Virus record (IMG/VR): IMGVR_UViG_2890906962_000004
Location: 1-64,000 of that record
Source of the DNA: a virus
Lineage: Duplodnaviria; Caudoviricetes
Direction: 5' to 3' (one strand)
Length of the DNA stretch: 64,000 nucleotides
Both the position numbers and the translations under genes were made by a program. Below, piece by piece: positions 1 through 64,000 of this stretch (its first letter is position 1; every line of letters starts with the position of its first letter). The notes beneath the pieces were generated by a model. The model was not told the origin of the DNA and made no database searches. It worked only from the letters and a program-made list of their open reading frames with translations.

Positions 1-499
1 TTGTAATACAGATTAAACGTAAATCATTTACTTTAGAGGTTTAGAATAATCCTAAAAAATATTGAAAATGTTTTATAAATAATTAGTAATCTTAACGTTA
101 ATGTAAGCCATTAATAACCAAAGGATACAAAAAAACCTAATCATATCAATGGTAATGTGATGCTGGGCACTCTGTAGGCTTTTGAGAAGTGCAAAATCCA
201 GTGCGTTATAATGGTGCAACACAATCACAATGCGAATATAATCCCAAAAAACTTACAGTATATAATTAATTTGCTAATTAAGTTGCACAATTAATAAATT
301 AACCTTACGAAGCAATTATATACATAGCGTTACAACTGTCTAACTTAGGTGATCATGTTTTGCAATGCGCCTAAGAATGATCATGTAAAAGAACCGGAAA
401 CGAAACGGCAAACAAACGTGATCAAAATGACCCATCCTTTTCCGCTTTCCCTCAAAAACGCCACCAGCACTATGTTATTGCGAAAAAAATTAGGAAATG

Positions 500-533
500 A
501 TAACTTTAGATAATAACACTTATATAAAGTTAT
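500..533. other. lox-type recombination site (13-8-13): ATAACTTTAGATA-ATAACACT-TATATAAAGTTAT
   Basis: 13-bp inverted arms (1 mismatch) around an asymmetric 8-bp spacer; arms keep the ATAACTT...AAGTTAT ends of loxP; ~150 bp upstream of a Cre homolog. Confidence 0.92.
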
Positions 534-681
534 AGCTTGATCACTGGATGGATGTACACTTGATTTTGATCACCAACTATGGCAGGGATTTTTGACGCGT
601 TTACGTGAAAAGTTACGGGTTTCTACCCCCAACATAAATAAAGATTCACGTAGCGTTACCAAACGGGAAATAGAATAAATT

Positions 682-1707
682 ATGAGCCAACTACCCACAA
701 TTCGTACAATTAACATGCCGGCGCACTTATCACATGTCACAGCCGAGGATGTTGAGAGCAATTTACGGAATTTCTTTAGAGATAAAGAAGGATTCTCGCC
801 CAACACACTCAAGAGTTTATTAAGCGGTGCAAAATTGTACGCGAACTGGTGTGTTGAGCGTGGTTATAGCTGGCTACCCGTTGACCCTGATAACTGCCGT
901 GAGTATTTAATATGGATGAAAGACGTTAAAGGCAATTCTATTAATACTGTTAGGACGCGTCTTGCCATGTTGAATATGCTGATGAAAATATCTGGCTTGC
1001 CGGCTGTAAGCATGGATAGCGTTGTGAGCTTAGGGATGAAAAAGCTAAACCGTGTCGCAGCGACCAGTGGTGAGCGCGTAGGCCAGGCGGTGCCGTTTCA
1101 CCTTGCCGATCTGCAGGTGGCCGACAGACTGTATAAGCAATTAGGTACCGAGTCGGCACTGAGGAACCGCGCATTTTTGTTTGTGGCCTATAACACCATG
1201 TTGCGTATGTCCGAGATCGGGCGACTGCGAGTGCGTGACCTGCAGATAAACGGTGACAACGTAACGTTATTCGTTGCCTACACTAAAACCAATACCGTGA
1301 CCGAAACCATTAAGCAGCTGTCTCAGAAAACCGTGAACGCCCTTTTTGATTGGCTCAAGGCGTCCGGCCTCAGTGCGCACCCGGATGCGATGATGTTTTC
1401 CCAAGTATTTAAGAACGGTAAAACCAGGGTTGCTGATAAGCCAATGAGTAGTGTGGCCATAGAGCAAATTTATAAAGACACTTGGCAATTGATGGGTAAA
1501 GATGATGAACCGGCGAATAAAGGTCGCTATGCGCAATGGTCCGGCCATAGCTGCCGCGTTGGTGCCGCTCAAGACCTGAATACGACAGGTGCATCACTGC
1601 CACAAATCATGGCCGAAGGTGGTTGGAAGAACACGGAAACTGTTATGCGCTATATGCGTAACTCCGGCTCGATCGTAAGTGCCGTTACTGAAATGATGAA
1701 ATTTTAG
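682..1707 (+). CDS. cre: Cre-like tyrosine recombinase
   Basis: 341 aa; RNRAFL..AYNTMLRMSEI (catalytic R), YTKT (K), WSGHSCRVGAAQDL (HxxR), GGWKN.ETVMRY (W, Y); adjacent lox site. Confidence 0.95.
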   Translation: MSQLPTIRTINMPAHLSHVTAEDVESNLRNFFRDKEGFSPNTLKSLLSGAKLYANWCVERGYSWLPVDPDNCREYLIWMKDVKGNSINTVRTRLAMLNMLMKISGLPAVSMDSVVSLGMKKLNRVAATSGERVGQAVPFHLADLQVADRLYKQLGTESALRNRAFLFVAYNTMLRMSEIGRLRVRDLQINGDNVTLFVAYTKTNTVTETIKQLSQKTVNALFDWLKASGLSAHPDAMMFSQVFKNGKTRVADKPMSSVAIEQIYKDTWQLMGKDDEPANKGRYAQWSGHSCRVGAAQDLNTTGASLPQIMAEGGWKNTETVMRYMRNSGSIVSAVTEMMKF

Positions 1708-1786
1708 AGGAAATAAAGTTATAACCTTCTCTTGATTAATTTATAGTTTACCTACAGAATCCCCGTCATGTTGATGGGGATTTTTT

Positions 1787-2125
1787 ATGGCTGATAATCA
1801 GGTATTTGATACTCGCAAAATGGAAATTGACGGCTATACCGTTACTTTCACTGCCGGGATCAAGTCTGGTCGCCCTCTCGTTGTTTTCGGTATTTACACC
1901 AACGACAGCACAATCCCACTCGTCACATTAGAAAAAGAGTATCCGAGCATTCAGAACGCCATTAGCTACACCATGGCCGTGACTGAGAAGGCTGGAAGAA
2001 AACTATTAGAATATTATTTATCGAATTTTGTCGATGTTGTGACGCGCGTATCGAGCGCTATGAACAGCACGAAGATTACGCCGACACCACGGAACCCAAG
2101 AAATAATGCTTACTACAAACCATAA
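1787..2125 (+). CDS. hypothetical phage protein
   Basis: 112-aa ORF after a hairpin (~1758-1786) downstream of cre. Confidence 0.7.
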   Translation: MADNQVFDTRKMEIDGYTVTFTAGIKSGRPLVVFGIYTNDSTIPLVTLEKEYPSIQNAISYTMAVTEKAGRKLLEYYLSNFVDVVTRVSSAMNSTKITPTPRNPRNNAYYKP

Positions 2126-2630
2126 ATGGTTGTTAGGTACGCCATTTATTTGCGCCTCTTACCCTGATGTGGCCCTTAAAATCATTGGGGAACTCTCCCA
2201 GGCTGGATTAGCCGGATTGGATAGATGGGGAATTACTGCAAAATGCGAGGGTATTTCTCCGCATAAAATTAGGATCTCAATTAACCAATTGGAATCATAC
2301 GGCGTCATTGATTGCGACACGCGTAACTACACGTTGGCACTCTCTGATTACCGTTCCTGTATCATTGATAAGTTTAATTCTACCCAGGCGCGGTTACTGA
2401 GTTTCATTACTCGCCATCGCAATGGAAAAGCTGCTACCGCTGGCGAAATTCACACGCATTACCTACTAGAACGCTCACAGCTGCAACCGGCAGCTCGCAG
2501 ACTTGAAGCTAACGGGTACATTACGATCACCCTATCTAATGACCCAGGCACCCGAAGTAAGCTGATTTATCAGTTAAAAGACTTAACCGCTAAAACGGTT
2601 GGGGCTCTGCTCGACTTTAAACACTCATAA
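2106..2630 (+). CDS. hypothetical protein, possible winged-HTH
   Basis: 174 aa overlapping previous ORF; RSQLQPAARRLEANGYIT..DPGTRSKL resembles a MarR-like wing. Confidence 0.6.
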   Translation: MLTTNHKWLLGTPFICASYPDVALKIIGELSQAGLAGLDRWGITAKCEGISPHKIRISINQLESYGVIDCDTRNYTLALSDYRSCIIDKFNSTQARLLSFITRHRNGKAATAGEIHTHYLLERSQLQPAARRLEANGYITITLSNDPGTRSKLIYQLKDLTAKTVGALLDFKHS

Positions 2631-2656
2631 ATTAATAATCTAATAGCGAGATAGTT

Positions 2657-3631
2657 ATGCAATATTTAATTACACCAGAAATCAAAATCGAATTAGAAGA
2701 AAAAACGGGCCTTACCGTTCGTGATTTATCGCGCATGATGCTGATTCTTGGCGATCACAAACTGATTAAACAAGAAGAAGGTTATGATGTTTTCGCTAAC
2801 ATCAACGATGTTGATACAACTAAGCTGGTGGTTGTTCTTGACCAGGCTTTAGATGGCGAAGCATTAGCAGAAGAAAATGAAGGTGTCCTTTACTCCCCAT
2901 TACACGATAACGCCCTAGCGCACGCTTTAATGCGCAAATTCAAACTGCAATTAACACCGATCGTGACTATCAACGGAAACCTAAGCCCATCTTGGAAAGC
3001 TGAGCGTATGGGTACATTCATGTCCCTGGATCAGCAATACACCGGGCTGTTATCACCAGAAAACGAACCGCTGGCATACGTACACCGTGACGCGATTACC
3101 GCAATTGGTATCTGTGCAATGATGGCAGTCGGTATTGGCCGTACAACCTTCATCACGTTTAATGAAGCCGGTAACGCGAGCCTGTTATACATGGCACATG
3201 AGAACGTACCAACCTTATACAACAAAGGTTTAGGCCGTACTATCTTCCCTGCTCCTGAACTGGACCAGTACAACGTTGTTGGCGTTCCAGCTGATATTCT
3301 GGATGCGGCGATCGCTAAAGCACGAACCGAACTGGAAGCGGCTAAGGCGCAAGAAAAGTCGAATGACCAGGCGAATGAAAAGCCATTAGCAGACGCACCA
3401 CAAGCGCAAGATGACGCGCCAGCGGCTAACGTTCAAGATGATGCGCCGGCACCGGTAATTGAACCTGCACCAGCTGCAGTACAAGACGTTGCACCAGTTG
3501 CGCCTGTTAACCCTGCTCCGCTCATTGAGTCTGTAGCAGCTGCGCCAGTAGTTGATTCAGCACCGGCAGCGCCGAGCGTAGAGTCTTCCCCATCTGTGGA
3601 TTCATCGTCAGCACCATCTGACAGCATGTAA
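2657..3631 (+). CDS. hypothetical protein with Pro/Ala/Ser-rich disordered C-terminus
   Basis: 324 aa; terminator follows. Confidence 0.8.
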   Translation: MQYLITPEIKIELEEKTGLTVRDLSRMMLILGDHKLIKQEEGYDVFANINDVDTTKLVVVLDQALDGEALAEENEGVLYSPLHDNALAHALMRKFKLQLTPIVTINGNLSPSWKAERMGTFMSLDQQYTGLLSPENEPLAYVHRDAITAIGICAMMAVGIGRTTFITFNEAGNASLLYMAHENVPTLYNKGLGRTIFPAPELDQYNVVGVPADILDAAIAKARTELEAAKAQEKSNDQANEKPLADAPQAQDDAPAANVQDDAPAPVIEPAPAAVQDVAPVAPVNPAPLIESVAAAPVVDSAPAAPSVESSPSVDSSSAPSDSM

Positions 3632-3652
3632 TTTCACCCCCTCAGATAGCAC

Positions 3653-3680
3653 AAAGCCCGATCATGTCGGGCTTTTTTTT
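3653..3680. terminator. intrinsic terminator (possibly bidirectional)
   Basis: AAAGCCCGA-tcatg-TCGGGCTTT plus T-run between convergent genes. Confidence 0.8.
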
Positions 3681-3682
3681 CG

Positions 3683-4015
3683 TTAGTCGATAACCTTTTC
3701 TACACTGGCTTCCAGATTAGCGCGCCATTCTTTATCACGGTAACTCAGCCGCATATTAATTGATGGCCGTCCTTGTTTATGTAACCACGCCATAGCGCCC
3801 ATGCACTGATGCTCGTTGCCTGTTTCCTCATACTCGCCCACATCACACTCTGCACCGTCTAGTGTCTTATGGCATAAGAAGCCTGAGAAATCGTCCTCTA
3901 ACAATCCCTGCTTAATGCTTTCAACGCGGTCAGGGTGCAATGTGTGGCGAATAGACTTCTCTGAGTCCAGGAACGGACAGTTAGCGCATGGCCGTGCTAA
4001 TCCCATGTTAGACAT
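3683..4015 (-). CDS. Cys-rich hypothetical phage protein
   Basis: 110 aa; PCANCPF, FLCHKT and QC.GA motifs. Confidence 0.75.
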   Translation of the reverse strand: MSNMGLARPCANCPFLDSEKSIRHTLHPDRVESIKQGLLEDDFSGFLCHKTLDGAECDVGEYEETGNEHQCMGAMAWLHKQGRPSINMRLSYRDKEWRANLEASVEKVID

Positions 4016-4418
4016 TAGCTCCCCCTATTTTCGCCTGGTATGTCATGCGCGCCATTTCAGCACTGTAGTTTAGGCAGTTACCTATAAGGCGTGACGTTGT
4101 TTCGGTACCGAGTTCCCACGATGGCTTAATGGGTAGATTGACGATCATAAGGTAATTAGGTGCCATTTCATCACTGCGCTGGCCCATCTTGGCAATGACT
4201 TTATTACGGATCAGGTTCCAGATTATCGCTTGCGCCAGTGATACAGGTTTCTTGTTGTCTCTTAGGTAGGCGCGCACTTGTCTATTGGTCACGATGACAT
4301 TTTGGCTGTGTGCTTTCACGAATCCCTCAGACAGTTGGTTAACTACCTTTACCCGTGCTTTTCCTTTTAACACTACTTCGTTGCTGGTGGTCATAACGGC
4401 CTCAATACATAAGTGCAA
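4008..4418 (-). CDS. hypothetical protein
   Basis: 136-aa ORF overlapping the next gene; start may be the internal Met (MTTSNE). Confidence 0.65.
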   Translation of the reverse strand: MHLCIEAVMTTSNEVVLKGKARVKVVNQLSEGFVKAHSQNVIVTNRQVRAYLRDNKKPVSLAQAIIWNLIRNKVIAKMGQRSDEMAPNYLMIVNLPIKPSWELGTETTSRLIGNCLNYSAEMARMTYQAKIGGANV

Positions 4419-4509
4419 TACGTTTTTAATCTATTGGACAATTATAGTATTGATATATTATGTGAGGCAATATATTATTGCCTCACTTTCCGGTAACGCA
4501 GTAACGACT

Positions 4510-5169
4510 ATGAATACTGATTACGCCGCTAAGCTCGAAAAAGCGAAGCAGCAACAGGAAAGAGCAAGAGAACGTCAAAAGGCCAAACAGAGTAACCCTG
4601 AATACCAGGCCAAAGTGAAGGCTAAGGCTCAAGCAAGAGCCAACAAAGCAGTAGAAAAGCAACGGCAAAAACTCTCTGACCCACTGTATATAGCGGAACA
4701 GAGAGAGAAGAAGAGAAAGGCGATTGAGCGGCGGTTAGAAGTAGCCAAAACGAAAAAGCCCGAATCTAAGCCACCAGCGGCGCGTAAGTCAGGGACTAAA
4801 ATCGCTTATCGAGAACGGTCCACAAGCACTGATGAAAAACGCTTATGGGATGAACTAGGCCAATTACCTTGTGTAGCTTGCCTGGAACACGGGAAAGAAA
4901 GACACCCCGTAGCAATTCATCACATGAGGGGACGCACGTCTGAAAATTGCCATAAACTTGTAATCCCTTTATGTGATTGGCATCACGACACGCCAGCACC
5001 AAAAGAAGTGATTGCATTGCACGAGTGGATGATTCCGCGACATGCGAAAGGCTCTTTAGGTGGCAAGCCGGCGTTCGAAGCGGCTAACGCAAAAGAAACT
5101 GATTTGATGCTGACCGCTTACACAATGATCGGTCGGCGTGAAGAAGCCTTAAAACTTCTTGCTCTTTAA
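4510..5169 (+). CDS. ref: Ref-family recombination enhancement (RecA-dependent HNH-type) nuclease
   Basis: Basic coiled N-terminus, then LPCVAC..HH..G....H..VIPLCDWHH; P1-like position downstream of cre; start taken at ATG 4510. Confidence 0.85.
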   Translation: MNTDYAAKLEKAKQQQERARERQKAKQSNPEYQAKVKAKAQARANKAVEKQRQKLSDPLYIAEQREKKRKAIERRLEVAKTKKPESKPPAARKSGTKIAYRERSTSTDEKRLWDELGQLPCVACLEHGKERHPVAIHHMRGRTSENCHKLVIPLCDWHHDTPAPKEVIALHEWMIPRHAKGSLGGKPAFEAANAKETDLMLTAYTMIGRREEALKLLAL

Positions 5170-5233
5170 CAATATGACCTGTTAAATTCGCCCCGTCTTG
5201 GGGCATTTACGAATCCCGAAGGCATCACGTCAA

Positions 5234-5308
5234 TGGTGGCGTGTTAGTACGCTTACGCGTACCAAGGTCGTGCTTGTCCTTGGGGTTCCAACTAACACGC
5301 CGCCACCA
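5234..5308 (+). ncRNA. c4: c4-like antisense RNA
   Basis: Outer stem TGGTGGCGTGTTAG/CTAACACGCCGCCACCA; inner hairpins GTACGC-TTAC-GCGTAC and CCAAGG-loop-CCTTGG; loop GTGCTTGTC is complementary to GACAAGCAC (5350-5358) directly before the icd ATG. Confidence 0.85.
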
Positions 5309-5358
5309 AATTAGATTGGACCTCTAATTAATGACGGCTTAAACAATGAGACAAGCAC

Positions 5359-5562
5359 ATGAAAATGACTCAATGTAAAAAGCAATCCCTCTATGTATGG
5401 CGCTTTGGCGCAACTCGTATTGATGACAAGTGCGATACAATCACACATCAAACTGTTATCGCTCGCACCGAGCATGAAGCCCGGAGCTCTCTCGATGATT
5501 ATATTTGCTACTTTGCTGGCAAGCGCCCTGCTTCACCAGCTGAAATCAGCACATATCAATAA
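5359..5562 (+). CDS. icd: Icd-like host cell division inhibitor
   Basis: 67 aa; WRF...VIARTEHEARSSL..Y.CYFAGKRP pattern; downstream of c4. Confidence 0.8.
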   Translation: MKMTQCKKQSLYVWRFGATRIDDKCDTITHQTVIARTEHEARSSLDDYICYFAGKRPASPAEISTYQ

Positions 5563-5570
5563 TCATCACT

Positions 5571-5594
5571 AGGCCGCATAGCGCGGCCTTTTTT
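5571..5594 (+). terminator. intrinsic terminator
   Basis: AGGCCGC-atagc-GCGGCCT plus T-run. Confidence 0.8.
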
Positions 5595-5657
5595 GATCGA
5601 GCTAAACATCTTGTTTCCAGGGTGCTTAACTCGATTAAAACAGTAAGAGAGCTACCC

Positions 5658-6128
5658 ATGGCTAAAATCAATACCCATCACCCAGACTACTTATCCGCTG
5701 ATCGCGTTCGCCAGGCATTACAAATGGCCGGGATTAAGCCGGTAAGCGGCTGTAAGTATGCGCATGAGTACCGGATTAACGGTTGTGGTTATCACTATCA
5801 CATTCATTACTACGTTAAGACGTTTGAGCAAGCGCAATACACTCCTGCAGTAATGGTTATTCATCCTTTTAGATTGGATCAACTGCAACACGTATTCGAT
5901 AAGGTACCGGATGCCGTTCTGTGTAAGGCTGATTTAAGTACCTCGTTCTTAAAACTTGCACCTTATGAGGGAACGAACTCACGGATCGGCTATAGCGTTG
6001 TCTTTAAAAAGCATCGCGCGGTCGCAGACTTCCTCAAAGAGCTAGGTTCAGCGTTAAAGGCTGGCATTGTGACTGACGAAATAGAGCCTACCCTTACAGA
6101 AGGCCAGGCATTTATTAGTTGCCACTAA
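5658..6128 (+). CDS. hypothetical protein
   Basis: ORF; ATG 5658 with upstream AGAG. Confidence 0.7.
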   Translation: MAKINTHHPDYLSADRVRQALQMAGIKPVSGCKYAHEYRINGCGYHYHIHYYVKTFEQAQYTPAVMVIHPFRLDQLQHVFDKVPDAVLCKADLSTSFLKLAPYEGTNSRIGYSVVFKKHRAVADFLKELGSALKAGIVTDEIEPTLTEGQAFISCH

Positions 6129-6143
6129 CAGCGAGGTTAAGTT

Positions 6144-6590
6144 GTGCGTGTATCAAAACAGCAGTACCAATTAATTGTGGCTTTCGCCTCAGCAATCCCT
6201 TGTGAACTTAACCCACCCGAAGGCACACCGGCGCTGGTGGATAGCTCAGGCTTTTATTATGGCGATGGAATCACCCGTCATGAAAGAGCGATATTGCAGC
6301 TATTTAAGGCTCGCATACTGGACTGTCACGGCGATGAAGACGATTACACGGTAAAGCTGGTGGATAGAGAAGGATTCTTGCTCTCGTTTAAAGCTGGCGC
6401 GCGTGAGGCGGCTAACGGTAACGGGATCAGCTACATAGATTACAGCGATTGCCCTATGGCGTTTATGGCTGGCTATGAGCACTGGCATAACCGCCAGAAG
6501 AAGAATACTCGCCCTTATAGCGAACAAGATTTTGATGTTTGTCACGGCTTTATTAGCGCTGACACCGGGAATGAATGGCTTCAACTCTAA
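6144..6590 (+). CDS. hypothetical protein
   Basis: 148 aa; GAGG RBS before GTG. Confidence 0.75.
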   Translation: MRVSKQQYQLIVAFASAIPCELNPPEGTPALVDSSGFYYGDGITRHERAILQLFKARILDCHGDEDDYTVKLVDREGFLLSFKAGAREAANGNGISYIDYSDCPMAFMAGYEHWHNRQKKNTRPYSEQDFDVCHGFISADTGNEWLQL

Positions 6591-6614
6591 CAATCAGTCA
6601 TAAGGAGTAAAAAG

Positions 6615-6845
6615 ATGGCTAAGAAATCAACTAAAACCAAAACGCACATGATTACTCTCGTAAGTGAAAAAGGCAGAAAGCGCGTCAAGGTTCACGAAAC
6701 CGCTACATCGTGGGTTGTGGGTGTGAATGAGGGTTACTGTAAACAAACAGGACGCCGTAACGCGTGTCCCACCAGCTACCGCCGCTTATTAATCGACACG
6801 CTAACCGAAATCGTTGTGTTAGAACCTTTGCGCGTTTGTGCATAA
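6615..6845 (+). CDS. hypothetical phage protein
   Basis: 76 aa; TAAGGAG RBS; terminator ~6865-6888. Confidence 0.8.
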   Translation: MAKKSTKTKTHMITLVSEKGRKRVKVHETATSWVVGVNEGYCKQTGRRNACPTSYRRLLIDTLTEIVVLEPLRVCA

Positions 6846-6949
6846 AATTACTGGAATTTGACTCAGGCCGCTCATTGCGGCCTTTTTTACGCCTAAATTT
6901 TGCATAAAGCCGCTAATTCTGGCGGTTTTAACCAACGTTTATAAGAGAG

Positions 6950-7384
6950 TTGATTATGTTCGGAATGTTTAAAAACAAAGTTCGTAAAGTTGCCGGTAAC
7001 GTTAAGAAGATGGAAAACCGCGATGCGGTAGAAGCCTCAGTGTGGGGTGCATACGCGGTCGCGTTCGCTGACGGAAACTGTGAGCCATCCGAGATCGCTA
7101 TTCTTGAGAAAACCCTTGCTGCCACCCCTGCTTTCGCTGGTTTTTCGGGTGAAATTTCTCAAATGAGCAGCAATATCCGCGCACGTTACGAAGCATCGCC
7201 TCGCGCTGCTAATGTTGCCGCCCTGCGTGAACTGGCTGACATTGCTGGAACGCCGGAAGCTGAGGATGTTGTTGCCCTATGCCTAGATATTGCTGAGAAA
7301 GAGGGGAAAATCGGCGAGGATGAAATGAACGTCCTCAAGAAGATTGCTCAAGCTCTGCAAGTGCAACTAGATAAATTCTTTTAA
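6950..7384 (+). CDS. tciA: TerB-family protein (P1 TciA-like)
   Basis: A.ADG..E.SE and IAE..G.IGEDE..VLKKIAQAL TerB motifs. Confidence 0.85.
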   Translation: MIMFGMFKNKVRKVAGNVKKMENRDAVEASVWGAYAVAFADGNCEPSEIAILEKTLAATPAFAGFSGEISQMSSNIRARYEASPRAANVAALRELADIAGTPEAEDVVALCLDIAEKEGKIGEDEMNVLKKIAQALQVQLDKFF

Positions 7385-7551
7385 TGACTAAAGCCAAACT
7401 GGTTTTTGCGCTGGTGGCTTTGTTGGTCCTGGCAACATTGGGACTCAGTAGCCGCCTTATTGGCTTGTTTGCTGATTTAACACTGATGGGAATACTACTT
7501 TGCATCATTGTTTATGTGTTGAAGCCTCGCAACTCCACGCATAAAAAATAA
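7384..7551 (+). CDS. small membrane protein (TciB-like); not in ORF track
   Basis: 55 aa MTKAKLVFALVALLVLATLGLSSRLIGLFADLTLMGILLCIIVYVLKPRNSTHKK; TAATG-coupled to terB; two hydrophobic segments. Confidence 0.75.
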   Translation: MTKAKLVFALVALLVLATLGLSSRLIGLFADLTLMGILLCIIVYVLKPRNSTHKK

Positions 7552-7621
7552 CGCTTCACGCATAGCACTACACACTTAACGCATAAGGCCGATTAACTCG
7601 GCCTTTTTTTATGGGATCACC

Positions 7622-8032
7622 ATGGCATTAGAAATTATAGAGACAGATAAAATTGGACTGACCGGCTCAGTTAAAACGCGCACTGGAGATAAGTTAAACA
7701 TCCTAATAACTGAAAATGACGAGCGCGCCATGATCATGCTTATTCAGAATGGTGAACTTGAAGCTTTCAAATATATTCCTAATGATGACTTTAACGGTGT
7801 GGTACATGAAATCGTTGAAGTATGGTCCTTTGATCATTTGTACAACTTGCTTTGGCCTAATGCGTTGCTCACAGAAAAACGCGCATTGATGATTGAAGGG
7901 CTTGTTTTCTTTGTAGAAACAATAGTCATAGAGCTATTGGATTCCGTGCACGGTCATGTCTGCGAGGACTGCAGGGAAGAAGAACACAATCACCATGAAG
8001 TACACGCCGCACCAGGGGCAGTTCTTCACTAA
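7622..8032 (+). CDS. hypothetical protein, His/Cys-rich C-terminus
   Basis: 136-aa ORF. Confidence 0.7.
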   Translation: MALEIIETDKIGLTGSVKTRTGDKLNILITENDERAMIMLIQNGELEAFKYIPNDDFNGVVHEIVEVWSFDHLYNLLWPNALLTEKRALMIEGLVFFVETIVIELLDSVHGHVCEDCREEEHNHHEVHAAPGAVLH

Positions 8033-8253
8033 TGACAAGACGTAAAAAGAAGCCGGTTAAGTCCGGCTCAATTCCCCTCTATATCGGTTCATTCATCATG
8101 TTTTCCACGCTGTTTCTTGGGATCCGCTTATATGGCTTTGAATGGACCGTACACCACGTAACGCTAGGTGCCGTTCTATTCGGGTTAGGCTCGATGGCCG
8201 GACGTGACCACCAGCGCCAGATTCAACGTAACAGAGCAAACAAACAACGATGA
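8032..8253 (+). CDS. small membrane protein
   Basis: 73 aa; two hydrophobic stretches; translationally coupled. Confidence 0.7.
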   Translation: MTRRKKKPVKSGSIPLYIGSFIMFSTLFLGIRLYGFEWTVHHVTLGAVLFGLGSMAGRDHQRQIQRNRANKQR

Positions 8254-8405
8254 CCTGCAATAAGAAGATCACCTTTAAGGGCAAAGACTACGAGTGCGGT
8301 ACCACAGTAAGAGAGGGCCAATTGCTTTGCTCTCAGTGCTCGCAAGCCATGCGTGAATGTGGTTTGTCAGTACAGAAAGCAAAGCGATGGAGTCAGCCAA
8401 AATGA
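8250..8405 (+). CDS. small Cys-rich protein; not in ORF track
   Basis: 51 aa MTCNKKITFKGKDYECGTTVREGQLLCSQCSQAMRECG...; ATGA overlaps at both ends. Confidence 0.65.
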   Translation: MTCNKKITFKGKDYECGTTVREGQLLCSQCSQAMRECGLSVQKAKRWSQPK

Positions 8406-8635
8406 AGAAGCGCACTAAGCAAGTAACAGCGTTCGGGCTGACCTTTGATGTGCATCGGGACGTGAAATTTATCACGATAGATAGCGATGGCATGGTGCAA
8501 GGCCACTATGTTGAGCCGGTACGCCGTCAGTCGGTATGGCTATCCCAAACAAAAGGTTTATGTGAGCAATCAGATTGGCTCTATAAGGTCGATTTTGAAG
8601 GCGAGAATTGGCAAGACTGCATCGCTGCAGTGTAA
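8402..8635 (+). CDS. hypothetical phage protein
   Basis: ATGA-coupled start at 8402. Confidence 0.7.
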   Translation: MKKRTKQVTAFGLTFDVHRDVKFITIDSDGMVQGHYVEPVRRQSVWLSQTKGLCEQSDWLYKVDFEGENWQDCIAAV

Positions 8636-8670
8636 CCAGGTATTCATTTTAATTATTTAGGTAATTCCCC

Positions 8671-9369
8671 ATGGAACAAGAACAACAAGCACCCTCAATC
8701 GCCGCTGGTGGCCCGTTAAACAACGAAACGTTTAAAGACTTCATCCAACGTCTGCGCCATGACGTAGCCGGTGAAAGAGTGTATGACCATTGCACATCCA
8801 ACGCAGTTTTTATTGTTAAGCGCGCTCGTCCCGTACTCCCCTCCAAAGTTATCTACGACAAGAATCATGAGCACCATTGGTACAGTCCTACCGAATACTG
8901 GGATAGCCTCTCTCAAGAAGAACGAGTAGCAGTCAACGATGCTTCATTTAAAAGCCGGAAAGAACCTTACCAACTGTTACCGGATAGTGAGCAGTGGGAC
9001 TTCTTAGCTGAATTAGATTACCTGAACGTCTACACGTATCGGGAAGAATGGGAGTACGTCGGTAGCCACCTTACATACGCGGCTGCTGAGGCGTTTATTA
9101 AACGTAAAGGCCATGATTACCCTAACGGGCTACGTATCTTCACTGACAGCCGCGTATGGTGCCCTGAATTCACCACTATCGTTGATGCCCTTCTCGCTGG
9201 TCAGCTCGTTCTTAACACGCCAGATAGCGATAATTACGCTGCCCTAGTCTCTCTCAATAACGTTAACGAGCAATTACAACGAGTGGGTATTGATGAAGGT
9301 TCGGCGCAATTAGGCGTACTAAAACTCATTGAGCTGGCAAACCTGAGTAAAGTTACCAAGGCTCCCTAA
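8671..9369 (+). CDS. hypothetical phage protein (Ead/Ea22-associated type)
   Basis: 232 aa; HLT..AAEAFIKRK.HDY motif. Confidence 0.75.
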   Translation: MEQEQQAPSIAAGGPLNNETFKDFIQRLRHDVAGERVYDHCTSNAVFIVKRARPVLPSKVIYDKNHEHHWYSPTEYWDSLSQEERVAVNDASFKSRKEPYQLLPDSEQWDFLAELDYLNVYTYREEWEYVGSHLTYAAAEAFIKRKGHDYPNGLRIFTDSRVWCPEFTTIVDALLAGQLVLNTPDSDNYAALVSLNNVNEQLQRVGIDEGSAQLGVLKLIELANLSKVTKAP

Positions 9370-9659
9370 TGACAAGTATACCTATAGAGACATTGCGCTA
9401 CCTCGTAATGCTTGATGACGGGCTTAATTACAATCAAATAGCCGCCTCTATAGGCAAAAGTCACCAAGCGATCACCCAGGCTATTACTGCCGCTGAAAAT
9501 GCTACTAAGTTACCCTTGGTCAATTCATCCCGGCAAGGCAATACGCTCACGGAAATCGGCGCGCGCATAGCGGTTCCAGCCCGTAAAGCGATAGTTCGTT
9601 ATGACCAAACAACAGCCTTTATTGCTGTAATTCAGAAAGTGAGTAGAAATGAAAATTAA
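9369..9659 (+). CDS. stand-alone LysR-type HTH protein
   Basis: SHQAITQAI.A.E....L..R.G..LTEIG; no effector domain. Confidence 0.7.
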   Translation: MTSIPIETLRYLVMLDDGLNYNQIAASIGKSHQAITQAITAAENATKLPLVNSSRQGNTLTEIGARIAVPARKAIVRYDQTTAFIAVIQKVSRNEN

Positions 9660-10149
9660 GTGCTTCAAATGTGAAGGTGAATCATTACGCATCAAGCAAT
9701 GCGACATGGATATGGACGGCCGCGTAGAGGCTTGTACCTACAAATTAACAATGGAGTGCATTAGTTGCTTTGCTTCCCATAATATTCAAGTGAGCCAAGA
9801 GCACTACGCAAATGCCATGAGTCAGCTCAGAAAAGGGATCGATAGCTTTCCGAAGAAAATCTATATCTCTGGCCCCATGTCCGGCATTGCCGAATTTAAC
9901 CGCCCTGCTTTTAATCGTGCCGCTGACAGAATACTCAGCAAGGGAAACATACCCCTTAACCCTGCAACCCTTCCTGATGGGCTTACGGAGCATGAATACA
10001 TGGATATTTGTATAGCGATGTTGCGGTGTGCCGATGAAATGTTGATGTTGCCTGGTTGGGAGAATTCGGTAGGTGCAAGGGCTGAATATGCAATGGGCGA
10101 GAAGTTGGGTTTACCGGCTTCATTCATTAGAAAGGTGAAAGGATTATGA
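9649..10149 (+). CDS. Zn-ribbon + DUF4406 (nucleoside deoxyribosyltransferase-like) protein
   Basis: CxxC..CxxC, then IYISGPMSG..FNRPAF..LNPA..WE.S.GARAE. Confidence 0.8.
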   Translation: MKIKCFKCEGESLRIKQCDMDMDGRVEACTYKLTMECISCFASHNIQVSQEHYANAMSQLRKGIDSFPKKIYISGPMSGIAEFNRPAFNRAADRILSKGNIPLNPATLPDGLTEHEYMDICIAMLRCADEMLMLPGWENSVGARAEYAMGEKLGLPASFIRKVKGL

Positions 10150-10511
10150 TTACCTCAGCACGGTTCATTTCAGTACCAAGTGAGAAATGGCCTCAGAAGT
10201 TATACGACCCTAGGCGCGTGGCAGTGTGGTTGAGTCATGAGTTTCTTGTGCAACAAATTGCCGAAGAAAACGGAGTAATTCGCCTCACGATAAACCTTAA
10301 TTACCGTAACGGTAATGGACGTTGGCAGGACGGCATTTCTTGGGATGAATTACAGCAAATCAAAAACGCCGTTGGCTTTAGTGAGTATGACGCCGTAGAG
10401 GTTTACCCCAAAGAAAGTGACCTGGTTAACGTTGCCAATATGCGCCACCTTTGGATTTTGCCAGAACCGCTACCGTTCGTATGGAGAAGTGATGACAAAC
10501 GAACAGATTAA
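10146..10511 (+). CDS. conserved phage hypothetical protein
   Basis: ISWDELQQIK..AVEVYP...LVNVANMRHLW motif. Confidence 0.8.
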   Translation: MITSARFISVPSEKWPQKLYDPRRVAVWLSHEFLVQQIAEENGVIRLTINLNYRNGNGRWQDGISWDELQQIKNAVGFSEYDAVEVYPKESDLVNVANMRHLWILPEPLPFVWRSDDKRTD

Positions 10512-10968
10512 GCAAATCTTCCTTGCTAACGGCTTCACTGAGAAGCTGCAAGCTGGTGGAGATACCGATTTAAACCCTTACGTCTACAAAGCCGCCAGGG
10601 CGCTTATAGAAGCCGATAGGGAAAATAGTAAACCCACATTTACTAATCGGGAAGAAATCAGCCAAGCCGTTGTTACCATGTCAAAAGCTGTATATCTCTA
10701 CTATAGAAGCCTTCCTGACGGTATAGAGAAAGATGAAGCTTATAGCGTCTACAAAGCCTTGGGTTTTTTGCGTTTTTCCACGGTGGCTAAAGAGTTTATT
10801 GAAGCCATCAATCCACGGACAAACGTTAAAAATGACATTATAAAAATCACCAGTATGTTAGCGGAAAACGAATGGGCTGAGCATGTTGCCAATACCCCAT
10901 TAGGCCAACGCCTTGAAGGGCAGATAACAGACATGATTAACCGCATTAACGGGAGTTGGGACGAATGA
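10492..10968 (+). CDS. mosaic hypothetical phage protein
   Basis: GGAG RBS before ATG 10492; LANGF..K....DLNPYVY and LAENEWAEH modules. Confidence 0.75.
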   Translation: MTNEQIKQIFLANGFTEKLQAGGDTDLNPYVYKAARALIEADRENSKPTFTNREEISQAVVTMSKAVYLYYRSLPDGIEKDEAYSVYKALGFLRFSTVAKEFIEAINPRTNVKNDIIKITSMLAENEWAEHVANTPLGQRLEGQITDMINRINGSWDE

Positions 10969-11032
10969 TTGCATTAACACAAGAGAAGCGTGAAGAGAAA
11001 ATCAAGCGCCTAAACGGCATGGCTGGTGGTGC

Positions 11033-11512
11033 ATGACCATGGAGCCGCAAATACTTGATATGTGTTGCGGCTCTCGTATGTTTTGGCTTGATAAAGACGA
11101 TCCTCGCGTTATGTTTTGCGATGTGAGAGCCGAAACACACGAAATGCCCGACAGAAAACCCCTTACCGTTTCCCCTGATGTTATCGCCGATTTTCGTAAC
11201 CTTCCTTTCCCTGATGAATCATTCTGGCAAGTGGTATTCGATCCACCCCACTTGCTGCGCGCTGGCATAAACGGTTGGATGCGCAAGAAGTATGGCAAGC
11301 TCGACAAAGTAACGTGGCCAGAAGATTTAAGGCAGGGTTTCAAAGAGGCTTTTAGGGTGCTCAAACCTAACGGAACGCTAGTTTTTAAGTGGAATGAAAC
11401 ACAAATCAGGATAAGCCAGATATTACCCCTTACCGAATACAAACCTACCGTATGGCAGCGCACCGGCAAGGGCGATAAAACTCATTGGATTTTGTTTATT
11501 AAACCAGAATAG
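11033..11512 (+). CDS. class I SAM-dependent methyltransferase (phage type)
   Basis: ILDMCCGSRMFW, VVFDPPH and RVLKPNG motifs. Confidence 0.9.
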   Translation: MTMEPQILDMCCGSRMFWLDKDDPRVMFCDVRAETHEMPDRKPLTVSPDVIADFRNLPFPDESFWQVVFDPPHLLRAGINGWMRKKYGKLDKVTWPEDLRQGFKEAFRVLKPNGTLVFKWNETQIRISQILPLTEYKPTVWQRTGKGDKTHWILFIKPE

Positions 11513-11518
11513 GTACTC

Positions 11519-12040
11519 ATGGACAGAAAAGAACTACTCCAAAAGGCTCATAAGCGCCTTTCTACATTGCGCGGCATGAAAGAACGTGGCAATGACAGCA
11601 GCTATATGCCCCGTGGTGGCGTCCGGTTGCAATACGATACTGATATTGCCCTAATGGAAGCCGCGATTGCTCACTTGAAGTTACGGCCACTGAGCGAGAT
11701 TAAAACTAGGCTGGTGGATAGTGAAAACGCAGTAAAAGAAGTTATCGAAACAGCGAACCTAATAATGCCTCATGCCACCCCTGGCGATTGGTGGATGGAT
11801 AGCCACGGTACCGCCCTTGTGTCGTTTACTGGCTCAGGAGTGAAAACCATCTTTAGACCGATTAACGCAAGAGATAAGCCTCATAGGCATACAGAAACAG
11901 GAAGGCTGTCACATTGGGAAAATGATGCAGACGCCTCGTGGATCTCACTCATGCAACCTCGCAACGTCAAACTGTTATTAGACGAGATAGAACAGCTGCA
12001 GTCGAAAGTCACGGAACTAGAATCACAACTGCCAAAATAA
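11519..12040 (+). CDS. Ead/Ea22-like protein
   Basis: ATPG.W..., ADA.WI...P..V..LLDEIE.L. Confidence 0.75.
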   Translation: MDRKELLQKAHKRLSTLRGMKERGNDSSYMPRGGVRLQYDTDIALMEAAIAHLKLRPLSEIKTRLVDSENAVKEVIETANLIMPHATPGDWWMDSHGTALVSFTGSGVKTIFRPINARDKPHRHTETGRLSHWENDADASWISLMQPRNVKLLLDEIEQLQSKVTELESQLPK

Positions 12041-12081
12041 ATTAAACACCCCCTTTTTATTTTTTCAGACCACAAGCACAA

Positions 12082-12804
12082 ATGAGATCCCCCATGAAAG
12101 CAATCCTTACGCCGGATATATCACCGGCGATGGGGCTTGTTATATTCAAGCCTAGCAAAGAACTATTACCCTTATTTGAGAATGGCCGCGTGGTCATATC
12201 ACCTGAATTGCCCCACTTAAAGAATGTCGCTAGTGGTCCTATCCCCCACGCTAAGCAACCTCTCGCAATTAAGCGCGGTTTATCGTCATTCTTTGCAGCT
12301 GACGAGGTGATCAAAAAATTAGGCGGCGTAGGGATGTTGGTTCAGTACGTTAAAGAGTTGGCCCAAGGTCAGTGCCAAGCAACAGAAGAAGATGAAGATA
12401 AGTATCATTTTAAATATTTCTGCGAACTGCATACGGAATGTGGCGTTGTCTGGCTATGCCACCACCATGATAACCACTATCGAGATAACGGCGCGACTGA
12501 GGCACTTAACGAGCTCGCACAGACACAGCGCATAGAATGGATTATCTCACGAATTATCCAGGCATTAGGCAAGGACCCCGATCACACGCTCTCACTGCAA
12601 GAGCTATGCTGGTGGGCTTTTACTCACGGTGCGGCGCACTTTCTTTCTGATTACGTTTTACGTGAAGCAGCCGGTACCGCAACACGAATGGAAGCGATTA
12701 AGAGCGAGTATAAAGAATCAGAATTAATCGTTGATTCATACGACCAGAATTACACCTATCTTGCCGATTGCTGCAGTCAATACACCGCCCACCAGCCAGA
12801 ATAA
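12082..12804 (+). CDS. DUF968-family protein (P1 PdcB-like), apparently C-terminally shortened
   Basis: MKAILTP....G.VIFKP..ELL.LF..GRVVI; LC.HHDN; LSL.ELCWWA. Confidence 0.75.
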   Translation: MRSPMKAILTPDISPAMGLVIFKPSKELLPLFENGRVVISPELPHLKNVASGPIPHAKQPLAIKRGLSSFFAADEVIKKLGGVGMLVQYVKELAQGQCQATEEDEDKYHFKYFCELHTECGVVWLCHHHDNHYRDNGATEALNELAQTQRIEWIISRIIQALGKDPDHTLSLQELCWWAFTHGAAHFLSDYVLREAAGTATRMEAIKSEYKESELIVDSYDQNYTYLADCCSQYTAHQPE

Positions 12805-12836
12805 CTAAGGGGCCGGAGTAATCCGGCCATATAACC

Positions 12837-13472
12837 ATGAAAAACAGATTTTACCTTTCTTGCCAGCGCGACAACGTAGGCGGCAACATGGCGTTTCACG
12901 GTCAAAACGGCCAGGGCTACCACACGAACATAGACAAGGCCCATGTTTACACGCGTGAAGAAGCACAGCGCGCGTGGGAGTTAGGGCGAGACTTTGATGT
13001 ACCTATCAGTGCCGATCATGTTGATGCTCTCACGATATGGCGCGTAGACCATCAATACATTCCTTATGAAAACCTGCTAGTGGATGGGTGCGATCAGTAT
13101 GTAGCGTTCGTCAAAGGCTCGTGGAACGGTAACGATGTGTATTGGCTTACTGAATATCGAACCAGTGACGATTTTTCAAAGGTGAAAGTATTCAGTCAGC
13201 CTGATTTAAGCGATAAAGAATTGGTATGGATGCCGTATAGCGTGGCGAATGAGCAAAAGCGGCGCACCTTTGACGTGAGTAACTATTCGCCCAAAAGGAT
13301 GACACAAGGCGCAGGGATTAAGATGCCCGGACACGTTAAAAGGGCTAAGAATCGCAAGAAGAATCCCCTCTGCCGTATCAATTGCCCTGATTGTGGCCGT
13401 ATCAATTGGCAGGAGCATGATTATCACTTTGAAGGGTGTAGGAACGTGGATTGCGAGGCGCGCCGGTTTTAG
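12837..13472 (+). CDS. conserved phage hypothetical protein with C-terminal Zn finger
   Basis: RFYL...RD.VG.N..FH...G.GY.T; W.GNDVYW; CPDCGRINW. Confidence 0.8.
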   Translation: MKNRFYLSCQRDNVGGNMAFHGQNGQGYHTNIDKAHVYTREEAQRAWELGRDFDVPISADHVDALTIWRVDHQYIPYENLLVDGCDQYVAFVKGSWNGNDVYWLTEYRTSDDFSKVKVFSQPDLSDKELVWMPYSVANEQKRRTFDVSNYSPKRMTQGAGIKMPGHVKRAKNRKKNPLCRINCPDCGRINWQEHDYHFEGCRNVDCEARRF

Positions 13473-13525
13473 TATCAAACAACCATCAAACAAAAAGGGC
13501 GCTATATGCGCCCTTCACTTCTTAA

Positions 13526-13849
13526 CTATTTAACTAACTTTATGTCTTGCTTTCGATGGCGTTTTTGTTCGGTATAAAAGTTTTCGTGCGGTCCGAAGCT
13601 GAGTAAATAGATCTCAAGCTTTCCTTCATTAAAACTATACCCAAGCAAACACTGACGCCCTTTTAAGTCAAATTTATAGACTCGAAGGTAGGATAAATCA
13701 CCCTTCTTTTTCTCACCTGCAGTTGGGTTGTCTATAACAAAATCAATTGCATCTTCTACAACAGCACACTCGTTATCAGGTAGTTTCGATAAAGCCTTTT
13801 CAAATCGGCGGCTTTGAATTACCTCAAGTGCGTTTTGTTCTCCTGACAT
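13526..13849 (-). CDS. RelE/ParE-family toxin
   Basis: GE.KKGDL..LRVYKF...LLGY....GPHENFY. Confidence 0.9.
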   Translation of the reverse strand: MSGEQNALEVIQSRRFEKALSKLPDNECAVVEDAIDFVIDNPTAGEKKKGDLSYLRVYKFDLKGRQCLLGYSFNEGKLEIYLLSFGPHENFYTEQKRHRKQDIKLVK

Positions 13850-14054
13850 ACCGTTTTCCTAATGAATGTTCTAGCTCTTGCTTAGCAAGTAGCGTTTCCA
13901 TCACAAATTCATAAGTAAGATCGGGGTTTTCTTCAAGAATCTTTCCAATACTCGCCCAATGCTCAATCTGCTTAGGAACGCTACGCTTAGCAACGTCAGC
14001 ATAAATTTTGATTGATTCTACAAAGCCATCGTCTAACCGGATGCTAGTAGCCAT
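13824..14054 (-). CDS. ParD-like antitoxin
   Basis: RSVPKQIEHWA.IGK..EENPDL.YEFV motif; upstream of and overlapping the toxin. Confidence 0.9.
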   Translation of the reverse strand: MATSIRLDDGFVESIKIYADVAKRSVPKQIEHWASIGKILEENPDLTYEFVMETLLAKQELEHSLGKRYVRRTKRT

Positions 14055-14104
14055 AAATTCTCACCATTATCTTTTTCAATATAAGTAGGATCTAAGTTTC
14101 AAAT

Positions 14105-14240
14105 GTTTTTCAGAGTCAGATTTAGTAGTTTTTCAGAGTCGGATTCAGTAGTTTTTCAGGTTCAGATTCAATAGTTTTCAGAGTCAGATTTAGTAGTTTT
14201 TCAGAGTCGGATTCAGTAGTTTTTCGGATTCAATAGTTTT
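14105..14240. repeat. 23-bp tandem repeat array (~6 units)
   Basis: Units GTTTTTCAGAGTC(A/G)GATT(T/C)AGTA starting at 14105, 14128, 14151, 14174, 14196, 14219 (last one internally shortened). Confidence 0.9.
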
Positions 14241-14333
14241 AAATGTCAGTATCATTGTATAGATGAGAGATAACAAAATATCGCCTAATGCGACAAAATG
14301 CAACATGTTTATGTTGTCTCCAATTTAGTGCTC

Positions 14334-14357
14334 CGCAAATCTCTAACCTCCTAATCT
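14334..14357 (+). promoter_or_regulatory. putative late promoter
   Basis: CGCAAATCTCTAAC + 4 nt + TAATCT. Confidence 0.75.
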
Positions 14358-14386
14358 AGCCATGCACTCATAAACGAGGCTTAACC

Positions 14387-14875
14387 ATGATCTTAGATTG
14401 GCTTATACGCCACAGTCAGAAGGAAACAGAGAAAATGTCATTAGAAGAACTGCAACCAGAACTACAACCTGAGCCACAGCCGGAGCCGCAAGTCGATCCT
14501 CAACCGGAACCTCAGCCTGAACCGCAGCCAGAAGCAGAACAAGCCGTTGTTAATGATCCCACCCCTGCAGAACCTAAAGCCGAAGACGAACAAAGCGAAC
14601 AGCAATCTAAGCTCGTTGATGCTCTGGACGCTTTAATGGTCGATAAGGGACAGTTAGCGACTGTATCCTCTATCACTGCGAAAGATGGCAATTGTGATTT
14701 AGGTCAGCATAGCCTTACTTTACACCCAATCTCAGCTCGTAGCGCAGTAGATAAGCTAGAAGAAGCCTATAAAGCACGTATTCTTAATATACGAAATGTC
14801 ATTGAGCACTTAGGTAAAGAAGCTGAGGCTGAAGTGCTGACGTTATTTAGAAAATATACTATTGACAGTAACTAG
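14387..14875 (+). CDS. late hypothetical protein with QPEP repeats
   Basis: 162 aa; GAGG RBS; behind late-promoter motif. Confidence 0.8.
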   Translation: MILDWLIRHSQKETEKMSLEELQPELQPEPQPEPQVDPQPEPQPEPQPEAEQAVVNDPTPAEPKAEDEQSEQQSKLVDALDALMVDKGQLATVSSITAKDGNCDLGQHSLTLHPISARSAVDKLEEAYKARILNIRNVIEHLGKEAEAEVLTLFRKYTIDSN

Positions 14876-14980
14876 ATTGGAAAAATTGAATCATTATACG
14901 ATGCACTTGTCGCAACTACATTAGCATTGAGATGACCACATGCATACTAAAGCACCTGTAATTAAACAGGTGCTTTTTTA

Positions 14981-15769
14981 TTAAAAAATTATAGCGATAG
15001 TTACTAAAATAAGTAACCAGACATATACTTTGGAGTGAATAGAATCAGGTATTTTTGGGATAAATCTAGCCAGATATATACCAAGCCCACCAAATATAAT
15101 CAAAAGAATTAAAATACTGGTATTGATAAGTCCTACAAAATGATAATCTTTCATTCCCACATCTGAGGAGTAAAGTGAGTAAATGAAAGTTCCACATATT
15201 GCCATAGGAAGCGTCAAAGGGTTAGCACATGCAACACTTTCTGACATGGTATTACCGTGTCTTCTTAGTAATGGCACAGTCATGACACTGCCCCCGACAC
15301 CAAGAATAGTAGCCACTATTCCAATAATAACCCCTCCTATAGAATATGTAGGAACACTCAAATCTCTCTTTGACACCTGCTTAAAAAAACCTTTCCTGAA
15401 TATGCAATCTACAATTGTAATTACCATGTAAAAAATAAATGCATATCGTATGAAATGATCACTAAGAGTTCCAGATATTAACGATCCAATCACTGCTCCA
15501 AATGCAATAAAAATAATCAGAGGGTATATGAGATTTTTATGAACGTTACCTTTTTTCCAATTAACATACGAGGCGAATGATGAGTTAAATATCATCACAG
15601 CTGTAGAAGTTGCTACGGCAACATGCATTACATTTGGATTGTACGGATATTGATTTGATAGCATCTGGTACACGAAGGGTACTACGACAAACCCCCCGCC
15701 AAATCCAAACATATATGTTGTAATCCCTGTAAGAAAACCGGCTAGGGATATGATAATCAACTCGTTCAT
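14981..15769 (-). CDS. TauE/SafE-family permease
   Basis: FGFGGGFVVVP, A.ATS and LGVGGSVMTVP; multiple TM segments. Confidence 0.9.
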   Translation of the reverse strand: MNELIIISLAGFLTGITTYMFGFGGGFVVVPFVYQMLSNQYPYNPNVMHVAVATSTAVMIFNSSFASYVNWKKGNVHKNLIYPLIIFIAFGAVIGSLISGTLSDHFIRYAFIFYMVITIVDCIFRKGFFKQVSKRDLSVPTYSIGGVIIGIVATILGVGGSVMTVPLLRRHGNTMSESVACANPLTLPMAICGTFIYSLYSSDVGMKDYHFVGLINTSILILLIIFGGLGIYLARFIPKIPDSIHSKVYVWLLILVTIAIIF

Positions 15770-16635
15770 CTTAACTCGCTATTTATGAAATCATTAAACC
15801 TTGTAGTAAATAACTCTCTCTTAACAGAATTAGTATCAGTTAGGAATGTTTGTATATATTCTTTCAATAGTTGGTTATTATCATAAATAATCACCCCACT
15901 ATCTTTACCATTTTTTATTTCTTCCTCTGTAGGAAAGCCCCAATAATTTGGCTCTTCCTGCGTAATACTGCTAACTTCTTCGTCTGAAAAGTATTTCTGT
16001 AAAGATTGTAGTAAAAACTCACCAGATTTTTTACCAGCACTAAACATTGAGCAAAGGAAGCAGAGTCGATAATCGAAATCACCGTATTTTTTAAATAGAA
16101 TAGGCCCGGCATCCCAAAACTCATCCATCTCGTGGATAGAAACTGCATATGACTTATCATTGGCAAGCATCGCTCTGTAGAAAGTCATAACACCTCTGTA
16201 TTTAGGTAAGTCACCTGGATGTAAATTCCATAAACATTTACCCTTGAATTTCTTCATATATTCTTTGGAAAATTTCTGATAGCATCTAATAGAAATCAAC
16301 CCATCATAGCAATCTAGTTTATTTAAAAATTCGGAGTCATTTATATCTTCAACTTTTTGTACAGGAATGCCATACTCCTTTGATATGTTATCAATAGAAG
16401 TATAGTCACCTTCTATTGAATCTTCTTTATCGATAAAAGGAAATACGACATCTTGTAATACTTTCCTTTCATAAATAGACTGATTGTATATTTCATCTAT
16501 TGGTTTATTTTTTGACTTTGATTCGGGCATGTAAATGGTAAACGAAAAGTATTTAGACCCTAATTTTATTAAATCATGACAGGTAAGCCATGAGAAAATA
16601 TCGTTACCTAAAAAAATACATAAATTTGGCTTCAT
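15766..16635 (-). CDS. formyltransferase-family protein
   Basis: NLHPGDLPKYRG and HEMDEFWDAGPI motifs. Confidence 0.88.
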   Translation of the reverse strand: MKPNLCIFLGNDIFSWLTCHDLIKLGSKYFSFTIYMPESKSKNKPIDEIYNQSIYERKVLQDVVFPFIDKEDSIEGDYTSIDNISKEYGIPVQKVEDINDSEFLNKLDCYDGLISIRCYQKFSKEYMKKFKGKCLWNLHPGDLPKYRGVMTFYRAMLANDKSYAVSIHEMDEFWDAGPILFKKYGDFDYRLCFLCSMFSAGKKSGEFLLQSLQKYFSDEEVSSITQEEPNYWGFPTEEEIKNGKDSGVIIYDNNQLLKEYIQTFLTDTNSVKRELFTTRFNDFINSELR

Positions 16636-18023
16636 AAACTACTCTCTGTTAAAAGATTTATATTAGAACGAACGCTTTCTGTTACAGCCTCTATAGCCGC
16701 TGTATAAAAATTCTTTCCTTTGTTTAACTGCCCCACTAGATAAAAAACATCTTCATACCCAATCTCTACTGATGCACCTCCATTGCTATCAGACTTGAGG
16801 ATTCCTTTGTCTATTAGATTAGAGATAAGAGCATTATCGGAAGCTGCATAAGATGGACTGGTACAGTTTATGATAAAATCAAAGCCTTCCTTTTGCAGAA
16901 ACCCATCGAACACTTCAGTATGGAAAATATCCATACAAGAAACCCTTATTTTCCCTAACTTTAATAAATTCCTTATTTTGATAGCATTGAAAAGTGGCAT
17001 AGCATGACGGTTAAGCATCCATGAAGAATTATATTTCTTCATAAATAAAGATTTTTCCTTATTACTCATATTGGACCATGCATCGCAAAATGTTTCATGT
17101 ACGCTATCTAAATAACTACTAATGCAGCTTTCTGAATATATTGATCTCGATATATCACTTTCTAAATTATTAATACACTCATCAATGTGTGGCCCTTTTT
17201 TTGCTTCATGAGACATAACTATTTTCTCATTGCCGTCATAATGTTCATTAAGCCCATCATTCAATAAGCAAACCAACCTCTCAGCAGTTACATTGCTCAT
17301 GGAATCGATACCATTTTTGATGAAACTTACAAACCTATCATTTTTATCTTGTAACGCGAGAGGCTGTACTTTTGGAAAGCAACCACTGCGTGAGATCAGA
17401 TGTATTTCTATATTAGGATTTTGTTTATTAACTTTAAGGATGGCATCAATCGCGGTAAGACTAGTACCCAGTACACAAATTTTATTTGCCTTAGATACCA
17501 TTTTCTCAGTTAAGCACTCTGGGTCTATAATAGGAAATCTACTTTTGGGGTTTTTTGGGGGGTTGTGGCCTGTTGCCAAGAAAACATGTGAGTAAACATC
17601 ACCGGTATTTGGGTGTAGAACAACACCTTTATTGTGAACGACATCCATATCACTAACTTTGCCATGAACCATTTTAATAGAAATGTCCAAGCTTCTTATA
17701 CGCTCTATTGCACTATGTAAAGTATCTTTAAGATACTTGGCATAAAGTTTTCTTGGGACAACATCGACTGAATAATTTTTAGAAATTAGCCATTTAGAAA
17801 AATTATTTTTTTCATAGATATCTACAGACATTCGAGATGATGCCATATTTATAATATGATTTTCATCCATAGTTCTATATGCATACCCACCGTCAAAACT
17901 ACTCTCATCAAATATATCAATTTTCTTAATGCTTAACGCATCTAATAAACTCGGACTTTTTGATAAATTGTATAGCAGCGATACACCACTAGCGCCGCCT
18001 CCAACAACACAGATAGAATTCAT
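16632..18023 (-). CDS. FAD/NAD(P)-binding oxidoreductase
   Basis: VVGGGASG, PR.LY..YL, LATGH and LGTSLTAID motifs. Confidence 0.88.
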   Translation of the reverse strand: MNSICVVGGGASGVSLLYNLSKSPSLLDALSIKKIDIFDESSFDGGYAYRTMDENHIINMASSRMSVDIYEKNNFSKWLISKNYSVDVVPRKLYAKYLKDTLHSAIERIRSLDISIKMVHGKVSDMDVVHNKGVVLHPNTGDVYSHVFLATGHNPPKNPKSRFPIIDPECLTEKMVSKANKICVLGTSLTAIDAILKVNKQNPNIEIHLISRSGCFPKVQPLALQDKNDRFVSFIKNGIDSMSNVTAERLVCLLNDGLNEHYDGNEKIVMSHEAKKGPHIDECINNLESDISRSIYSESCISSYLDSVHETFCDAWSNMSNKEKSLFMKKYNSSWMLNRHAMPLFNAIKIRNLLKLGKIRVSCMDIFHTEVFDGFLQKEGFDFIINCTSPSYAASDNALISNLIDKGILKSDSNGGASVEIGYEDVFYLVGQLNKGKNFYTAAIEAVTESVRSNINLLTESSL

Positions 18024-18357
18024 AATTCCTCAATTATGTATTGACCACGAGAGGTGAAAAAAATACGCAAACGTTTAAATCACGGCAACCTTTCATTAAC
18101 ATAATATAACAATTTAAAGCATAAAGAAAAAAAACAAAAAAAAACACCCACCCACAAAAATGCTACTTATATCTATATATGGCAGCTTTCAAAGAAAATT
18201 CATCTACTAATTATCCATCAACCCATGTTTTTTCAACATAAAATCCGCATTGTGAGACGATTTTTATTAGGAAATACTCCCCCCTCACCTCATCTTTGAA
18301 CGTCAATTTTTTTCAAATTTGAATAAAAAAATAAAAAAACTCTTGACCGCGTTTTCA

Positions 18358-18381
18358 CGCAAATAACGAACCTCTTAATTT
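18358..18381 (+). promoter_or_regulatory. putative late promoter (variant)
   Basis: CGCAAATAACGAAC + 4 nt + TAATTT. Confidence 0.6.
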
Positions 18382-18470
18382 CCTACGCAGGCAAAAGCGA
18401 ACCATTGGGTACTTTTGGCGATTTATCCTTTTTCAGCTAACGCGCGGAAAGGTTCGTAATGCTCAAAGAC

Positions 18471-18497
18471 AGGCCGCTTTATGCGGCCTTTTTTTTT
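18471..18497 (+). terminator. intrinsic terminator in the leader of the neck/baseplate operon
   Basis: AGGCCGC-tttat-GCGGCCT plus long T-run. Confidence 0.75.
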
Positions 18498-18513
18498 ATG
18501 CGAGCGAGGAAGT

Positions 18514-19173
18514 ATGCAACAGAAAATCGCAGTATTTGCCCTGTCCTTTGCCTCCCCGATGTGGGCGAGCGCTGTATTTAATGACGGGATCCTGACGTTT
18601 GGTGAAGTTAAGAAGATTTCCGCGAAGCTAAAGGACCAAGAAACCAAGGTTAAGCCGGCAGTCGTTAAGCTTATGGATAGCGGCTTTAAGGTGCTGGTGG
18701 ATGAAGTTAGCCCCATTGTGACAGCCGGCACCGGCGCGTCACTCATTAAGCTCTCAAGCAAGCACCGTGACGAGCGTCCCGTGCTGGTGGCAGGACTTGA
18801 ACGGTACCGGGAATTAAAGCGCCTTAGTGCGATTGTCTTCCCTCCCAAATCAGGCGAGCGATTCAACATCCCCGAAGACGTTGTAGAGTCCGAATTCAAC
18901 TCAAGCGGCGATGAAGTGTACCGGATCAACTGGCCGGTGCTGACAGCCGATCACGTAGTCACCATCCTGGCGTGTTATGCAACGATTTATTACCCCGTAG
19001 CCAGTGCCGCCTACATTGCCGGGCTCAATGCCGATATACCCGATAAAAAGCCCACCAGCGGCATAGTCGCAGCGTTTAACCGAATCCTTAACGCACGGCA
19101 TATCAATGACGTAAATCCTTCACCTGAGCCGTTAACGGGCCGTGTGATTGATGAAAGCACGAGGATTCTATAG
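18514..19173 (+). CDS. phage morphogenesis-cluster hypothetical protein
   Basis: GAGGA RBS before ATG 18514; first gene of the operon. Confidence 0.75.
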   Translation: MQQKIAVFALSFASPMWASAVFNDGILTFGEVKKISAKLKDQETKVKPAVVKLMDSGFKVLVDEVSPIVTAGTGASLIKLSSKHRDERPVLVAGLERYRELKRLSAIVFPPKSGERFNIPEDVVESEFNSSGDEVYRINWPVLTADHVVTILACYATIYYPVASAAYIAGLNADIPDKKPTSGIVAAFNRILNARHINDVNPSPEPLTGRVIDESTRIL

Positions 19174-19175
19174 CC

Positions 19176-19502
19176 ATGAACTATAACCGCTTAGATGACC
19201 GCTTTATTGAGAGCGATGTGCTACGGGCCATGATGCACCGTGAGATGTTGGATCGAGTGAGTCAGTACAACGAGGACAACTTTGATTATGTGATTAAGGT
19301 TGATGAACAGTACCGCTCAGACCTGGCCGCGTTCCGCGCATACGGTACCCAAGAATTACGGTGGGTATTCCGCGTTATTGCCGGCCATGAAAGTGAGTAT
19401 GAAGCACTCCCCACGGGTAAGACGTTCACCCTGCCCGATTCCACCTGGTTACGTAACAAAATCCGCGACTATGCGGAAAAATCCGGTGCGATAGATGGCT
19501 GA
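19176..19502 (+). CDS. P1 gp26-like baseplate protein
   Basis: YRSDLAAFRAYG..ELRW (LysM-like wedge); synteny 26-25-7-24-6-5. Confidence 0.75.
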   Translation: MNYNRLDDRFIESDVLRAMMHREMLDRVSQYNEDNFDYVIKVDEQYRSDLAAFRAYGTQELRWVFRVIAGHESEYEALPTGKTFTLPDSTWLRNKIRDYAEKSGAIDG

Positions 19503-20691
19503 CATTCCAAGGACTAACGCCGGTCGATACCAGACAGACGGTTTGAGCCCTCAAGACTTCAACCGAGTATTTGACCAGATACAACAAGATCAGCGAAAGA
19601 AGCGGCGTAGGGCGCGTTCTACCATCACGCCGTTTCTACTCAAAAATAAATCGCTTGATGACATTATCAAGCTCGGTCGCCGAAAAGGTGGGATGTACTT
19701 CACCAAAGACGATTTAAAAGGCTTTGAGCGTAATCGTAACGATGCCCGGAACAAGTTCACCAATGGCGAGGCCGGGATCACTTATGCGCAATTAATCTCG
19801 CACAGTCAGCAGATTGATATTAAGCGCGCTAACAACAAGGTCGATAACGGGCTAGGCATTACCAGTGCCACCCCTGTATCTATCAAACATAACTTACTCA
19901 TTGTTCGGGTTCAGGCGTCCCAGGCGTCACATGACCAACATCACCGCGTAAAGATCCGGTTTGAGCAATGGGATGCACTACTGGATGAATTAACAGATGA
20001 TAAGCGGAAAAATCAGGCAATTGTTCGCCAGCTCTGCGCTGGTCGCCTCTCTTTCGACTGCGATTGCGGTAGGCACCAGTATTGGTACCGATATATCGCC
20101 ACAGCAGGTAACTTTGCCGTTGCACCCCCGAAAGAATACGCCTACCCCAAGGAAAAGAACCCGAACCTTAAAGGCGTAGCTTGTAAGCACGTCATTCATG
20201 CTACTACGCGTCTACAGTCACCAGCCTGGCAAGTCCGTGTCCTGCAAACAATGCTGCAGGTCGCAAAGCAAGTCGGCTATGGTGATGACCGGCGCAATAC
20301 TACCGAGCACTTTTCCGATAACGAGCAAAAGCAGCTCAACCGTAACCGTAAATCGCAGACTAATGCCGCCGCACTGAAACGTGAATGGCAAATCTATCAA
20401 CGCCGCCAGGTTGCGCTAGGTAAAAAGCTCGATGACGAGAACGGCAGTATTGATGACCTACGCAAGCAGCTCACTAAATCTAAATCCCTCACCAAAGCCC
20501 AACGTAAGAAAGCCGAAACCGCCCAGGCAAAGCTACAAAAAGAGCGCGATAAAAACGCCCTACTCCAACAGCAATTAGCTGATCAGTTTCAAGTCCGTAA
20601 ACAGGCGTTTATTGATGCCCTGGTTATGACGGGATTAAGCGAGAAGGACGCCACGGCCAAGTTTATGCAGACAGTTAAAGGAGGCCGTTAA
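19495..20691 (+). CDS. P1 gp25-like tail protein (SWIM-like Zn motif)
   Basis: FDCDCGRHQYWYRY...NP.LKGVACKH; synteny. Confidence 0.8.
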   Translation: MADIPRTNAGRYQTDGLSPQDFNRVFDQIQQDQRKKRRRARSTITPFLLKNKSLDDIIKLGRRKGGMYFTKDDLKGFERNRNDARNKFTNGEAGITYAQLISHSQQIDIKRANNKVDNGLGITSATPVSIKHNLLIVRVQASQASHDQHHRVKIRFEQWDALLDELTDDKRKNQAIVRQLCAGRLSFDCDCGRHQYWYRYIATAGNFAVAPPKEYAYPKEKNPNLKGVACKHVIHATTRLQSPAWQVRVLQTMLQVAKQVGYGDDRRNTTEHFSDNEQKQLNRNRKSQTNAAALKREWQIYQRRQVALGKKLDDENGSIDDLRKQLTKSKSLTKAQRKKAETAQAKLQKERDKNALLQQQLADQFQVRKQAFIDALVMTGLSEKDATAKFMQTVKGGR

Positions 20692-20693
20692 TA

Positions 20694-21602
20694 ATGGGCC
20701 GCTATGATGATTTTTTTGAAGACGAGACACCTACCGTCACGCCGACTGAATTCAGTCCGACTCCCACCGTTGAACCACAAGCCGATGCACCGGCAGCGGT
20801 AACGCCATCACCAGAAATTACGCCAGATACGACAGAAAGCGCGCCAGAATCGGCAGAAAACGCAACAACTGAGCCAGAAACCGCGCCAGATGTGCCAAGA
20901 ACGGAGGAACAAGCCCCCCAAAGTGAGACACAAGCTCCTGCAGACGACACGAGCTCCGATACTGAGGCAAGTAGCTCCGATACTAGCGCCACGAGCTCCG
21001 ATACTCACGACACTGCAGAAGTGCCAGAAACCGAGCAACCGGAAACCGCACCGGTCGTCCCGTCAGTTATTGCCGGCAAGCAACAATCCACCAGCTTAAA
21101 ACCTCGTTACCAGGGTGATAGCGAATTCAGTCAGATGGTGGCCGAAGATTGGTTTGAAACCATAAAAGCCGATCCTCGCAGTTACCAGGCGCTTTTATAT
21201 CGCCCGTCCAATGGCACCTATGGCGTGGTGGACCCTGAAACGGGTATCGAATCAGACGCCTTTACCGAAATGGATAACAACCAGCGCGAGTTGACGTATG
21301 ACGATCCGGTGATTGTGGTGCTACGTGATAGCAACGATAGCCGCGAGGCTTTTGCAGCCCTAGACGATGACTCAAATCAGGATGGGCTGGTGGATGACTA
21401 CCTGATTGTGTCGATCGCCGATAAGCACGTCCCGAAAGGCTCAATCCTTGAATGGAACGAGGAAACGCTAGACGGTGGCGAGCGCCGCGTATGGTGGTAT
21501 GTGAACCAACTTTACAGCTATGGCACACAGCATGTCGGCACCCTGTATTACTGCATACCAGCTCGAACCTTTGACACAACTGATTCAGGGAAACCGCAAT
21601 GA
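20694..21602 (+). CDS. P1 gp7-like neck/tail protein with long acidic Pro/Thr insert
   Basis: C-terminal LEW.E......WWY...YG....G.LYYCIP; synteny. Confidence 0.7.
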   Translation: MGRYDDFFEDETPTVTPTEFSPTPTVEPQADAPAAVTPSPEITPDTTESAPESAENATTEPETAPDVPRTEEQAPQSETQAPADDTSSDTEASSSDTSATSSDTHDTAEVPETEQPETAPVVPSVIAGKQQSTSLKPRYQGDSEFSQMVAEDWFETIKADPRSYQALLYRPSNGTYGVVDPETGIESDAFTEMDNNQRELTYDDPVIVVLRDSNDSREAFAALDDDSNQDGLVDDYLIVSIADKHVPKGSILEWNEETLDGGERRVWWYVNQLYSYGTQHVGTLYYCIPARTFDTTDSGKPQ

Positions 21603-22366
21603 GTGACTTATCAACAATCCCCTTATCTCGTACCGGCGAGTGGCAAACAACACGAACCGGCAAATATGAAACTATCGGACTCAAGACGGTAGATGATGCC
21701 CTGGCGGCGCGCATTAGTGGGATGTTTTCTAATGCCGTGGTGTTAGGGAGCAATCCAGGGACAGAACGTTTCGCCTCTTTCCTCAATCGTAAGCCACAAG
21801 AGCGCGTCTATAGCGGTAAATTCGATGACGTTGCACAAATACTCCGATCCATTGGACAGGAAAAGTCAGGTCAGCAAGCAACCCTGAGCGATGCACAGAT
21901 TAACAGTCTGGCTTTGCCCGTGGTGAACGTGTCCCGAAACTTTGATCTGGTATTTGAAAACGGCGATGAAGGGAAAGCCGTATGGAATTACAGCTTTTTC
22001 ACGGATGACGCCGGGACGCCACTCGCTGACCTTTTAACGCAGTATGTGAGCCTGAGTTATGAGGTGATGCTTATCGCTGCAGAGAAAGAAACGCTGGCGA
22101 TGATGTGTAATGCCCTAGCGGCATCTTTCTACAGCATGACGGAGCACACCCTAGCCCATACAGGAAAACTCTATTACTCAGACATTCCCCTGCAGAGTGC
22201 AATTGCTACCCCTAAATCACTGATGTTCAGTGAAATGACGCCGAGCACAACGGGCCGGATCTTTGCGGCCAGCCTTCCCTTAACGGTTACTGCGCAAGTC
22301 GTTTCCGCGTGGGAATTGCAAGCAAGACGGGTGACTACAACCGTTGGAATGGAGCTAAGAAGATAA
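21599..22366 (+). CDS. P1 gp24-like tail protein
   Basis: 255 aa; LPVVNVSR; synteny. Confidence 0.7.
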   Translation: MSDLSTIPLSRTGEWQTTRTGKYETIGLKTVDDALAARISGMFSNAVVLGSNPGTERFASFLNRKPQERVYSGKFDDVAQILRSIGQEKSGQQATLSDAQINSLALPVVNVSRNFDLVFENGDEGKAVWNYSFFTDDAGTPLADLLTQYVSLSYEVMLIAAEKETLAMMCNALAASFYSMTEHTLAHTGKLYYSDIPLQSAIATPKSLMFSEMTPSTTGRIFAASLPLTVTAQVVSAWELQARRVTTTVGMELRR

Positions 22367-22367
22367 T

Positions 22368-23342
22368 ATGGACACACTCCACCAGCTATTCCTTCAATCC
22401 GTCACAATCAACGGTACCGAGGTGCCGCGTAGCGCCATTTTCAAGGTGATTTACATCGAGAAAACGTCCCTACAAGCGCCGATTATTATCCTGTCTATCC
22501 ATGATACCGCCGGAAAGATTGCCGATGACTACAAGGCTAAGTACGGCGCGAAAATGGTTGCCGAGATCGGGGACCCGTCCGGGCAGGAATCAAGCTACAA
22601 GGAAAACTTTTTTATCACCTCAGCACCGGTTGAGGGGGATGTGGTGACAGTCATTGCGACAACCGAGGACATTTACCGCCTCAAGACGCCTTCTACGCGC
22701 TCATGGCTTTACACAGACCGACAGCCAGGTGATGTGATGAACGCGCACAAGGGCAGCACGAGAGTAGTCAGTGACGTGGTGAAGAAACCATGTACCTATC
22801 ACCTCAATATCGGCGACAAGCCCTCTAAGATGCTCTCAAAGATGGCTAAGGATAGAGCCTCGTTAGTGTGGATTGCACAAGGCGTCTTTACCTTTCGTTC
22901 CTACGATGCCCTGATGAAAGACCCTATCGCCTTTGAGTATGAAGCCTATAACCCGTCAGCGCGCTACACCATAAGCCGCATGAGTAATATCAACAAAGAT
23001 AACTCCGCGTTAGAGGCCGTGCGTTTTTACTTCACTTCCTGGTCCTCGATCGATGGTTATGTGACGGCAGGTGATCCGAAACTGCCGATTAGGCATATCT
23101 CAGACGCCGACAAAGAAACCCTTACCGCCATGACCCGAACCATGGTCCCGAAACTTGAAATTGATGTGACCGGCAATGCGGCCATCAAGGCAGGGATGGT
23201 TATCGGGATAACCATTCACCGCATGGACAAAGAGAACCAGGTAAGTGAAGCCCTACCTCAAAAAATGGTCGTGCTACGCGTAGCCCATGTTGAGCAGCGC
23301 GATACGTACATGACGCGCATGATTTTAGGAGTACCGAACTGA
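22368..23342 (+). CDS. P1 gp6-like baseplate hub protein
   Basis: 324 aa directly before the spike gene; synteny. Confidence 0.72.
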   Translation: MDTLHQLFLQSVTINGTEVPRSAIFKVIYIEKTSLQAPIIILSIHDTAGKIADDYKAKYGAKMVAEIGDPSGQESSYKENFFITSAPVEGDVVTVIATTEDIYRLKTPSTRSWLYTDRQPGDVMNAHKGSTRVVSDVVKKPCTYHLNIGDKPSKMLSKMAKDRASLVWIAQGVFTFRSYDALMKDPIAFEYEAYNPSARYTISRMSNINKDNSALEAVRFYFTSWSSIDGYVTAGDPKLPIRHISDADKETLTAMTRTMVPKLEIDVTGNAAIKAGMVIGITIHRMDKENQVSEALPQKMVVLRVAHVEQRDTYMTRMILGVPN

Positions 23343-23950
23343 TGAAAAGACGTGCCGTGATAGTCGGAACCATGCACCCTGGCGGATTGATGCGCGCCCA
23401 GGTGCGATTAACGCCAGATTGGCAAGGGATTGATGATAAGGATCTGCCTTGGGCTGAGTATTTGATGCCTATTGGCAATGGCTTTGTGCCAACGATTCAA
23501 GGCGATCTTGTATGGGTAGAGTTTCCGTATCTCGATGATGACGGCAAGCCTGACACGCGTAGACCGCTTATTGTGGGTGCTGCAGAACAAGCCCCTGGTG
23601 GCGTCCCTAACGTTGCCGCTGAGGCATCCGGGCAAGGGCAACCATATAATCCGGGTAAGTCTGATGGTGCGCCGGCGCGCCCTTCCACCAGCAAGACGAA
23701 AGATGCCGTAATCCACCGCAATAACTTACTGGAAGTGAGAACGGCTGGTGGTGGCTATGAGATAGCAAATACCGCAGGTGGTTCGCGTATAGGGATGAAT
23801 GAGGCCGGCCAGATTTATATCATTAGCCCTGATAATGCGGTGATTAACGCCGGTGGTGATTTAACCTTTAATGCAGGAGGAAAGATCGCGATCAAGGCCG
23901 GTGGAAAGTTTTCGGTCGTGGCTGGTGGTATGTCGTTCGATAAAGGTTGA
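23342..23950 (+). CDS. P1 gp5-like baseplate spike (gpV-type OB fold)
   Basis: R.QVR...LPWAEY..P..GDLVWVEF. Confidence 0.85.
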   Translation: MKRRAVIVGTMHPGGLMRAQVRLTPDWQGIDDKDLPWAEYLMPIGNGFVPTIQGDLVWVEFPYLDDDGKPDTRRPLIVGAAEQAPGGVPNVAAEASGQGQPYNPGKSDGAPARPSTSKTKDAVIHRNNLLEVRTAGGGYEIANTAGGSRIGMNEAGQIYIISPDNAVINAGGDLTFNAGGKIAIKAGGKFSVVAGGMSFDKG

Positions 23951-24025
23951 TATAACGTTGTAATCTTTATGGTATATTTCGATAGTGCACTTTTACATAA
24001 TACACTATTAGAAAATTATCAGCCT

Positions 24026-24937
24026 ATGTCACCTTTTTTTAAAAGCGCGCAAGTTTATAGCTTGCGCCGTAATGATGTCATTGACACCAAGGAAATTGAG
24101 AATCAACTTGCGTCACAAGCCTTTAAGCCTTGCGCCTCGCAAGACAAAGAATCTGTAGGGTGGACGCCGATTATCGGGGAGCTATTTGCGCTGGTTCAAG
24201 GCAATAACCTGCTAATCAAGTGGCAGCGTGAAGAAAAAATACTCCCTTCAACGGTCGTCAAAGAAGAAGTGGCCAAGCGCGCTGCAGTGCGTGAAGAACA
24301 GCAAGAACGCCGGCTGAAAAAGACGGAGCGTGACGCGCTAAAAGATGAAGTCATTCACGCCTTTATGCCTCGTGCCTTTACCCGTCAAAAGTTCGCCTTT
24401 GTATGGATTGACCTCGACAATAGCCGTGTGGTGGTTAATGCCAGTAGCGCTAAGCAAGCAGAGAACATCTTAGCATTACTGCGCAAGTCCATCGGCTCGC
24501 TCCCAGTGGTCCCTTTCACGCTTGAGTCCCCTATGTCACTGACCGCTAAAGAGTGGTTAGCCTCGCAAGAGCTCCCTGCTCAATTCCATACGGGTGATTC
24601 GGTCCGTCTTTCCGGCGTGGTGGAAGGTACCGGCAGTGTCGCTTACACCAAAAGCGAGATATTCAGTGATGAAGTCGTTACCAATATCAATAACGGAAAA
24701 ATTGTTGCGGCAATTGGCCTGAATTGGAACGAGCGGATCAGCTTTAAAATTGATGATGGGCTATCAATTACCGGCATTAAATTTGCCGACATTCTGACCG
24801 AGCAAAACAACGATATTAGCCGTGAAGACGTTGCTATCCGCTTTGATGCCGACTTTCTGTTATTCCGCTCAGAGTTTAACGAGATGTTTTCGGCGCTGGT
24901 GGCCGCGTTGGGTGGCGAGGTGGTGTATGGCGCGTAA
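24026..24937 (+). CDS. rdgC: recombination-associated protein RdgC (HrdC-like)
   Basis: F.PC...D.ES.GW.P, EEKILP..VVK, LLRKSIGSLPVVP and FDADF. Confidence 0.93.
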   Translation: MSPFFKSAQVYSLRRNDVIDTKEIENQLASQAFKPCASQDKESVGWTPIIGELFALVQGNNLLIKWQREEKILPSTVVKEEVAKRAAVREEQQERRLKKTERDALKDEVIHAFMPRAFTRQKFAFVWIDLDNSRVVVNASSAKQAENILALLRKSIGSLPVVPFTLESPMSLTAKEWLASQELPAQFHTGDSVRLSGVVEGTGSVAYTKSEIFSDEVVTNINNGKIVAAIGLNWNERISFKIDDGLSITGIKFADILTEQNNDISREDVAIRFDADFLLFRSEFNEMFSALVAALGGEVVYGA

Positions 24938-25781
24938 AAAAGAGCCATCACCTTACACTAAACCGTTTTTAAAATGGGCTGGCGGTAAGTTTCTGCAATT
25001 ACCGGACATTCTACCGCTACTGGAAGGCCACCAGCGGCTTATCGAGCCTTTTGCTGGTGGAGGTTCAATATTTCTTAATGCCGGCCTTAAAACAGCTCTC
25101 ATTAACGATAATTGCTCAGACCTTATTAATACCTATCAGCAACTCAAAGAGAACGCGCACGACATTATCACACGCGCCTTTCGCCTGTTTCAGCTCTATA
25201 ACGGGCAAAAGCCTTACTTACGGATCCGCCAGAAGTTTAACGAGGGAAGATATACCCCTGCAGAACGTGCGGCCGTGTTTATCTACCTAAATCGGCATTG
25301 CTTCAATGGGCTTATGCGTTTCAACGGTAAGGGCGAGTTCAATGTGGGTTTTGGCAAATATGAAGCGCCCTACTTTCCCCTTGCTGAGCTCGAAAACTTT
25401 CTCGGTTGTTGTGAAGGCATTACGTTTAGTTGCGAGGACTATTCGACCGTTATTGAACAAGCCGGTGCCGGTGATGTTGTGTTTTGTGATCCGCCCTATG
25501 AGCCAATGCCGGATAAGGAAGGATTCACTCAATACAGTAACGGGACCATCTTTAAGATGGCAGACCAAGAAAGGCTCGTTAAATGCGCCCTGGAAGCCCA
25601 CCAGCGCGGCGCAACTATCATCATAACCAATAGCGGTGCTGAGTCGATTAGAGAGCTATACCGTGCCAATGGCTTTGATATTCGGGAAGTGTTGGTAAAG
25701 CGTAGCATGTCGAGTAAGGCAGGCACGAAAACGAGGGCGAAAGACGTTATCGCCGTGCTTGAGTCGTTGATACCGTTTTAA
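24927..25781 (+). CDS. dam: Dam-family DNA adenine methyltransferase
   Basis: LKWAGGK, EPFAGGGS, YLNRHCFNGL.R.N and DPPY; start taken at ATG 24927. Confidence 0.93.
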   Translation: MARKKEPSPYTKPFLKWAGGKFLQLPDILPLLEGHQRLIEPFAGGGSIFLNAGLKTALINDNCSDLINTYQQLKENAHDIITRAFRLFQLYNGQKPYLRIRQKFNEGRYTPAERAAVFIYLNRHCFNGLMRFNGKGEFNVGFGKYEAPYFPLAELENFLGCCEGITFSCEDYSTVIEQAGAGDVVFCDPPYEPMPDKEGFTQYSNGTIFKMADQERLVKCALEAHQRGATIIITNSGAESIRELYRANGFDIREVLVKRSMSSKAGTKTRAKDVIAVLESLIPF

Positions 25782-25786
25782 ACATC

Positions 25787-26557
25787 ATGGAAAAAATTAT
25801 GGAAAAAAAATTAAATATTACTTTCGACACTCGCTGGCTTGCCTTGAAGCAGGAGTTTGAACAAGACCCTGTAAAATTAGCCTTCAAGCTATTTCCGCGT
25901 GAGTTAAATCAGTATCAAAAGAAACTTATCACCAATAAAAGGATTATGACGGCCATTACCTATTGTTCAGGCTCAGGAACAACTAAAGGGATAGCAATAC
26001 TGGCTGTCTTGAATATGCTGTTTAAGCCAGAGTGTCCGGTAAACATTTACCTACTTGACTCTCATAAATCACCCTACGTTGTGCGGCTTAAAAAATATTG
26101 TTTTCAGTTAGTTCAAACATTAATACAGAGTAACCCTTGGATTAAGCTGCATTTAGAGGGCAGTGAATTAGGTATTGACTATAAAGACGCTTCACACGGC
26201 GAAGGGTTACACTTGGTCAGCATGGATAATATGGATGGCTATTTAGATCCATTTAGAGACAGCGAATACGGGGCCCTGAGAATCGTTACCAACGCACATC
26301 GCATCCCTGAGAAAACATTTAGGATGTTGATGGGGTTTATAGTTGAAGAAGATGACAGGTTAGTGATGATTTCACACCCTGATGATGGTGAAAGTGACTT
26401 TAAAACGCTGTTTATTGAAAACCCAAGTCATATAAAAACACTTACATTCAAAGCTATTGATAGTGGGCTTATTGGTGAAGCCTACTTAGAGCAGATGACT
26501 AAGAAGTACCCTGTAGGGAGTAAAGAATATCAGCGCCGTTTTTACGGTGAATGGTAA
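25787..26557 (+). CDS. degenerate terminase-ATPase-like protein
   Basis: Resembles PacB N-terminal half (SGSGTT, RLVMISHP, KY...S.EY.RR..GEW) but lacks canonical Walker A Lys and Walker B DE. Confidence 0.6.
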   Translation: MEKIMEKKLNITFDTRWLALKQEFEQDPVKLAFKLFPRELNQYQKKLITNKRIMTAITYCSGSGTTKGIAILAVLNMLFKPECPVNIYLLDSHKSPYVVRLKKYCFQLVQTLIQSNPWIKLHLEGSELGIDYKDASHGEGLHLVSMDNMDGYLDPFRDSEYGALRIVTNAHRIPEKTFRMLMGFIVEEDDRLVMISHPDDGESDFKTLFIENPSHIKTLTFKAIDSGLIGEAYLEQMTKKYPVGSKEYQRRFYGEW

Positions 26558-26610
26558 AAACTAAGCCCTGACTATCAGGGCTTTTTATTAGGCGGTATTA
26601 GACGACCGGG

Positions 26611-27036
26611 CTAAGCGGTTATTCTTAACTCAACGTGTTTTCCAAGGTGTGCTAACGCCAGTTCTAGCGTTTCTACTTTAGAAGAATGACCAACGTTAAG
26701 AAGTCGGTCAATTTGAGGTGGTTTCTGCCCCAGACGGCGAGCTAACTCTGCTTTACGCACTCCGCTCTCGATCATCGCATTATGTAAAGCCGCCTTTAAT
26801 GCCACCAGCACCGGCACGCAAACAAGGTGATCACCTTCTTGCGGTTGTGATGTTACTGGTACAATTCGGCGTTGCTCGATTTCAAGCGAGATAGCGGCAG
26901 TTAGCCCGTCAACCGATTCAAGCAAACACTCGTCTAAAGTGTCACCCACCGAAGCCATTAAAGGCAAATCACGGCAAGTCGCCAGATAGCTATCAGTTTC
27001 TTTGTCATGCTCAATTTGTACTGCGTACTTGAACAT
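26611..27036 (-). CDS. hicB: HicB antitoxin
   Basis: Y.ATCRDLP..S.GDT plus C-terminal HTH KAELARRLG..P.IDRL. Confidence 0.9.
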   Translation of the reverse strand: MFKYAVQIEHDKETDSYLATCRDLPLMASVGDTLDECLLESVDGLTAAISLEIEQRRIVPVTSQPQEGDHLVCVPVLVALKAALHNAMIESGVRKAELARRLGQKPPQIDRLLNVGHSSKVETLELALAHLGKHVELRITA

Positions 27037-27083
27037 AGTAGCTCCGTTAAAAGTAGTAGGACTATCGTTATAGTGATGGGGCC

Positions 27084-27266
27084 TTACAGCCCCAAGTCCT
27101 TAATAATCTTCTTTCTTAATGGCTCTGATATTTCCTTAGAACCATGAAAAGGGAAAATTGACTGTCTATCCATGTAGTAGGCTTTAAAGTGGCTACTGCC
27201 ACCTGATGACTTCTCTAATCTCACTCCATGAGCGAGAAGCCAACGCCTAAATTCACTATATTTCAC
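27084..27266 (-). CDS. hicA: HicA toxin
   Basis: MKYSEFRRWL...GSSH.K...P.HG.KEI...L. Confidence 0.9.
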   Translation of the reverse strand: MKYSEFRRWLLAHGVRLEKSSGGSSHFKAYYMDRQSIFPFHGSKEISEPLRKKIIKDLGL

Positions 27267-27400
27267 AATAATCCTTAGTAAGTTTAGTATGAGGCCATAA
27301 TAACATTTATATTCATAAAAGCAACATTTATGTTGTTTTTTGGGGGTGGTTTTTTTGGATATAAAAAAAGCCTCAAAAGAGGCTCTTTGGTTTAGGCGAC

Positions 27401-28618
27401 TTACACTCTATTTATCTTAGTCAAAATGCTATAGAGACATAGCGAGGGGAAGATACAGAGTATTGCTTTCGGGTAGATCATTAACACGTCTCCAACACCG
27501 AAAACAGCAAGCGGAACAGTGAAGGTAAACGCCGCTAAGTCTACTCTACCCTGCTTTCTAAATGCTAGGACGGTAAGGACGTAAAACGCCAGCATAAGCC
27601 CTGCAGGAGCGATACCCTGCAGCGATGCGATTTCAATTAGCTCGTTATGTACATGGTAAGGAACGTTCCGCAGTGCCTCAGCGTTACCTTTCTCGTTCAC
27701 GTCAATGTACTGGGTAATGTCATGTAACCGCGACGCAGCGCTCTGCCCTGTTAAGTGGTGGCTGGAAGTAGACAAACCCGATTCCCACATACTAAAGCGC
27801 GATCCAATAGACGTGCTGTTATTCGTGTTTTCGTGACTAAGATCGTTGTAAGCCTCAACGAACCTGTCTCGGATTTGATGCGATGCGATAAGTGGGATAG
27901 CGAGTAGCACGATAAAGGCCGGAACGAGTTTGATAACGTCCTTAAATACCATGCTTCTAAAGGTCATAATGAGCAAGATTACAGGGAATAACAGCGTAGC
28001 GCTACGCGTCCCTGTCATAACAATGATTATGAACGTTATCACGCTAACAAGTGTCATTAAGCGGCGTTTATAACGCACGGCAATGGCATTGATCGCATAG
28101 ATACAGAGTAATCCCTGAATCGTTTCGAGATATGCGGCCGTTGTCGATATGCCGCCAATATTAGCCCGTGTACTGTCCTCGCTTAGATAGGTATGAATCC
28201 CCACAAAAGAGGATACCCCAAACGCGAGGCAGATCATTCCTAGCAATGCTAAACGAAACTTCGATATAGCCTCAGAGGGAACTGCGCTAGTCACTAAAAC
28301 GAGCAGAGATAACGGAATGAGAAGCTTATAAGTTTTCGCATAGCTTGTATTGGCAAGCAGCTCACTTACATTTTTATCCCCGAATTCATTTACCCACCAT
28401 AACTGACATAAGGCCATGCACCCTACAACGGCGGCGATCAATACCCATGTTTTAGATAGCTGATACACCCTGCCCTTACTACAAATAAATTGCAGCGCGA
28501 AAATGAATAACGCGAGAAACATCGCGTTGCGGCCCATTATCCATTCAGTAGGAGCCAAAAACGCGCTAATAGGCAATAGCAACATACCAATGCCGTAAAA
28601 TATATCGCGTTTAGTCAT
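27401..28618 (-). CDS. waaL: O-antigen ligase (WaaL/Wzy_C family)
   Basis: Multi-TM; TGTRSA, TSIGSR..MW and HVHNELIE..S..G. Confidence 0.9.
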   Translation of the reverse strand: MTKRDIFYGIGMLLLPISAFLAPTEWIMGRNAMFLALFIFALQFICSKGRVYQLSKTWVLIAAVVGCMALCQLWWVNEFGDKNVSELLANTSYAKTYKLLIPLSLLVLVTSAVPSEAISKFRLALLGMICLAFGVSSFVGIHTYLSEDSTRANIGGISTTAAYLETIQGLLCIYAINAIAVRYKRRLMTLVSVITFIIIVMTGTRSATLLFPVILLIMTFRSMVFKDVIKLVPAFIVLLAIPLIASHQIRDRFVEAYNDLSHENTNNSTSIGSRFSMWESGLSTSSHHLTGQSAASRLHDITQYIDVNEKGNAEALRNVPYHVHNELIEIASLQGIAPAGLMLAFYVLTVLAFRKQGRVDLAAFTFTVPLAVFGVGDVLMIYPKAILCIFPSLCLYSILTKINRV

Positions 28619-28619
28619 G

Positions 28620-29609
28620 CTATCGACCTACAATTTTGTACTGTAGATAATCACGCATAGCCCCGAAAAGCAGCCCATTAAATCTGCGATGCTTAGCCGA
28701 GTATTTGAAGTTGTGCTTAGTAACTGGTTTGATAAGTGAAGTATTACGCCAAGGCGATGAAGCTTTGGCTACTCGGAAAGGTTCACATTCATCGTAATAC
28801 TGCGACCAATCATGCCATGGCTTTGTTAAGCCCACGAAATGAAATAGCGCTGCTGGCCTATGGGCTAAATTATCATCACATTTATATTTATAATTAAGGT
28901 CGATAATATAGTTGTACAGGTTGTCTATAAATAACACAGTGCCGCAAGTCGCCACATTAATTGCGTCTTGATCATAATATGTAAGAGCATTAAGTTTGCT
29001 GTCGTTAATCAGAACATTCATTGATTTCTCAGTGATGTTTTGTCTATTCCACTCGTCAACGTTAATAAGCATCACGCCTGAGTTAAAATATCCAACTTGA
29101 GCAAAATTAGTACAGAATAATTCATCTGTTTTAATGATATGTTTTGCGCTAGGGTCGTTTACAGCCGCCAAGGTGTAACCACTCAGATCCAGGTCAGCTA
29201 AGTAAGAAATATCACCAGCACAAAACACATCAGAATCGAGGTATAAAACCCTACTAGCCTTGCCGTGGAAGTGATCAGCAATCATCAAACGAAAGTATAT
29301 AGTATGGTTCCAAGCTTTGTTTGATGGCAGTGTTTTGACAAACGCAGCATCAACATTGTAGATGCTAATTGCAGTTTTATGTTTCTGGCATATTTGAGCT
29401 AATTTATCAGCATTACTGCGTGAAATATCGTCAGTGAAAATATGAAATTTTAGGTTTTTATTTTTGTTATTGATAATCACAGATTCAATTGACACGCCAG
29501 CGCCAAATATAAATTTATCATCTGCGCCATAAGCGATATTTAAACATTCTTTTTCTTCAAGCGTAGAAAAATCAACCTGACTTTTGATTAGGTTTTGACC
29601 GAAAAACAT
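28620..29609 (-). CDS. LPS outer-core glycosyltransferase, GT8 (WaaI/WaaJ/WaaO-like)
   Basis: NIAYG.D, YFRL, LYLDSD (DxD), YFNSGV, DQD and HFVGLTKPW. Confidence 0.92.
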   Translation of the reverse strand: MFFGQNLIKSQVDFSTLEEKECLNIAYGADDKFIFGAGVSIESVIINNKNKNLKFHIFTDDISRSNADKLAQICQKHKTAISIYNVDAAFVKTLPSNKAWNHTIYFRLMIADHFHGKASRVLYLDSDVFCAGDISYLADLDLSGYTLAAVNDPSAKHIIKTDELFCTNFAQVGYFNSGVMLINVDEWNRQNITEKSMNVLINDSKLNALTYYDQDAINVATCGTVLFIDNLYNYIIDLNYKYKCDDNLAHRPAALFHFVGLTKPWHDWSQYYDECEPFRVAKASSPWRNTSLIKPVTKHNFKYSAKHRRFNGLLFGAMRDYLQYKIVGR

Positions 29610-29750
29610 TAATTAATCCATTGTGCGATATGATAGGATTAATCTTATATTAGGATTTTGTAAGTTTCTATAAAAAATTGTTAATCTGACTACTTATTGA
29701 ACTGTAATATATTAATTACGCTTAACATATCCTTGTAGCCATTAGTATAT

Positions 29751-30134
29751 TTATTGCTCCTTTTGATCGCTTTTGAATGGCGATATTGTTTGCGTAATCA
29801 CACCGAAAAACTGAGGCCAATCACCATCAAATAATGCTTCATCAGATGAAATTCTTCCCTTCGTTGGGCGATCTAATTGCTCAAGTCGTACCACCCCGCC
29901 AGCCAATACATAGCGCCTTACAACAAATTCCCCATCTATTGTGGCCACAATCAGTGAGCCGCTAGTGGGCTTTACTGCGGAATCAATTACAAGGTAAGAG
30001 TTAGGCTTGATGTATTCGCGTTGTGACCCTTCGGCATAACGCATCAGGTAGACTGACGGTGCACGGGTATTACACAGCTGGTCAAGCGAAAGTGATTGTT
30101 CTTCAAAGTCTTTTGCCGGTGATGGAAAGCCCAT
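29751..30134 (-). CDS. humD: HumD (UmuD'-like) protein
   Basis: Begins MGFPSPA (UmuD' N-terminus); peptidase S24-like; LexA box upstream. Confidence 0.85.
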   Translation of the reverse strand: MGFPSPAKDFEEQSLSLDQLCNTRAPSVYLMRYAEGSQREYIKPNSYLVIDSAVKPTSGSLIVATIDGEFVVRRYVLAGGVVRLEQLDRPTKGRISSDEALFDGDWPQFFGVITQTISPFKSDQKEQ

Positions 30135-30150
30135 ATATCCCCCTAAAATA

Positions 30151-30170
30151 TACTGTACATACATACAGTA
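30151..30170. promoter_or_regulatory. LexA (SOS) box
   Basis: TACTGTACATACATACAGTA = CTGT-N8-ACAG. Confidence 0.92.
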
Positions 30171-30207
30171 TATTAGAGAATTATTGGTAATGAAAGCGCC
30201 CTACTTA

Positions 30208-30546
30208 TTACCAGCGAGGCTCGCCATTAGGCCAATACTCCACCAGCAGCGGCGCACCAGAATACCGGTGGCCTTTTAGGCTCTCGCGCCTAGTAGGTAC
30301 TTCGTCAAAATCCGTCATTGTATTAAGCAAGTAGACTGCCTCGCTAAAGTCCTCAAAGCACCAGCGATAACGGTATGCAGTCACCGCATCCATATCCACG
30401 CACACAGCCCAAGTATAGGCGAGCTTGCTAATTGCCACCCACGAGCCATCATCTAGTTTGCGAGGCATTATGTAGTGGTTCGCTTCTATCCAAGCTTTAA
30501 TGTCGCTCTCACTACCAGAACGGAAAACATCAATGAAATGACTCAT
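30208..30546 (-). CDS. hypothetical phage protein
   Basis: 112-aa ORF. Confidence 0.7.
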   Translation of the reverse strand: MSHFIDVFRSGSESDIKAWIEANHYIMPRKLDDGSWVAISKLAYTWAVCVDMDAVTAYRYRWCFEDFSEAVYLLNTMTDFDEVPTRRESLKGHRYSGAPLLVEYWPNGEPRW

Positions 30547-30638
30547 AGCTTAAAAACACCAACAAAATAACATTATAATATTAAGCTATTATAATATTAT
30601 ATCATGATGTTTTCATCATATAATATTATCATCATATC

Positions 30639-31496
30639 CTAATAAGCTATGACCACGGCTGTTTTGTCTGAGACCTTGTACCAGCAAAGCCCTACTTCAA
30701 CATTTGATGCTTCTTGGTCCAAGGCGTACACCCCTTTGAACCTAAACAAGTTAAACCCAAGTGAATTTTTAGACTTGGCAAAAACAATCCGCTTTGTCCT
30801 TTTATCAACGTTCACAGTCTTGTTGAAATGAATATCAAAATCATCTTGGGTGCCCCCTCTTTTCTTCTCAAATATGTATTGCTCGTCAGTCGATATACTG
30901 TTATCCCAATCAGCATGATTGATCAGCATAGGCCACCAGATTTCGGTATCATGCTCGGTTGGATGCTTTTTTCCACCGCTATAGAAGCTCTTATGGTTGA
31001 AACCAAAAAGCGCTGTTATATCGACAACCTTACGCAAACACACGTCATCTTGAGCATAGATATAACCGTCCTTAATTTTGTTTTTAACATTTAGAATGTC
31101 GTCAAACTCCCACTTTGGGATCGGACCGGCTGATTGCAGTTTTTGCTCTATATAGGCTACGCATTTATCAATTTCTGTATTGAATGCAAAAATATCCTCA
31201 ATGACAGGGATTCGATAAAACTCATGGCCCGTGGCATTTACAATATCGGCTTGGCGTTCTGCATCTTGTTTAACCCGTTTGAGGTGATAAGGTTCATCAA
31301 CTTCAATGTGTAATCCGATTGCAGGAAAATAGAGATCTGTCAGGGATCGCCTTGTGCCAGTGGTAATGTACTGCTGAGTAATAAATTGCACATCAAAACG
31401 ATTCAGTCGATGCAAAATCCTAGATAAAACGTATTGCTCATGTTTCTTATGCTTGGCTTTATATATCTGCTCAATACTGTAGGTATAAGTGTTCAT
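30639..31496 (-). CDS. PvuRts1I/AbaSI-family modification-dependent restriction endonuclease
   Basis: K..EQYVLSRI.H.L, FITQQY, DLYFP....IEVDEPYH; C-terminal SRA-like WWP...W.N, RIVF and F.GVY. Confidence 0.85.
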   Translation of the reverse strand: MNTYTYSIEQIYKAKHKKHEQYVLSRILHRLNRFDVQFITQQYITTGTRRSLTDLYFPAIGLHIEVDEPYHLKRVKQDAERQADIVNATGHEFYRIPVIEDIFAFNTEIDKCVAYIEQKLQSAGPIPKWEFDDILNVKNKIKDGYIYAQDDVCLRKVVDITALFGFNHKSFYSGGKKHPTEHDTEIWWPMLINHADWDNSISTDEQYIFEKKRGGTQDDFDIHFNKTVNVDKRTKRIVFAKSKNSLGFNLFRFKGVYALDQEASNVEVGLCWYKVSDKTAVVIAY

Positions 31497-31610
31497 AATT
31501 ATAAGATGATATTAGGATATGATAATAGGATGGTATGATGATACGAGGATATTACTACTAGCTAATATCATAATATGGTCACATCATGGCTCGATATGAC
31601 CATATCATCT
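31497..31610. repeat. ATGAT/ATCAT-rich putative centromere repeats (similar tracts at ~30570-30640 and ~32545-32745)
   Basis: Dense degenerate ATGAT/ATATCAT/GTCACAT units flanking the parA operon. Confidence 0.6.
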
Positions 31611-31904
31611 TTAAGCTTTCGCTTTTGTTATGAGCGCTTCTAATTCTTTATCAGAAGTATCATCCAACAACATCAGCGCAGCTCTGACCACATCAGAGCG
31701 ATTAGCATTGTCGCCACCTAATTGCATAAGACGCAATTGAGCGCGCTTGATACTATCCATGCTTGCTGGTGGTAGCGTAAATGAATACGCCTTGTATGAT
31801 TCCGTTTTAGGCTTTGAACGAGGCAAGGTGTTATCAGCGCTTCCAGAAGATAAAAACTGCTCTTCTGACATCTTTCCTTGACCTGGTGTGAATGGTTTTC
31901 TCAT
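31611..31904 (-). CDS. small centromere-binding partner of ParA (RHH-like)
   Basis: 97 aa coupled to parA; YSFTL...NRSDVVRAAL. Confidence 0.75.
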   Translation of the reverse strand: MRKPFTPGQGKMSEEQFLSSGSADNTLPRSKPKTESYKAYSFTLPPASMDSIKRAQLRLMQLGGDNANRSDVVRAALMLLDDTSDKELEALITKAKA

Positions 31905-32527
31905 AGCCCTATCTCTTTCATTAGGTTAATGACTTCTTGCTTTGCTTTCTGGTTATCCATTTCGAAAATAGTCTTGGATTGGCCCCAAGCATCACGATGA
32001 ACTTTACGATCACAGATTCGTGATTGCGTTAGCGTCAAAGCCGGAATATCTGCGAGCGCATCAGCGGCCTCATTACCTTCGGTAATAAACATATTCGTGG
32101 GAACCATGTTTAACACGACATAGCCCTTCACTTTCTCATTAAAATCTTGAGCCTCAGTAAAGATCCGGGTGAGATTAGGCATAACATCAAGGTCCATCTG
32201 AGATGCTCGTAGAGGTGATATGAATATGTCGCAAGCAAGTAGGCCATTTCGCATTTCGGCACTATCACGGCCAGCACAATCAACAATAACGAAATCGTAG
32301 TTTTGCCCATGTTCCAAGAGCATGTTCTTGATCCGTCCACTAGCGCCAGTTACAGGGATGTGGTCTAGTTCTTCACTACGATTGTTATACCAGTTGATAA
32401 TTGATTGCTGATCGTCTGCATCAACAACCATTACAGATTTACCTTGCTGCCTAAGATAGCTTGCGATGGCGACAGTGAGAGTGCTCTTACCCACGCCACC
32501 TTTCTGACTTCCTATAACGATAATCAT
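31901..32527 (-). CDS. parA: ParA Walker-type partition ATPase (type Ib)
   Basis: KGGVGKST, VDAD.Q and VIVDC. Confidence 0.93.
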   Translation of the reverse strand: MIIVIGSQKGGVGKSTLTVAIASYLRQQGKSVMVVDADDQQSIINWYNNRSEELDHIPVTGASGRIKNMLLEHGQNYDFVIVDCAGRDSAEMRNGLLACDIFISPLRASQMDLDVMPNLTRIFTEAQDFNEKVKGYVVLNMVPTNMFITEGNEAADALADIPALTLTQSRICDRKVHRDAWGQSKTIFEMDNQKAKQEVINLMKEIGL

Positions 32528-32780
32528 TGTTACCTCATACGGTCCAAATACGATGATATTATGATGTGATGGTCACATGACACGATTATATGACAATATT
32601 ACTCTAATAGGATGTTATCAGAAATATCATGCGTTGATAGCATCATATTAGGGTAATCTAAAAATATAATATGAGGATATGATGATATTATCGTCACATG
32701 ATAGCATGATATTATTTATTGGAAATCATATAGTTATGTCATAAAAAAAGCCCCTTTAGGGGCTTATGTAGATGGCATGA

Positions 32781-33218
32781 TTATAATGGGCTAAAGTTTT
32801 TTTTCACCGCAGCTGAAACAGGTTTGTCAGTTTCAGCTTTGGTATCGGCTGGCGTAGTTTTAACCGCTTTCGTTTGAGGTAACTCAGCCGGTGGCGGTGA
32901 AGCCGCCGCAGTTCGAGGGACGGCCATATTTGCAGCTCCCTCTTTCAACTGCGTATCACTTGTCGCCTCCCACGAAGCAAAACTACTAATGAGTTTTGCT
33001 ATAAACTCACCTTGCGTACCTCTACGATACATAGCCGCAATCGTACTGACCAAACGCGGATCAATTTCCTTCAATGCGCAAGCAGCTAACATGGCCTCAC
33101 GGGCCAAACTGGAAGGGCGTTCTTTAGAGTCTTCTAAATATTCCTGAATCAGTTCGTCTTGCTCGCGTGTTTCAGGCGAGATATAGAATTGAACCTTTAT
33201 GCGTTGGTCATTAGCCAT
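32781..33218 (-). CDS. StbB/ParR-like partition protein
   Basis: Directly downstream of parM; K..FY..P, AL..IDPRL. Confidence 0.8.
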   Translation of the reverse strand: MANDQRIKVQFYISPETREQDELIQEYLEDSKERPSSLAREAMLAACALKEIDPRLVSTIAAMYRRGTQGEFIAKLISSFASWEATSDTQLKEGAANMAVPRTAAASPPPAELPQTKAVKTTPADTKAETDKPVSAAVKKNFSPL

Positions 33219-34187
33219 TTATTCCCCCGATATATACAACATGCCACGTACTAAATCGAATTGCGGATCATTAGAAACAAAGAATCGCTTATCGCTTATC
33301 TTTAATGCTTCCTTAACGTGGTCAGCAACTAGGCTGGCACCACCACCAACAACCGCAACATGAGTAAAACCACTAAACCGTGTAAGAAAGTCAGCTGTCG
33401 CATTGGACAGCGACACAATGGATTTATCTAAAGCCTCACGAATAGTTGGTAGGTTTTCTTCTTTAAAAAGACGGGCAGCGATGAATTCATTGTTATGCCG
33501 GTTCTTCACAATTGCGTCAGCAATGCGCCATGATGATTGACCATTAACAGCTCGTAATGCTTGATCAACTTCTCGCGTCACCGCTGAGGCACCAATGCTT
33601 GCATTGCCTTCAACTTTTACCAGGGACGCTGTTTCACCCTGAATGAGTGAAACATCTAGCGTTGTCCCACCTAAATCAACAACCAGCAACGCATCTAAAT
33701 CTGTTAGCTCAGAAACCTTAGCGACCGCTGCAGGAATTGACTCAGGGGAAACACTAACTTTTTCGATAATGAAAGCTTGGCCACCTAGCACCTCTACAAC
33801 CTGACCGACAGAGGCTTTTTTCTTCTCGATGTTGTTCAGGTTAGGCTGATTATTATGGTCGTAAAACTCACTCAATGGCAGCGTGACGAGCGCGTGCACT
33901 GGCTGAGGTTCTAGCCCTGATTGCTGTAGGGCGTGTTGAATAGCAACAGCATTTGCAGCGCTGTACTGCCATTGAACGTTATTGGTCATAACAATTGAAG
34001 TGCTCATTGGTGAAAATGAGAAATCTTCCCCTGTACAACGGTAGTTATATACCTGGGACTCACCAGTAGGGGGTGAAAGCTCTTTTTTGAAAGTGTTGTT
34101 TGTGAGGGCGGTTTTAACCTCACCATTCCCATCTTTCCAAGCCAATTTAATACCAGTTGAGCCATCATCAATATAAATCTTTTTCAC
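33219..34187 (-). CDS. parM: ParM/StbA actin-like partition ATPase
   Basis: IDDGST.IK, VTLPLSEFYD, PESIPA, DLGGTTLD and VGGGA. Confidence 0.93.
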   Translation of the reverse strand: MKKIYIDDGSTGIKLAWKDGNGEVKTALTNNTFKKELSPPTGESQVYNYRCTGEDFSFSPMSTSIVMTNNVQWQYSAANAVAIQHALQQSGLEPQPVHALVTLPLSEFYDHNNQPNLNNIEKKKASVGQVVEVLGGQAFIIEKVSVSPESIPAAVAKVSELTDLDALLVVDLGGTTLDVSLIQGETASLVKVEGNASIGASAVTREVDQALRAVNGQSSWRIADAIVKNRHNNEFIAARLFKEENLPTIREALDKSIVSLSNATADFLTRFSGFTHVAVVGGGASLVADHVKEALKISDKRFFVSNDPQFDLVRGMLYISGE

Positions 34188-34253
34188 TGCTTGCTACTCC
34201 TTTAGGGTTCCTGCAACAACAATAACCTATTAGAAAAAGATTGTGAATAATTC

Positions 34254-34482
34254 CGAGATTAAAAAGAGACACTTTGAGATTTAATTGTTTCTTTATTGCT
34301 CTTTTTGAGATTACTTTAATCCCAAAACCCTCGTTACGGGTCATTTTAATCCCAAACACACCCATAAAAAGCCCTCAAAACCCCCCTTAATAATCCTAGA
34401 ATTTTGTCAACTTGAGGAAACAGACCCGATTTAATCCCAAATAGATTCATTTAATCCCATAAACGATAGAATGGGATTAATT
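34254..34482. repeat. parC-like repeats (TTAATCCC / GAGATT)
   Basis: TTAATCCC near 34316, 34347, 34431, 34452 and inverted near 34473, upstream of parM. Confidence 0.6.
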
Positions 34483-34559
34483 TGAACCAATAATAACCCT
34501 GCTTCCATCACATCATCGCTTTACACCATAAGCACTTACAAATCGTCTATCGCACTCTG

Positions 34560-34583
34560 CGCAAATCTCTAACTGGCTAAAGT
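34560..34583 (+). promoter_or_regulatory. putative late promoter
   Basis: CGCAAATCTCTAAC + 4 nt + TAAAGT. Confidence 0.75.
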
Positions 34584-34611
34584 CGCCGTGCATATCTAGT
34601 ACGGAGGTTAT

Positions 34612-34896
34612 ATGGCAGCAATTGGCACCATTCAAAGCATTGATACCGGACACGGATCATTCCCACCAAGAAAGGTTGCTGAGGACGTTTCCTGGTTCAC
34701 CGTTAACGGACAACCGGCAATCGTTGAAGGCGATTTATTCCCACTGCATACCGATGGACATAGCGCGCATACGGGTAAAGCCGTCACAACGCGTAGCTGG
34801 TTTTCCATCGGTGGAAAAGGGGTGGTGTGTGTCGGTGATCCAGTTTCGTGTGGCGGCAAGGTGGCAACCGGTGACGGTTCGCTGCAAATAGGCTGA
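34612..34896 (+). CDS. PAAR spike-tip protein (UpfC-like)
   Basis: GHG.FPP, NG.PA...GD...H, VGDPVSCG. Confidence 0.88.
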   Translation: MAAIGTIQSIDTGHGSFPPRKVAEDVSWFTVNGQPAIVEGDLFPLHTDGHSAHTGKAVTTRSWFSIGGKGVVCVGDPVSCGGKVATGDGSLQIG

Positions 34897-34927
34897 CGAG
34901 CTTTTCACTCAAGACTAAGGGGAATAA

Positions 34928-35440
34928 ATGGGCGCGTTAATCAAGCTCACTTTAAAAGGACTCGGCTTGCGAGGCTTCATGCTCATGGCGCTGGTGGCGG
35001 TAACTGCCTACCTCAGTGCTAAAGGCGTTAGCAAGTACCACGAAATGACTTCCGCTATAGCGACCTATACGCAAAACGCTGAAAAGGACGCCGCAGAGAA
35101 AGCCACTTTACGAGACAACATCCATGCAGAAAAAACACGCGCTGACGCCGCTGAAAGCAATTCCAAGTTGCTTGCAGATCAGATGGCCCACCAGCAAACA
35201 GAAGCCAAAAACTACCAAGACCAATTAAAAGCATTACAGGACCAGAAGGACAAAGACGATGCAGCGACTCAAGAAACCATACAACGACTTAACCACGAAC
35301 TTAGCCTTGCTGGCGTTCACAATGTTCGCGTACCTGATCCTGTTATCAGGCTGCAGCAACAAGCAATCTGCCGCGTTAACGGCACCTGCGCCAGTAGTAA
35401 CCGTGACAAAGCTCGTCACGCCGCCACCAGTAACCGTTGA
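34928..35440 (+). CDS. Rz-like inner-membrane spanin
   Basis: N-terminal TM plus coiled coil; overlapped by a lipoprotein gene. Confidence 0.75.
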   Translation: MGALIKLTLKGLGLRGFMLMALVAVTAYLSAKGVSKYHEMTSAIATYTQNAEKDAAEKATLRDNIHAEKTRADAAESNSKLLADQMAHQQTEAKNYQDQLKALQDQKDKDDAATQETIQRLNHELSLAGVHNVRVPDPVIRLQQQAICRVNGTCASSNRDKARHAATSNR

Positions 35441-35600
35441 TCCGTATGAACCGTGCCGACTGCCTAATGACGTGCCGGTATGGATGAATGATTACCCTAG
35501 CTACGTCACGTTAACCGCGAACAAAGTAGGGCAGTGCAACGAGCGCAATAAAGCGATTTCTGATCACAATGCGGCGCTAGTGGCCGATAGGAGTATTTAA
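35259..35600 (+). CDS. Rz1-like outer-membrane lipoprotein spanin
   Basis: Lipobox LLSGC; Pro-rich; overlaps Rz-like gene in another frame. Confidence 0.75.
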   Translation: MQRLKKPYNDLTTNLALLAFTMFAYLILLSGCSNKQSAALTAPAPVVTVTKLVTPPPVTVDPYEPCRLPNDVPVWMNDYPSYVTLTANKVGQCNERNKAISDHNAALVADRSI

Positions 35601-36136
35601 TGGAATTTATTATGTTTTTACGTTGGGTGCTCGGTACCCTGAGTTTCTTCATTGCGGCACCGTTCGCCTACATCCTTGCGCCATTCGTTGCGCTGTATTC
35701 GGTGATTAAGAACGACACCGCACCACGGCTGTTCTACTACCTGTTAACGCCGGATAATCCCCTGGACGGCGACAAGTACCATTTAGCACGTTGGCCGAAT
35801 AACAGCGCGTGGGGTAAATGGCTACGCCGTACCGCATGGCAATGGCGCAACGTGCTGTATAACTTCCGTTACGACTTGTTAGGGGTGGATGTATGCCCGG
35901 CTCAAGCGCGTTGGTATGGTGATCAGTCCGTTAACGGTGAAGTAAGCAAGAAAGGCTGGCAGCTTGCGATCGATGAAAACTCGAATACGTTTAGTTTCTT
36001 TGCCTTCCTGGTTTATCCAGGCACTCGCCACGGTGTACGAATGTATCTTGGTTGGAAGTATAAGAACGGCCAGCGTGATACAGCAGTGAAACGTAAAATG
36101 CTCTCGTTTTGTATCAATCCCGTGTGGGGTGGATAG
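35600..36136 (+). CDS. conserved phage membrane-associated protein
   Basis: TPDN.LDGD..W.WRN..Y.F..R.YLGWK motif. Confidence 0.75.
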   Translation: MEFIMFLRWVLGTLSFFIAAPFAYILAPFVALYSVIKNDTAPRLFYYLLTPDNPLDGDKYHLARWPNNSAWGKWLRRTAWQWRNVLYNFRYDLLGVDVCPAQARWYGDQSVNGEVSKKGWQLAIDENSNTFSFFAFLVYPGTRHGVRMYLGWKYKNGQRDTAVKRKMLSFCINPVWGG

Positions 36137-36171
36137 GGGAGTCAAAAAAAGGCCGCTTAATGCGGCCTTAT

Positions 36172-36630
36172 TTATGAGTATTTGCGGTCAATCTCTCGGC
36201 GTTGGTGCGCTATAGAGCGTCTAAGTTGCTGGTGGAGTGGTGTTTCTTCAAACGAAAGCCTACGCAAGAAATTTACCGACTGAACATACGCGTTAAACGC
36301 TTCAAAACGTCCCTGCAGTGACAGGAAGTAAGAGCTCAGTCCTGCATCTAACACAACGTACATATTAATAAATGTTCTGATCCCATCATCGGGACCGTTG
36401 ATGATATTGAACATACTCAGCAATGCGCCTCGCCAGATAAAGCGATAGCTCTTATCGGTGCGCTTGTGTATGTAGAGAAAGGCTAACAGGGTGCAGAAAC
36501 CAACGAAAAAAGCGTGTTGCGCTGTCATGCCTTTGAGTAGGGAATAAGGCAAGAGGCTGAAAATAAGCGAGGCAAACACCATAGGCACTAATAGCAGTAC
36601 GTTTTTGATGATCAATACAATAGTTCTCAC
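36172..36630 (-). CDS. hypothetical membrane protein
   Basis: 152 aa; hydrophobic N-terminus. Confidence 0.65.
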   Translation of the reverse strand: MRTIVLIIKNVLLLVPMVFASLIFSLLPYSLLKGMTAQHAFFVGFCTLLAFLYIHKRTDKSYRFIWRGALLSMFNIINGPDDGIRTFINMYVVLDAGLSSYFLSLQGRFEAFNAYVQSVNFLRRLSFEETPLHQQLRRSIAHQRREIDRKYS

Positions 36631-37034
36631 AGCGTTACCTCTTTCACGACTTCTTTATCCTTACATTGCTTTAATACGCTGATCAGCCCTGAGCTAATCG
36701 AGCCGTTTCCACGCGCTCTTAGCACTGGAATTAAGCCAGCCGGAACATAAAGCGAGGTTGATACACCTTCACGGATTTTTCGGGGTTGCCCTGCATCATT
36801 GGTGCATTGGTCGATTTTCTTCCACGTCCGGTTATGGCTCAGTGAGCTATCACCCGAATAAACGACATTACGGCCAGTTTTCACGGTGATTTTCTCTGCG
36901 AGCGACAAAAGCTCCTTATCTTTGAAAAGCTCTTTTACGATCTGTTTTAGCTCCGCTTTGCTCGTACATCTACGCACGTTACTGCGCTGCCGGCCATTCG
37001 AGTATTCGAGATAAACCGTATATTCCATCGACAA
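36627..37034 (-). CDS. hypothetical protein, possible C-terminal RHH
   Basis: 135 aa; SLYVP....L...GNGSIS.G. Confidence 0.7.
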   Translation of the reverse strand: MSMEYTVYLEYSNGRQRSNVRRCTSKAELKQIVKELFKDKELLSLAEKITVKTGRNVVYSGDSSLSHNRTWKKIDQCTNDAGQPRKIREGVSTSLYVPAGLIPVLRARGNGSISSGLISVLKQCKDKEVVKEVTL

Positions 37035-37113
37035 TTACCTATTAGAAAATAATGAGTTAGGAATTCATTATAATATAGTAATAAAATTATTTTTTTATTA
37101 TTTTTGATTGTTC

Positions 37114-37137
37114 CGCAAATCTCTAACCTCCTAAATT
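37114..37137 (+). promoter_or_regulatory. putative late promoter of the capsid operon
   Basis: CGCAAATCTCTAAC + 4 nt + TAAATT. Confidence 0.8.
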
Positions 37138-37182
37138 CGTCTCTGCCAAAAGTATTATCCGCGCCCTAAATAGGGCAAAAAA

Positions 37183-38892
37183 ATGAGTAACACTCAGCGC
37201 GCGCATGACCGCGCAAAAGATATTAAGAACCGCGCCTCTGCAGTAATGGCGATGACCATTGGTGCAGTTGATTCCTCCGCTTCTCCTGATCTGCAATTAG
37301 AGCAACTGCAAAGATCTGTAGTAAAAAACCCAATGTTTGAAGGCGTTGATGCGCGTTTTGGCGTAACCGTTACTGGTGCGTGGACCGAAGCGTTACACAA
37401 CTACAAAGCATCCCACGGTAAATACCCGTCTGTAGAAGTCCTGGCTAACGCCCACAAATCCCTGCAAAACCTGATGACCGAGAGCGTTAAAGAGTCCGGT
37501 TCAATCAAGGGTCCGAACGCTGCAATGTTTGAGTCTGCAGCTGCAGACATGCGCACCTCTGAGGGTGTGATGAAACAAGCGATTTTCGCTGCAATGATCC
37601 TGCCGGCCGCTTTAGGCGCTGCCACCAGCGATGCGTGTACCTTTGTTCCGTGTGAGCGTGACATTGCCAAGATTTACGAACTGACCAACATCGCCGGTTC
37701 TAACTTTGGTACCTTCCGTGCCGGTGACGAACTGAATATGCACCGCACTGGCGCTTACTCTCAGATGCGCCGTACTGAGCGCTTTGCTCAAGACAACCAA
37801 CCAGACGGCACTAAGAAAGACTTCACGTTTTCTTTAGCAACGTTCCTGGGTACTGATGCGCCAATCATCAAAGGCCGCGCGAAGCTGTTAGTAAACCGCC
37901 GCGTTTCTAAGAAAGATGACTCTGACGGCAACCTGTATTTCAACGACACCGATTTCAACGGCGTTCAATACCAGGCAACCGGTAAAGTTGATTACGCGAA
38001 AGGCATTATCACTGTTTCTTTCAACACCGCACCAGCTGCCGGCACTGAATTAGCCGCACAAGTTGAGATTAACGTTGAAGGTAAAGCAGACCTTATCCCG
38101 GTTATCAACCAGACCATGCGCGAGTATGAGGTTAGCCCTTCACAGTACATCTTAGCGTCTGAGCACACTGTCCAGTCTGCGTCTGACTTACAACGTGAAT
38201 TCGGTTTAAACCTGCAATCTCAGCAATTCCAAGCGATGACTCAATGGTTATCCCACGAAACTGACATGGCGCGTTTACGTACTCTCGTTTTCCATACCAT
38301 CCCGAATTTCTCACGCGAATTTGACGTGGCACTGCCAGAAGGGCAGACCTACGAAAGTTGGGTAGGGATCATGAGCCATGCGGTTAACCGCCTGAGCACC
38401 GAAATGCTTAACCGTAACAAAGAGTCAGGCATCCGTGGTGGCTTTGCTGGTGGTGATGCAGCGAACTACTTACGTTCACTGCCTTCTAGCGTGTTCCAAA
38501 AGGACCCTAACTACGTCCAATCTCCATACGTCCAGTACATCGGTACGTTATTCAACACCATTCGTATCTACGAAGTGCCTAACCCTGCTTGTGAGTCCCT
38601 GCAAGCTGATGGCTTGGATTTCCAACCTTACGACATTTATTTCTACGGTCGCGGCGACAGCATCGGTAAAGCTGGCCTGATCGCAGGTGATGCCGTTCCT
38701 GCAATGCCGTTCGTTCATCCAACCGACAAAAACCTCGTTAACCGCACAACCATTTGGGGCTCTGCGCTTAACGAAATTCACCCACGCGGCGGTGAAAACT
38801 ACTTCTCTCGTTTACGTCTGACCAACTCCAAAGTTGGTTCGTTCGACATGCTTACCGGCAAGCCAATCGAGGCAGTGGTCACGGGAAAGTGA
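37183..38892 (+). CDS. major capsid protein (P1 gp23-like)
   Basis: 569 aa; LGAATSDACTFVP, GLIAGDAVP; precedes sheath as in P1. Confidence 0.9.
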   Translation: MSNTQRAHDRAKDIKNRASAVMAMTIGAVDSSASPDLQLEQLQRSVVKNPMFEGVDARFGVTVTGAWTEALHNYKASHGKYPSVEVLANAHKSLQNLMTESVKESGSIKGPNAAMFESAAADMRTSEGVMKQAIFAAMILPAALGAATSDACTFVPCERDIAKIYELTNIAGSNFGTFRAGDELNMHRTGAYSQMRRTERFAQDNQPDGTKKDFTFSLATFLGTDAPIIKGRAKLLVNRRVSKKDDSDGNLYFNDTDFNGVQYQATGKVDYAKGIITVSFNTAPAAGTELAAQVEINVEGKADLIPVINQTMREYEVSPSQYILASEHTVQSASDLQREFGLNLQSQQFQAMTQWLSHETDMARLRTLVFHTIPNFSREFDVALPEGQTYESWVGIMSHAVNRLSTEMLNRNKESGIRGGFAGGDAANYLRSLPSSVFQKDPNYVQSPYVQYIGTLFNTIRIYEVPNPACESLQADGLDFQPYDIYFYGRGDSIGKAGLIAGDAVPAMPFVHPTDKNLVNRTTIWGSALNEIHPRGGENYFSRLRLTNSKVGSFDMLTGKPIEAVVTGK

Positions 38893-39107
38893 AGTCGGTA
38901 GACGCGCAACCGTCTACCGATAACAGCGCTCAGGTCGCAGCAGCTCAGGCACAAGCCGAAGCTGACGCAGCCGCAGCAGCCCAGGCGAAAGCAGATGCGA
39001 AGGCTAAAGCTGACGCAAAAGCTAAGGCAGATGCGCAAGCTCAAGCCGATGCTGCAGCAGCTCAGGCTCAAGCCGATGCCGCAGCAAAAGAAACGGACGC
39101 TAAATAA
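38889..39107 (+). CDS. Ala/Gln/Lys/Asp-rich ORF, probable -1 frameshift extension of the capsid protein
   Basis: In the -1 frame right after G-GGA-AAG (38883-38889) at the capsid stop. Confidence 0.7.
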   Translation: MKSVDAQPSTDNSAQVAAAQAQAEADAAAAAQAKADAKAKADAKAKADAQAQADAAAAQAQADAAAKETDAK

Positions 39108-39158
39108 CGTCAATCTCTACTAATAAGCGCCCCTCGGGGCGCATTTTAGGAACAAGAA

Positions 39159-40748
39159 ATGAAAAAAATTAGTTTTGCGATGGGCTCAGCAGCCGGCATT
39201 GCAATTAATGAAGTTAACGCAACCGCAACCGGAAGTGTTGGCGCTGGTGGCGCAAGCGCCTTTGCAGGTTTAGTCCTGTCAACGCGTGGTGGCATTAACC
39301 GCGTTTTGAGCCTGACGGCTGATAACTTCACTAGCGTATTGGGTAAAGCACTGCATCCTCGTACTGGCGCGGCATTTGAGCCATACCGCCATGTACAAAC
39401 TGCCGTGTTAGGTGGCAACGGTAACGTTGTGCGCGTACCAGCACCAGGCATGATGATCCCTGCGGTCACGCTGCAGATGTTAGCCAGTGCAGACGGCAAG
39501 GGAACAACCTTTAAAGTGTCGAATACCGCGTTTGCTGCAGGTTCCACCCCTACAGTACCGGCTGGTTCATTCGGAATGATTTACGTTGATGACGGAGACG
39601 CTTCCGTTAACCGTAAAGTGCAGATCGTGCCAGACACGCAAAATACCGCGTTATACGACTTGAACCTAGTCGAAACGGGCAGTGATGGCGTTGATGTGCT
39701 TGTAGAGTCATTACAGGTTTCGTTCGATCCAGAAGCGCGCAACGATATGGGACAAACCGCCTTTATCAGTGCTGCATTAGAGAATAACAACTCACGTTTA
39801 CGTGCAGTTTTGAGCTCTGATGCTCTCGCACAATCTCTTAAAGCGACTGTAACCGCTGACTATACTCCATTCATTGGTGGTACTGACGGTGATTTCACCA
39901 AGGTTACTTCTAACGACTACGCCAAAGCGTTAGCCGTCCTGAAAAAGTCACAGGCAAACTTTACCGCGATCCTTGCGCTAGGATGCTATGACGCACCAAC
40001 GCTTATCGCGCTGAACCAATACGCTGCAGATTGCCGTGTCGATATGTTCTATGACGTGAAAGGCGCGCAAAACTCCACTGATGCAATCAAAGAAGCGAAA
40101 GGCCATAACTTAGGTGGGCAGCACACAGCCGCGCGTTACTACTTCCCATACAGCGCAATGGATAGCTACAGCAGCACTAACGTTGTTTACGGTATCAGCT
40201 GTGATGCGTTCGTAGCGAAAGCGAAAGGCGTTGCCCTGGTCAATGATGTTGGCGGCTGGCACTACTCTCCTGCAGGTACCTCGCGTGGCGTTCTGAACCG
40301 CTCAGGCATTTCTGTATTGCCTAACTTGGACGATCCAGACATGGAAGCGATGTATGCCGCGCGTATTAACTGCGTGTCAGTCACCCGTGCCGGCGATGTT
40401 TACATTGACGACTCTCTGACGACCTACGGTAAAGAAAACTATCTGCGCTTCCAGCACATTAGCTCGCTGTTAAACGCTATCGCGCGTGATTTCTACGCCA
40501 TCGCCGCTGACTTGAAGCACGAGCCAGACGGTATCACCCAAGACGGCCTGACCTCTGCAATGACTAACCTCCTTGAGCGTTATTACGCGGCCAACGCCTT
40601 AGTTACGCCACGCGATGCAAGCCAAGGTAAAGAGCCATTCATCGTGAATGTTCAGCAACTCGACATTGATAAGTGGCAAGTCACCTGGTCCGTCTGTCCG
40701 ACCGGTACCAGCCGCCGCATTGTCGGTACTCCTGTTTTACTGCGCTAA
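39159..40748 (+). CDS. tail sheath protein (P1 gp22-like)
   Basis: 529 aa; GGWHYSPAG..RG, YIDD.LT, LRFQH. Confidence 0.9.
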   Translation: MKKISFAMGSAAGIAINEVNATATGSVGAGGASAFAGLVLSTRGGINRVLSLTADNFTSVLGKALHPRTGAAFEPYRHVQTAVLGGNGNVVRVPAPGMMIPAVTLQMLASADGKGTTFKVSNTAFAAGSTPTVPAGSFGMIYVDDGDASVNRKVQIVPDTQNTALYDLNLVETGSDGVDVLVESLQVSFDPEARNDMGQTAFISAALENNNSRLRAVLSSDALAQSLKATVTADYTPFIGGTDGDFTKVTSNDYAKALAVLKKSQANFTAILALGCYDAPTLIALNQYAADCRVDMFYDVKGAQNSTDAIKEAKGHNLGGQHTAARYYFPYSAMDSYSSTNVVYGISCDAFVAKAKGVALVNDVGGWHYSPAGTSRGVLNRSGISVLPNLDDPDMEAMYAARINCVSVTRAGDVYIDDSLTTYGKENYLRFQHISSLLNAIARDFYAIAADLKHEPDGITQDGLTSAMTNLLERYYAANALVTPRDASQGKEPFIVNVQQLDIDKWQVTWSVCPTGTSRRIVGTPVLLR

Positions 40749-40760
40749 GAGGGCGATTAA

Positions 40761-41513
40761 ATGAGTAAGCAAACTATCGGCCTTATGGGCCTATCTATGG
40801 CGGCGTTCGGTAGCACCACGGCTCAGGCAATGCTTGAGTCTGCCGGCACTAAAAAAGGCGAACCTGAGAAGAAGGAGCCGAAAAAAGACGAGCCAGAAAA
40901 AACCGAGAAGGACGAGAAGGGCGCGAAGAAAAAGAAAGCGATCTTTGAAGCCGTTGAAGCGCGCGCCGCGCAAGATTCTCGCGCCCTGGCCGCGTCCCTG
41001 GTTACTGGTTGGGCGACTGATGGCTCCCCGGATGCAGACGACTTTGACGCCTTAGCTATCAACATGGCTGGCTTAGGTGACATTGACGAAAACACCGACC
41101 TGACTGATGACCAGGTAGATGCCTACAACGATGCGCTAAGCGCACTGGCTAGTGCTGCCGTATCACTTGGCGCTGATCAAGACGATGTAACGAGCATGAT
41201 CAATGACGAGGACGATGACGCTGCAGAGCGCGTTTATGACGCAATCAACGCCAACGTTTCGCCTGACGACTCTGACGATGCCGTTGCCGAGTATTCCGTA
41301 GCTGATGGTGCAGACGATGACGCAATGTTTGAGTCCACTATCAAGGTTGTCCGTAACGGTGTCGTAACGCTGATCAAAAAGCGCCTACGCCCACGCCGCA
41401 TGACCTCGCTACAGAAAGCGGCATTGCGCAAAGCCCAAAGCAAAGCGCATAGCTCAAGCGGAAAAATGGCGTTTCGCCGTTCCATGAAGCTGCGCGCTAA
41501 ACGCGGCTTGTAA
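40761..41513 (+). CDS. P1 gp21-like structural protein
   Basis: Acidic core plus basic C-terminus KVVRNG...KKR..R.T..QK.AL.KA..KAH. Confidence 0.8.
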   Translation: MSKQTIGLMGLSMAAFGSTTAQAMLESAGTKKGEPEKKEPKKDEPEKTEKDEKGAKKKKAIFEAVEARAAQDSRALAASLVTGWATDGSPDADDFDALAINMAGLGDIDENTDLTDDQVDAYNDALSALASAAVSLGADQDDVTSMINDEDDDAAERVYDAINANVSPDDSDDAVAEYSVADGADDDAMFESTIKVVRNGVVTLIKKRLRPRRMTSLQKAALRKAQSKAHSSSGKMAFRRSMKLRAKRGL

Positions 41514-41556
41514 CTGGACATTCCACCAGCTGCGGCTGGTGGATTAAGGGAACGTT

Positions 41557-42147
41557 ATGTTTTGTGGCGCAATTATGCCGGATGGGATTAGCCCCTATCT
41601 AAAAGTCTACTTCACGTCTGATACAGACATGGTTGTGGGCTATTTAGGGCAGGGGTCCAGTGCCAACATTTCCGCGCAATGGGAATCGCCATTTGAAAAC
41701 GCGAGCGTAGGCGGTGTCACCGGCGCAATTACCCGATACGGCCAACAAGCCGCAGGTGGTGCGCAAGTCTTCACGGGCTACACCTCTAAATCGTCTTTTG
41801 AGTCTCGTCTTGTGTGGGGTGGTCAGATGCCGCCTGAATTCACGATTGTTGTTGATCTCATGGCAACGATTAACGCGCAAGTAGAAGTCAACGCGGCGAT
41901 AACCACGCTCCTGCAGATGGCGTCACCTCAACTCAACAACCTAACACCTATGGGACGCCCACCAGCAACCGTAACGCTCGATATAGGGCGGCGATTAAAG
42001 CTGATGGACGTAGTGATCAAAGACGTCAGTTATGAGCTCGATGCACCGCGTACCGCTGATGGGTTTTACACCCACAACAAGGTGACGCTGCAGTGCTCAG
42101 GTGACGGGATGATCAACAAATCTGATATTCCATCAATGTTTATTTAG
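41557..42147 (+). CDS. PmgG-like tube-associated protein
   Basis: DG.SPYLKV, WESPF; synteny. Confidence 0.7.
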   Translation: MFCGAIMPDGISPYLKVYFTSDTDMVVGYLGQGSSANISAQWESPFENASVGGVTGAITRYGQQAAGGAQVFTGYTSKSSFESRLVWGGQMPPEFTIVVDLMATINAQVEVNAAITTLLQMASPQLNNLTPMGRPPATVTLDIGRRLKLMDVVIKDVSYELDAPRTADGFYTHNKVTLQCSGDGMINKSDIPSMFI

Positions 42148-42158
42148 GAACAAATATT

Positions 42159-42650
42159 ATGACCGGTTTCGCTAACTCAAAGCCTAACATGAGCTTTTTA
42201 AAACAACGCCTTAACCAAAACATCGCAGCCGGTGAGAAACTTATCTCTGCCGAATACTGGATGACCATCAAGGGATATGAAAATATCTCGGTACTGATCC
42301 GCTCAACTCAGTTACCGGAAATGACGCGTGAAGACGTTGAAGACGTTGGACCAGGCGGATTGAAGTTCAACCAACACGGCGTTATGCGTAACTCAGGTGA
42401 ATTCCAAGTTAGCTGTGTTGAGACTATCGAAGGGGATGTATTCAAAGCCGTCCGTGAGTGGGTGCGTGAGAAGAAGTACCTGGATATTACTATCTCTGCA
42501 GCGTCCGAGTCTAAAGGTGGCGAAAGCGGCGGTATCACTCGTTCATTCACCCACTGTAAAATTTACTGTGATGCGGTAGATTTCTCGTCTGAGGACGTCA
42601 CTACTGCAGTACGTCCAAGCCTACGTATTGTCTACAGCTGGGCTGAGTAA
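42159..42650 (+). CDS. BplB-like tail tube protein
   Basis: PEMTREDVED.GP.G.KFNQHG..RNSGE. Confidence 0.8.
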   Translation: MTGFANSKPNMSFLKQRLNQNIAAGEKLISAEYWMTIKGYENISVLIRSTQLPEMTREDVEDVGPGGLKFNQHGVMRNSGEFQVSCVETIEGDVFKAVREWVREKKYLDITISAASESKGGESGGITRSFTHCKIYCDAVDFSSEDVTTAVRPSLRIVYSWAE

Positions 42651-42652
42651 TT

Positions 42653-43207
42653 ATGACGCCGGCACAGTTACTTGAAGGTGTAAAAAACCGCTTCAAACCG
42701 CTGCTAGTGAGAGAGCCTGATACACAACAGGCACTCTTGCGTAAGGCGCTTGCGGCCTATCAAGACCGCGCTGGCGTTATGAAGGTAGTTAAGCTTGGCA
42801 AGGAGGACGTAACAGACGTTTCCTTGCCAGGTGACTTCTTAGCGCTTATCCATGTTGCAGATTCTAACGGTGGGCTTGTCTATGCCGATCCGATTGGCAA
42901 AACGGTAGAAATTGATCTGATGGGGCGCGAGCGGTTTCCGTTACGGATGTACTATTTTGCGAATCTCCGTGATTCTGACCACGATAGCTACGAGTTACCG
43001 GCTGATGCCGTTGGCATGATTGAGGACTATCTTGAAGCGTTGATAGCGGTTCAGAATACCGATCGGCAACGCCGTGTTGAAATTAGCGGTAAGTTTGATG
43101 CAAGCAACCTTCCTGATGAATCCACACTCCACCAGCGCGTTATTGACCTAGAGGATAAGATGGCCGCGAACCGGGCAATTATCCCAGGCGCAACATTAGT
43201 GCCATAA
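42653..43207 (+). CDS. PmgC-like head-tail adaptor
   Basis: MTP.QLLE.VK.RF..L...LRKAL..YQDRAG; synteny. Confidence 0.7.
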   Translation: MTPAQLLEGVKNRFKPLLVREPDTQQALLRKALAAYQDRAGVMKVVKLGKEDVTDVSLPGDFLALIHVADSNGGLVYADPIGKTVEIDLMGRERFPLRMYYFANLRDSDHDSYELPADAVGMIEDYLEALIAVQNTDRQRRVEISGKFDASNLPDESTLHQRVIDLEDKMAANRAIIPGATLVP

Positions 43208-43216
43208 GGGGGTAGG

Positions 43217-43960
43217 GTGGGCTTTTTCTCAGGCTTTGTTAGTACCTTTGGCAATACCGTTAAAAACGACGTGCAAAGCACGATCCGCACGGCGGCTCAA
43301 GATGCCGTATCGCGCGTGTCCTCGCGTATGTACTCAGACTTTAGCGGCGCTGTCTTCAAAGGCTTAAACACCGAGCTAACCAACGCTAAATCCATCGTAG
43401 CGCAAGCCATGCGCATACGCTACGCACAAGGCTGGCAGTGGAATATTGAGATCGAGGGCTTTGCCGGGTTGGATATGTACGTTAAGGACATAACCTATGG
43501 CTTTGGCAACATCGAGACAGAAAACACGCTGATTGGTAGCGTTGAGTTCAACAAGCCGACTCATGCAACGGCCGGTACCTTAACCGTTACAGTTCGAGAC
43601 AACGAAAAGAGGGAAGTGCGCAACTGGTTCTTAGAACGCAAGCGGCGTGTAACCAACTCTGACGGGACCTTGAATCTGCCTAAGCAATACCTGATGAAAG
43701 CGCGTATTTACAGTGTTGACCAGGAAGGGAAGCAAACGCTACTCGAAACGGTTGATGTATTCCCTACGCAATTTGGTGAGGTGTCGTTTGCTCGTGACCA
43801 GATAACCGAGTTTAGTTATTACCCGTTGACCTTTGTTCGCTATTCGTCTGCAGAGAGCAATCTGTTAGGCATGGCAAGCAACCTGGCGAAAGGTGAGATC
43901 ACTGGTGCGGTCAATAGTGCGGTAAGTGGCGGTATAGGCAAGCTAAGCAGCATGTTTTAG
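43217..43960 (+). CDS. Tub-like tail tube/initiator protein
   Basis: AQGWQW..E.EG...D..KDITY; synteny. Confidence 0.7.
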   Translation: MGFFSGFVSTFGNTVKNDVQSTIRTAAQDAVSRVSSRMYSDFSGAVFKGLNTELTNAKSIVAQAMRIRYAQGWQWNIEIEGFAGLDMYVKDITYGFGNIETENTLIGSVEFNKPTHATAGTLTVTVRDNEKREVRNWFLERKRRVTNSDGTLNLPKQYLMKARIYSVDQEGKQTLLETVDVFPTQFGEVSFARDQITEFSYYPLTFVRYSSAESNLLGMASNLAKGEITGAVNSAVSGGIGKLSSMF

Positions 43961-44110
43961 CCAGTGGCTACTTCCATAAAACGCGTTGGGTTTTGGCTCA
44001 GCGCGTTTTTTCCTAGAAAGGATAAGGCAGGGTTGAGTTTCGCTTTTTACGATGATGTGTTTATAAAGCGAGAAATTTGAATAAAATAATATCCGCAAAG
44101 TACGATATAT

Positions 44111-45046
44111 CTAGGCCCCACGGAATCCAGCCGGGATTTCATCATCAACAGGACTAACCTCTGTAGGGTCTTTCTTCCGTTTTCTTGGGGCCTTCTTTTG
44201 CGAAGGTGTATCTTGTTCAAGCACAGCTTCGTTTCGTTTGTTGAACGTCACAATATCCGACTTAACATCGAATAAAACCATATAGTCAGGAAGATTATTA
44301 TTTAATGCTAGTGATTTAATTTGCGCACGGAATTTAGACATTGGTATTAAGCTACCAACCCTGAGTTGTAGCTTATCCAATGTGATACTAAATGATTGAT
44401 TATTACCGCAAAATTTTCTTGCTATCTCGTACACTCTACGATCAACAGCTTTCCTTATCTGGAAGTATTCTTTTCCAATTTTAAGGACTTTTTTATGGCT
44501 CACTATTGAGCTATAGAGCCAGTCAGGGAGGGTGATTTCAATCATAGTAGCATCAGATTTATCAGGGTGATTAACAATCCGGTACCGTTCTATCAAGTTA
44601 AACCCTTCTTCATCTACCGCGCCGTCAGTACGGACGATATTGGTCTTTATTGAGGTACCCAAAAGCCTTTCCAGTGACTTATCTAAATCCTTATAGGACT
44701 TACCGCCAATGCTCCTATTCGTATTTTTTAAGTAATCATAAGCGGTGAATGCAATCACTCTTGAGCACTCAACATCTTCGTTAACAGCCTTTTGTAGCTT
44801 GGAAAGTGCATAAATCCATATATCTTTATCGAAAACGGTAGCCATTCCGATCCCGACAGCTGGCCGTACGGTCATAGTGACGTCCTTATTTTCGTACACT
44901 CTGACCTTTGTATCTCCACTTTGTAGGGCGAAAAAAGGGTGTTCCATACTCGATAATTCGTCCCTAAATGAATGAATATCAATAGAGTCTGCAATTAGTA
45001 CGCTTACATCTTTGTCTGTGGTGGCGCTTTTAGAATTCTTTGTCAT
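44111..45046 (-). CDS. plasmid replication initiator (replication initiator protein A family)
   Basis: SMEHPFFAL, GMAT.FDKDI.IY, RR.YEIARK.CG; adjacent iteron array. Confidence 0.9.
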   Translation of the reverse strand: MTKNSKSATTDKDVSVLIADSIDIHSFRDELSSMEHPFFALQSGDTKVRVYENKDVTMTVRPAVGIGMATVFDKDIWIYALSKLQKAVNEDVECSRVIAFTAYDYLKNTNRSIGGKSYKDLDKSLERLLGTSIKTNIVRTDGAVDEEGFNLIERYRIVNHPDKSDATMIEITLPDWLYSSIVSHKKVLKIGKEYFQIRKAVDRRVYEIARKFCGNNQSFSITLDKLQLRVGSLIPMSKFRAQIKSLALNNNLPDYMVLFDVKSDIVTFNKRNEAVLEQDTPSQKKAPRKRKKDPTEVSPVDDEIPAGFRGA

Positions 45047-45072
45047 CTGATTCCCAACCTAATCTCGTCCAT

Positions 45073-45350
45073 TCGTACATCGCGGATATTCATTCGTACA
45101 TCGCGGATATTCGATCGTACATCGCGGATACTAAATATTTATTGTACTTCGCGGATAGTAGATTGTCTTTTAACCGTATGCAATGAATTTAGTGTACTTC
45201 GTGGAAAATTATGTACAAAAAATAGATTCGTACATCGCGGATAAACATTCGTACATCGCGGATGAATCGTTCGTACATCGCGGATAGAATATTCGTACAT
45301 TGCGGATAAACTATCGTACATCGCGGATAATCCATCGTACATCGCGGATA
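45073..45350. repeat. iteron array, consensus TCGTACATCGCGGATA (~11 copies)
   Basis: Copies at 45073, 45094, 45115, 45142, (45192 degenerate), 45228, 45249, 45271, 45293, 45314, 45335; mostly 21-22 bp period. Confidence 0.93.
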
Positions 45351-45360
45351 GGGGGTGTTT

Positions 45361-45500
45361 TTTTTACTATTTAAATCATGAGGTTAGGAGCCATTTTTTT
45401 TACGTAACTGTTTAACTGTTTAACTAGATCTTTATAACTGTTATTTAACTGTTTAACTAAAGATCATATATGGTCAGTTTAAACGATCCACTGGATAAGT
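45361..45500. other. AT-rich origin unwinding region
   Basis: Repeated TAACTGTT units and GATC sites next to the iterons. Confidence 0.7.
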
Positions 45501-45524
45501 ATTCGCTGCCAGAAAAATACCAGC

Positions 45525-45548
45525 CTCAAATAACGAACCCCTTTTAAT
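45525..45548 (+). promoter_or_regulatory. putative late promoter (variant)
   Basis: CTCAAATAACGAAC + 4 nt + TTTAAT upstream of the pmgB-like gene. Confidence 0.55.
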
Positions 45549-45577
45549 AGCCTCAAATTGACATAACGAGGCTAATT

Positions 45578-46405
45578 ATGAACCTTCCATCATTTCCCCT
45601 ACCTTCACAGCCTTTTGCGGAGGTTATCTTTCGCTCGCCTACCGTGCGCGATTCTATGGAATACATCGACATTCAGCCGTTTGATACGGAGAAAGTCACC
45701 ACTAAATATCTCAATGCCTTGCAAGTCGGTGAGATCAACGATAGCGGCTTATGGACCCAACAAGACCGCCGCACCGCCTTGTGGTGGATTTTCGTTAACT
45801 CTCGTGACAGCGCTTATCTGACGTACCAATACGAGTGTGGCCACTGTAAAGACTTCCACTTTGCAGACGTAGATATGAGTGATTTAAGCCAGGGTTATTC
45901 AGTCCTAGAAGTGCCACCAGCGATCGAGTGTGAAATCCCCGTAGAAGGCAATCCGGTTAAGTGGCAGCTAGTGCCTCTCGATGGCCGATCAGCTGAAATG
46001 CTTGAATACATGAAATACCAGTTACCACAAGCCGGCAGCGAAGGCTATGAAGCCGCACTGACCGAACTACGCATAGCCGAACTGGCACTAATGACCCGAA
46101 CGAAAGATGACCCGGAAGACTACAAAGCCGCAGCCGATCACCGTATGGACATGATTAAACGCATGGACCTTAACAGCGAGTTTTCGCCGCTGGTGGCGCG
46201 TATTCAGCTAATGACGCGTGATTTAAAGCATGGCTTGGATATGGACGTAGAGAAAACCGGTGTATTTCTCAACCTACCACAACAATCCTGCAAGAAAACC
46301 AAAAAGGGGGAGCCGCAGCTATTCACAGCACTGCGCGCCCCATTTCGCAATACAGAATTTATCTCACGGATTAGATCGGAATGGATGGATAACCATCATC
46401 AATAA
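45578..46405 (+). CDS. PmgB-like tail/baseplate assembly protein
   Basis: WT.QDRR.ALWWIF, Y.C.HC; precedes tape measure. Confidence 0.75.
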   Translation: MNLPSFPLPSQPFAEVIFRSPTVRDSMEYIDIQPFDTEKVTTKYLNALQVGEINDSGLWTQQDRRTALWWIFVNSRDSAYLTYQYECGHCKDFHFADVDMSDLSQGYSVLEVPPAIECEIPVEGNPVKWQLVPLDGRSAEMLEYMKYQLPQAGSEGYEAALTELRIAELALMTRTKDDPEDYKAAADHRMDMIKRMDLNSEFSPLVARIQLMTRDLKHGLDMDVEKTGVFLNLPQQSCKKTKKGEPQLFTALRAPFRNTEFISRIRSEWMDNHHQ

Positions 46406-46535
46406 CTTGGCCCTATACGGCTATCAGCCTGTTAGTGATGTTGAGAGCCTAGCCAGTTGGCGCGCCCTCGATATGAACAAAGCATTGGAAGAAAAATATA
46501 AAAATGCCGCCAAGCAGGGCAAGGGGGGAACTTGA
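46260..46535 (+). CDS. small tail-assembly ORF overlapping pmgB (start uncertain)
   Basis: C-terminal WITIINNLALYGYQPVSDVESLASWRA looks protein-like; stop coupled to tape measure start. Confidence 0.5.
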   Translation: MYFSTYHNNPARKPKRGSRSYSQHCAPHFAIQNLSHGLDRNGWITIINNLALYGYQPVSDVESLASWRALDMNKALEEKYKNAAKQGKGGT

Positions 46536-49500
46536 AACAAGAAAAGACTCAGCTAGGGATAATTTTAGCGATTGAGGAAGCCAGTACGGAGCAGCTCAAG
46601 GCGTTATCCCGTATTGAAAATGCACTCTCAACAAACGGCCCCGTCACCACGCAAACAACCGTAGCGCCTACGCCTAGCGCCTCAATGCAAGGTGTAACGG
46701 TTAAAGCTAAGCGTAGGACTCGCGGTGCGCAATCAAGCGTACCAGTGAGTGATAATGCTCAGAATGATGACCTAGCCAAAAAGATTGCTGAGCAAATCGC
46801 TAAGGTGAACACACCGTTTGATAAGCATCGGGCACAGCGCAAAGAGCAGGAACGCGATAGCAAGGGACGTTTTATCTCTGCCGAAGCCCTGCGTAATTTG
46901 AGTGAATCGAAGCTATACAATACCACGGTTGCCAGTAATGAGCGGGTTAATGCCGCTGAGACGGACAGCGGTGTAGCCCGTCAAAATGCGGTAAGTGCTG
47001 GCGTAGCTGACTTGCCTCTGATGAAAAACATTAGAAGCCTTAGTGAGACTATTGCTGAACAGACCTCGGAAGTCGTTCGGATCGATAAGAACGGGCGCAA
47101 GCGTGACAGTAACGGCCGTTTTCTCTCGAAGGAAAAAGCCGATGAATTGAAAGCAAAAAACGGCGATAAAACCAAAAGTGCAGACGGTAAATTACAAGAC
47201 GGTTTCCTAAAGCGATTAGGCTCCGCGCTGACTGAGCATGGCAATAGAAACGTGCAAAATGACGGCGCTGATATTGTTGGTACCGCAGCTGGTGGCGCAC
47301 TTTGGCAAATGGGGCGCGGTGCGTGGGATATTGCGAGCACCGCGAAAGATAACGCGGTTTCCGTCAATGATTGGCGTAAAAAGCACTTTTCCCGTGGTCC
47401 TGAAAGCAAGTCAACTGACACAGCCGGTCATGCTGAGGTAAATAACCATCCAACATCGGGCAATCTGGCATTAAAACCTGCCGTTATTTATCCGCCTGTC
47501 ACCGCTAAGCCTGTAACGCCCTCAAACGCTCCTGACGCCTCCAAAGAAATATTTGAGGATAACGCCAAGAAAGAGCAAGTTAAGGCCACAGAGAAGCAAA
47601 CAGCCACGCTCAGCGCCAAAGATGACGCAATTATTAAAAACCAAGAGGAAGAACTAGAACTCTTAAAGAAGATTGCGCACAACGGCTCTGCTAACGATCC
47701 CCTGGGGAATGGCCTGTTTAAAAAACTATTCGGTAAATTCGGTCGCCGTGATGGGGCTGGCCGTAGCCGGAGTCAATCGCGCCGGAATAAGAAATCGGGC
47801 AGATTAGAGCGGCTAAAGGACAAGTTTAGGCGTAAAAACCCTAGCACTGAGCCGAATGTAGACGAAAAGGCGAAAAAGTCTGGTAAGCCTAGTAAGACCA
47901 AACCCACCACAACAGCCAACGATAAATCAAAGCCTGAAACGACTGATAAAGCGAAGACGTCCACGGCCGACATCGACAAAGCCAAGCCAAAAGTGAGCAC
48001 GGCCAGTAATACAACACCTGAAAAAGCCACTAAACCAACGTTGAAAGACGGGGGGAAAATTACCGTTCAGTCAGAAAAATCGGTAATGGCTGCAGGGGGC
48101 GTCAGTTTTGGCGAAGCCGCTAATGATGCCGTAAGTGCCTCTGAAAAAGTTGGCGGTAAAACGTTAGCAAAAGAAGCCTTTAAAACAGGCGGTAAAGTTG
48201 CGCTGAAAACCGGACTTAAAACCATTCCGATCATTGGTACCGCAGCTGGTGTCGCATGGGATGCGGCAGACGGTTACAACGACACCGAAGGGCAGAAAAA
48301 AGCCTTTGATCTAAAAGACGGCCAAGAGGCTACAAAGCGCGAAAAAACTGAAATGTCAGCCGCGAATGTAGCCGGATTAGGGGGATTGGTACCGCTTGCC
48401 TCGCAAGGTGCATCATGGCTGGCTAACAAAGCCGGATTCACGGATAAGACTGACGCACTAGACATTGATACATCTGATCTCGCTAAGGGGATCCATAAAG
48501 GCGTGGGTGCGGTGGGTGCTGCGGCAACTGGTGCGTATTCCCTGGCTAAAGGATTGTTTAGTACCAGCAGTGATGACAAGGCCGCGCAAGCCGCACAAAT
48601 GCAGCAAGTTACTGATATTACCAATGCTGTTAAATCGGGATCTGCCGATACGGTTAACGCTATTGACCGACTCACTAAACAGTTAGAAGGGGGAAAATTC
48701 GGTGAAGATGGCGTTGGTTCCGTAGGGACCAAAACAGCCGATTACCAAGCACCGGCAACAAGTACCATTGTTTCTGGCCCTAACGGCTTAAATATTGGCG
48801 GTATACACGCGGCGAACCGTAACTTTAGAAACAATAATTTCGGTAACTTGAATTTTGTTGGTCAAGAAGGCGCGGTACTGGAAGACACACCAGGGAAAGG
48901 ACAAGCGCGCTTTGCCCGTTTTGCGACACCGGAAGACGGCTTTAGGGCACTGGCTAACCAAGTCTCAAGCTATGCAAACGGCACAAGTAAAGCTGCAGGC
49001 TACCAACAGCTTAATACCGTTCAGGACATTATCAGTAAGTGGGCTCCACCTAACGAGAACGACACCGGAAAATATATCCAGACCATATCGGCAAGTCTCG
49101 GCGTTAAGCCTACCGATAAAATCAACACTGCCGATCCGCAAGTGATGACGAAACTTATCCGGGCTATCTCGACCTATGAGGGCGGAAATCCAACGGTAAG
49201 TGATGGGTATATTCAAAACAGTATCGGCTCTGAGGACGCGACTACGCATAAATGGGGTGGCGGTAGCTACAGCAAAGAAAGCCAGGAGTACATGGCTAAG
49301 CATGGCATTAGCGCTGCCAAAGGAATGCAGCCGGTAGCTAACGCAACCGCGACCAGTGCCGCTAAAACCGCTGAAACCATCAAGGCCGCAAGCCTTCCTG
49401 ATGCTGAAAACCCAGCAACCGTTACGGCCACGCCTAGCACCACTGATGAAAGCAGCCTATCCAGTAAGTTGCCACGTATCGCTGAGGTTATGTCCGATAT

Positions 49501-50422
49501 TGGCAACACTAACTGGCTCGATAAGGGGGCTGAGGGTTCCGCGAAAGCCGATCATTACCTCACAGAAAAGCTTGAGAAGGTATCAGGTCAGCATGTTGGT
49601 TTTCGCCGTGCAACGTCTGATCTAACGCTTCCGAAAAATTCCGGCCCGGTGCCGGAGTCGATTAAAGCCGCCATGGCATCGCCAGACCAGATAGCGAAGG
49701 CGCAAGCACCTGACTTGTCAGTGCGCGACTACGGACAGCCAAGCAGTAACGCTGTTACACCAGTCTCACAAGCCGATGATGGCGTGATCCCTGCAAGTAT
49801 GGTCAATCGTGCTTTCCCTGTATCACCGGCACAGCAAGGAAAAGGTTTAGGCGGCGCGCTGAGTCAACAGGCTACACCTGAGAAGGGCGGCGAAGGGTTC
49901 TTTGGTTCTATCGGGAGTTTCTTTTCTGGCGTAGGCCATTCAGCCATGAAGGCGGTACCACAGGCGTTAAGCACCGTGGGCGATATTGCTATGCCGGCCG
50001 CTCAAGGGTTACTCGGAAACATCGTGGGGGATCTAGGTGGACAAGTAACTAATTCCATCGGTTCGCCAATTATTAAATCCCTCGCAAGCCCATTTATTAA
50101 CAAAGGAGTAAGCGCCGCTAATAGTTTTATTCAATCCCCTCAACAAGCCGTTTCATCGTTCAGTATGCCGCAAGTCTTACCCACCGTGACTGACCTTGCC
50201 AAAAGTGGCGCAAGCAATGCCATGCAGCAAATCACCGCGCAGATGCCGCCGGACATAGCCAAAGCTCTGCAACAGCTAGTGGATCTGACTAAGCAATCAC
50301 TGGACGCTCAGAAAAACAAAGGCGACATGAAACCAGACGTTGTAACGCACGGCGGCCAAAAAGCGCCTAAGCATGACGACAAATTTAGTGACAGTGCGCT
50401 CGATGCGCTATTGGAGGACTAA
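46532..50422 (+). CDS. sit: tape measure protein with muralytic domain (Sit-like)
   Basis: 1296 aa; RNNNFGNL..FARF.TPE.G.RAL..I..WAP..ENDT..Y lysozyme-like domain. Confidence 0.85.
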   Translation: MKQEKTQLGIILAIEEASTEQLKALSRIENALSTNGPVTTQTTVAPTPSASMQGVTVKAKRRTRGAQSSVPVSDNAQNDDLAKKIAEQIAKVNTPFDKHRAQRKEQERDSKGRFISAEALRNLSESKLYNTTVASNERVNAAETDSGVARQNAVSAGVADLPLMKNIRSLSETIAEQTSEVVRIDKNGRKRDSNGRFLSKEKADELKAKNGDKTKSADGKLQDGFLKRLGSALTEHGNRNVQNDGADIVGTAAGGALWQMGRGAWDIASTAKDNAVSVNDWRKKHFSRGPESKSTDTAGHAEVNNHPTSGNLALKPAVIYPPVTAKPVTPSNAPDASKEIFEDNAKKEQVKATEKQTATLSAKDDAIIKNQEEELELLKKIAHNGSANDPLGNGLFKKLFGKFGRRDGAGRSRSQSRRNKKSGRLERLKDKFRRKNPSTEPNVDEKAKKSGKPSKTKPTTTANDKSKPETTDKAKTSTADIDKAKPKVSTASNTTPEKATKPTLKDGGKITVQSEKSVMAAGGVSFGEAANDAVSASEKVGGKTLAKEAFKTGGKVALKTGLKTIPIIGTAAGVAWDAADGYNDTEGQKKAFDLKDGQEATKREKTEMSAANVAGLGGLVPLASQGASWLANKAGFTDKTDALDIDTSDLAKGIHKGVGAVGAAATGAYSLAKGLFSTSSDDKAAQAAQMQQVTDITNAVKSGSADTVNAIDRLTKQLEGGKFGEDGVGSVGTKTADYQAPATSTIVSGPNGLNIGGIHAANRNFRNNNFGNLNFVGQEGAVLEDTPGKGQARFARFATPEDGFRALANQVSSYANGTSKAAGYQQLNTVQDIISKWAPPNENDTGKYIQTISASLGVKPTDKINTADPQVMTKLIRAISTYEGGNPTVSDGYIQNSIGSEDATTHKWGGGSYSKESQEYMAKHGISAAKGMQPVANATATSAAKTAETIKAASLPDAENPATVTATPSTTDESSLSSKLPRIAEVMSDIGNTNWLDKGAEGSAKADHYLTEKLEKVSGQHVGFRRATSDLTLPKNSGPVPESIKAAMASPDQIAKAQAPDLSVRDYGQPSSNAVTPVSQADDGVIPASMVNRAFPVSPAQQGKGLGGALSQQATPEKGGEGFFGSIGSFFSGVGHSAMKAVPQALSTVGDIAMPAAQGLLGNIVGDLGGQVTNSIGSPIIKSLASPFINKGVSAANSFIQSPQQAVSSFSMPQVLPTVTDLAKSGASNAMQQITAQMPPDIAKALQQLVDLTKQSLDAQKNKGDMKPDVVTHGGQKAPKHDDKFSDSALDALLED

Positions 50423-50425
50423 TCA

Positions 50426-50782
50426 TTGATTAACGAAATCGACCCGTTCGCGCGCGCTGACGCTAACGGGATTATTCAACTAGAAGGGGGCGCGGCCTGG
50501 ATGGCGCGCCTAGAGGAATGGCTTCACACACCGATTGGCTCTGTTTTTGGTGCGCCGGCGTGGGGCAGTCCTTTGGATGAATTCAGGCACGAGCCGACAG
50601 GCAGCGTAGAGAACCACGTGTTAGAGGTGGCGATCGAGAGCCGCGTAGCCAAAAAGCTTAATGAAGATATGCCGGGCTTTGCCTTACAGGCGATTCGTTG
50701 CGAATCACTCAGCATCGACCTACTAAAAATCTCTTTTGTGTCAGCCGGTGGACGGTATGACGCGCAATTATCACTTACTTAG
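50426..50782 (+). CDS. PmgA-like baseplate wedge protein
   Basis: RL.EWL.TP.G.V.G.P.WG; 118 aa; synteny. Confidence 0.8.
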   Translation: MINEIDPFARADANGIIQLEGGAAWMARLEEWLHTPIGSVFGAPAWGSPLDEFRHEPTGSVENHVLEVAIESRVAKKLNEDMPGFALQAIRCESLSIDLLKISFVSAGGRYDAQLSLT

Positions 50783-50790
50783 GTTTAACG

Positions 50791-52224
50791 ATGGATATTC
50801 AGACACTAACCGACAAGTTTAACAACACGATCAAGGGTAACTCCTGGTGGGCGAAGTTTGCTAATAGCCAATTCATTCAGATGATGGGGATTTTCGCCGG
50901 GCAGATTATCTATATTGCGCAAAATTACGCCTCACGTGCACTGACTGAGGGCTTTATCTCTACTGCGACCAAGCGTACAAGTATTTTGGCCGCGGCTGAG
51001 GATAGGGGGTACGTGGGCCGCTTCATTATCCCATCCACGGGTACCATTCAAGTTACCAATAAATCCACGAGCACGATTACCGCGCCGGCAGGAATGGAAA
51101 TGCTGACTAACGACCAGACGGTGATCACGCTACTTGAAACCCGACAAATTAAGCCAGGGGAAACCGCTACCGGGCTGCAGGTGTCGCAAATTGAGAAAGT
51201 GAGCGTTGATTATCCGGTAGCCGCGCAAACGCCATTCTTAACCGTGCTACTTGATACGGACCTGACACAAGAGGTAGCAGACCTCTCTGTTTCGGTTATC
51301 TCAGACGGCGGCGAAGTAGAGTGGAAGCTTAACCCGTTATTCCGCATGTCGCGCGAAACAAGCGAACATTACGTGATGGTGTACCGTCCTACGGAGCAAT
51401 TAGGGGTGCGCTTTGGTAATGGGCAAATGGGGAAAATGCCACCAGCCGGCAGCACCGTGCGCATGACGGTGAGCGCGAGTCGCGGTGATTACACGTTAGC
51501 GATTAACCAACCGTTAACCCCTGCAGGGGATTACGCGACACTTGCGAGTGTTCTTGATATTAAAAACGACTCCGCTATTCGTTCCGGTGCCGGCCATGAA
51601 ACCACAGAAGAAACGCGTAACCGTGCGCAATACTACGTACCGTATGACGGGCAAGTAGTGTGGGGCGGCGATTATCGTTATTACATCCAAAACAAGGTGC
51701 CTAATCTAGCCTGGTTAAACGTGTGGGGTGAACAGCAACAGGAGCAAGCTACGGGTGTACAGGACGTATCGAACATCAACAAGATTTTCTTTTGCGGTCA
51801 TCGTCCGGGCTACTCACAGGCAGAAGTGCAAGCGATGATTTATGACGCTATCGGCACGATCCCCAACGAGATGAACAAGCGGTACCAATACGTACCGGTA
51901 AACGAAAAGCCGTTTGCTATCAACGTGACGGGCATTGCGAAAAAGAACGTGATCCTGAATGAAGCCATCAACGAAATCAAAGACACCTTAGAGAAAAACT
52001 TTGGACATGACTCGTCAAAGTTCGGCGAATTATTTGAGAATGATTCCTCGTCTAACCGGATTTACGCCCAGGTGAAAGTTAAAGACCTTTGGAACGCCAT
52101 CGAGAAGCTAGGGATTATGATCAGCTATGACATTCAACTGAATGGCTTCACTCAAGCGGTCAACCTTAATGACTTTGTTTACCTCGACTTAACCAAGTCC
52201 ACTTTCACGCTCAACTACCCATAA
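50791..52224 (+). CDS. BplA-like baseplate wedge protein
   Basis: 477 aa; EGFISTAT.R.SILAAAE, FG.G..G..P. Confidence 0.85.
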   Translation: MDIQTLTDKFNNTIKGNSWWAKFANSQFIQMMGIFAGQIIYIAQNYASRALTEGFISTATKRTSILAAAEDRGYVGRFIIPSTGTIQVTNKSTSTITAPAGMEMLTNDQTVITLLETRQIKPGETATGLQVSQIEKVSVDYPVAAQTPFLTVLLDTDLTQEVADLSVSVISDGGEVEWKLNPLFRMSRETSEHYVMVYRPTEQLGVRFGNGQMGKMPPAGSTVRMTVSASRGDYTLAINQPLTPAGDYATLASVLDIKNDSAIRSGAGHETTEETRNRAQYYVPYDGQVVWGGDYRYYIQNKVPNLAWLNVWGEQQQEQATGVQDVSNINKIFFCGHRPGYSQAEVQAMIYDAIGTIPNEMNKRYQYVPVNEKPFAINVTGIAKKNVILNEAINEIKDTLEKNFGHDSSKFGELFENDSSSNRIYAQVKVKDLWNAIEKLGIMISYDIQLNGFTQAVNLNDFVYLDLTKSTFTLNYP

Positions 52225-52234
52225 GAGGCGCGCC

Positions 52235-53083
52235 ATGATTAAAGATTGGTTTAAAAACAGGCTTGTCCCGGATAAGCAAAATACTGAGCTATGGTCCTCA
52301 TTCGCTGAGGCCATCCAGACACTTTATGAGGGTGAAATAGAGCCGATTATTAAGCGTATTTCTGATAGGCGCTCGTTCTTCTCAATGGACCCGGAAGACC
52401 TTGATACCCGTACCGCCGAGTACGGGCGATTCTTTGTAATGGGGGAGGTGGATCAGTCTCAAAAAGCGATGCTCTTAACGCAGCGTTTAGATGAAATCCA
52501 TTTTAAGGGGACGACCCGACCGATTGAGCAAACATTCTGGCGTGAATTCGGTAATTTACCCGTGTCTTGGCAACCGCTTTATGCGCCAGTAAACACCGAT
52601 AAATACCCGTATGGCACGTACCTGATCACTGAGGACGCAATCTCAGTCGCTAAAACGACCTATGGTGAATTCTTCCTGACTTCACGAGGCAATATTCAGG
52701 TCGATTTAAACGCGCTGTATGAGTATTACGGCATTGGCGATCGGGACAACATCATCAAGACGTTGCTTGAAAAGTTTGACCTGATAATTGCGCCGCTTAT
52801 GCCGTTGCACATGGTATTTGATGGGATCTCGTTGCTATTAGCCTTCAAATTGGCCGATAAAGCCGAACGATTCACACTGTTTGAGCAGGTAGTCAGTATT
52901 GCAGGGATGAAATGGAGCGCGAAAGCTGACAACCTCACGACCGTTGGTTTAACTGCAGGGACGTATCTCAATGCTTACCGTTCGGATAACAGCATGACTC
53001 AGGTAGCATTAAGCATGGATCAATACCCTCTTGATGCCTGGCTACTCGATGCGCCGCCGGTGAATGCTTTGGTCCAACCGTAA
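52235..53083 (+). CDS. P1 gp16-like baseplate protein
   Basis: QRLDEIHFKGT..PI...WREF; synteny. Confidence 0.8.
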   Translation: MIKDWFKNRLVPDKQNTELWSSFAEAIQTLYEGEIEPIIKRISDRRSFFSMDPEDLDTRTAEYGRFFVMGEVDQSQKAMLLTQRLDEIHFKGTTRPIEQTFWREFGNLPVSWQPLYAPVNTDKYPYGTYLITEDAISVAKTTYGEFFLTSRGNIQVDLNALYEYYGIGDRDNIIKTLLEKFDLIIAPLMPLHMVFDGISLLLAFKLADKAERFTLFEQVVSIAGMKWSAKADNLTTVGLTAGTYLNAYRSDNSMTQVALSMDQYPLDAWLLDAPPVNALVQP

Positions 53084-53088
53084 TACGC

Positions 53089-53112
53089 CGCAAATCTCTA
53101 ACTCCATACCCT
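53089..53112 (+). promoter_or_regulatory. putative late promoter of the tail fibre operon
   Basis: CGCAAATCTCTAAC + 4 nt + TACCCT. Confidence 0.75.
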
Positions 53113-53143
53113 CGCTAACTTACATTATCGAGGGTATTTTTTT

Positions 53144-53596
53144 ATGTCTGATGTTATTAGCGTCCCGGCCAGTGCGCAGGGTACCGTCTATAAAGCTCAA
53201 TTACTTGATTACTACTACACTCGCCGAGCAGCTTCCGCTATCGGTCAAGGCTCGCGCTTTCAGATGGTTAAAGCATGGTGGGGAACCTCAAGCCTCGTCA
53301 CCGCTAACCCGGCTGGTGGCTTCAAAATCGCCGATATTCCTACGAATTTCACCAATAACCAACTTCTGAACAAGTTCGCTGAAAGTCAGCTCGTTTGTAC
53401 GCTAGTTGGATCCACAATCAACATTTCTACCGTGGTACCGCAAGGCTCTCTGAAAGACGGTCAGGTGAGTAACTTTAATACGTTATGCCTTGTTGATGAC
53501 CAGAATAATGTTTTTGCCGTCCTATGCGCGCAACAGGACACCATTTTTAAAGGCAAAGACTACTCAATGTTCGTGTCGATTGAGCAGAGGGCATAA
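53144..53596 (+). CDS. gpR-like tail fibre structure/assembly protein
   Basis: YK.QLLDYYY.RRA.S.I..GSRF; directly before the fibre. Confidence 0.8.
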
Positions 53597-53598
53597 GC

Positions 53599-56500
53599 AT
53601 GGCGACAGTTGGATTTTCTCAGGACAACTCATTGCCATTGATGGCTGATATTCAATACATGGAGCCTTACGCTTCCAGTGCATTGAACCGTAAATTTAAA
53701 AACATTCTTTTAGCCGGATTCTATAGCGGTTATATCCCGTTGCCGGGCAGTGGCCTAAACGTCCTCATTACCTCGGCGCAATCAGCCGGTGGGTTAGGGA
53801 CAGGCGTTGCCTCAATCGACACTAACGGCTTTCAAATCTCAGTACAGCAAAATGCTGACATTACGGTGCCTCTTGCGGCCGGTAAGTCCTACATTATTGC
53901 GCTGCAAGCCGATTACCAGTTTGGTACCGTCACAAATCAGGTCGATGCTAACTCTACCGTTCAAGCTTCGCAGCTTGTGACGCTCGACATTAACGCTAAG
54001 TTACAGTCTAACCAGATTGAGTTATGCCGCGTTGTCATTCCGGCAGGAGCTAAGCAAATCACCAAAGCGATGATCAGTACGCTTTACCGCGTTGACCGCT
54101 TAATCGGTATTACTCTCAGTGACCGTATCGACCTTGCCGACAGTAATACCGGCGCAAGCTCTCAGGCAGTTAAGACCGCCTATGAAACGGCCGTGAAATA
54201 CGCTGATGACAATAAAGCCGCAATCGGCGTTAACAGCGATATTACGGACCTTAACGCAATTAAATCCCTGGGTAAAAATGCCCTTGCGATTGGTGGCTAT
54301 GTTTCGATTAATAACGGAATGGCCGTCACTGCAGAGTCACGCTTTTCTAGCGGTGCTTTCGCCGATCCGTTTTATGGGCGTACCTTTGCCGTTAAGGTCA
54401 ATGGTGGGATGGCCGTTAACGGTGACTCATTTTTCAATAATGCGCTGACAGTCAAAGGAAGCGTAAGCATCACAAACGGCGCGTCTATAGTTGGCGACCT
54501 AACCGTTGACGATGTAACCATTACAGGAACCGTTGTCGGTGCAATGCCTTCACGCGCCCTACCAACGAACTATGCTGATCCGGTATGGCATAAAATTGCC
54601 AACATCCCCAACGCTGGCGCAGGTGCTAACTGGTTAACGTTAATGTTAACTTCCGGCAACTATGGCGGCTCTCAGATGGGCCATGACGTGCTTAGTTTCA
54701 CTGGACGTAATATGCCAGTGAAAGATACGCCATGGACTAATGACGTAGCTCAGAAATACGTTAATCACGTACAACTGATGGTAGCCTCAGCGAACGGCGC
54801 GCAAATCGGCGTTGTGGCGAATATTTCTGGCGGTGTGTATCAGTCTTTCGACTTCTACATTAAAGCGCCTCAATGGTTTAATGGCGCAACAGTCAGTATT
54901 ACGGGCGGTACGGGTTATAACTACTACGGTAACAACCTTACATCGGTTAAGGCTGAGCCAACAGGCATCCAGTACATTACGCCAGTAACCGTACTGACTA
55001 CGCTCTCGCCGAAATATGACCTTTCGCAAGCGGATATGAACCTTAACTCGTTGAACCTCAACAATCCGTTAAGCGTTCAAAGTGGTGGTACAGGTGCGCG
55101 AAATGCAACGGATGCGCGCAATAACCTGGGACTTGGCTCTGCGGCAGTCTGCAACATCGGGACCAGCGGCCGAAACGTTCCTTTGTTGAATTCATCAAAC
55201 ACTTGGGACACGCCTCAGACCTTTAATGACGGCATGAAGGTTAATGATGAAATCACATCAAGCTCGGCTAACGCCTTCCGTCTTGTTTCCAGCGGTAACG
55301 GCGCAATTTTACGTAAAGACAACGGTTCCTTTTTCTTCCTAGTTGCAACTGATAACAACGGCTTAGGTTCTTGGAACGCATTACGACCATTGCAGATCAG
55401 CATGAGCACAGGCTTGCTACAGAGTTCAAACGGGCAAGTCTTTGGCGGTAACACAACCATCAATGACACGTTAACGCTTAAAAATTCCCTGGCTATGAGT
55501 AGCGGCGGTACCGGCGCAAACAACCTCGCCGATGCGCGCTCAAACTTGCAACTCGACCGCCTCAGACAAGGCGACACTGAAACGCAGTTAATGAGTGCGA
55601 AAGGTACTAACTATCTCTATGTAAGCGAAACTTCATGGGGATGTTACACCGCCGGAAATGGCTATTTAGCACTTGCTGTAGGGCAAGGTGGTACCGGCGC
55701 AACTGACGCTGCGGGCGCGCGTAATAATCTTGGTCTAGGTTCTGCAGCTGTAATGACCTCTACTACAGCAAATTATGATGGGCTATCAGGCAAAACGACA
55801 GAGGTTGCGAATACAACACAGCTTGTTCAGCTACGTGAGGCCGCTGCTCTGAAAGGGAAAGAAAACACCTTTACGCAGCTGCAGCACGTCCCTGGTTTGG
55901 ACATTACGACCGCCCCTGGCGGCTCTAATGGCATATTTGGCGGCTCTGGCGATGGTGCGAGCTACGACAAATATAACCTGCAAATTTCATCCTGGTACGG
56001 CATTGGCCTCTATGATACTGCTGGAAAGAAAACAAATATTGTTTTCAACGTCCGTACCGGTGGTATGAACATGACCGGTAATATTAATGCTAATGCGCTA
56101 AGTACCGATAACGACATTAATTCCAGTGGTTATGTAATTACCAATAAAGAGTTTATTTCTAAAGGTCAAAATGGGCTACGCATTGCTAATGGTGGTAATG
56201 GTGTCCTTTTACGCAAAGACGGCGGTACGTTTTATATCCTATCCGTTGCAGATGATACGAACACTACGACCTGGAATACCTTACGTCCATTCTCTATTGA
56301 TGTAGCGAGTGGCCGCGTGACCATGGCAAACGGGCAGATCCTTGCTGGTGGGCAGACGTTATCGGGTAACACAACGATCAACGACACACTGACACTGGCT
56401 AACGCCTTATCTATCTCCAACGGTGGTACCGGCGCAAAAGATGCAGCCGGCGCGCGTAATAACCTTGGGCTTGGTTCAGCCGCGTTAATGACAACCACAA

Positions 56501-59115
56501 GTGCAAGCTATGATGGCATGTCAGGACTAGCCACGGAGGCTGCAAGCACCGCTCACCTGGTACAGCTTAGAAACGCTGCTGCACTTAAAGGTCAAGCTAA
56601 CACGTTCGGACCGACTCAAAGTTTTCAAGGTGGATTAGCATTACCTAGCGCTCCTGGGGGGCAAGCAGCCAGTAACGGGCTATTTAATGGTCCGGCTGAC
56701 GGCTCAGACTATAGCAAGTACAACGTAGAATTACGTACCTGGTGGGGCTTAGCAATCCGTGATACCTGCAACAACAAAACGAATATCGTTTTTGATGCAC
56801 GAACAGGCGATATGGACACGGTAGGTACCGTTAATACGAAAAACCTGAATGTCGCCGGTAACTTTTTAACTCTGATTGGCTCTGGCACTTCTAATGCGCA
56901 ATTAGGCTCAGGCAGTAGCGATATTTATCTCTACAACACCAAAAGCGCTAAACATCTTCAATTGAAAGATGACGGTACACTACAATACGAAAACCAGATG
57001 ATTTATCACACTGGTAATAAGCCGAGTATGCAGGAGCTTTTAAACTCCGACGAAACTACTGGTAATCTTCAAACTATTTCGACTGGTGATGATCTCAACG
57101 ACTATAAAACCTGCGGGATGTGGGTGTGTCGCTCGGTCAATACTAATGCAACCAATGCGCCTGTAACCAATGCTCGCTACAACTTAACCGTCATACATAC
57201 AGGGGTTTCAGAGAACGGCACGACTCAGATTGCTTATGTGAGTAGCGATGCCGCGCGACCGCGCGTATATGTTCGCTGCTACTCAAATAAAACGTGGTCA
57301 CTATGGGTTGATATGGCGTCTAACGTCTTCCCTAATGGCGCGACTGTTAAGCAGAGTTTAACCGTTGATGGCGGGGACCTGACCGTTAACACCGGCTATT
57401 TCCGTGGGATTGATAACTATCACTACCTATATGTGGGTACCCGTTATTCAAACGTGCCTGAATTGGGGACGTGGGGCGGTTATTTCGGGCTAAAAGACAC
57501 GAATACCGGTACAACAACGACTAAATTTGAGTCGGGTAAAATCACAACGCTTGGAAACATTCTTGCGGCCAGTGATAACTCCATGATCAGCATTGGTAAC
57601 GATGGTGATTTTGCCCTGGTTAAGAAGTCAGGCACGAAAGCTAAGATAATGGTAGGTAACGGAACACCGTTTATCGTTACGCTTTCCAATGCGGCAACCG
57701 TTGATCCGAGTAACACGCAAACTGACCTATTCCGTGTCGATACTGACGGCTCAGGAACGTTTAAAAATAACGTACAAGTTAACGGTAGTCGCATAACGGT
57801 AGTGGGCGCTGGTACATCAAACCTCAACATTGGATCCGGTAGTGCTGACGTTTACCTGCAGAACAGTAAAACGAACAAGTTTCTACAGCTGAGCGATGAC
57901 GGATTTTTACGTTACTCAGGCAGCAAGGTTTACCATGAAGGCAACAAGCCTACGACCGCTGAGCTAGGTTTCTCGATCGACAACAACCGCTATTACAACG
58001 CGAACGATGATAAGCGTAAGTGGGTTCGCGTTGCGATTGTCAATCTTCCTCAAGGTGGTCAATGTGCGTATCTGACTATTGTAGGTGGTGCTGGCTATAA
58101 CGCGGGTTCAAAAGGCCAAGCAGCTAAAACTGAGATTATCTTACGGGCAGGTAACGGCTCGCCGGCCAACTCCATTACTGCAGTGGCTTATGTGCAAGGT
58201 TCTACTCCGATTGATCCAGCTGGCGGCTTTGGATGGAAATTCATAAGCGGTGATAATTATGAAATTTGGGCCAATGTCCGTAATTATACTCAAGGCCATA
58301 TTGTCGAAGGACGCGCAAGCAGTGGGGTCTTAATTGATTACAGTGACGCTGCACAGGCTGACGAACCTGACGGGCTTACTGACGGTACCATTTACTACAT
58401 TCAGTACGATGAAAAAGTAACAATAGACGAAATGTACCCGGTAGGTGCTCCGATTCCGTGGCCTTCTGATTCGTTACCATCTGATAACTACGCGTTCATG
58501 ACGGGCCAAACCTTTGATAAGGACAAATACCCTAAACTTACGAAGGCTTACCCTAGCGGCAGTATTCCAGATATGCGCGGTAGGACAATTAAAGGCAAGC
58601 CAGCGAGCGGAAGAAGTGTACTTTCTTATGAGGATGATGGGAACAAACGCCATGGGCATGGTGGCGGGATTGCAGGAACCGATTTAGGGACCAAAACTAC
58701 CTCCGGTGTAGGCGATCATGGGCACCATATGGACTTTTGGACACAAAGCAATGGTGGGCATAGCCACCATATGGATTTCTGGACTGAAGGCGGCGGCGGG
58801 CACTCACATAGCATACCCGGAAGTATTGTTACTCAAGATGGTAATACACGTGCAGTTTCGGGTGGTAGCGTTGGTGTGTGGAGTGCGAACAAGCAGACTA
58901 GCTCAGTAGGTGACCACGGGCACCACATTAACGCAGATACACAAGGCGGCGGCGATCACGGACACCAAGTAACAGGTGATACGTGGGGGAGCGGTGGACA
59001 CTCCCATACAGTCGGTATTGGCTCGCACGGGCACGCATTGACAATAAATGTAGATGGTAATGATGAAGTTACCGTTAAAAACTTGGCTTTTAATTATATT
59101 GTGAGATTGGCATGA
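53599..59115 (+). CDS. long tail fibre (gpS-like N-terminus, collar domain, His-rich tip)
   Basis: ADIQY.EPY.S.ALNRKF; GGTGA..ARNNLGL repeats; [15 protein letters not shown] collar; HxH repeats; [12 protein letters not shown] end. Confidence 0.93.
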
Positions 59116-59690
59116 TGATTGATTTTTCAAGCAAACCCCGAACCTTTACGGTTTTTCATTTTGATGCGCTAACTAAAGAATATGTTGGCTCGGAAAAGGT
59201 TGAAATCCCGCCTCACACGGGATTACCTGCGAATTGCTGTCTCTCAACTCCGCCAAAGGATAAAAAGGACTTCATACAAACTTGGGACGGTAAAAAGTGG
59301 GGGTACACTGAGGATTACCGAGGCATTGCTATCTTTCAAAAATCGTCTGGTCAAGAGTTAGTGTTACGGGAACTTGGCCCCATCCCTGATGATTGTGTGA
59401 CAGAACAGCCCACTAGCCAATTTGTTACCTGGGAGAATGGTAAGTGGGTCGAAGATAAGGGCAAAAAGCTTGAAGCGCTCACCGAATTAGCTGAACAACG
59501 TAAAGTGGCTGAGCTCAATCATGCTCATGGATTGATAAAGCCACTCGAATACGCTGACCAGCTAGACATAGCTACGGAGAATGAAAAAGTTAATCTCAAA
59601 GCCTTGATGAAACATATTGTTCTAGTCAGTCGTATCAACACGGCAGATCCAGAAAATATAGAATGGCCTGAATTAACGTTGTCTGCGTAA
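59112..59690 (+). CDS. tail fibre assembly chaperone (Tfa/gpU-like)
   Basis: [21 protein letters not shown]-terminus. Confidence 0.9.
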
Positions 59691-59709
59691 ATCACTAACT
59701 TCCTACGAT
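59686..59709 (+). promoter_or_regulatory. putative late promoter
   Basis: CGTAAATCACTAAC + 4 nt + TACGAT. Confidence 0.65.
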
Positions 59710-59744
59710 GCCTCAGCTTATTAACCATAACTGAGGCATTTTTT

Positions 59745-60713
59745 ATGCAAGTAGAAGACAGTCGTTTTGATGCAAACGGACAAATTCTTGAGTCGCAATG
59801 GGTTTTCCTTTACGGCTTTGATTACATGAATGTATTTACAACAGGCTATAACGCCTTTATGACACAAGGCATGGCATTGCCGCCTGGCACCACACTTATT
59901 AGCCCACCAGCTATTGAGGCTGGCAACGCTGCAGTATTTGACGAAACAAGCGGTAAGTGGTCAGTCACACCTGATCACCGTGGCGAGTCGGTGTACAACA
60001 AGAAAACACAACAACGTACAACCGTTGATTATCTTGGTGACTACCGCTCGGAAGTTACGCCAATTAAACCCGATTCGACCTATGACAATTGGGATTATTC
60101 AGCGAACGATTGGCGCAAGGATGATGACTATTCAGCCGCGCAACTCCTTGCACAGCAAAAGTCGCAGGTGTCGGCTGAAAGCGAACGCGCTGATGAAATG
60201 ATTGCTATCTGTAATGAGCAGCTAGAACTGTCCTATTACAATCCAGGTGAAACAGAGGAATCGATCACCGACAAGCTTAAATTGTGGAAGCTCTATCATC
60301 TGCAGTGTCAGTCATTCCTAAACGGTGCCCTTGCGACCGTTCCTAATGCGCCAGACTCACAGGCATATCAGCAGCAAGTCGCCCAGGCGAAGGCACAAGC
60401 AGAAGCTCAAGCCGCGGCAGAACTACAAGACGAGTTATCGAAAGAGCAGGCAGAGGAACAAGCAAAAGCTGCCGCTCAGGCTCAGGCAGAAGAACAGGCC
60501 CAAGCTGCCGCAAACGCGAAAGCCAAAGCGGAAGCCGCTACAACGGCGAAGGCTCAAGCCGATGCTGACGCAAAAGCGCAAGCGCAAGCCGAAGCTGATG
60601 CTCAGGCAAAAGCTGATGCTCAAGCTAAAGCAGACGCGCAAGCCGCTGCAGACGCTCAAGCTGCCGCTGATGCGAACGCTAAAACCGATTCAAGCACCCA
60701 AGCTTCTAAATAA
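59745..60713 (+). CDS. second Tfa-like protein with long Ala/Gln-rich C-terminal extension
   Basis: W...PDHRGE.VY Tfa motif; ~110 aa of AQAQAEA/AKADA repeats. Confidence 0.8.
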   Translation: MQVEDSRFDANGQILESQWVFLYGFDYMNVFTTGYNAFMTQGMALPPGTTLISPPAIEAGNAAVFDETSGKWSVTPDHRGESVYNKKTQQRTTVDYLGDYRSEVTPIKPDSTYDNWDYSANDWRKDDDYSAAQLLAQQKSQVSAESERADEMIAICNEQLELSYYNPGETEESITDKLKLWKLYHLQCQSFLNGALATVPNAPDSQAYQQQVAQAKAQAEAQAAAELQDELSKEQAEEQAKAAAQAQAEEQAQAAANAKAKAEAATTAKAQADADAKAQAQAEADAQAKADAQAKADAQAAADAQAAADANAKTDSSTQASK

Positions 60714-60760
60714 TCGTAATTTCTCTTATTCAAGCGCCTTTTCTGGCGCTTTTTTTTATT

Positions 60761-60784
60761 CGCAAATCTCGCACCTCCTAATCT
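60761..60784 (+). promoter_or_regulatory. putative late promoter of the lyd/dar operon
   Basis: CGCAAATCTCGCAC + 4 nt + TAATCT, after a terminator at ~60733-60757. Confidence 0.7.
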
Positions 60785-60817
60785 TTCCGCACTGTTATTT
60801 ATCTATCAGGAGAGGAA

Positions 60818-61138
60818 GTGACTTTAACAGAGCAGTGGTTACTCCTTGTCGCAGTAGGACTATCAGCGCTTAGCGGTATCGGCGTTTTTCTTCATGGCGC
60901 GCGAGAAGGGCGGATTGATCGCTCTTTTTTCAGTTTAGCCACAGAGATAGTTCTCGCACTGACTGCCGGATTAACAGGTTTCTATCTGGCACGTCATTGG
61001 GCGCTCGATGAAGGATTGACATTTATCTGCGTACTTGCGGCAAGCAACAACGGGAGGGAAGTGTTAGCTACCCTCAAATCAAAAATTATTGATGGCATCG
61101 GAATGTTGCTATCAAACAATAAGGATGGGAGTGCATGA
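60818..61138 (+). CDS. lydA: LydA-like holin
   Basis: 106 aa; TM segments; SNNG.E; synteny lydA-lydB-hdf-darA. Confidence 0.8.
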   Translation: MTLTEQWLLLVAVGLSALSGIGVFLHGAREGRIDRSFFSLATEIVLALTAGLTGFYLARHWALDEGLTFICVLAASNNGREVLATLKSKIIDGIGMLLSNNKDGSA

Positions 61139-61590
61139 GCAACTACCAAGAGCTAGTTCTATATGGATTAGCAGTTTTATGCCTGGTTGATCGGTTTATT
61201 TTAGGCCGTAAAAAGATTGACCTTATTGATATTGGAGAGCCACAAAACACGTTAGGTAACGCGATAGCGTTTCCTATCAAGTTGAAGGCAAAAAAAACCA
61301 ATATCACAGGCGCGCAAGTTGAGTATTGGTTACGTGATAAACGCGACCCGACCACAGTTATCTCAGGAAAAACACGCACCTTAGAGTTTACTGAGAAGGG
61401 TTCAAGCAGTGAAAACTTGCTTATCGACACGCGTTATCTCGATGCGTCCGATTGGGCGCTTACCGTGAGAATTAAGCATGGCAATTCACGTATTAACCCC
61501 CTTTACCGAGTGTTCCCGATAACGAAGGTCCTCACTAAGCAATTTACCATTACTCAGCAAGCCGGAGTTTTCCATGCCACAGCAAGCTAA
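61135..61590 (+). CDS. lydB: LydB-like antiholin
   Basis: PTTVI.G..R.L, NPLYR.FP; synteny. Confidence 0.75.
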   Translation: MSNYQELVLYGLAVLCLVDRFILGRKKIDLIDIGEPQNTLGNAIAFPIKLKAKKTNITGAQVEYWLRDKRDPTTVISGKTRTLEFTEKGSSSENLLIDTRYLDASDWALTVRIKHGNSRINPLYRVFPITKVLTKQFTITQQAGVFHATAS

Positions 61591-62197
61591 TCACGTCTTA
61601 TTGGATTATGACCAGCTCAACGCGAGAGGACTGCAGCCTTTAGTCAAAGCGATTACCACGGGCGGCTTTGAAGTGGCAAAGGTCATTCCAGCCGGCACGA
61701 GCCGTAAAAAAGATGGTGTTGCGACCAAGACTTTTTCTCTGGTGGCGATTGATGAACAAGTGATGCAGATCCAGGTCAACGACACGGGCGACATTTCAGG
61801 GGTACGGGTAAACGGCAAAAATGCGCCATTCACTCACGCCACTACCCTTAGCCAAGTCGGACAACAGCTCGCTAAGCTTTTCTCAACCGGCGCGACCGCG
61901 TTTGAAAAGGCAATGGCGAAGAAAATTGCGCGCCAAGCGGCCAAAGATGACGGCGACACACCGAAAAAGCCTGGTATTAAGTCAAACGTGCAATTACTCA
62001 GTGATGCGAAAGCGCGCCGCGATGCCGTAAAGGACGATATTGATAAGACTCAATCACGCCTGACAAGCTCGCAGCAAAAAGCCAACGACAACGCCTCGCA
62101 AATCTCAAAACTTACTCAAGATCTTACAAGCGAAAAAAGCTTAACCAAGCAGTTAAGAGAGCAAATCGCAGATTTAGAGGGGAAAAATAATGGTTAA
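61574..62197 (+). CDS. hdf: Hdf-like antirestriction-system protein
   Basis: QVNDTGDIS.V..NGK plus coiled-coil C-terminus; directly before darA. Confidence 0.8.
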   Translation: MPQQANHVLLDYDQLNARGLQPLVKAITTGGFEVAKVIPAGTSRKKDGVATKTFSLVAIDEQVMQIQVNDTGDISGVRVNGKNAPFTHATTLSQVGQQLAKLFSTGATAFEKAMAKKIARQAAKDDGDTPKKPGIKSNVQLLSDAKARRDAVKDDIDKTQSRLTSSQQKANDNASQISKLTQDLTSEKSLTKQLREQIADLEGKNNG

Positions 62198-64000
62198 TAC
62201 TGAACAACGAATTGCCATCCACGGACTAGGCCAATTCGGCTTACAAGCCATCTTTGAAAGTAATAAAAACTATCACGCTGCAGTCGAGGAAGACGATAGC
62301 GAAGGGCTGTTACTTGAACCTGTCACACTCGAAGAAGTTGAGCACGTCTACTTAGGTCATTGCGAAGTGATCCCAGGTGATAGCGCTATGTTTGAGGCTA
62401 TTTCGACTCAGCGGCAGCAACTTGCTACTACAATGCGCGCGTTTACTCGCGTTCTTAATAGTGGCCTTAACGGGACCGGCATTTCTGGCGGTGTCGAAAA
62501 TGCCCCAGGTGGTGATGATTCGGGAACTGTAGTGGGCGGCGCGCAAATCGGCAAGGTTCGCCGTATTGCCGGGGTACCGGTAATGGCTGCAAAAATCCCT
62601 CTTTCTGACGGGCAAAGCACCTCCATTATCTTTCACTCACCTACCAGCAACGGCAAGACTATCGTTAATAGTGATCTGCTAGTGGCGTTCCAATTCCTAA
62701 TCAATAAACGCGATGTTACACACGTAGTCGCGCCGATTGGGGGTAAAGACGTGTCTCTTGCTCAGGTGGCGCAAGCGCTCTCTAACCTTATCGAAAAAAA
62801 CTCAGGTAAGTTTAAGAAGCAGCAAGCTATGCAGCAGAAAATGAAGCAGGACACTGACGCGTATCAGAACGAAGCCGACAAGCTTGAGAATGACCGCGCT
62901 AACCTACTGCAGCAGTTTAATGACGCGCAAAAGCAAGTCGATGATACGGCAAGTCAGGTAAGCACTCTTTCTGAACAGCTCTCACAGCAAAAGTCGATTA
63001 ATGCCGACCTGCAAAAGCAACTGGATGCCCTGCAAAATGCGCCGGCACCTGTCCCAAGCCAAAACATTACCGATAACCTACGCACCGTGAAAAATGCGAT
63101 CAACATGGACGGTCAAGCTAAGTTAAGTGATGGCTCAACTATCCGCATTAAAACCGTTGATGACGGCGAAGCGCATACCTACGCCATTTTGGAAACGCCG
63201 GACGGCAATACGTACCAGGTAGAAGCCAAAGACATGCAGGGCAGTAGCGTGAATGACGCGGTAGGGACGATTTTTAAAGCCTACCGGGCAGGAAAAGCGG
63301 ATAAGTACAAGGTAGATCAAGCCGCCGATGCGGTTTCTGATACACCGGCACCAGCGACCGACCCGGAGCCGGAGCCAGCACCAAAAGCCGATCCAGAACC
63401 GGAGCCGGAACCCACCACAACGACTGACCCTGAACCAGAACCAAAAGCGGATCCAGAGCCGGAGCCGAAAGCTGACCCGGAGCCAGAACCGGCGACACAG
63501 CCAGAAGGATTCCGCTATGCCCTGGTTAACCGTCCGGCAGGTATTGGCGCGGTGCCTGATGGTCAAATTGCTATCTTGCCGAAAGATGATAATGACCCGT
63601 ACAGCCAATATGCGCGTAATGGTGTGATTGTTTACCCGGAGAAGCTGACAGACGAGCAAATGAGCCAGTACGAGCTCAAATACCTACCTACGCAAGCCGA
63701 CTACCAGCAATATGCTGAACAGCTCGCACAGGGGCGCTTAGGCGAGTATGCAGAGCAATATCTGGAACTGGCTAAGGAAGACGTTAATACGTTTACTAAA
63801 AATGTCTCATTGCAGTTTAAGAAGGCTTTCCCGAATGTTGCTTACCCGTTAGGCAGTGATGTGAACGTGTTTATGACGGATGTAATTGCCGCGCTGACCG
63901 ATGTTGCACAACCGGATGACGCTAAGCCGGACGATCAGCCACCAGCTGACACCGGAACAGGCACAGACGATAGCCAGCCGGACCCGATGGACGTTGCACA
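62190..64000 (+). CDS. darA: DarA-like defence-against-restriction head protein (5' part; runs off the window)
   Basis: Manual translation MVNTEQ...LSDGQSTSIIFHSP..FQFLINKRDVTHVVAP and YAL.NRP.GIGAVP; absent from the ORF track because there is no stop in the window. Confidence 0.85.
   Translation, partial: MVNTEQRIAIHGLGQFGLQAIFESNKNYHAAVEEDDSEGLLLEPVTLEEVEHVYLGHCEVIPGDSAMFEAISTQRQQLATTMRAFTRVLNSGLNGTGISGGVENAPGGDDSGTVVGGAQIGKVRRIAGVPVMAAKIPLSDGQSTSIIFHSPTSNGKTIVNSDLLVAFQFLINKRDVTHVVAPIGGKDVSLAQVAQALSNLIEKNSGKFKKQQAMQQKMKQDTDAYQNEADKLENDRANLLQQFNDAQKQVDDTASQVSTLSEQLSQQKSINADLQKQLDALQNAPAPVPSQNITDNLRTVKNAINMDGQAKLSDGSTIRIKTVDDGEAHTYAILETPDGNTYQVEAKDMQGSSVNDAVGTIFKAYRAGKADKYKVDQAADAVSDTPAPATDPEPEPAPKADPEPEPEPTTTTDPEPEPKADPEPEPKADPEPEPATQPEGFRYALVNRPAGIGAVPDGQIAILPKDDNDPYSQYARNGVIVYPEKLTDEQMSQYELKYLPTQADYQQYAEQLAQGRLGEYAEQYLELAKEDVNTFTKNVSLQFKKAFPNVAYPLGSDVNVFMTDVIAALTDVAQPDDAKPDDQPPADTGTGTDDSQPDPMDVA

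Follow-up and report, generated by a model that had tools for sequence, protein, structure and literature searches.

The region considered here lies in a 64,000-nucleotide stretch of phage DNA (the window, whose numbering is used throughout) and carries, on the same strand, a major capsid protein gene, a short open reading frame that overlaps the end of this gene in the −1 phase, and a tail sheath gene (Table 1). The capsid ORF matches PHROG 1014 (E 3e-174) and the solved P1 Gp23 chain 9ukm (E 2e-150), and it aligns with P1 gp23 at 42.8% identity, with 99% of the length covered, and with the D6 major capsid protein at 60% identity. Its 3′ end reads GTC ACG GGA AAG TGA, and both the sequence and the phase of the ORF confirm what the initial annotation had pointed out, namely that the last bases before the stop form the heptamer G GGA AAG directly adjoining the TGA. 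Read one base back, the same bases give GGG AAA GTG AAG TCG GTA GAC and, again as first described, continue without interruption to a TAA at 39105-39107, a distance of 72 codons counted from the GTG at 38889.

The hairpin that had been noted after this −1 reading frame is indeed present, with a predicted stability, flanks included, of −17.1 kcal/mol, but it is terminator-like, as in P1, which has a counterpart between genes 23 and 22. The hairpin of relevance to frameshifting is a different one that lies directly 3′ of the heptamer and had been overlooked.

Table 1. Features of the capsid gene 3′ end and its surroundings (positions in the window)
Feature	Position	Strand	Remarks
Gene for the major capsid protein (zero frame; 569 codons + TGA)	37183..38892	+	Homologue of P1 gp23 and the D6 major capsid protein
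GAGG tetramer resembling a Shine-Dalgarno sequence, 10 nt 5′ of the heptamer	38869..38872	+	Seen in the sequence; putative role
In-phase slippery heptamer G_GGA_AAG (read G / GGA / AAG), directly before the stop	38883..38889	+	In register with ORF 37183..38892
−1 frame tail, 72 codons + TAA	38889..39107	+	Ala/Lys/Asp/Gln-rich; predicted to form one helix, residues 9-71
Zero-frame stop TGA	38890..38892	+	TAG in L095, TAA in L096
Predicted stimulatory hairpin of 11 pairs (38894-38904 with 38911-38921) and loop CGCAAC at 38905-38910	38894..38921	+	
GC-rich hairpin GCGCCCC-TC-GGGGCGC, then ATTTT	39127..39142	+	Between the tail ORF and the sheath gene
Tail sheath gene	39159..40748	+	P1 gene 22 homologue; context

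The Slippery Heptamer

Heptamers were counted in a crude set of 66 non-overlapping window ORFs of at least 100 aa, where in-phase heptamers occupy 62 of the 17725 codon positions. The pattern X_XXY_YYZ abuts the stop codon in one ORF out of the 66, the capsid gene alone, and its placement there exceeds chance. Four in-phase sites of the X_XXA_AAG type were found, and the capsid site is the only one to combine an extended −1 ORF with a strong hairpin downstream. Codon usage within the gene is also unusual at this point, with the GGA of the heptamer being the sole GGA among 43 glycine codons. The heptamer has no difference listed in four further contig sets, and the codon preceding it is either ACG or GCG in the lineage to which the window belongs, the third-position G always being kept. 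Passages of the Atkins 2016 review (PMC5009743) describe G_GGA_AAG as highly shift-prone in E. coli, and trace the behaviour of both G_GGA_AAG and A_AAA_AAG to a single tRNA-Lys. Further upstream, the GAGG tetramer may act as a 5′ stimulator like that of dnaX; this role is doubtful because the tetramer, although present in the window and in its relatives L004 and L095, is absent at the same place in L096.

Conservation Without a Start Codon

The window lineage consists of four distinct sequences, three of which are at least 95% identical in the capsid. Two of the members, L095 and L096, are metagenome relatives with capsid identities of 95% and 84%. Conservation of GGGAAAG before the stop had been put forward as a check on the frameshift reading, and the heptamer is in fact kept across the lineage with TGA, TAG and TAA alike, as is a −1 ORF of 71-77 codons in all four sequences. 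In L095, GGGAAAG precedes TAG and the 71-codon −1 ORF contains no ATG, GTG, TTG, CTG, ATT, ATC or ATA, whereas in L096, where the stop is TAA and the ORF has 77 codons, the sole start-like codon is an ATA. The −1 frame is open for just seven codons upstream of the heptamer in L095 and for just one in L096. With no canonical start codon and a −1 frame that is closed upstream, the tail in these two relatives is therefore reachable only from the capsid frame, at the heptamer, and both circumstances support a −1 shift.

The alternative that comes closest to accommodating the locus holds that the 72 codons are a separate gene, started at the GTG at 38889 by termination-reinitiation across the GTGA overlap, and that the heptamer is incidental. 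Coupling of genes through four-base stop/start overlaps is common, and since the −1 frame opens over the stop with GTG in both the window and L004, some reinitiation could take place there. In L095 and L096, however, the ORF, the heptamer and the hairpin are all kept and yet the codon over the stop is GTA, such that a start codon overlapping the capsid stop is found in the window and L004 only. The sole Shine-Dalgarno-like bases near the GTG (GGGA) end 2 nt before it, too near for initiation by established spacing rules, and any free initiation site here would be masked by the hairpin, which begins 3 nt beyond the GTG. Nor is the product on record as a protein in its own right, the exact 72-aa tail of the window or of L004 being absent from a collection of 15 billion proteins. 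Taken as the whole explanation, independent initiation is very improbable.

The lineage itself is sparsely sampled. Capsid homologues occur in 6 of 401 genomes of L004's family and in 1 of 7 of its genus, none of which adds a new member, and a near-identity DNA search with 37000-39300 against a phage collection that may lack entries from the window's own genome gave no match. The closest protein relatives are P0002 (79% identity) and P0003 (66%), both of which end in ..AGK.

A Hairpin at Stimulator Spacing

The hairpin that follows the heptamer has a predicted free energy of −17.9 kcal/mol in the window (z −5.0 against shuffles), and its equivalents in L004, L095 and L096 fold at −17.7, −20.7 and −17.3 kcal/mol (z −4.5 to −5.7). 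Thus it is kept in all four lineage sequences, and at the spacing expected of a frameshift stimulator: a nine-pair core common to all relatives begins 6 nt 3′ of the heptamer, and were the two outer pairs formed as well, the spacer would shrink to 4 nt, near the lower limit for stimulators. In alignment A5 (four sequences), 93% of the pair cells are paired, versus 20-50% when the partners are slid. Two of the 11 pairs have changed on both sides in L096 (U-A to C-G and C-G to U-A) and one becomes a wobble, so that pairing is kept there although the peptide encoded by this stretch differs. The compensatory changes come from the single sequence L096, and the observed covariation was reached by 34 of 500 column shuffles. 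Both the conserved spacing and the two compensatory pair changes lend support to the −1 shift.

The Tail Reading Frame

Of the three plus-strand frames after the capsid stop, the −1 frame alone is open. A ribosome entering it after a slip would begin the tail with Val-Lys-Ser-Val-Asp and arrive at a total product of 641 residues. The tail contains 34 alanines in 72 residues, with alternating Lys, Asp and Gln. In the initial annotation it was called long, helical and TolA-like, and the first part of this description agrees with the single predicted helix; the resemblance to TolA is one of composition, no Pfam family being matched at E up to 0.01. With no PHROG family either, and with a single helix predicted, the tail does not fall among the Ig-like (Big_2) domains. 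Relative to L004 it has two indels of 27 nt each, and contigs from four runs show length changes of +30, +30, −27 and −36 nt. All of the tail indels are multiples of 3, and the ORF remains open despite this divergence.

The repeat region also has a 104-aa antisense ORF. Its sole Rfam match, to isrG on the minus strand, scored 21.9 bits against a gathering score of 100 and was rejected as sub-threshold.

The D6 Clade and the Wider Capsid Family

The window clade has as its sister the D6 clade (SH-aLRT 96 in a quick tree), where another heptamer, A_AAA_AAG, lies in phase at the homologous capsid end of 23 loci, with TGA, TAG or TAA as the stop and with a conserved −1 tail. At L055 the heptamer is placed 6 nt ahead of the stop, with a −1 ORF devoid of start codons, and L052 and L053 carry the homologous D6-type tail fused in frame to the capsid. 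This parallel site, together with the natural in-frame fusions, supports a −1 shift in the window. The D6 tail of 35 residues resembles the first strands of a Big_2 domain, gave no alignment in a BLASTP comparison with a full-domain relative, and is followed by a separate Big_2-like gene, orf49; orf50 of D6 is annotated as a separate gene. The consensus fold 3′ of the D6-clade heptamer has 23 pairs, and since none of them is compensatory, a stimulator is not demonstrated for that clade. An E. coli plasmid (L007) whose capsid is fused in frame to a D6-type tail was left out of the evidence, as a sheath gene divided among several CDS and an interrupted orf49 frame suggest homopolymer errors in it.

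The presence of a heptamer tracks the space behind the capsid gene. Of the 31 loci at which capsid and sheath are more than 200 nt apart, 28 have a heptamer and the other three an in-frame tail, whereas neither occurs in any of the 61 loci without such an insert. P1 and 61 of the 96 relatives examined have no frameshift site, which is therefore not required for building a shell of this kind and is a trait of the D6/Rosenbergiella branch, not of P1-like phages generally. In-frame C-terminal extensions are common in homologues, either as Big_2 domains or as Ala/Gln/Asp/Glu-rich tails (e.g., P0021), and it follows that the capsid C-terminus tolerates extensions. PLSDB holds 87 records with capsids 60-80% identical to that of the window.

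This family background gives some footing to the idea of a decaying remnant, in which a frameshift mutation disconnected a tail that was ancestrally in frame, leaving the heptamer and the −1 ORF as functionless leftovers: tails in frame exist in L052, L053, P0021 and others, and P1 and many relatives are tail-free. A leftover of this kind would not be expected to stay open over 71-77 codons down to 84% capsid identity with in-frame indels only, to keep its heptamer while the stop and the preceding codon vary, to use a rare glycine codon within it, or to have its hairpin maintained by compensatory changes, and we regard decay as very improbable. Least probable of all is that the hairpin is an RNA-level signal only (a processing site, an attenuator or a minus-strand terminator) beside an Ala-rich ORF that is an accident of GC-rich repeats; a consensus scan does list a minus-strand terminator-like site at this stem, and GCN-rich repeats do tend to be open in several frames, as the antisense ORF illustrates, but the exclusive openness of the −1 frame, the indels in multiples of 3 and the separate terminator-like hairpin already present at 39127-39142 speak against it, and the in-phase heptamer and its conservation would be left unexplained.

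The minus-strand terminator reading was also rejected on layout, since no minus-strand gene converges on the hairpin and, with both flanking genes on the plus strand, there is nothing to terminate. Stop-codon read-through was discarded, further zero-frame stops following immediately after the TGA, and transcriptional slippage, which was considered for the run of seven A in D6, is inapplicable to the A3 and G3 of the window.

Proposed Recoding Event and Its Product

The 3′ end of the capsid gene thus brings together an in-phase heptamer, a 3′ structure, an open −1 ORF and conservation in relatives where independent initiation is impossible, and, as in systems of the T7 10B type, the upstream gene encodes the major capsid protein. 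It is very probable, judging from these sequence features, that a programmed −1 ribosomal frameshift occurs at the end of the capsid gene and yields a minor capsid isoform of 641 residues, as the initial annotation had proposed. On a fraction of ribosomes, the tRNA-Gly on GGA and the tRNA-Lys on AAG would slip back by one base onto GGG AAA, promoted by the hairpin core positioned 6 nt downstream, at the mRNA entrance. Ribosomes that do not slip would meet the TGA and release the 569-residue capsid protein; those that do would read GTG as valine and add 72 residues, resulting in an isoform with the junction ...Thr-Gly-Lys-Val-Lys-Ser-Val-Asp... The slip is presumably a minority event, with the long form being built into the shell and its tail projecting from the capsid surface as what is predicted to be a single helix of about 9 nm (63 residues × 0.15 nm).

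Our best guess as to function is that the tail would be a surface decoration, providing weak adhesion or stabilisation and tolerated only on some subunits, because tails of an Ig-like or low-complexity kind are attached in frame to this same C-terminus in relatives. One can also imagine, tentatively and with the odds somewhat against it, that the capsid 3′ end across the D6/Rosenbergiella branch is a conserved recoding “port” for exchangeable cargo, derived from one ancestral site at which heptamer and tail have been swapped. In D6 the Ig-strand fragment may dock the separate Ig protein, here the cargo would be a “whisker” consisting of the ~9-nm Ala-rich helix, and the shift would tune the decoration of each shell to a small number of subunits. 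As a rough estimate, if the rate of shifting were like the 30:1 of lambda and the shell were T=13 like that of P1, about 25 of 775 subunits would be decorated. If this reading were true, the whisker would represent a new kind of appendage on the capsid, serving a separate function such as adhesion in plant, insect or silage habitats.

More generally, the frameshift reading adds a well-supported recoding site to a group that includes the laboratory phage D6 and many plasmid prophages, in which the tail ORFs appear in annotations as small genes of their own or not at all. The wide range of additions accepted at the capsid C-terminus in this family, whether joined in frame or through a shift, bears on the evolution of phage decoration and points to a natural display site on what is probably a T=13 shell. 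Made up of heptamer, stop and one simple hairpin, the site is compact and hence convenient to work with in reporter assays.

Comparison with Known Systems

The mechanism proposed for the window is that of the lambda G/GT and E. coli dnaX cassettes. Lambda G/GT uses the same heptamer, GGGAAAG, and dnaX has a hairpin about 6 nt downstream of its slippery site, a layout matched by the window, where the GAGG tetramer is a doubtful counterpart of the upstream Shine-Dalgarno-like element of dnaX. The genes involved differ, with lambda G/GT encoding a tail-assembly chaperone and dnaX a polymerase subunit that is truncated by the shift, compared to a capsid protein in the window.

Extending a capsid protein by frameshifting is a known phage trick (T7/T3 10B, A2 gp5B, Listeria A118/A500) that is unreported for the P1/D6-like group in the literature searched. 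Literature searches, whose scope did not include the D6 genome paper, returned nothing relevant on a P1- or D6-like capsid frameshift, reviews being the sole yield of a more general query; this agrees with the original suggestion that the arrangement is undescribed for P1-like phages, a suggestion that is too broad in its taxon, given that the trait is confined to the D6/Rosenbergiella branch and P1 lacks the site.

According to passages of the Atkins 2016 review (PMC5009743), T7 gene 10 has a G_GU-type site with a distant stimulator more than 200 nt downstream, and the 10B extension is not an Ig-like domain. The window differs from T7/T3 gene 10 (10A/10B) in having a canonical X_XXA_AAG that abuts the stop and a local hairpin, and its phage is a P1/D6-like myovirus phage-plasmid; the scans run detected no sequence family shared between its capsid protein and those of T7/T3. 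Lactobacillus phage A2 (gp5A/gp5B) and Listeria phages A118 and A500 (−1) and PSA (+1) make two capsid products per gene by frameshifting. Their extensions are Ig-like in passages of the review, in contrast to the predicted Ala-rich single helix of the window tail, which has no Pfam family. These passages also mention that, from one relative to another, capsid tails may be joined either in frame or through a shift (PMC5009743), and the alternation so noted for tails of the A2/Listeria type is the same pattern as that seen in the window's clade.

The nearest comparison is with D6 and the D6-like plasmid prophages of E. coli and Salmonella, which share with the window an X_XXA_AAG heptamer at or 6 nt before the stop, its homologous position in a capsid of 60% identity, and a −1 tail followed by a GC hairpin. 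They differ in the identity of the heptamer (A_AAA_AAG), in the 35-residue Big_2-like tail with its separate orf49, and in having no clean local hairpin; the D6 capsid site is apparently unannotated as a frameshift. Capsids with an in-frame C-terminal Big_2 domain (P0044, P0046-P0049, P0053, P0057 and P0059; 46-53% identity) belong to the same family and use the same C-terminal attachment point as the window tail, but there the extension is a folded Ig-like domain carried by every subunit, with no recoding.

Organization of the Capsid Gene End

The window, part of a 92,174-base virus record, derives from a P1/D6-like phage-plasmid and contains its late-gene region. Its major capsid ORF is 42.8% identical to P1 gp23 across 99% of its length and 60% identical to the D6 capsid protein, and it matches the solved P1 Gp23 chain 9ukm (E 2e-150). 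Because the gene ends ACG GGA AAG TGA, a slippery heptamer lies in phase and touches the stop, as the initial annotation had claimed; the -1 frame does run into the ORF described there, and a GC hairpin is present beyond that ORF. A second hairpin, just past the heptamer, had gone unmentioned.

Features at and around the capsid gene end (window coordinates)
Feature	Position	Description
Major capsid protein	37183..38892	569 aa ORF; PHROG 1014 match
G_GGA_AAG heptamer	38883-38889	in phase, touching stop
-1 frame GGG AAA GTG AAG TCG...	to TAA 39105-39107	open 72 codons
11-bp hairpin, loop CGCAAC	38894-38921	four nucleotides past heptamer
GC-rich hairpin GCGCCCC...GGGGCGC	39127-39142	directly 5′ of sheath gene
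Tail sheath, next large gene	39159..40748	PHROG 1036

Among 66 non-overlapping window ORFs, taken as a crude set, the capsid ORF alone has an X_XXY_YYZ abutting its stop; in-phase heptamers occupy 62 of 17725 codon positions. There are four in-phase X_XXA_AAG sites, and no other than the capsid site has both a long -1 ORF and a strong hairpin. The heptamer also supplies the sole GGA among the 43 glycine codons of the capsid gene (GGA accounts for 8 of 104 over three late genes).

Elsewhere in the window, an in-phase T_TTA_AAG at 46222-46228, inside the PmgB-like head morphogenesis gene (45578..46405, PHROG 1854), has a 50-codon -1 ORF and a weak downstream fold (-3.3 kcal/mol), and is probably a chance occurrence. 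Overlapping the 3′ end of the same gene in another frame is a 91-codon ORF (46260-46535), for which no PHROG match was found and which stops where the 1296-aa Sit-like tape-measure/transglycosylase gene (46532..50422) starts. The GC-rich hairpin 5′ of the sheath gene recurs in P1 (about 4734-4752 of the P1 locus), JK004, D6 and Pantoea and Leclercia relatives; as a conserved element it might terminate transcription in part, or direct processing, between the capsid and sheath genes.

Conservation Within the Lineage

Conservation of GGGAAAG before the stop in relatives had been named as a check on the frameshift proposal, and the heptamer is kept in all three relatives of the window's own lineage.

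Capsid gene ends in the window's lineage
Source	Capsid identity	Heptamer and stop	-1 ORF	Start-like codons
Window	100%	GGGAAAG + TGA	72 codons	GTG over stop
L004 (Rosenbergiella metrosideri contig; same genome as L089)	98%	GGGAAAG + TGA	72 codons	GTG over stop
L095 (metagenome contig)	95%	GGGAAAG + TAG	71 codons	no ATG, GTG, TTG, CTG, ATT, ATC, ATA
L096 (metagenome contig)	84%	GGGAAAG + TAA	77 codons	ATA only

The codon preceding the heptamer is ACG or GCG, such that the amino acid varies and the third-position G is constant. The Rosenbergiella contig shares heptamer, stop and hairpin with the window, and two in-frame indels of 27 nt set their tails apart. For the contigs of another four public runs, no difference is listed in heptamer or stop, and the hairpin has a single loop change; their tails change in length by +30, +30, -27 and -36 nt, each divisible by three. 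This polymorphism, at window 38935-39060, consists of in-frame indels (27, 30 or 36 nt) of a repeat of roughly Ala-Lys-Ala-Lys-Ala-Asp or Ala-Gln-Ala-Gln-Ala-Asp.

The hairpin adjoining the heptamer folds at -17.9 kcal/mol (z -5.0), and none of 200 dinucleotide shuffles folds equally well. It lies at the same position in 4/4 lineage sequences, at -17.3 to -20.7 kcal/mol (z -4.5 to -5.7), and the stem core common to the relatives begins six nucleotides past the heptamer, about the distance expected of a -1 frameshift stimulator. On the four-sequence alignment 93% of pair cells are paired, versus 20–50% with slid partners. In L096 two pairs are altered on both sides and a further one has turned wobble, and the encoded peptide differs there; the covariation control on four sequences is modest, with the observed score reached by 34 of 500 shuffles.

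Proposed Frameshifting and Competing Readings

Several explanations can be envisioned for this arrangement. A hairpin acting purely at the RNA level would leave the in-phase heptamer and the frame-preserving indels unaccounted for. Separate initiation of the tail at GTG 38889, a codon shared by the window and the Rosenbergiella contig, is contradicted by L095 and L096: their tail ORFs have no ATG, GTG or TTG, and upstream of the heptamer the -1 frame is open for only 7 codons and 1 codon, respectively, so the tail can be reached only from the capsid frame, with entry only at the heptamer. Some reinitiation at this GTG may nevertheless accompany frameshifting in the window itself. That the tail ORF is a decaying remnant is contradicted by the conservation of ORF, heptamer and hairpin alike.

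The best reading, supported by the start-less tail ORFs and by the conserved ORF, heptamer and hairpin, is the -1 frameshift originally proposed, of the classical tandem-slip kind. The tRNA-Gly on GGA and the tRNA-Lys on AAG would re-pair with GGG and AAA, a slip that would be favoured by the hairpin and the adjoining stop. An adjoining stop reportedly stimulates shifting (the "shifty stops" of Weiss et al. in 1987). G_GGA_AAG is described as highly shift-prone in E. coli, whose only tRNA-Lys favours AAA over AAG in pairing (Atkins 2016 review, PMC5009743). The product would have 641 residues. Maturation of P1 gp23 is reported to remove the first 120 residues (PMC9024508), at a site whose Glu-Ser does not vary across the capsid alignment (E117/S118); if matured as P1 gp23 is, the two capsid forms would have about 452 and 524 residues.

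The tail contains 34 Ala, 9 Asp, 9 Gln and 8 Lys among 72 residues, and no family match to it was found in Pfam or PHROG. Single-sequence AlphaFold2 predicts one helix over tail residues 9-71 (mean pLDDT 90), which would span about 9 nm if extended. The P1 shell is described as T=13 with 775 gp23 copies and no cement proteins (PMC12810830); given a ratio like the 30:1 of lambda (Atkins 2016 review, PMC5009743), roughly a few dozen subunits per shell might carry the tail.

The Wider Capsid Family and the D6 Clade

The capsid end was inspected in 96 sources, comprising the window and loci from phage, plasmid, IMG/VR, metagenome and genome collections; many are near-copies (L089 and L004 are one genome), and L091 and L093, matched on the minus strand, were left out. 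GGGAAAG with a long -1 ORF occurs in 5 of the 96, and AAAAAAG with a -1 ORF of at least 15 codons past the stop in 23. An insert (more than 200 nt between capsid and sheath genes) without heptamer occurs in 3, and neither insert nor heptamer in 61 (P1, Pantoea and Leclercia types); 4 are truncated. A quick maximum-likelihood tree, built from 64 unique capsid cores and excluding duplicates and partial rows such as L096, groups all insert-bearing rows together (SH-aLRT 96); within that clade the window's lineage and the D6 clade are sisters.

The AAAAAAG loci constitute the D6 clade; their capsid genes end GAA AAA AAG then TGA, TAG or TAA (15 distinct junction sequences in 22 loci), with a conserved 35-residue -1 tail, V[MA]VANVSVSPTSLDVDEGETIAA... 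L055 has its heptamer 6 nt upstream of the stop and a -1 ORF devoid of start codons. Two IMG/VR loci, L052 and L053 (about 4190-4290), carry a homologous tail, ...VEGVTLSPASITVSAGDEITAGNTKKDS, in frame with the capsid (597-599 aa; also proteins P0034 and P0037). They are a natural fusion counterpart of the frameshift form, and such a fusion shows the tail to be part of the capsid protein. The third insert without heptamer, in E. coli plasmid NZ_CP031917.1 (L007, 2492-4291), has a capsid annotated at 599 aa with the D6-type tail in frame; this fusion was not counted, because the assembly looks indel-ridden. In the same stretch the sheath gene is in fragments and the orf49 frame is broken, so the in-frame tail is probably due to homopolymer sequencing errors.

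Among 84 protein homologue matches, 8 (652-674 aa) have an in-frame Big_2 domain, and others have in-frame low-complexity tails, such as P0021, ending ...DQSDADAQTQAEAEAAAAAAAAKSTKSTK; the capsid C-terminus is therefore a permissive site. Frameshift-extended capsid proteins are known from T7, T3, Lactobacillus phage A2 and Listeria phages A118, A500 and PSA, and such tails are in frame in some relatives and reached by a shift in others (Atkins 2016 review, PMC5009743). The window capsid, with its predicted long isoform, fits this kind. No frameshift in P1-like or D6-like capsids was found in a literature search that did not extend to the D6 genome paper. Within the literature searched, the phage group is new for a predicted frameshift-extended capsid; also new are the compact heptamer-stop-hairpin layout, the non-Ig, predicted helical tail, and the clade-wide picture of one site with varying heptamers and varying cargo.

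The D6-type -1 tail looks like the beginning of a Big_2 domain, covering its first strands (D6 4680-5115, a layout common to L026, L045, L047, L055 and L052). D6 orf49, a separate downstream gene of 92 aa, matches Big_2 profile positions 22-79 only; it aligns with the final 58 residues of the Big_2 domain that homologue P0044 carries in frame, and its own end is a second partial "first-strand" segment. BLASTP of the 35-aa D6 tail against the full-domain relative gave no alignment. By sequence, this looks like an Ig domain in two pieces, one on the capsid tail and one on a separate protein, and one idea is that the tail might dock the orf49 protein by strand donation.
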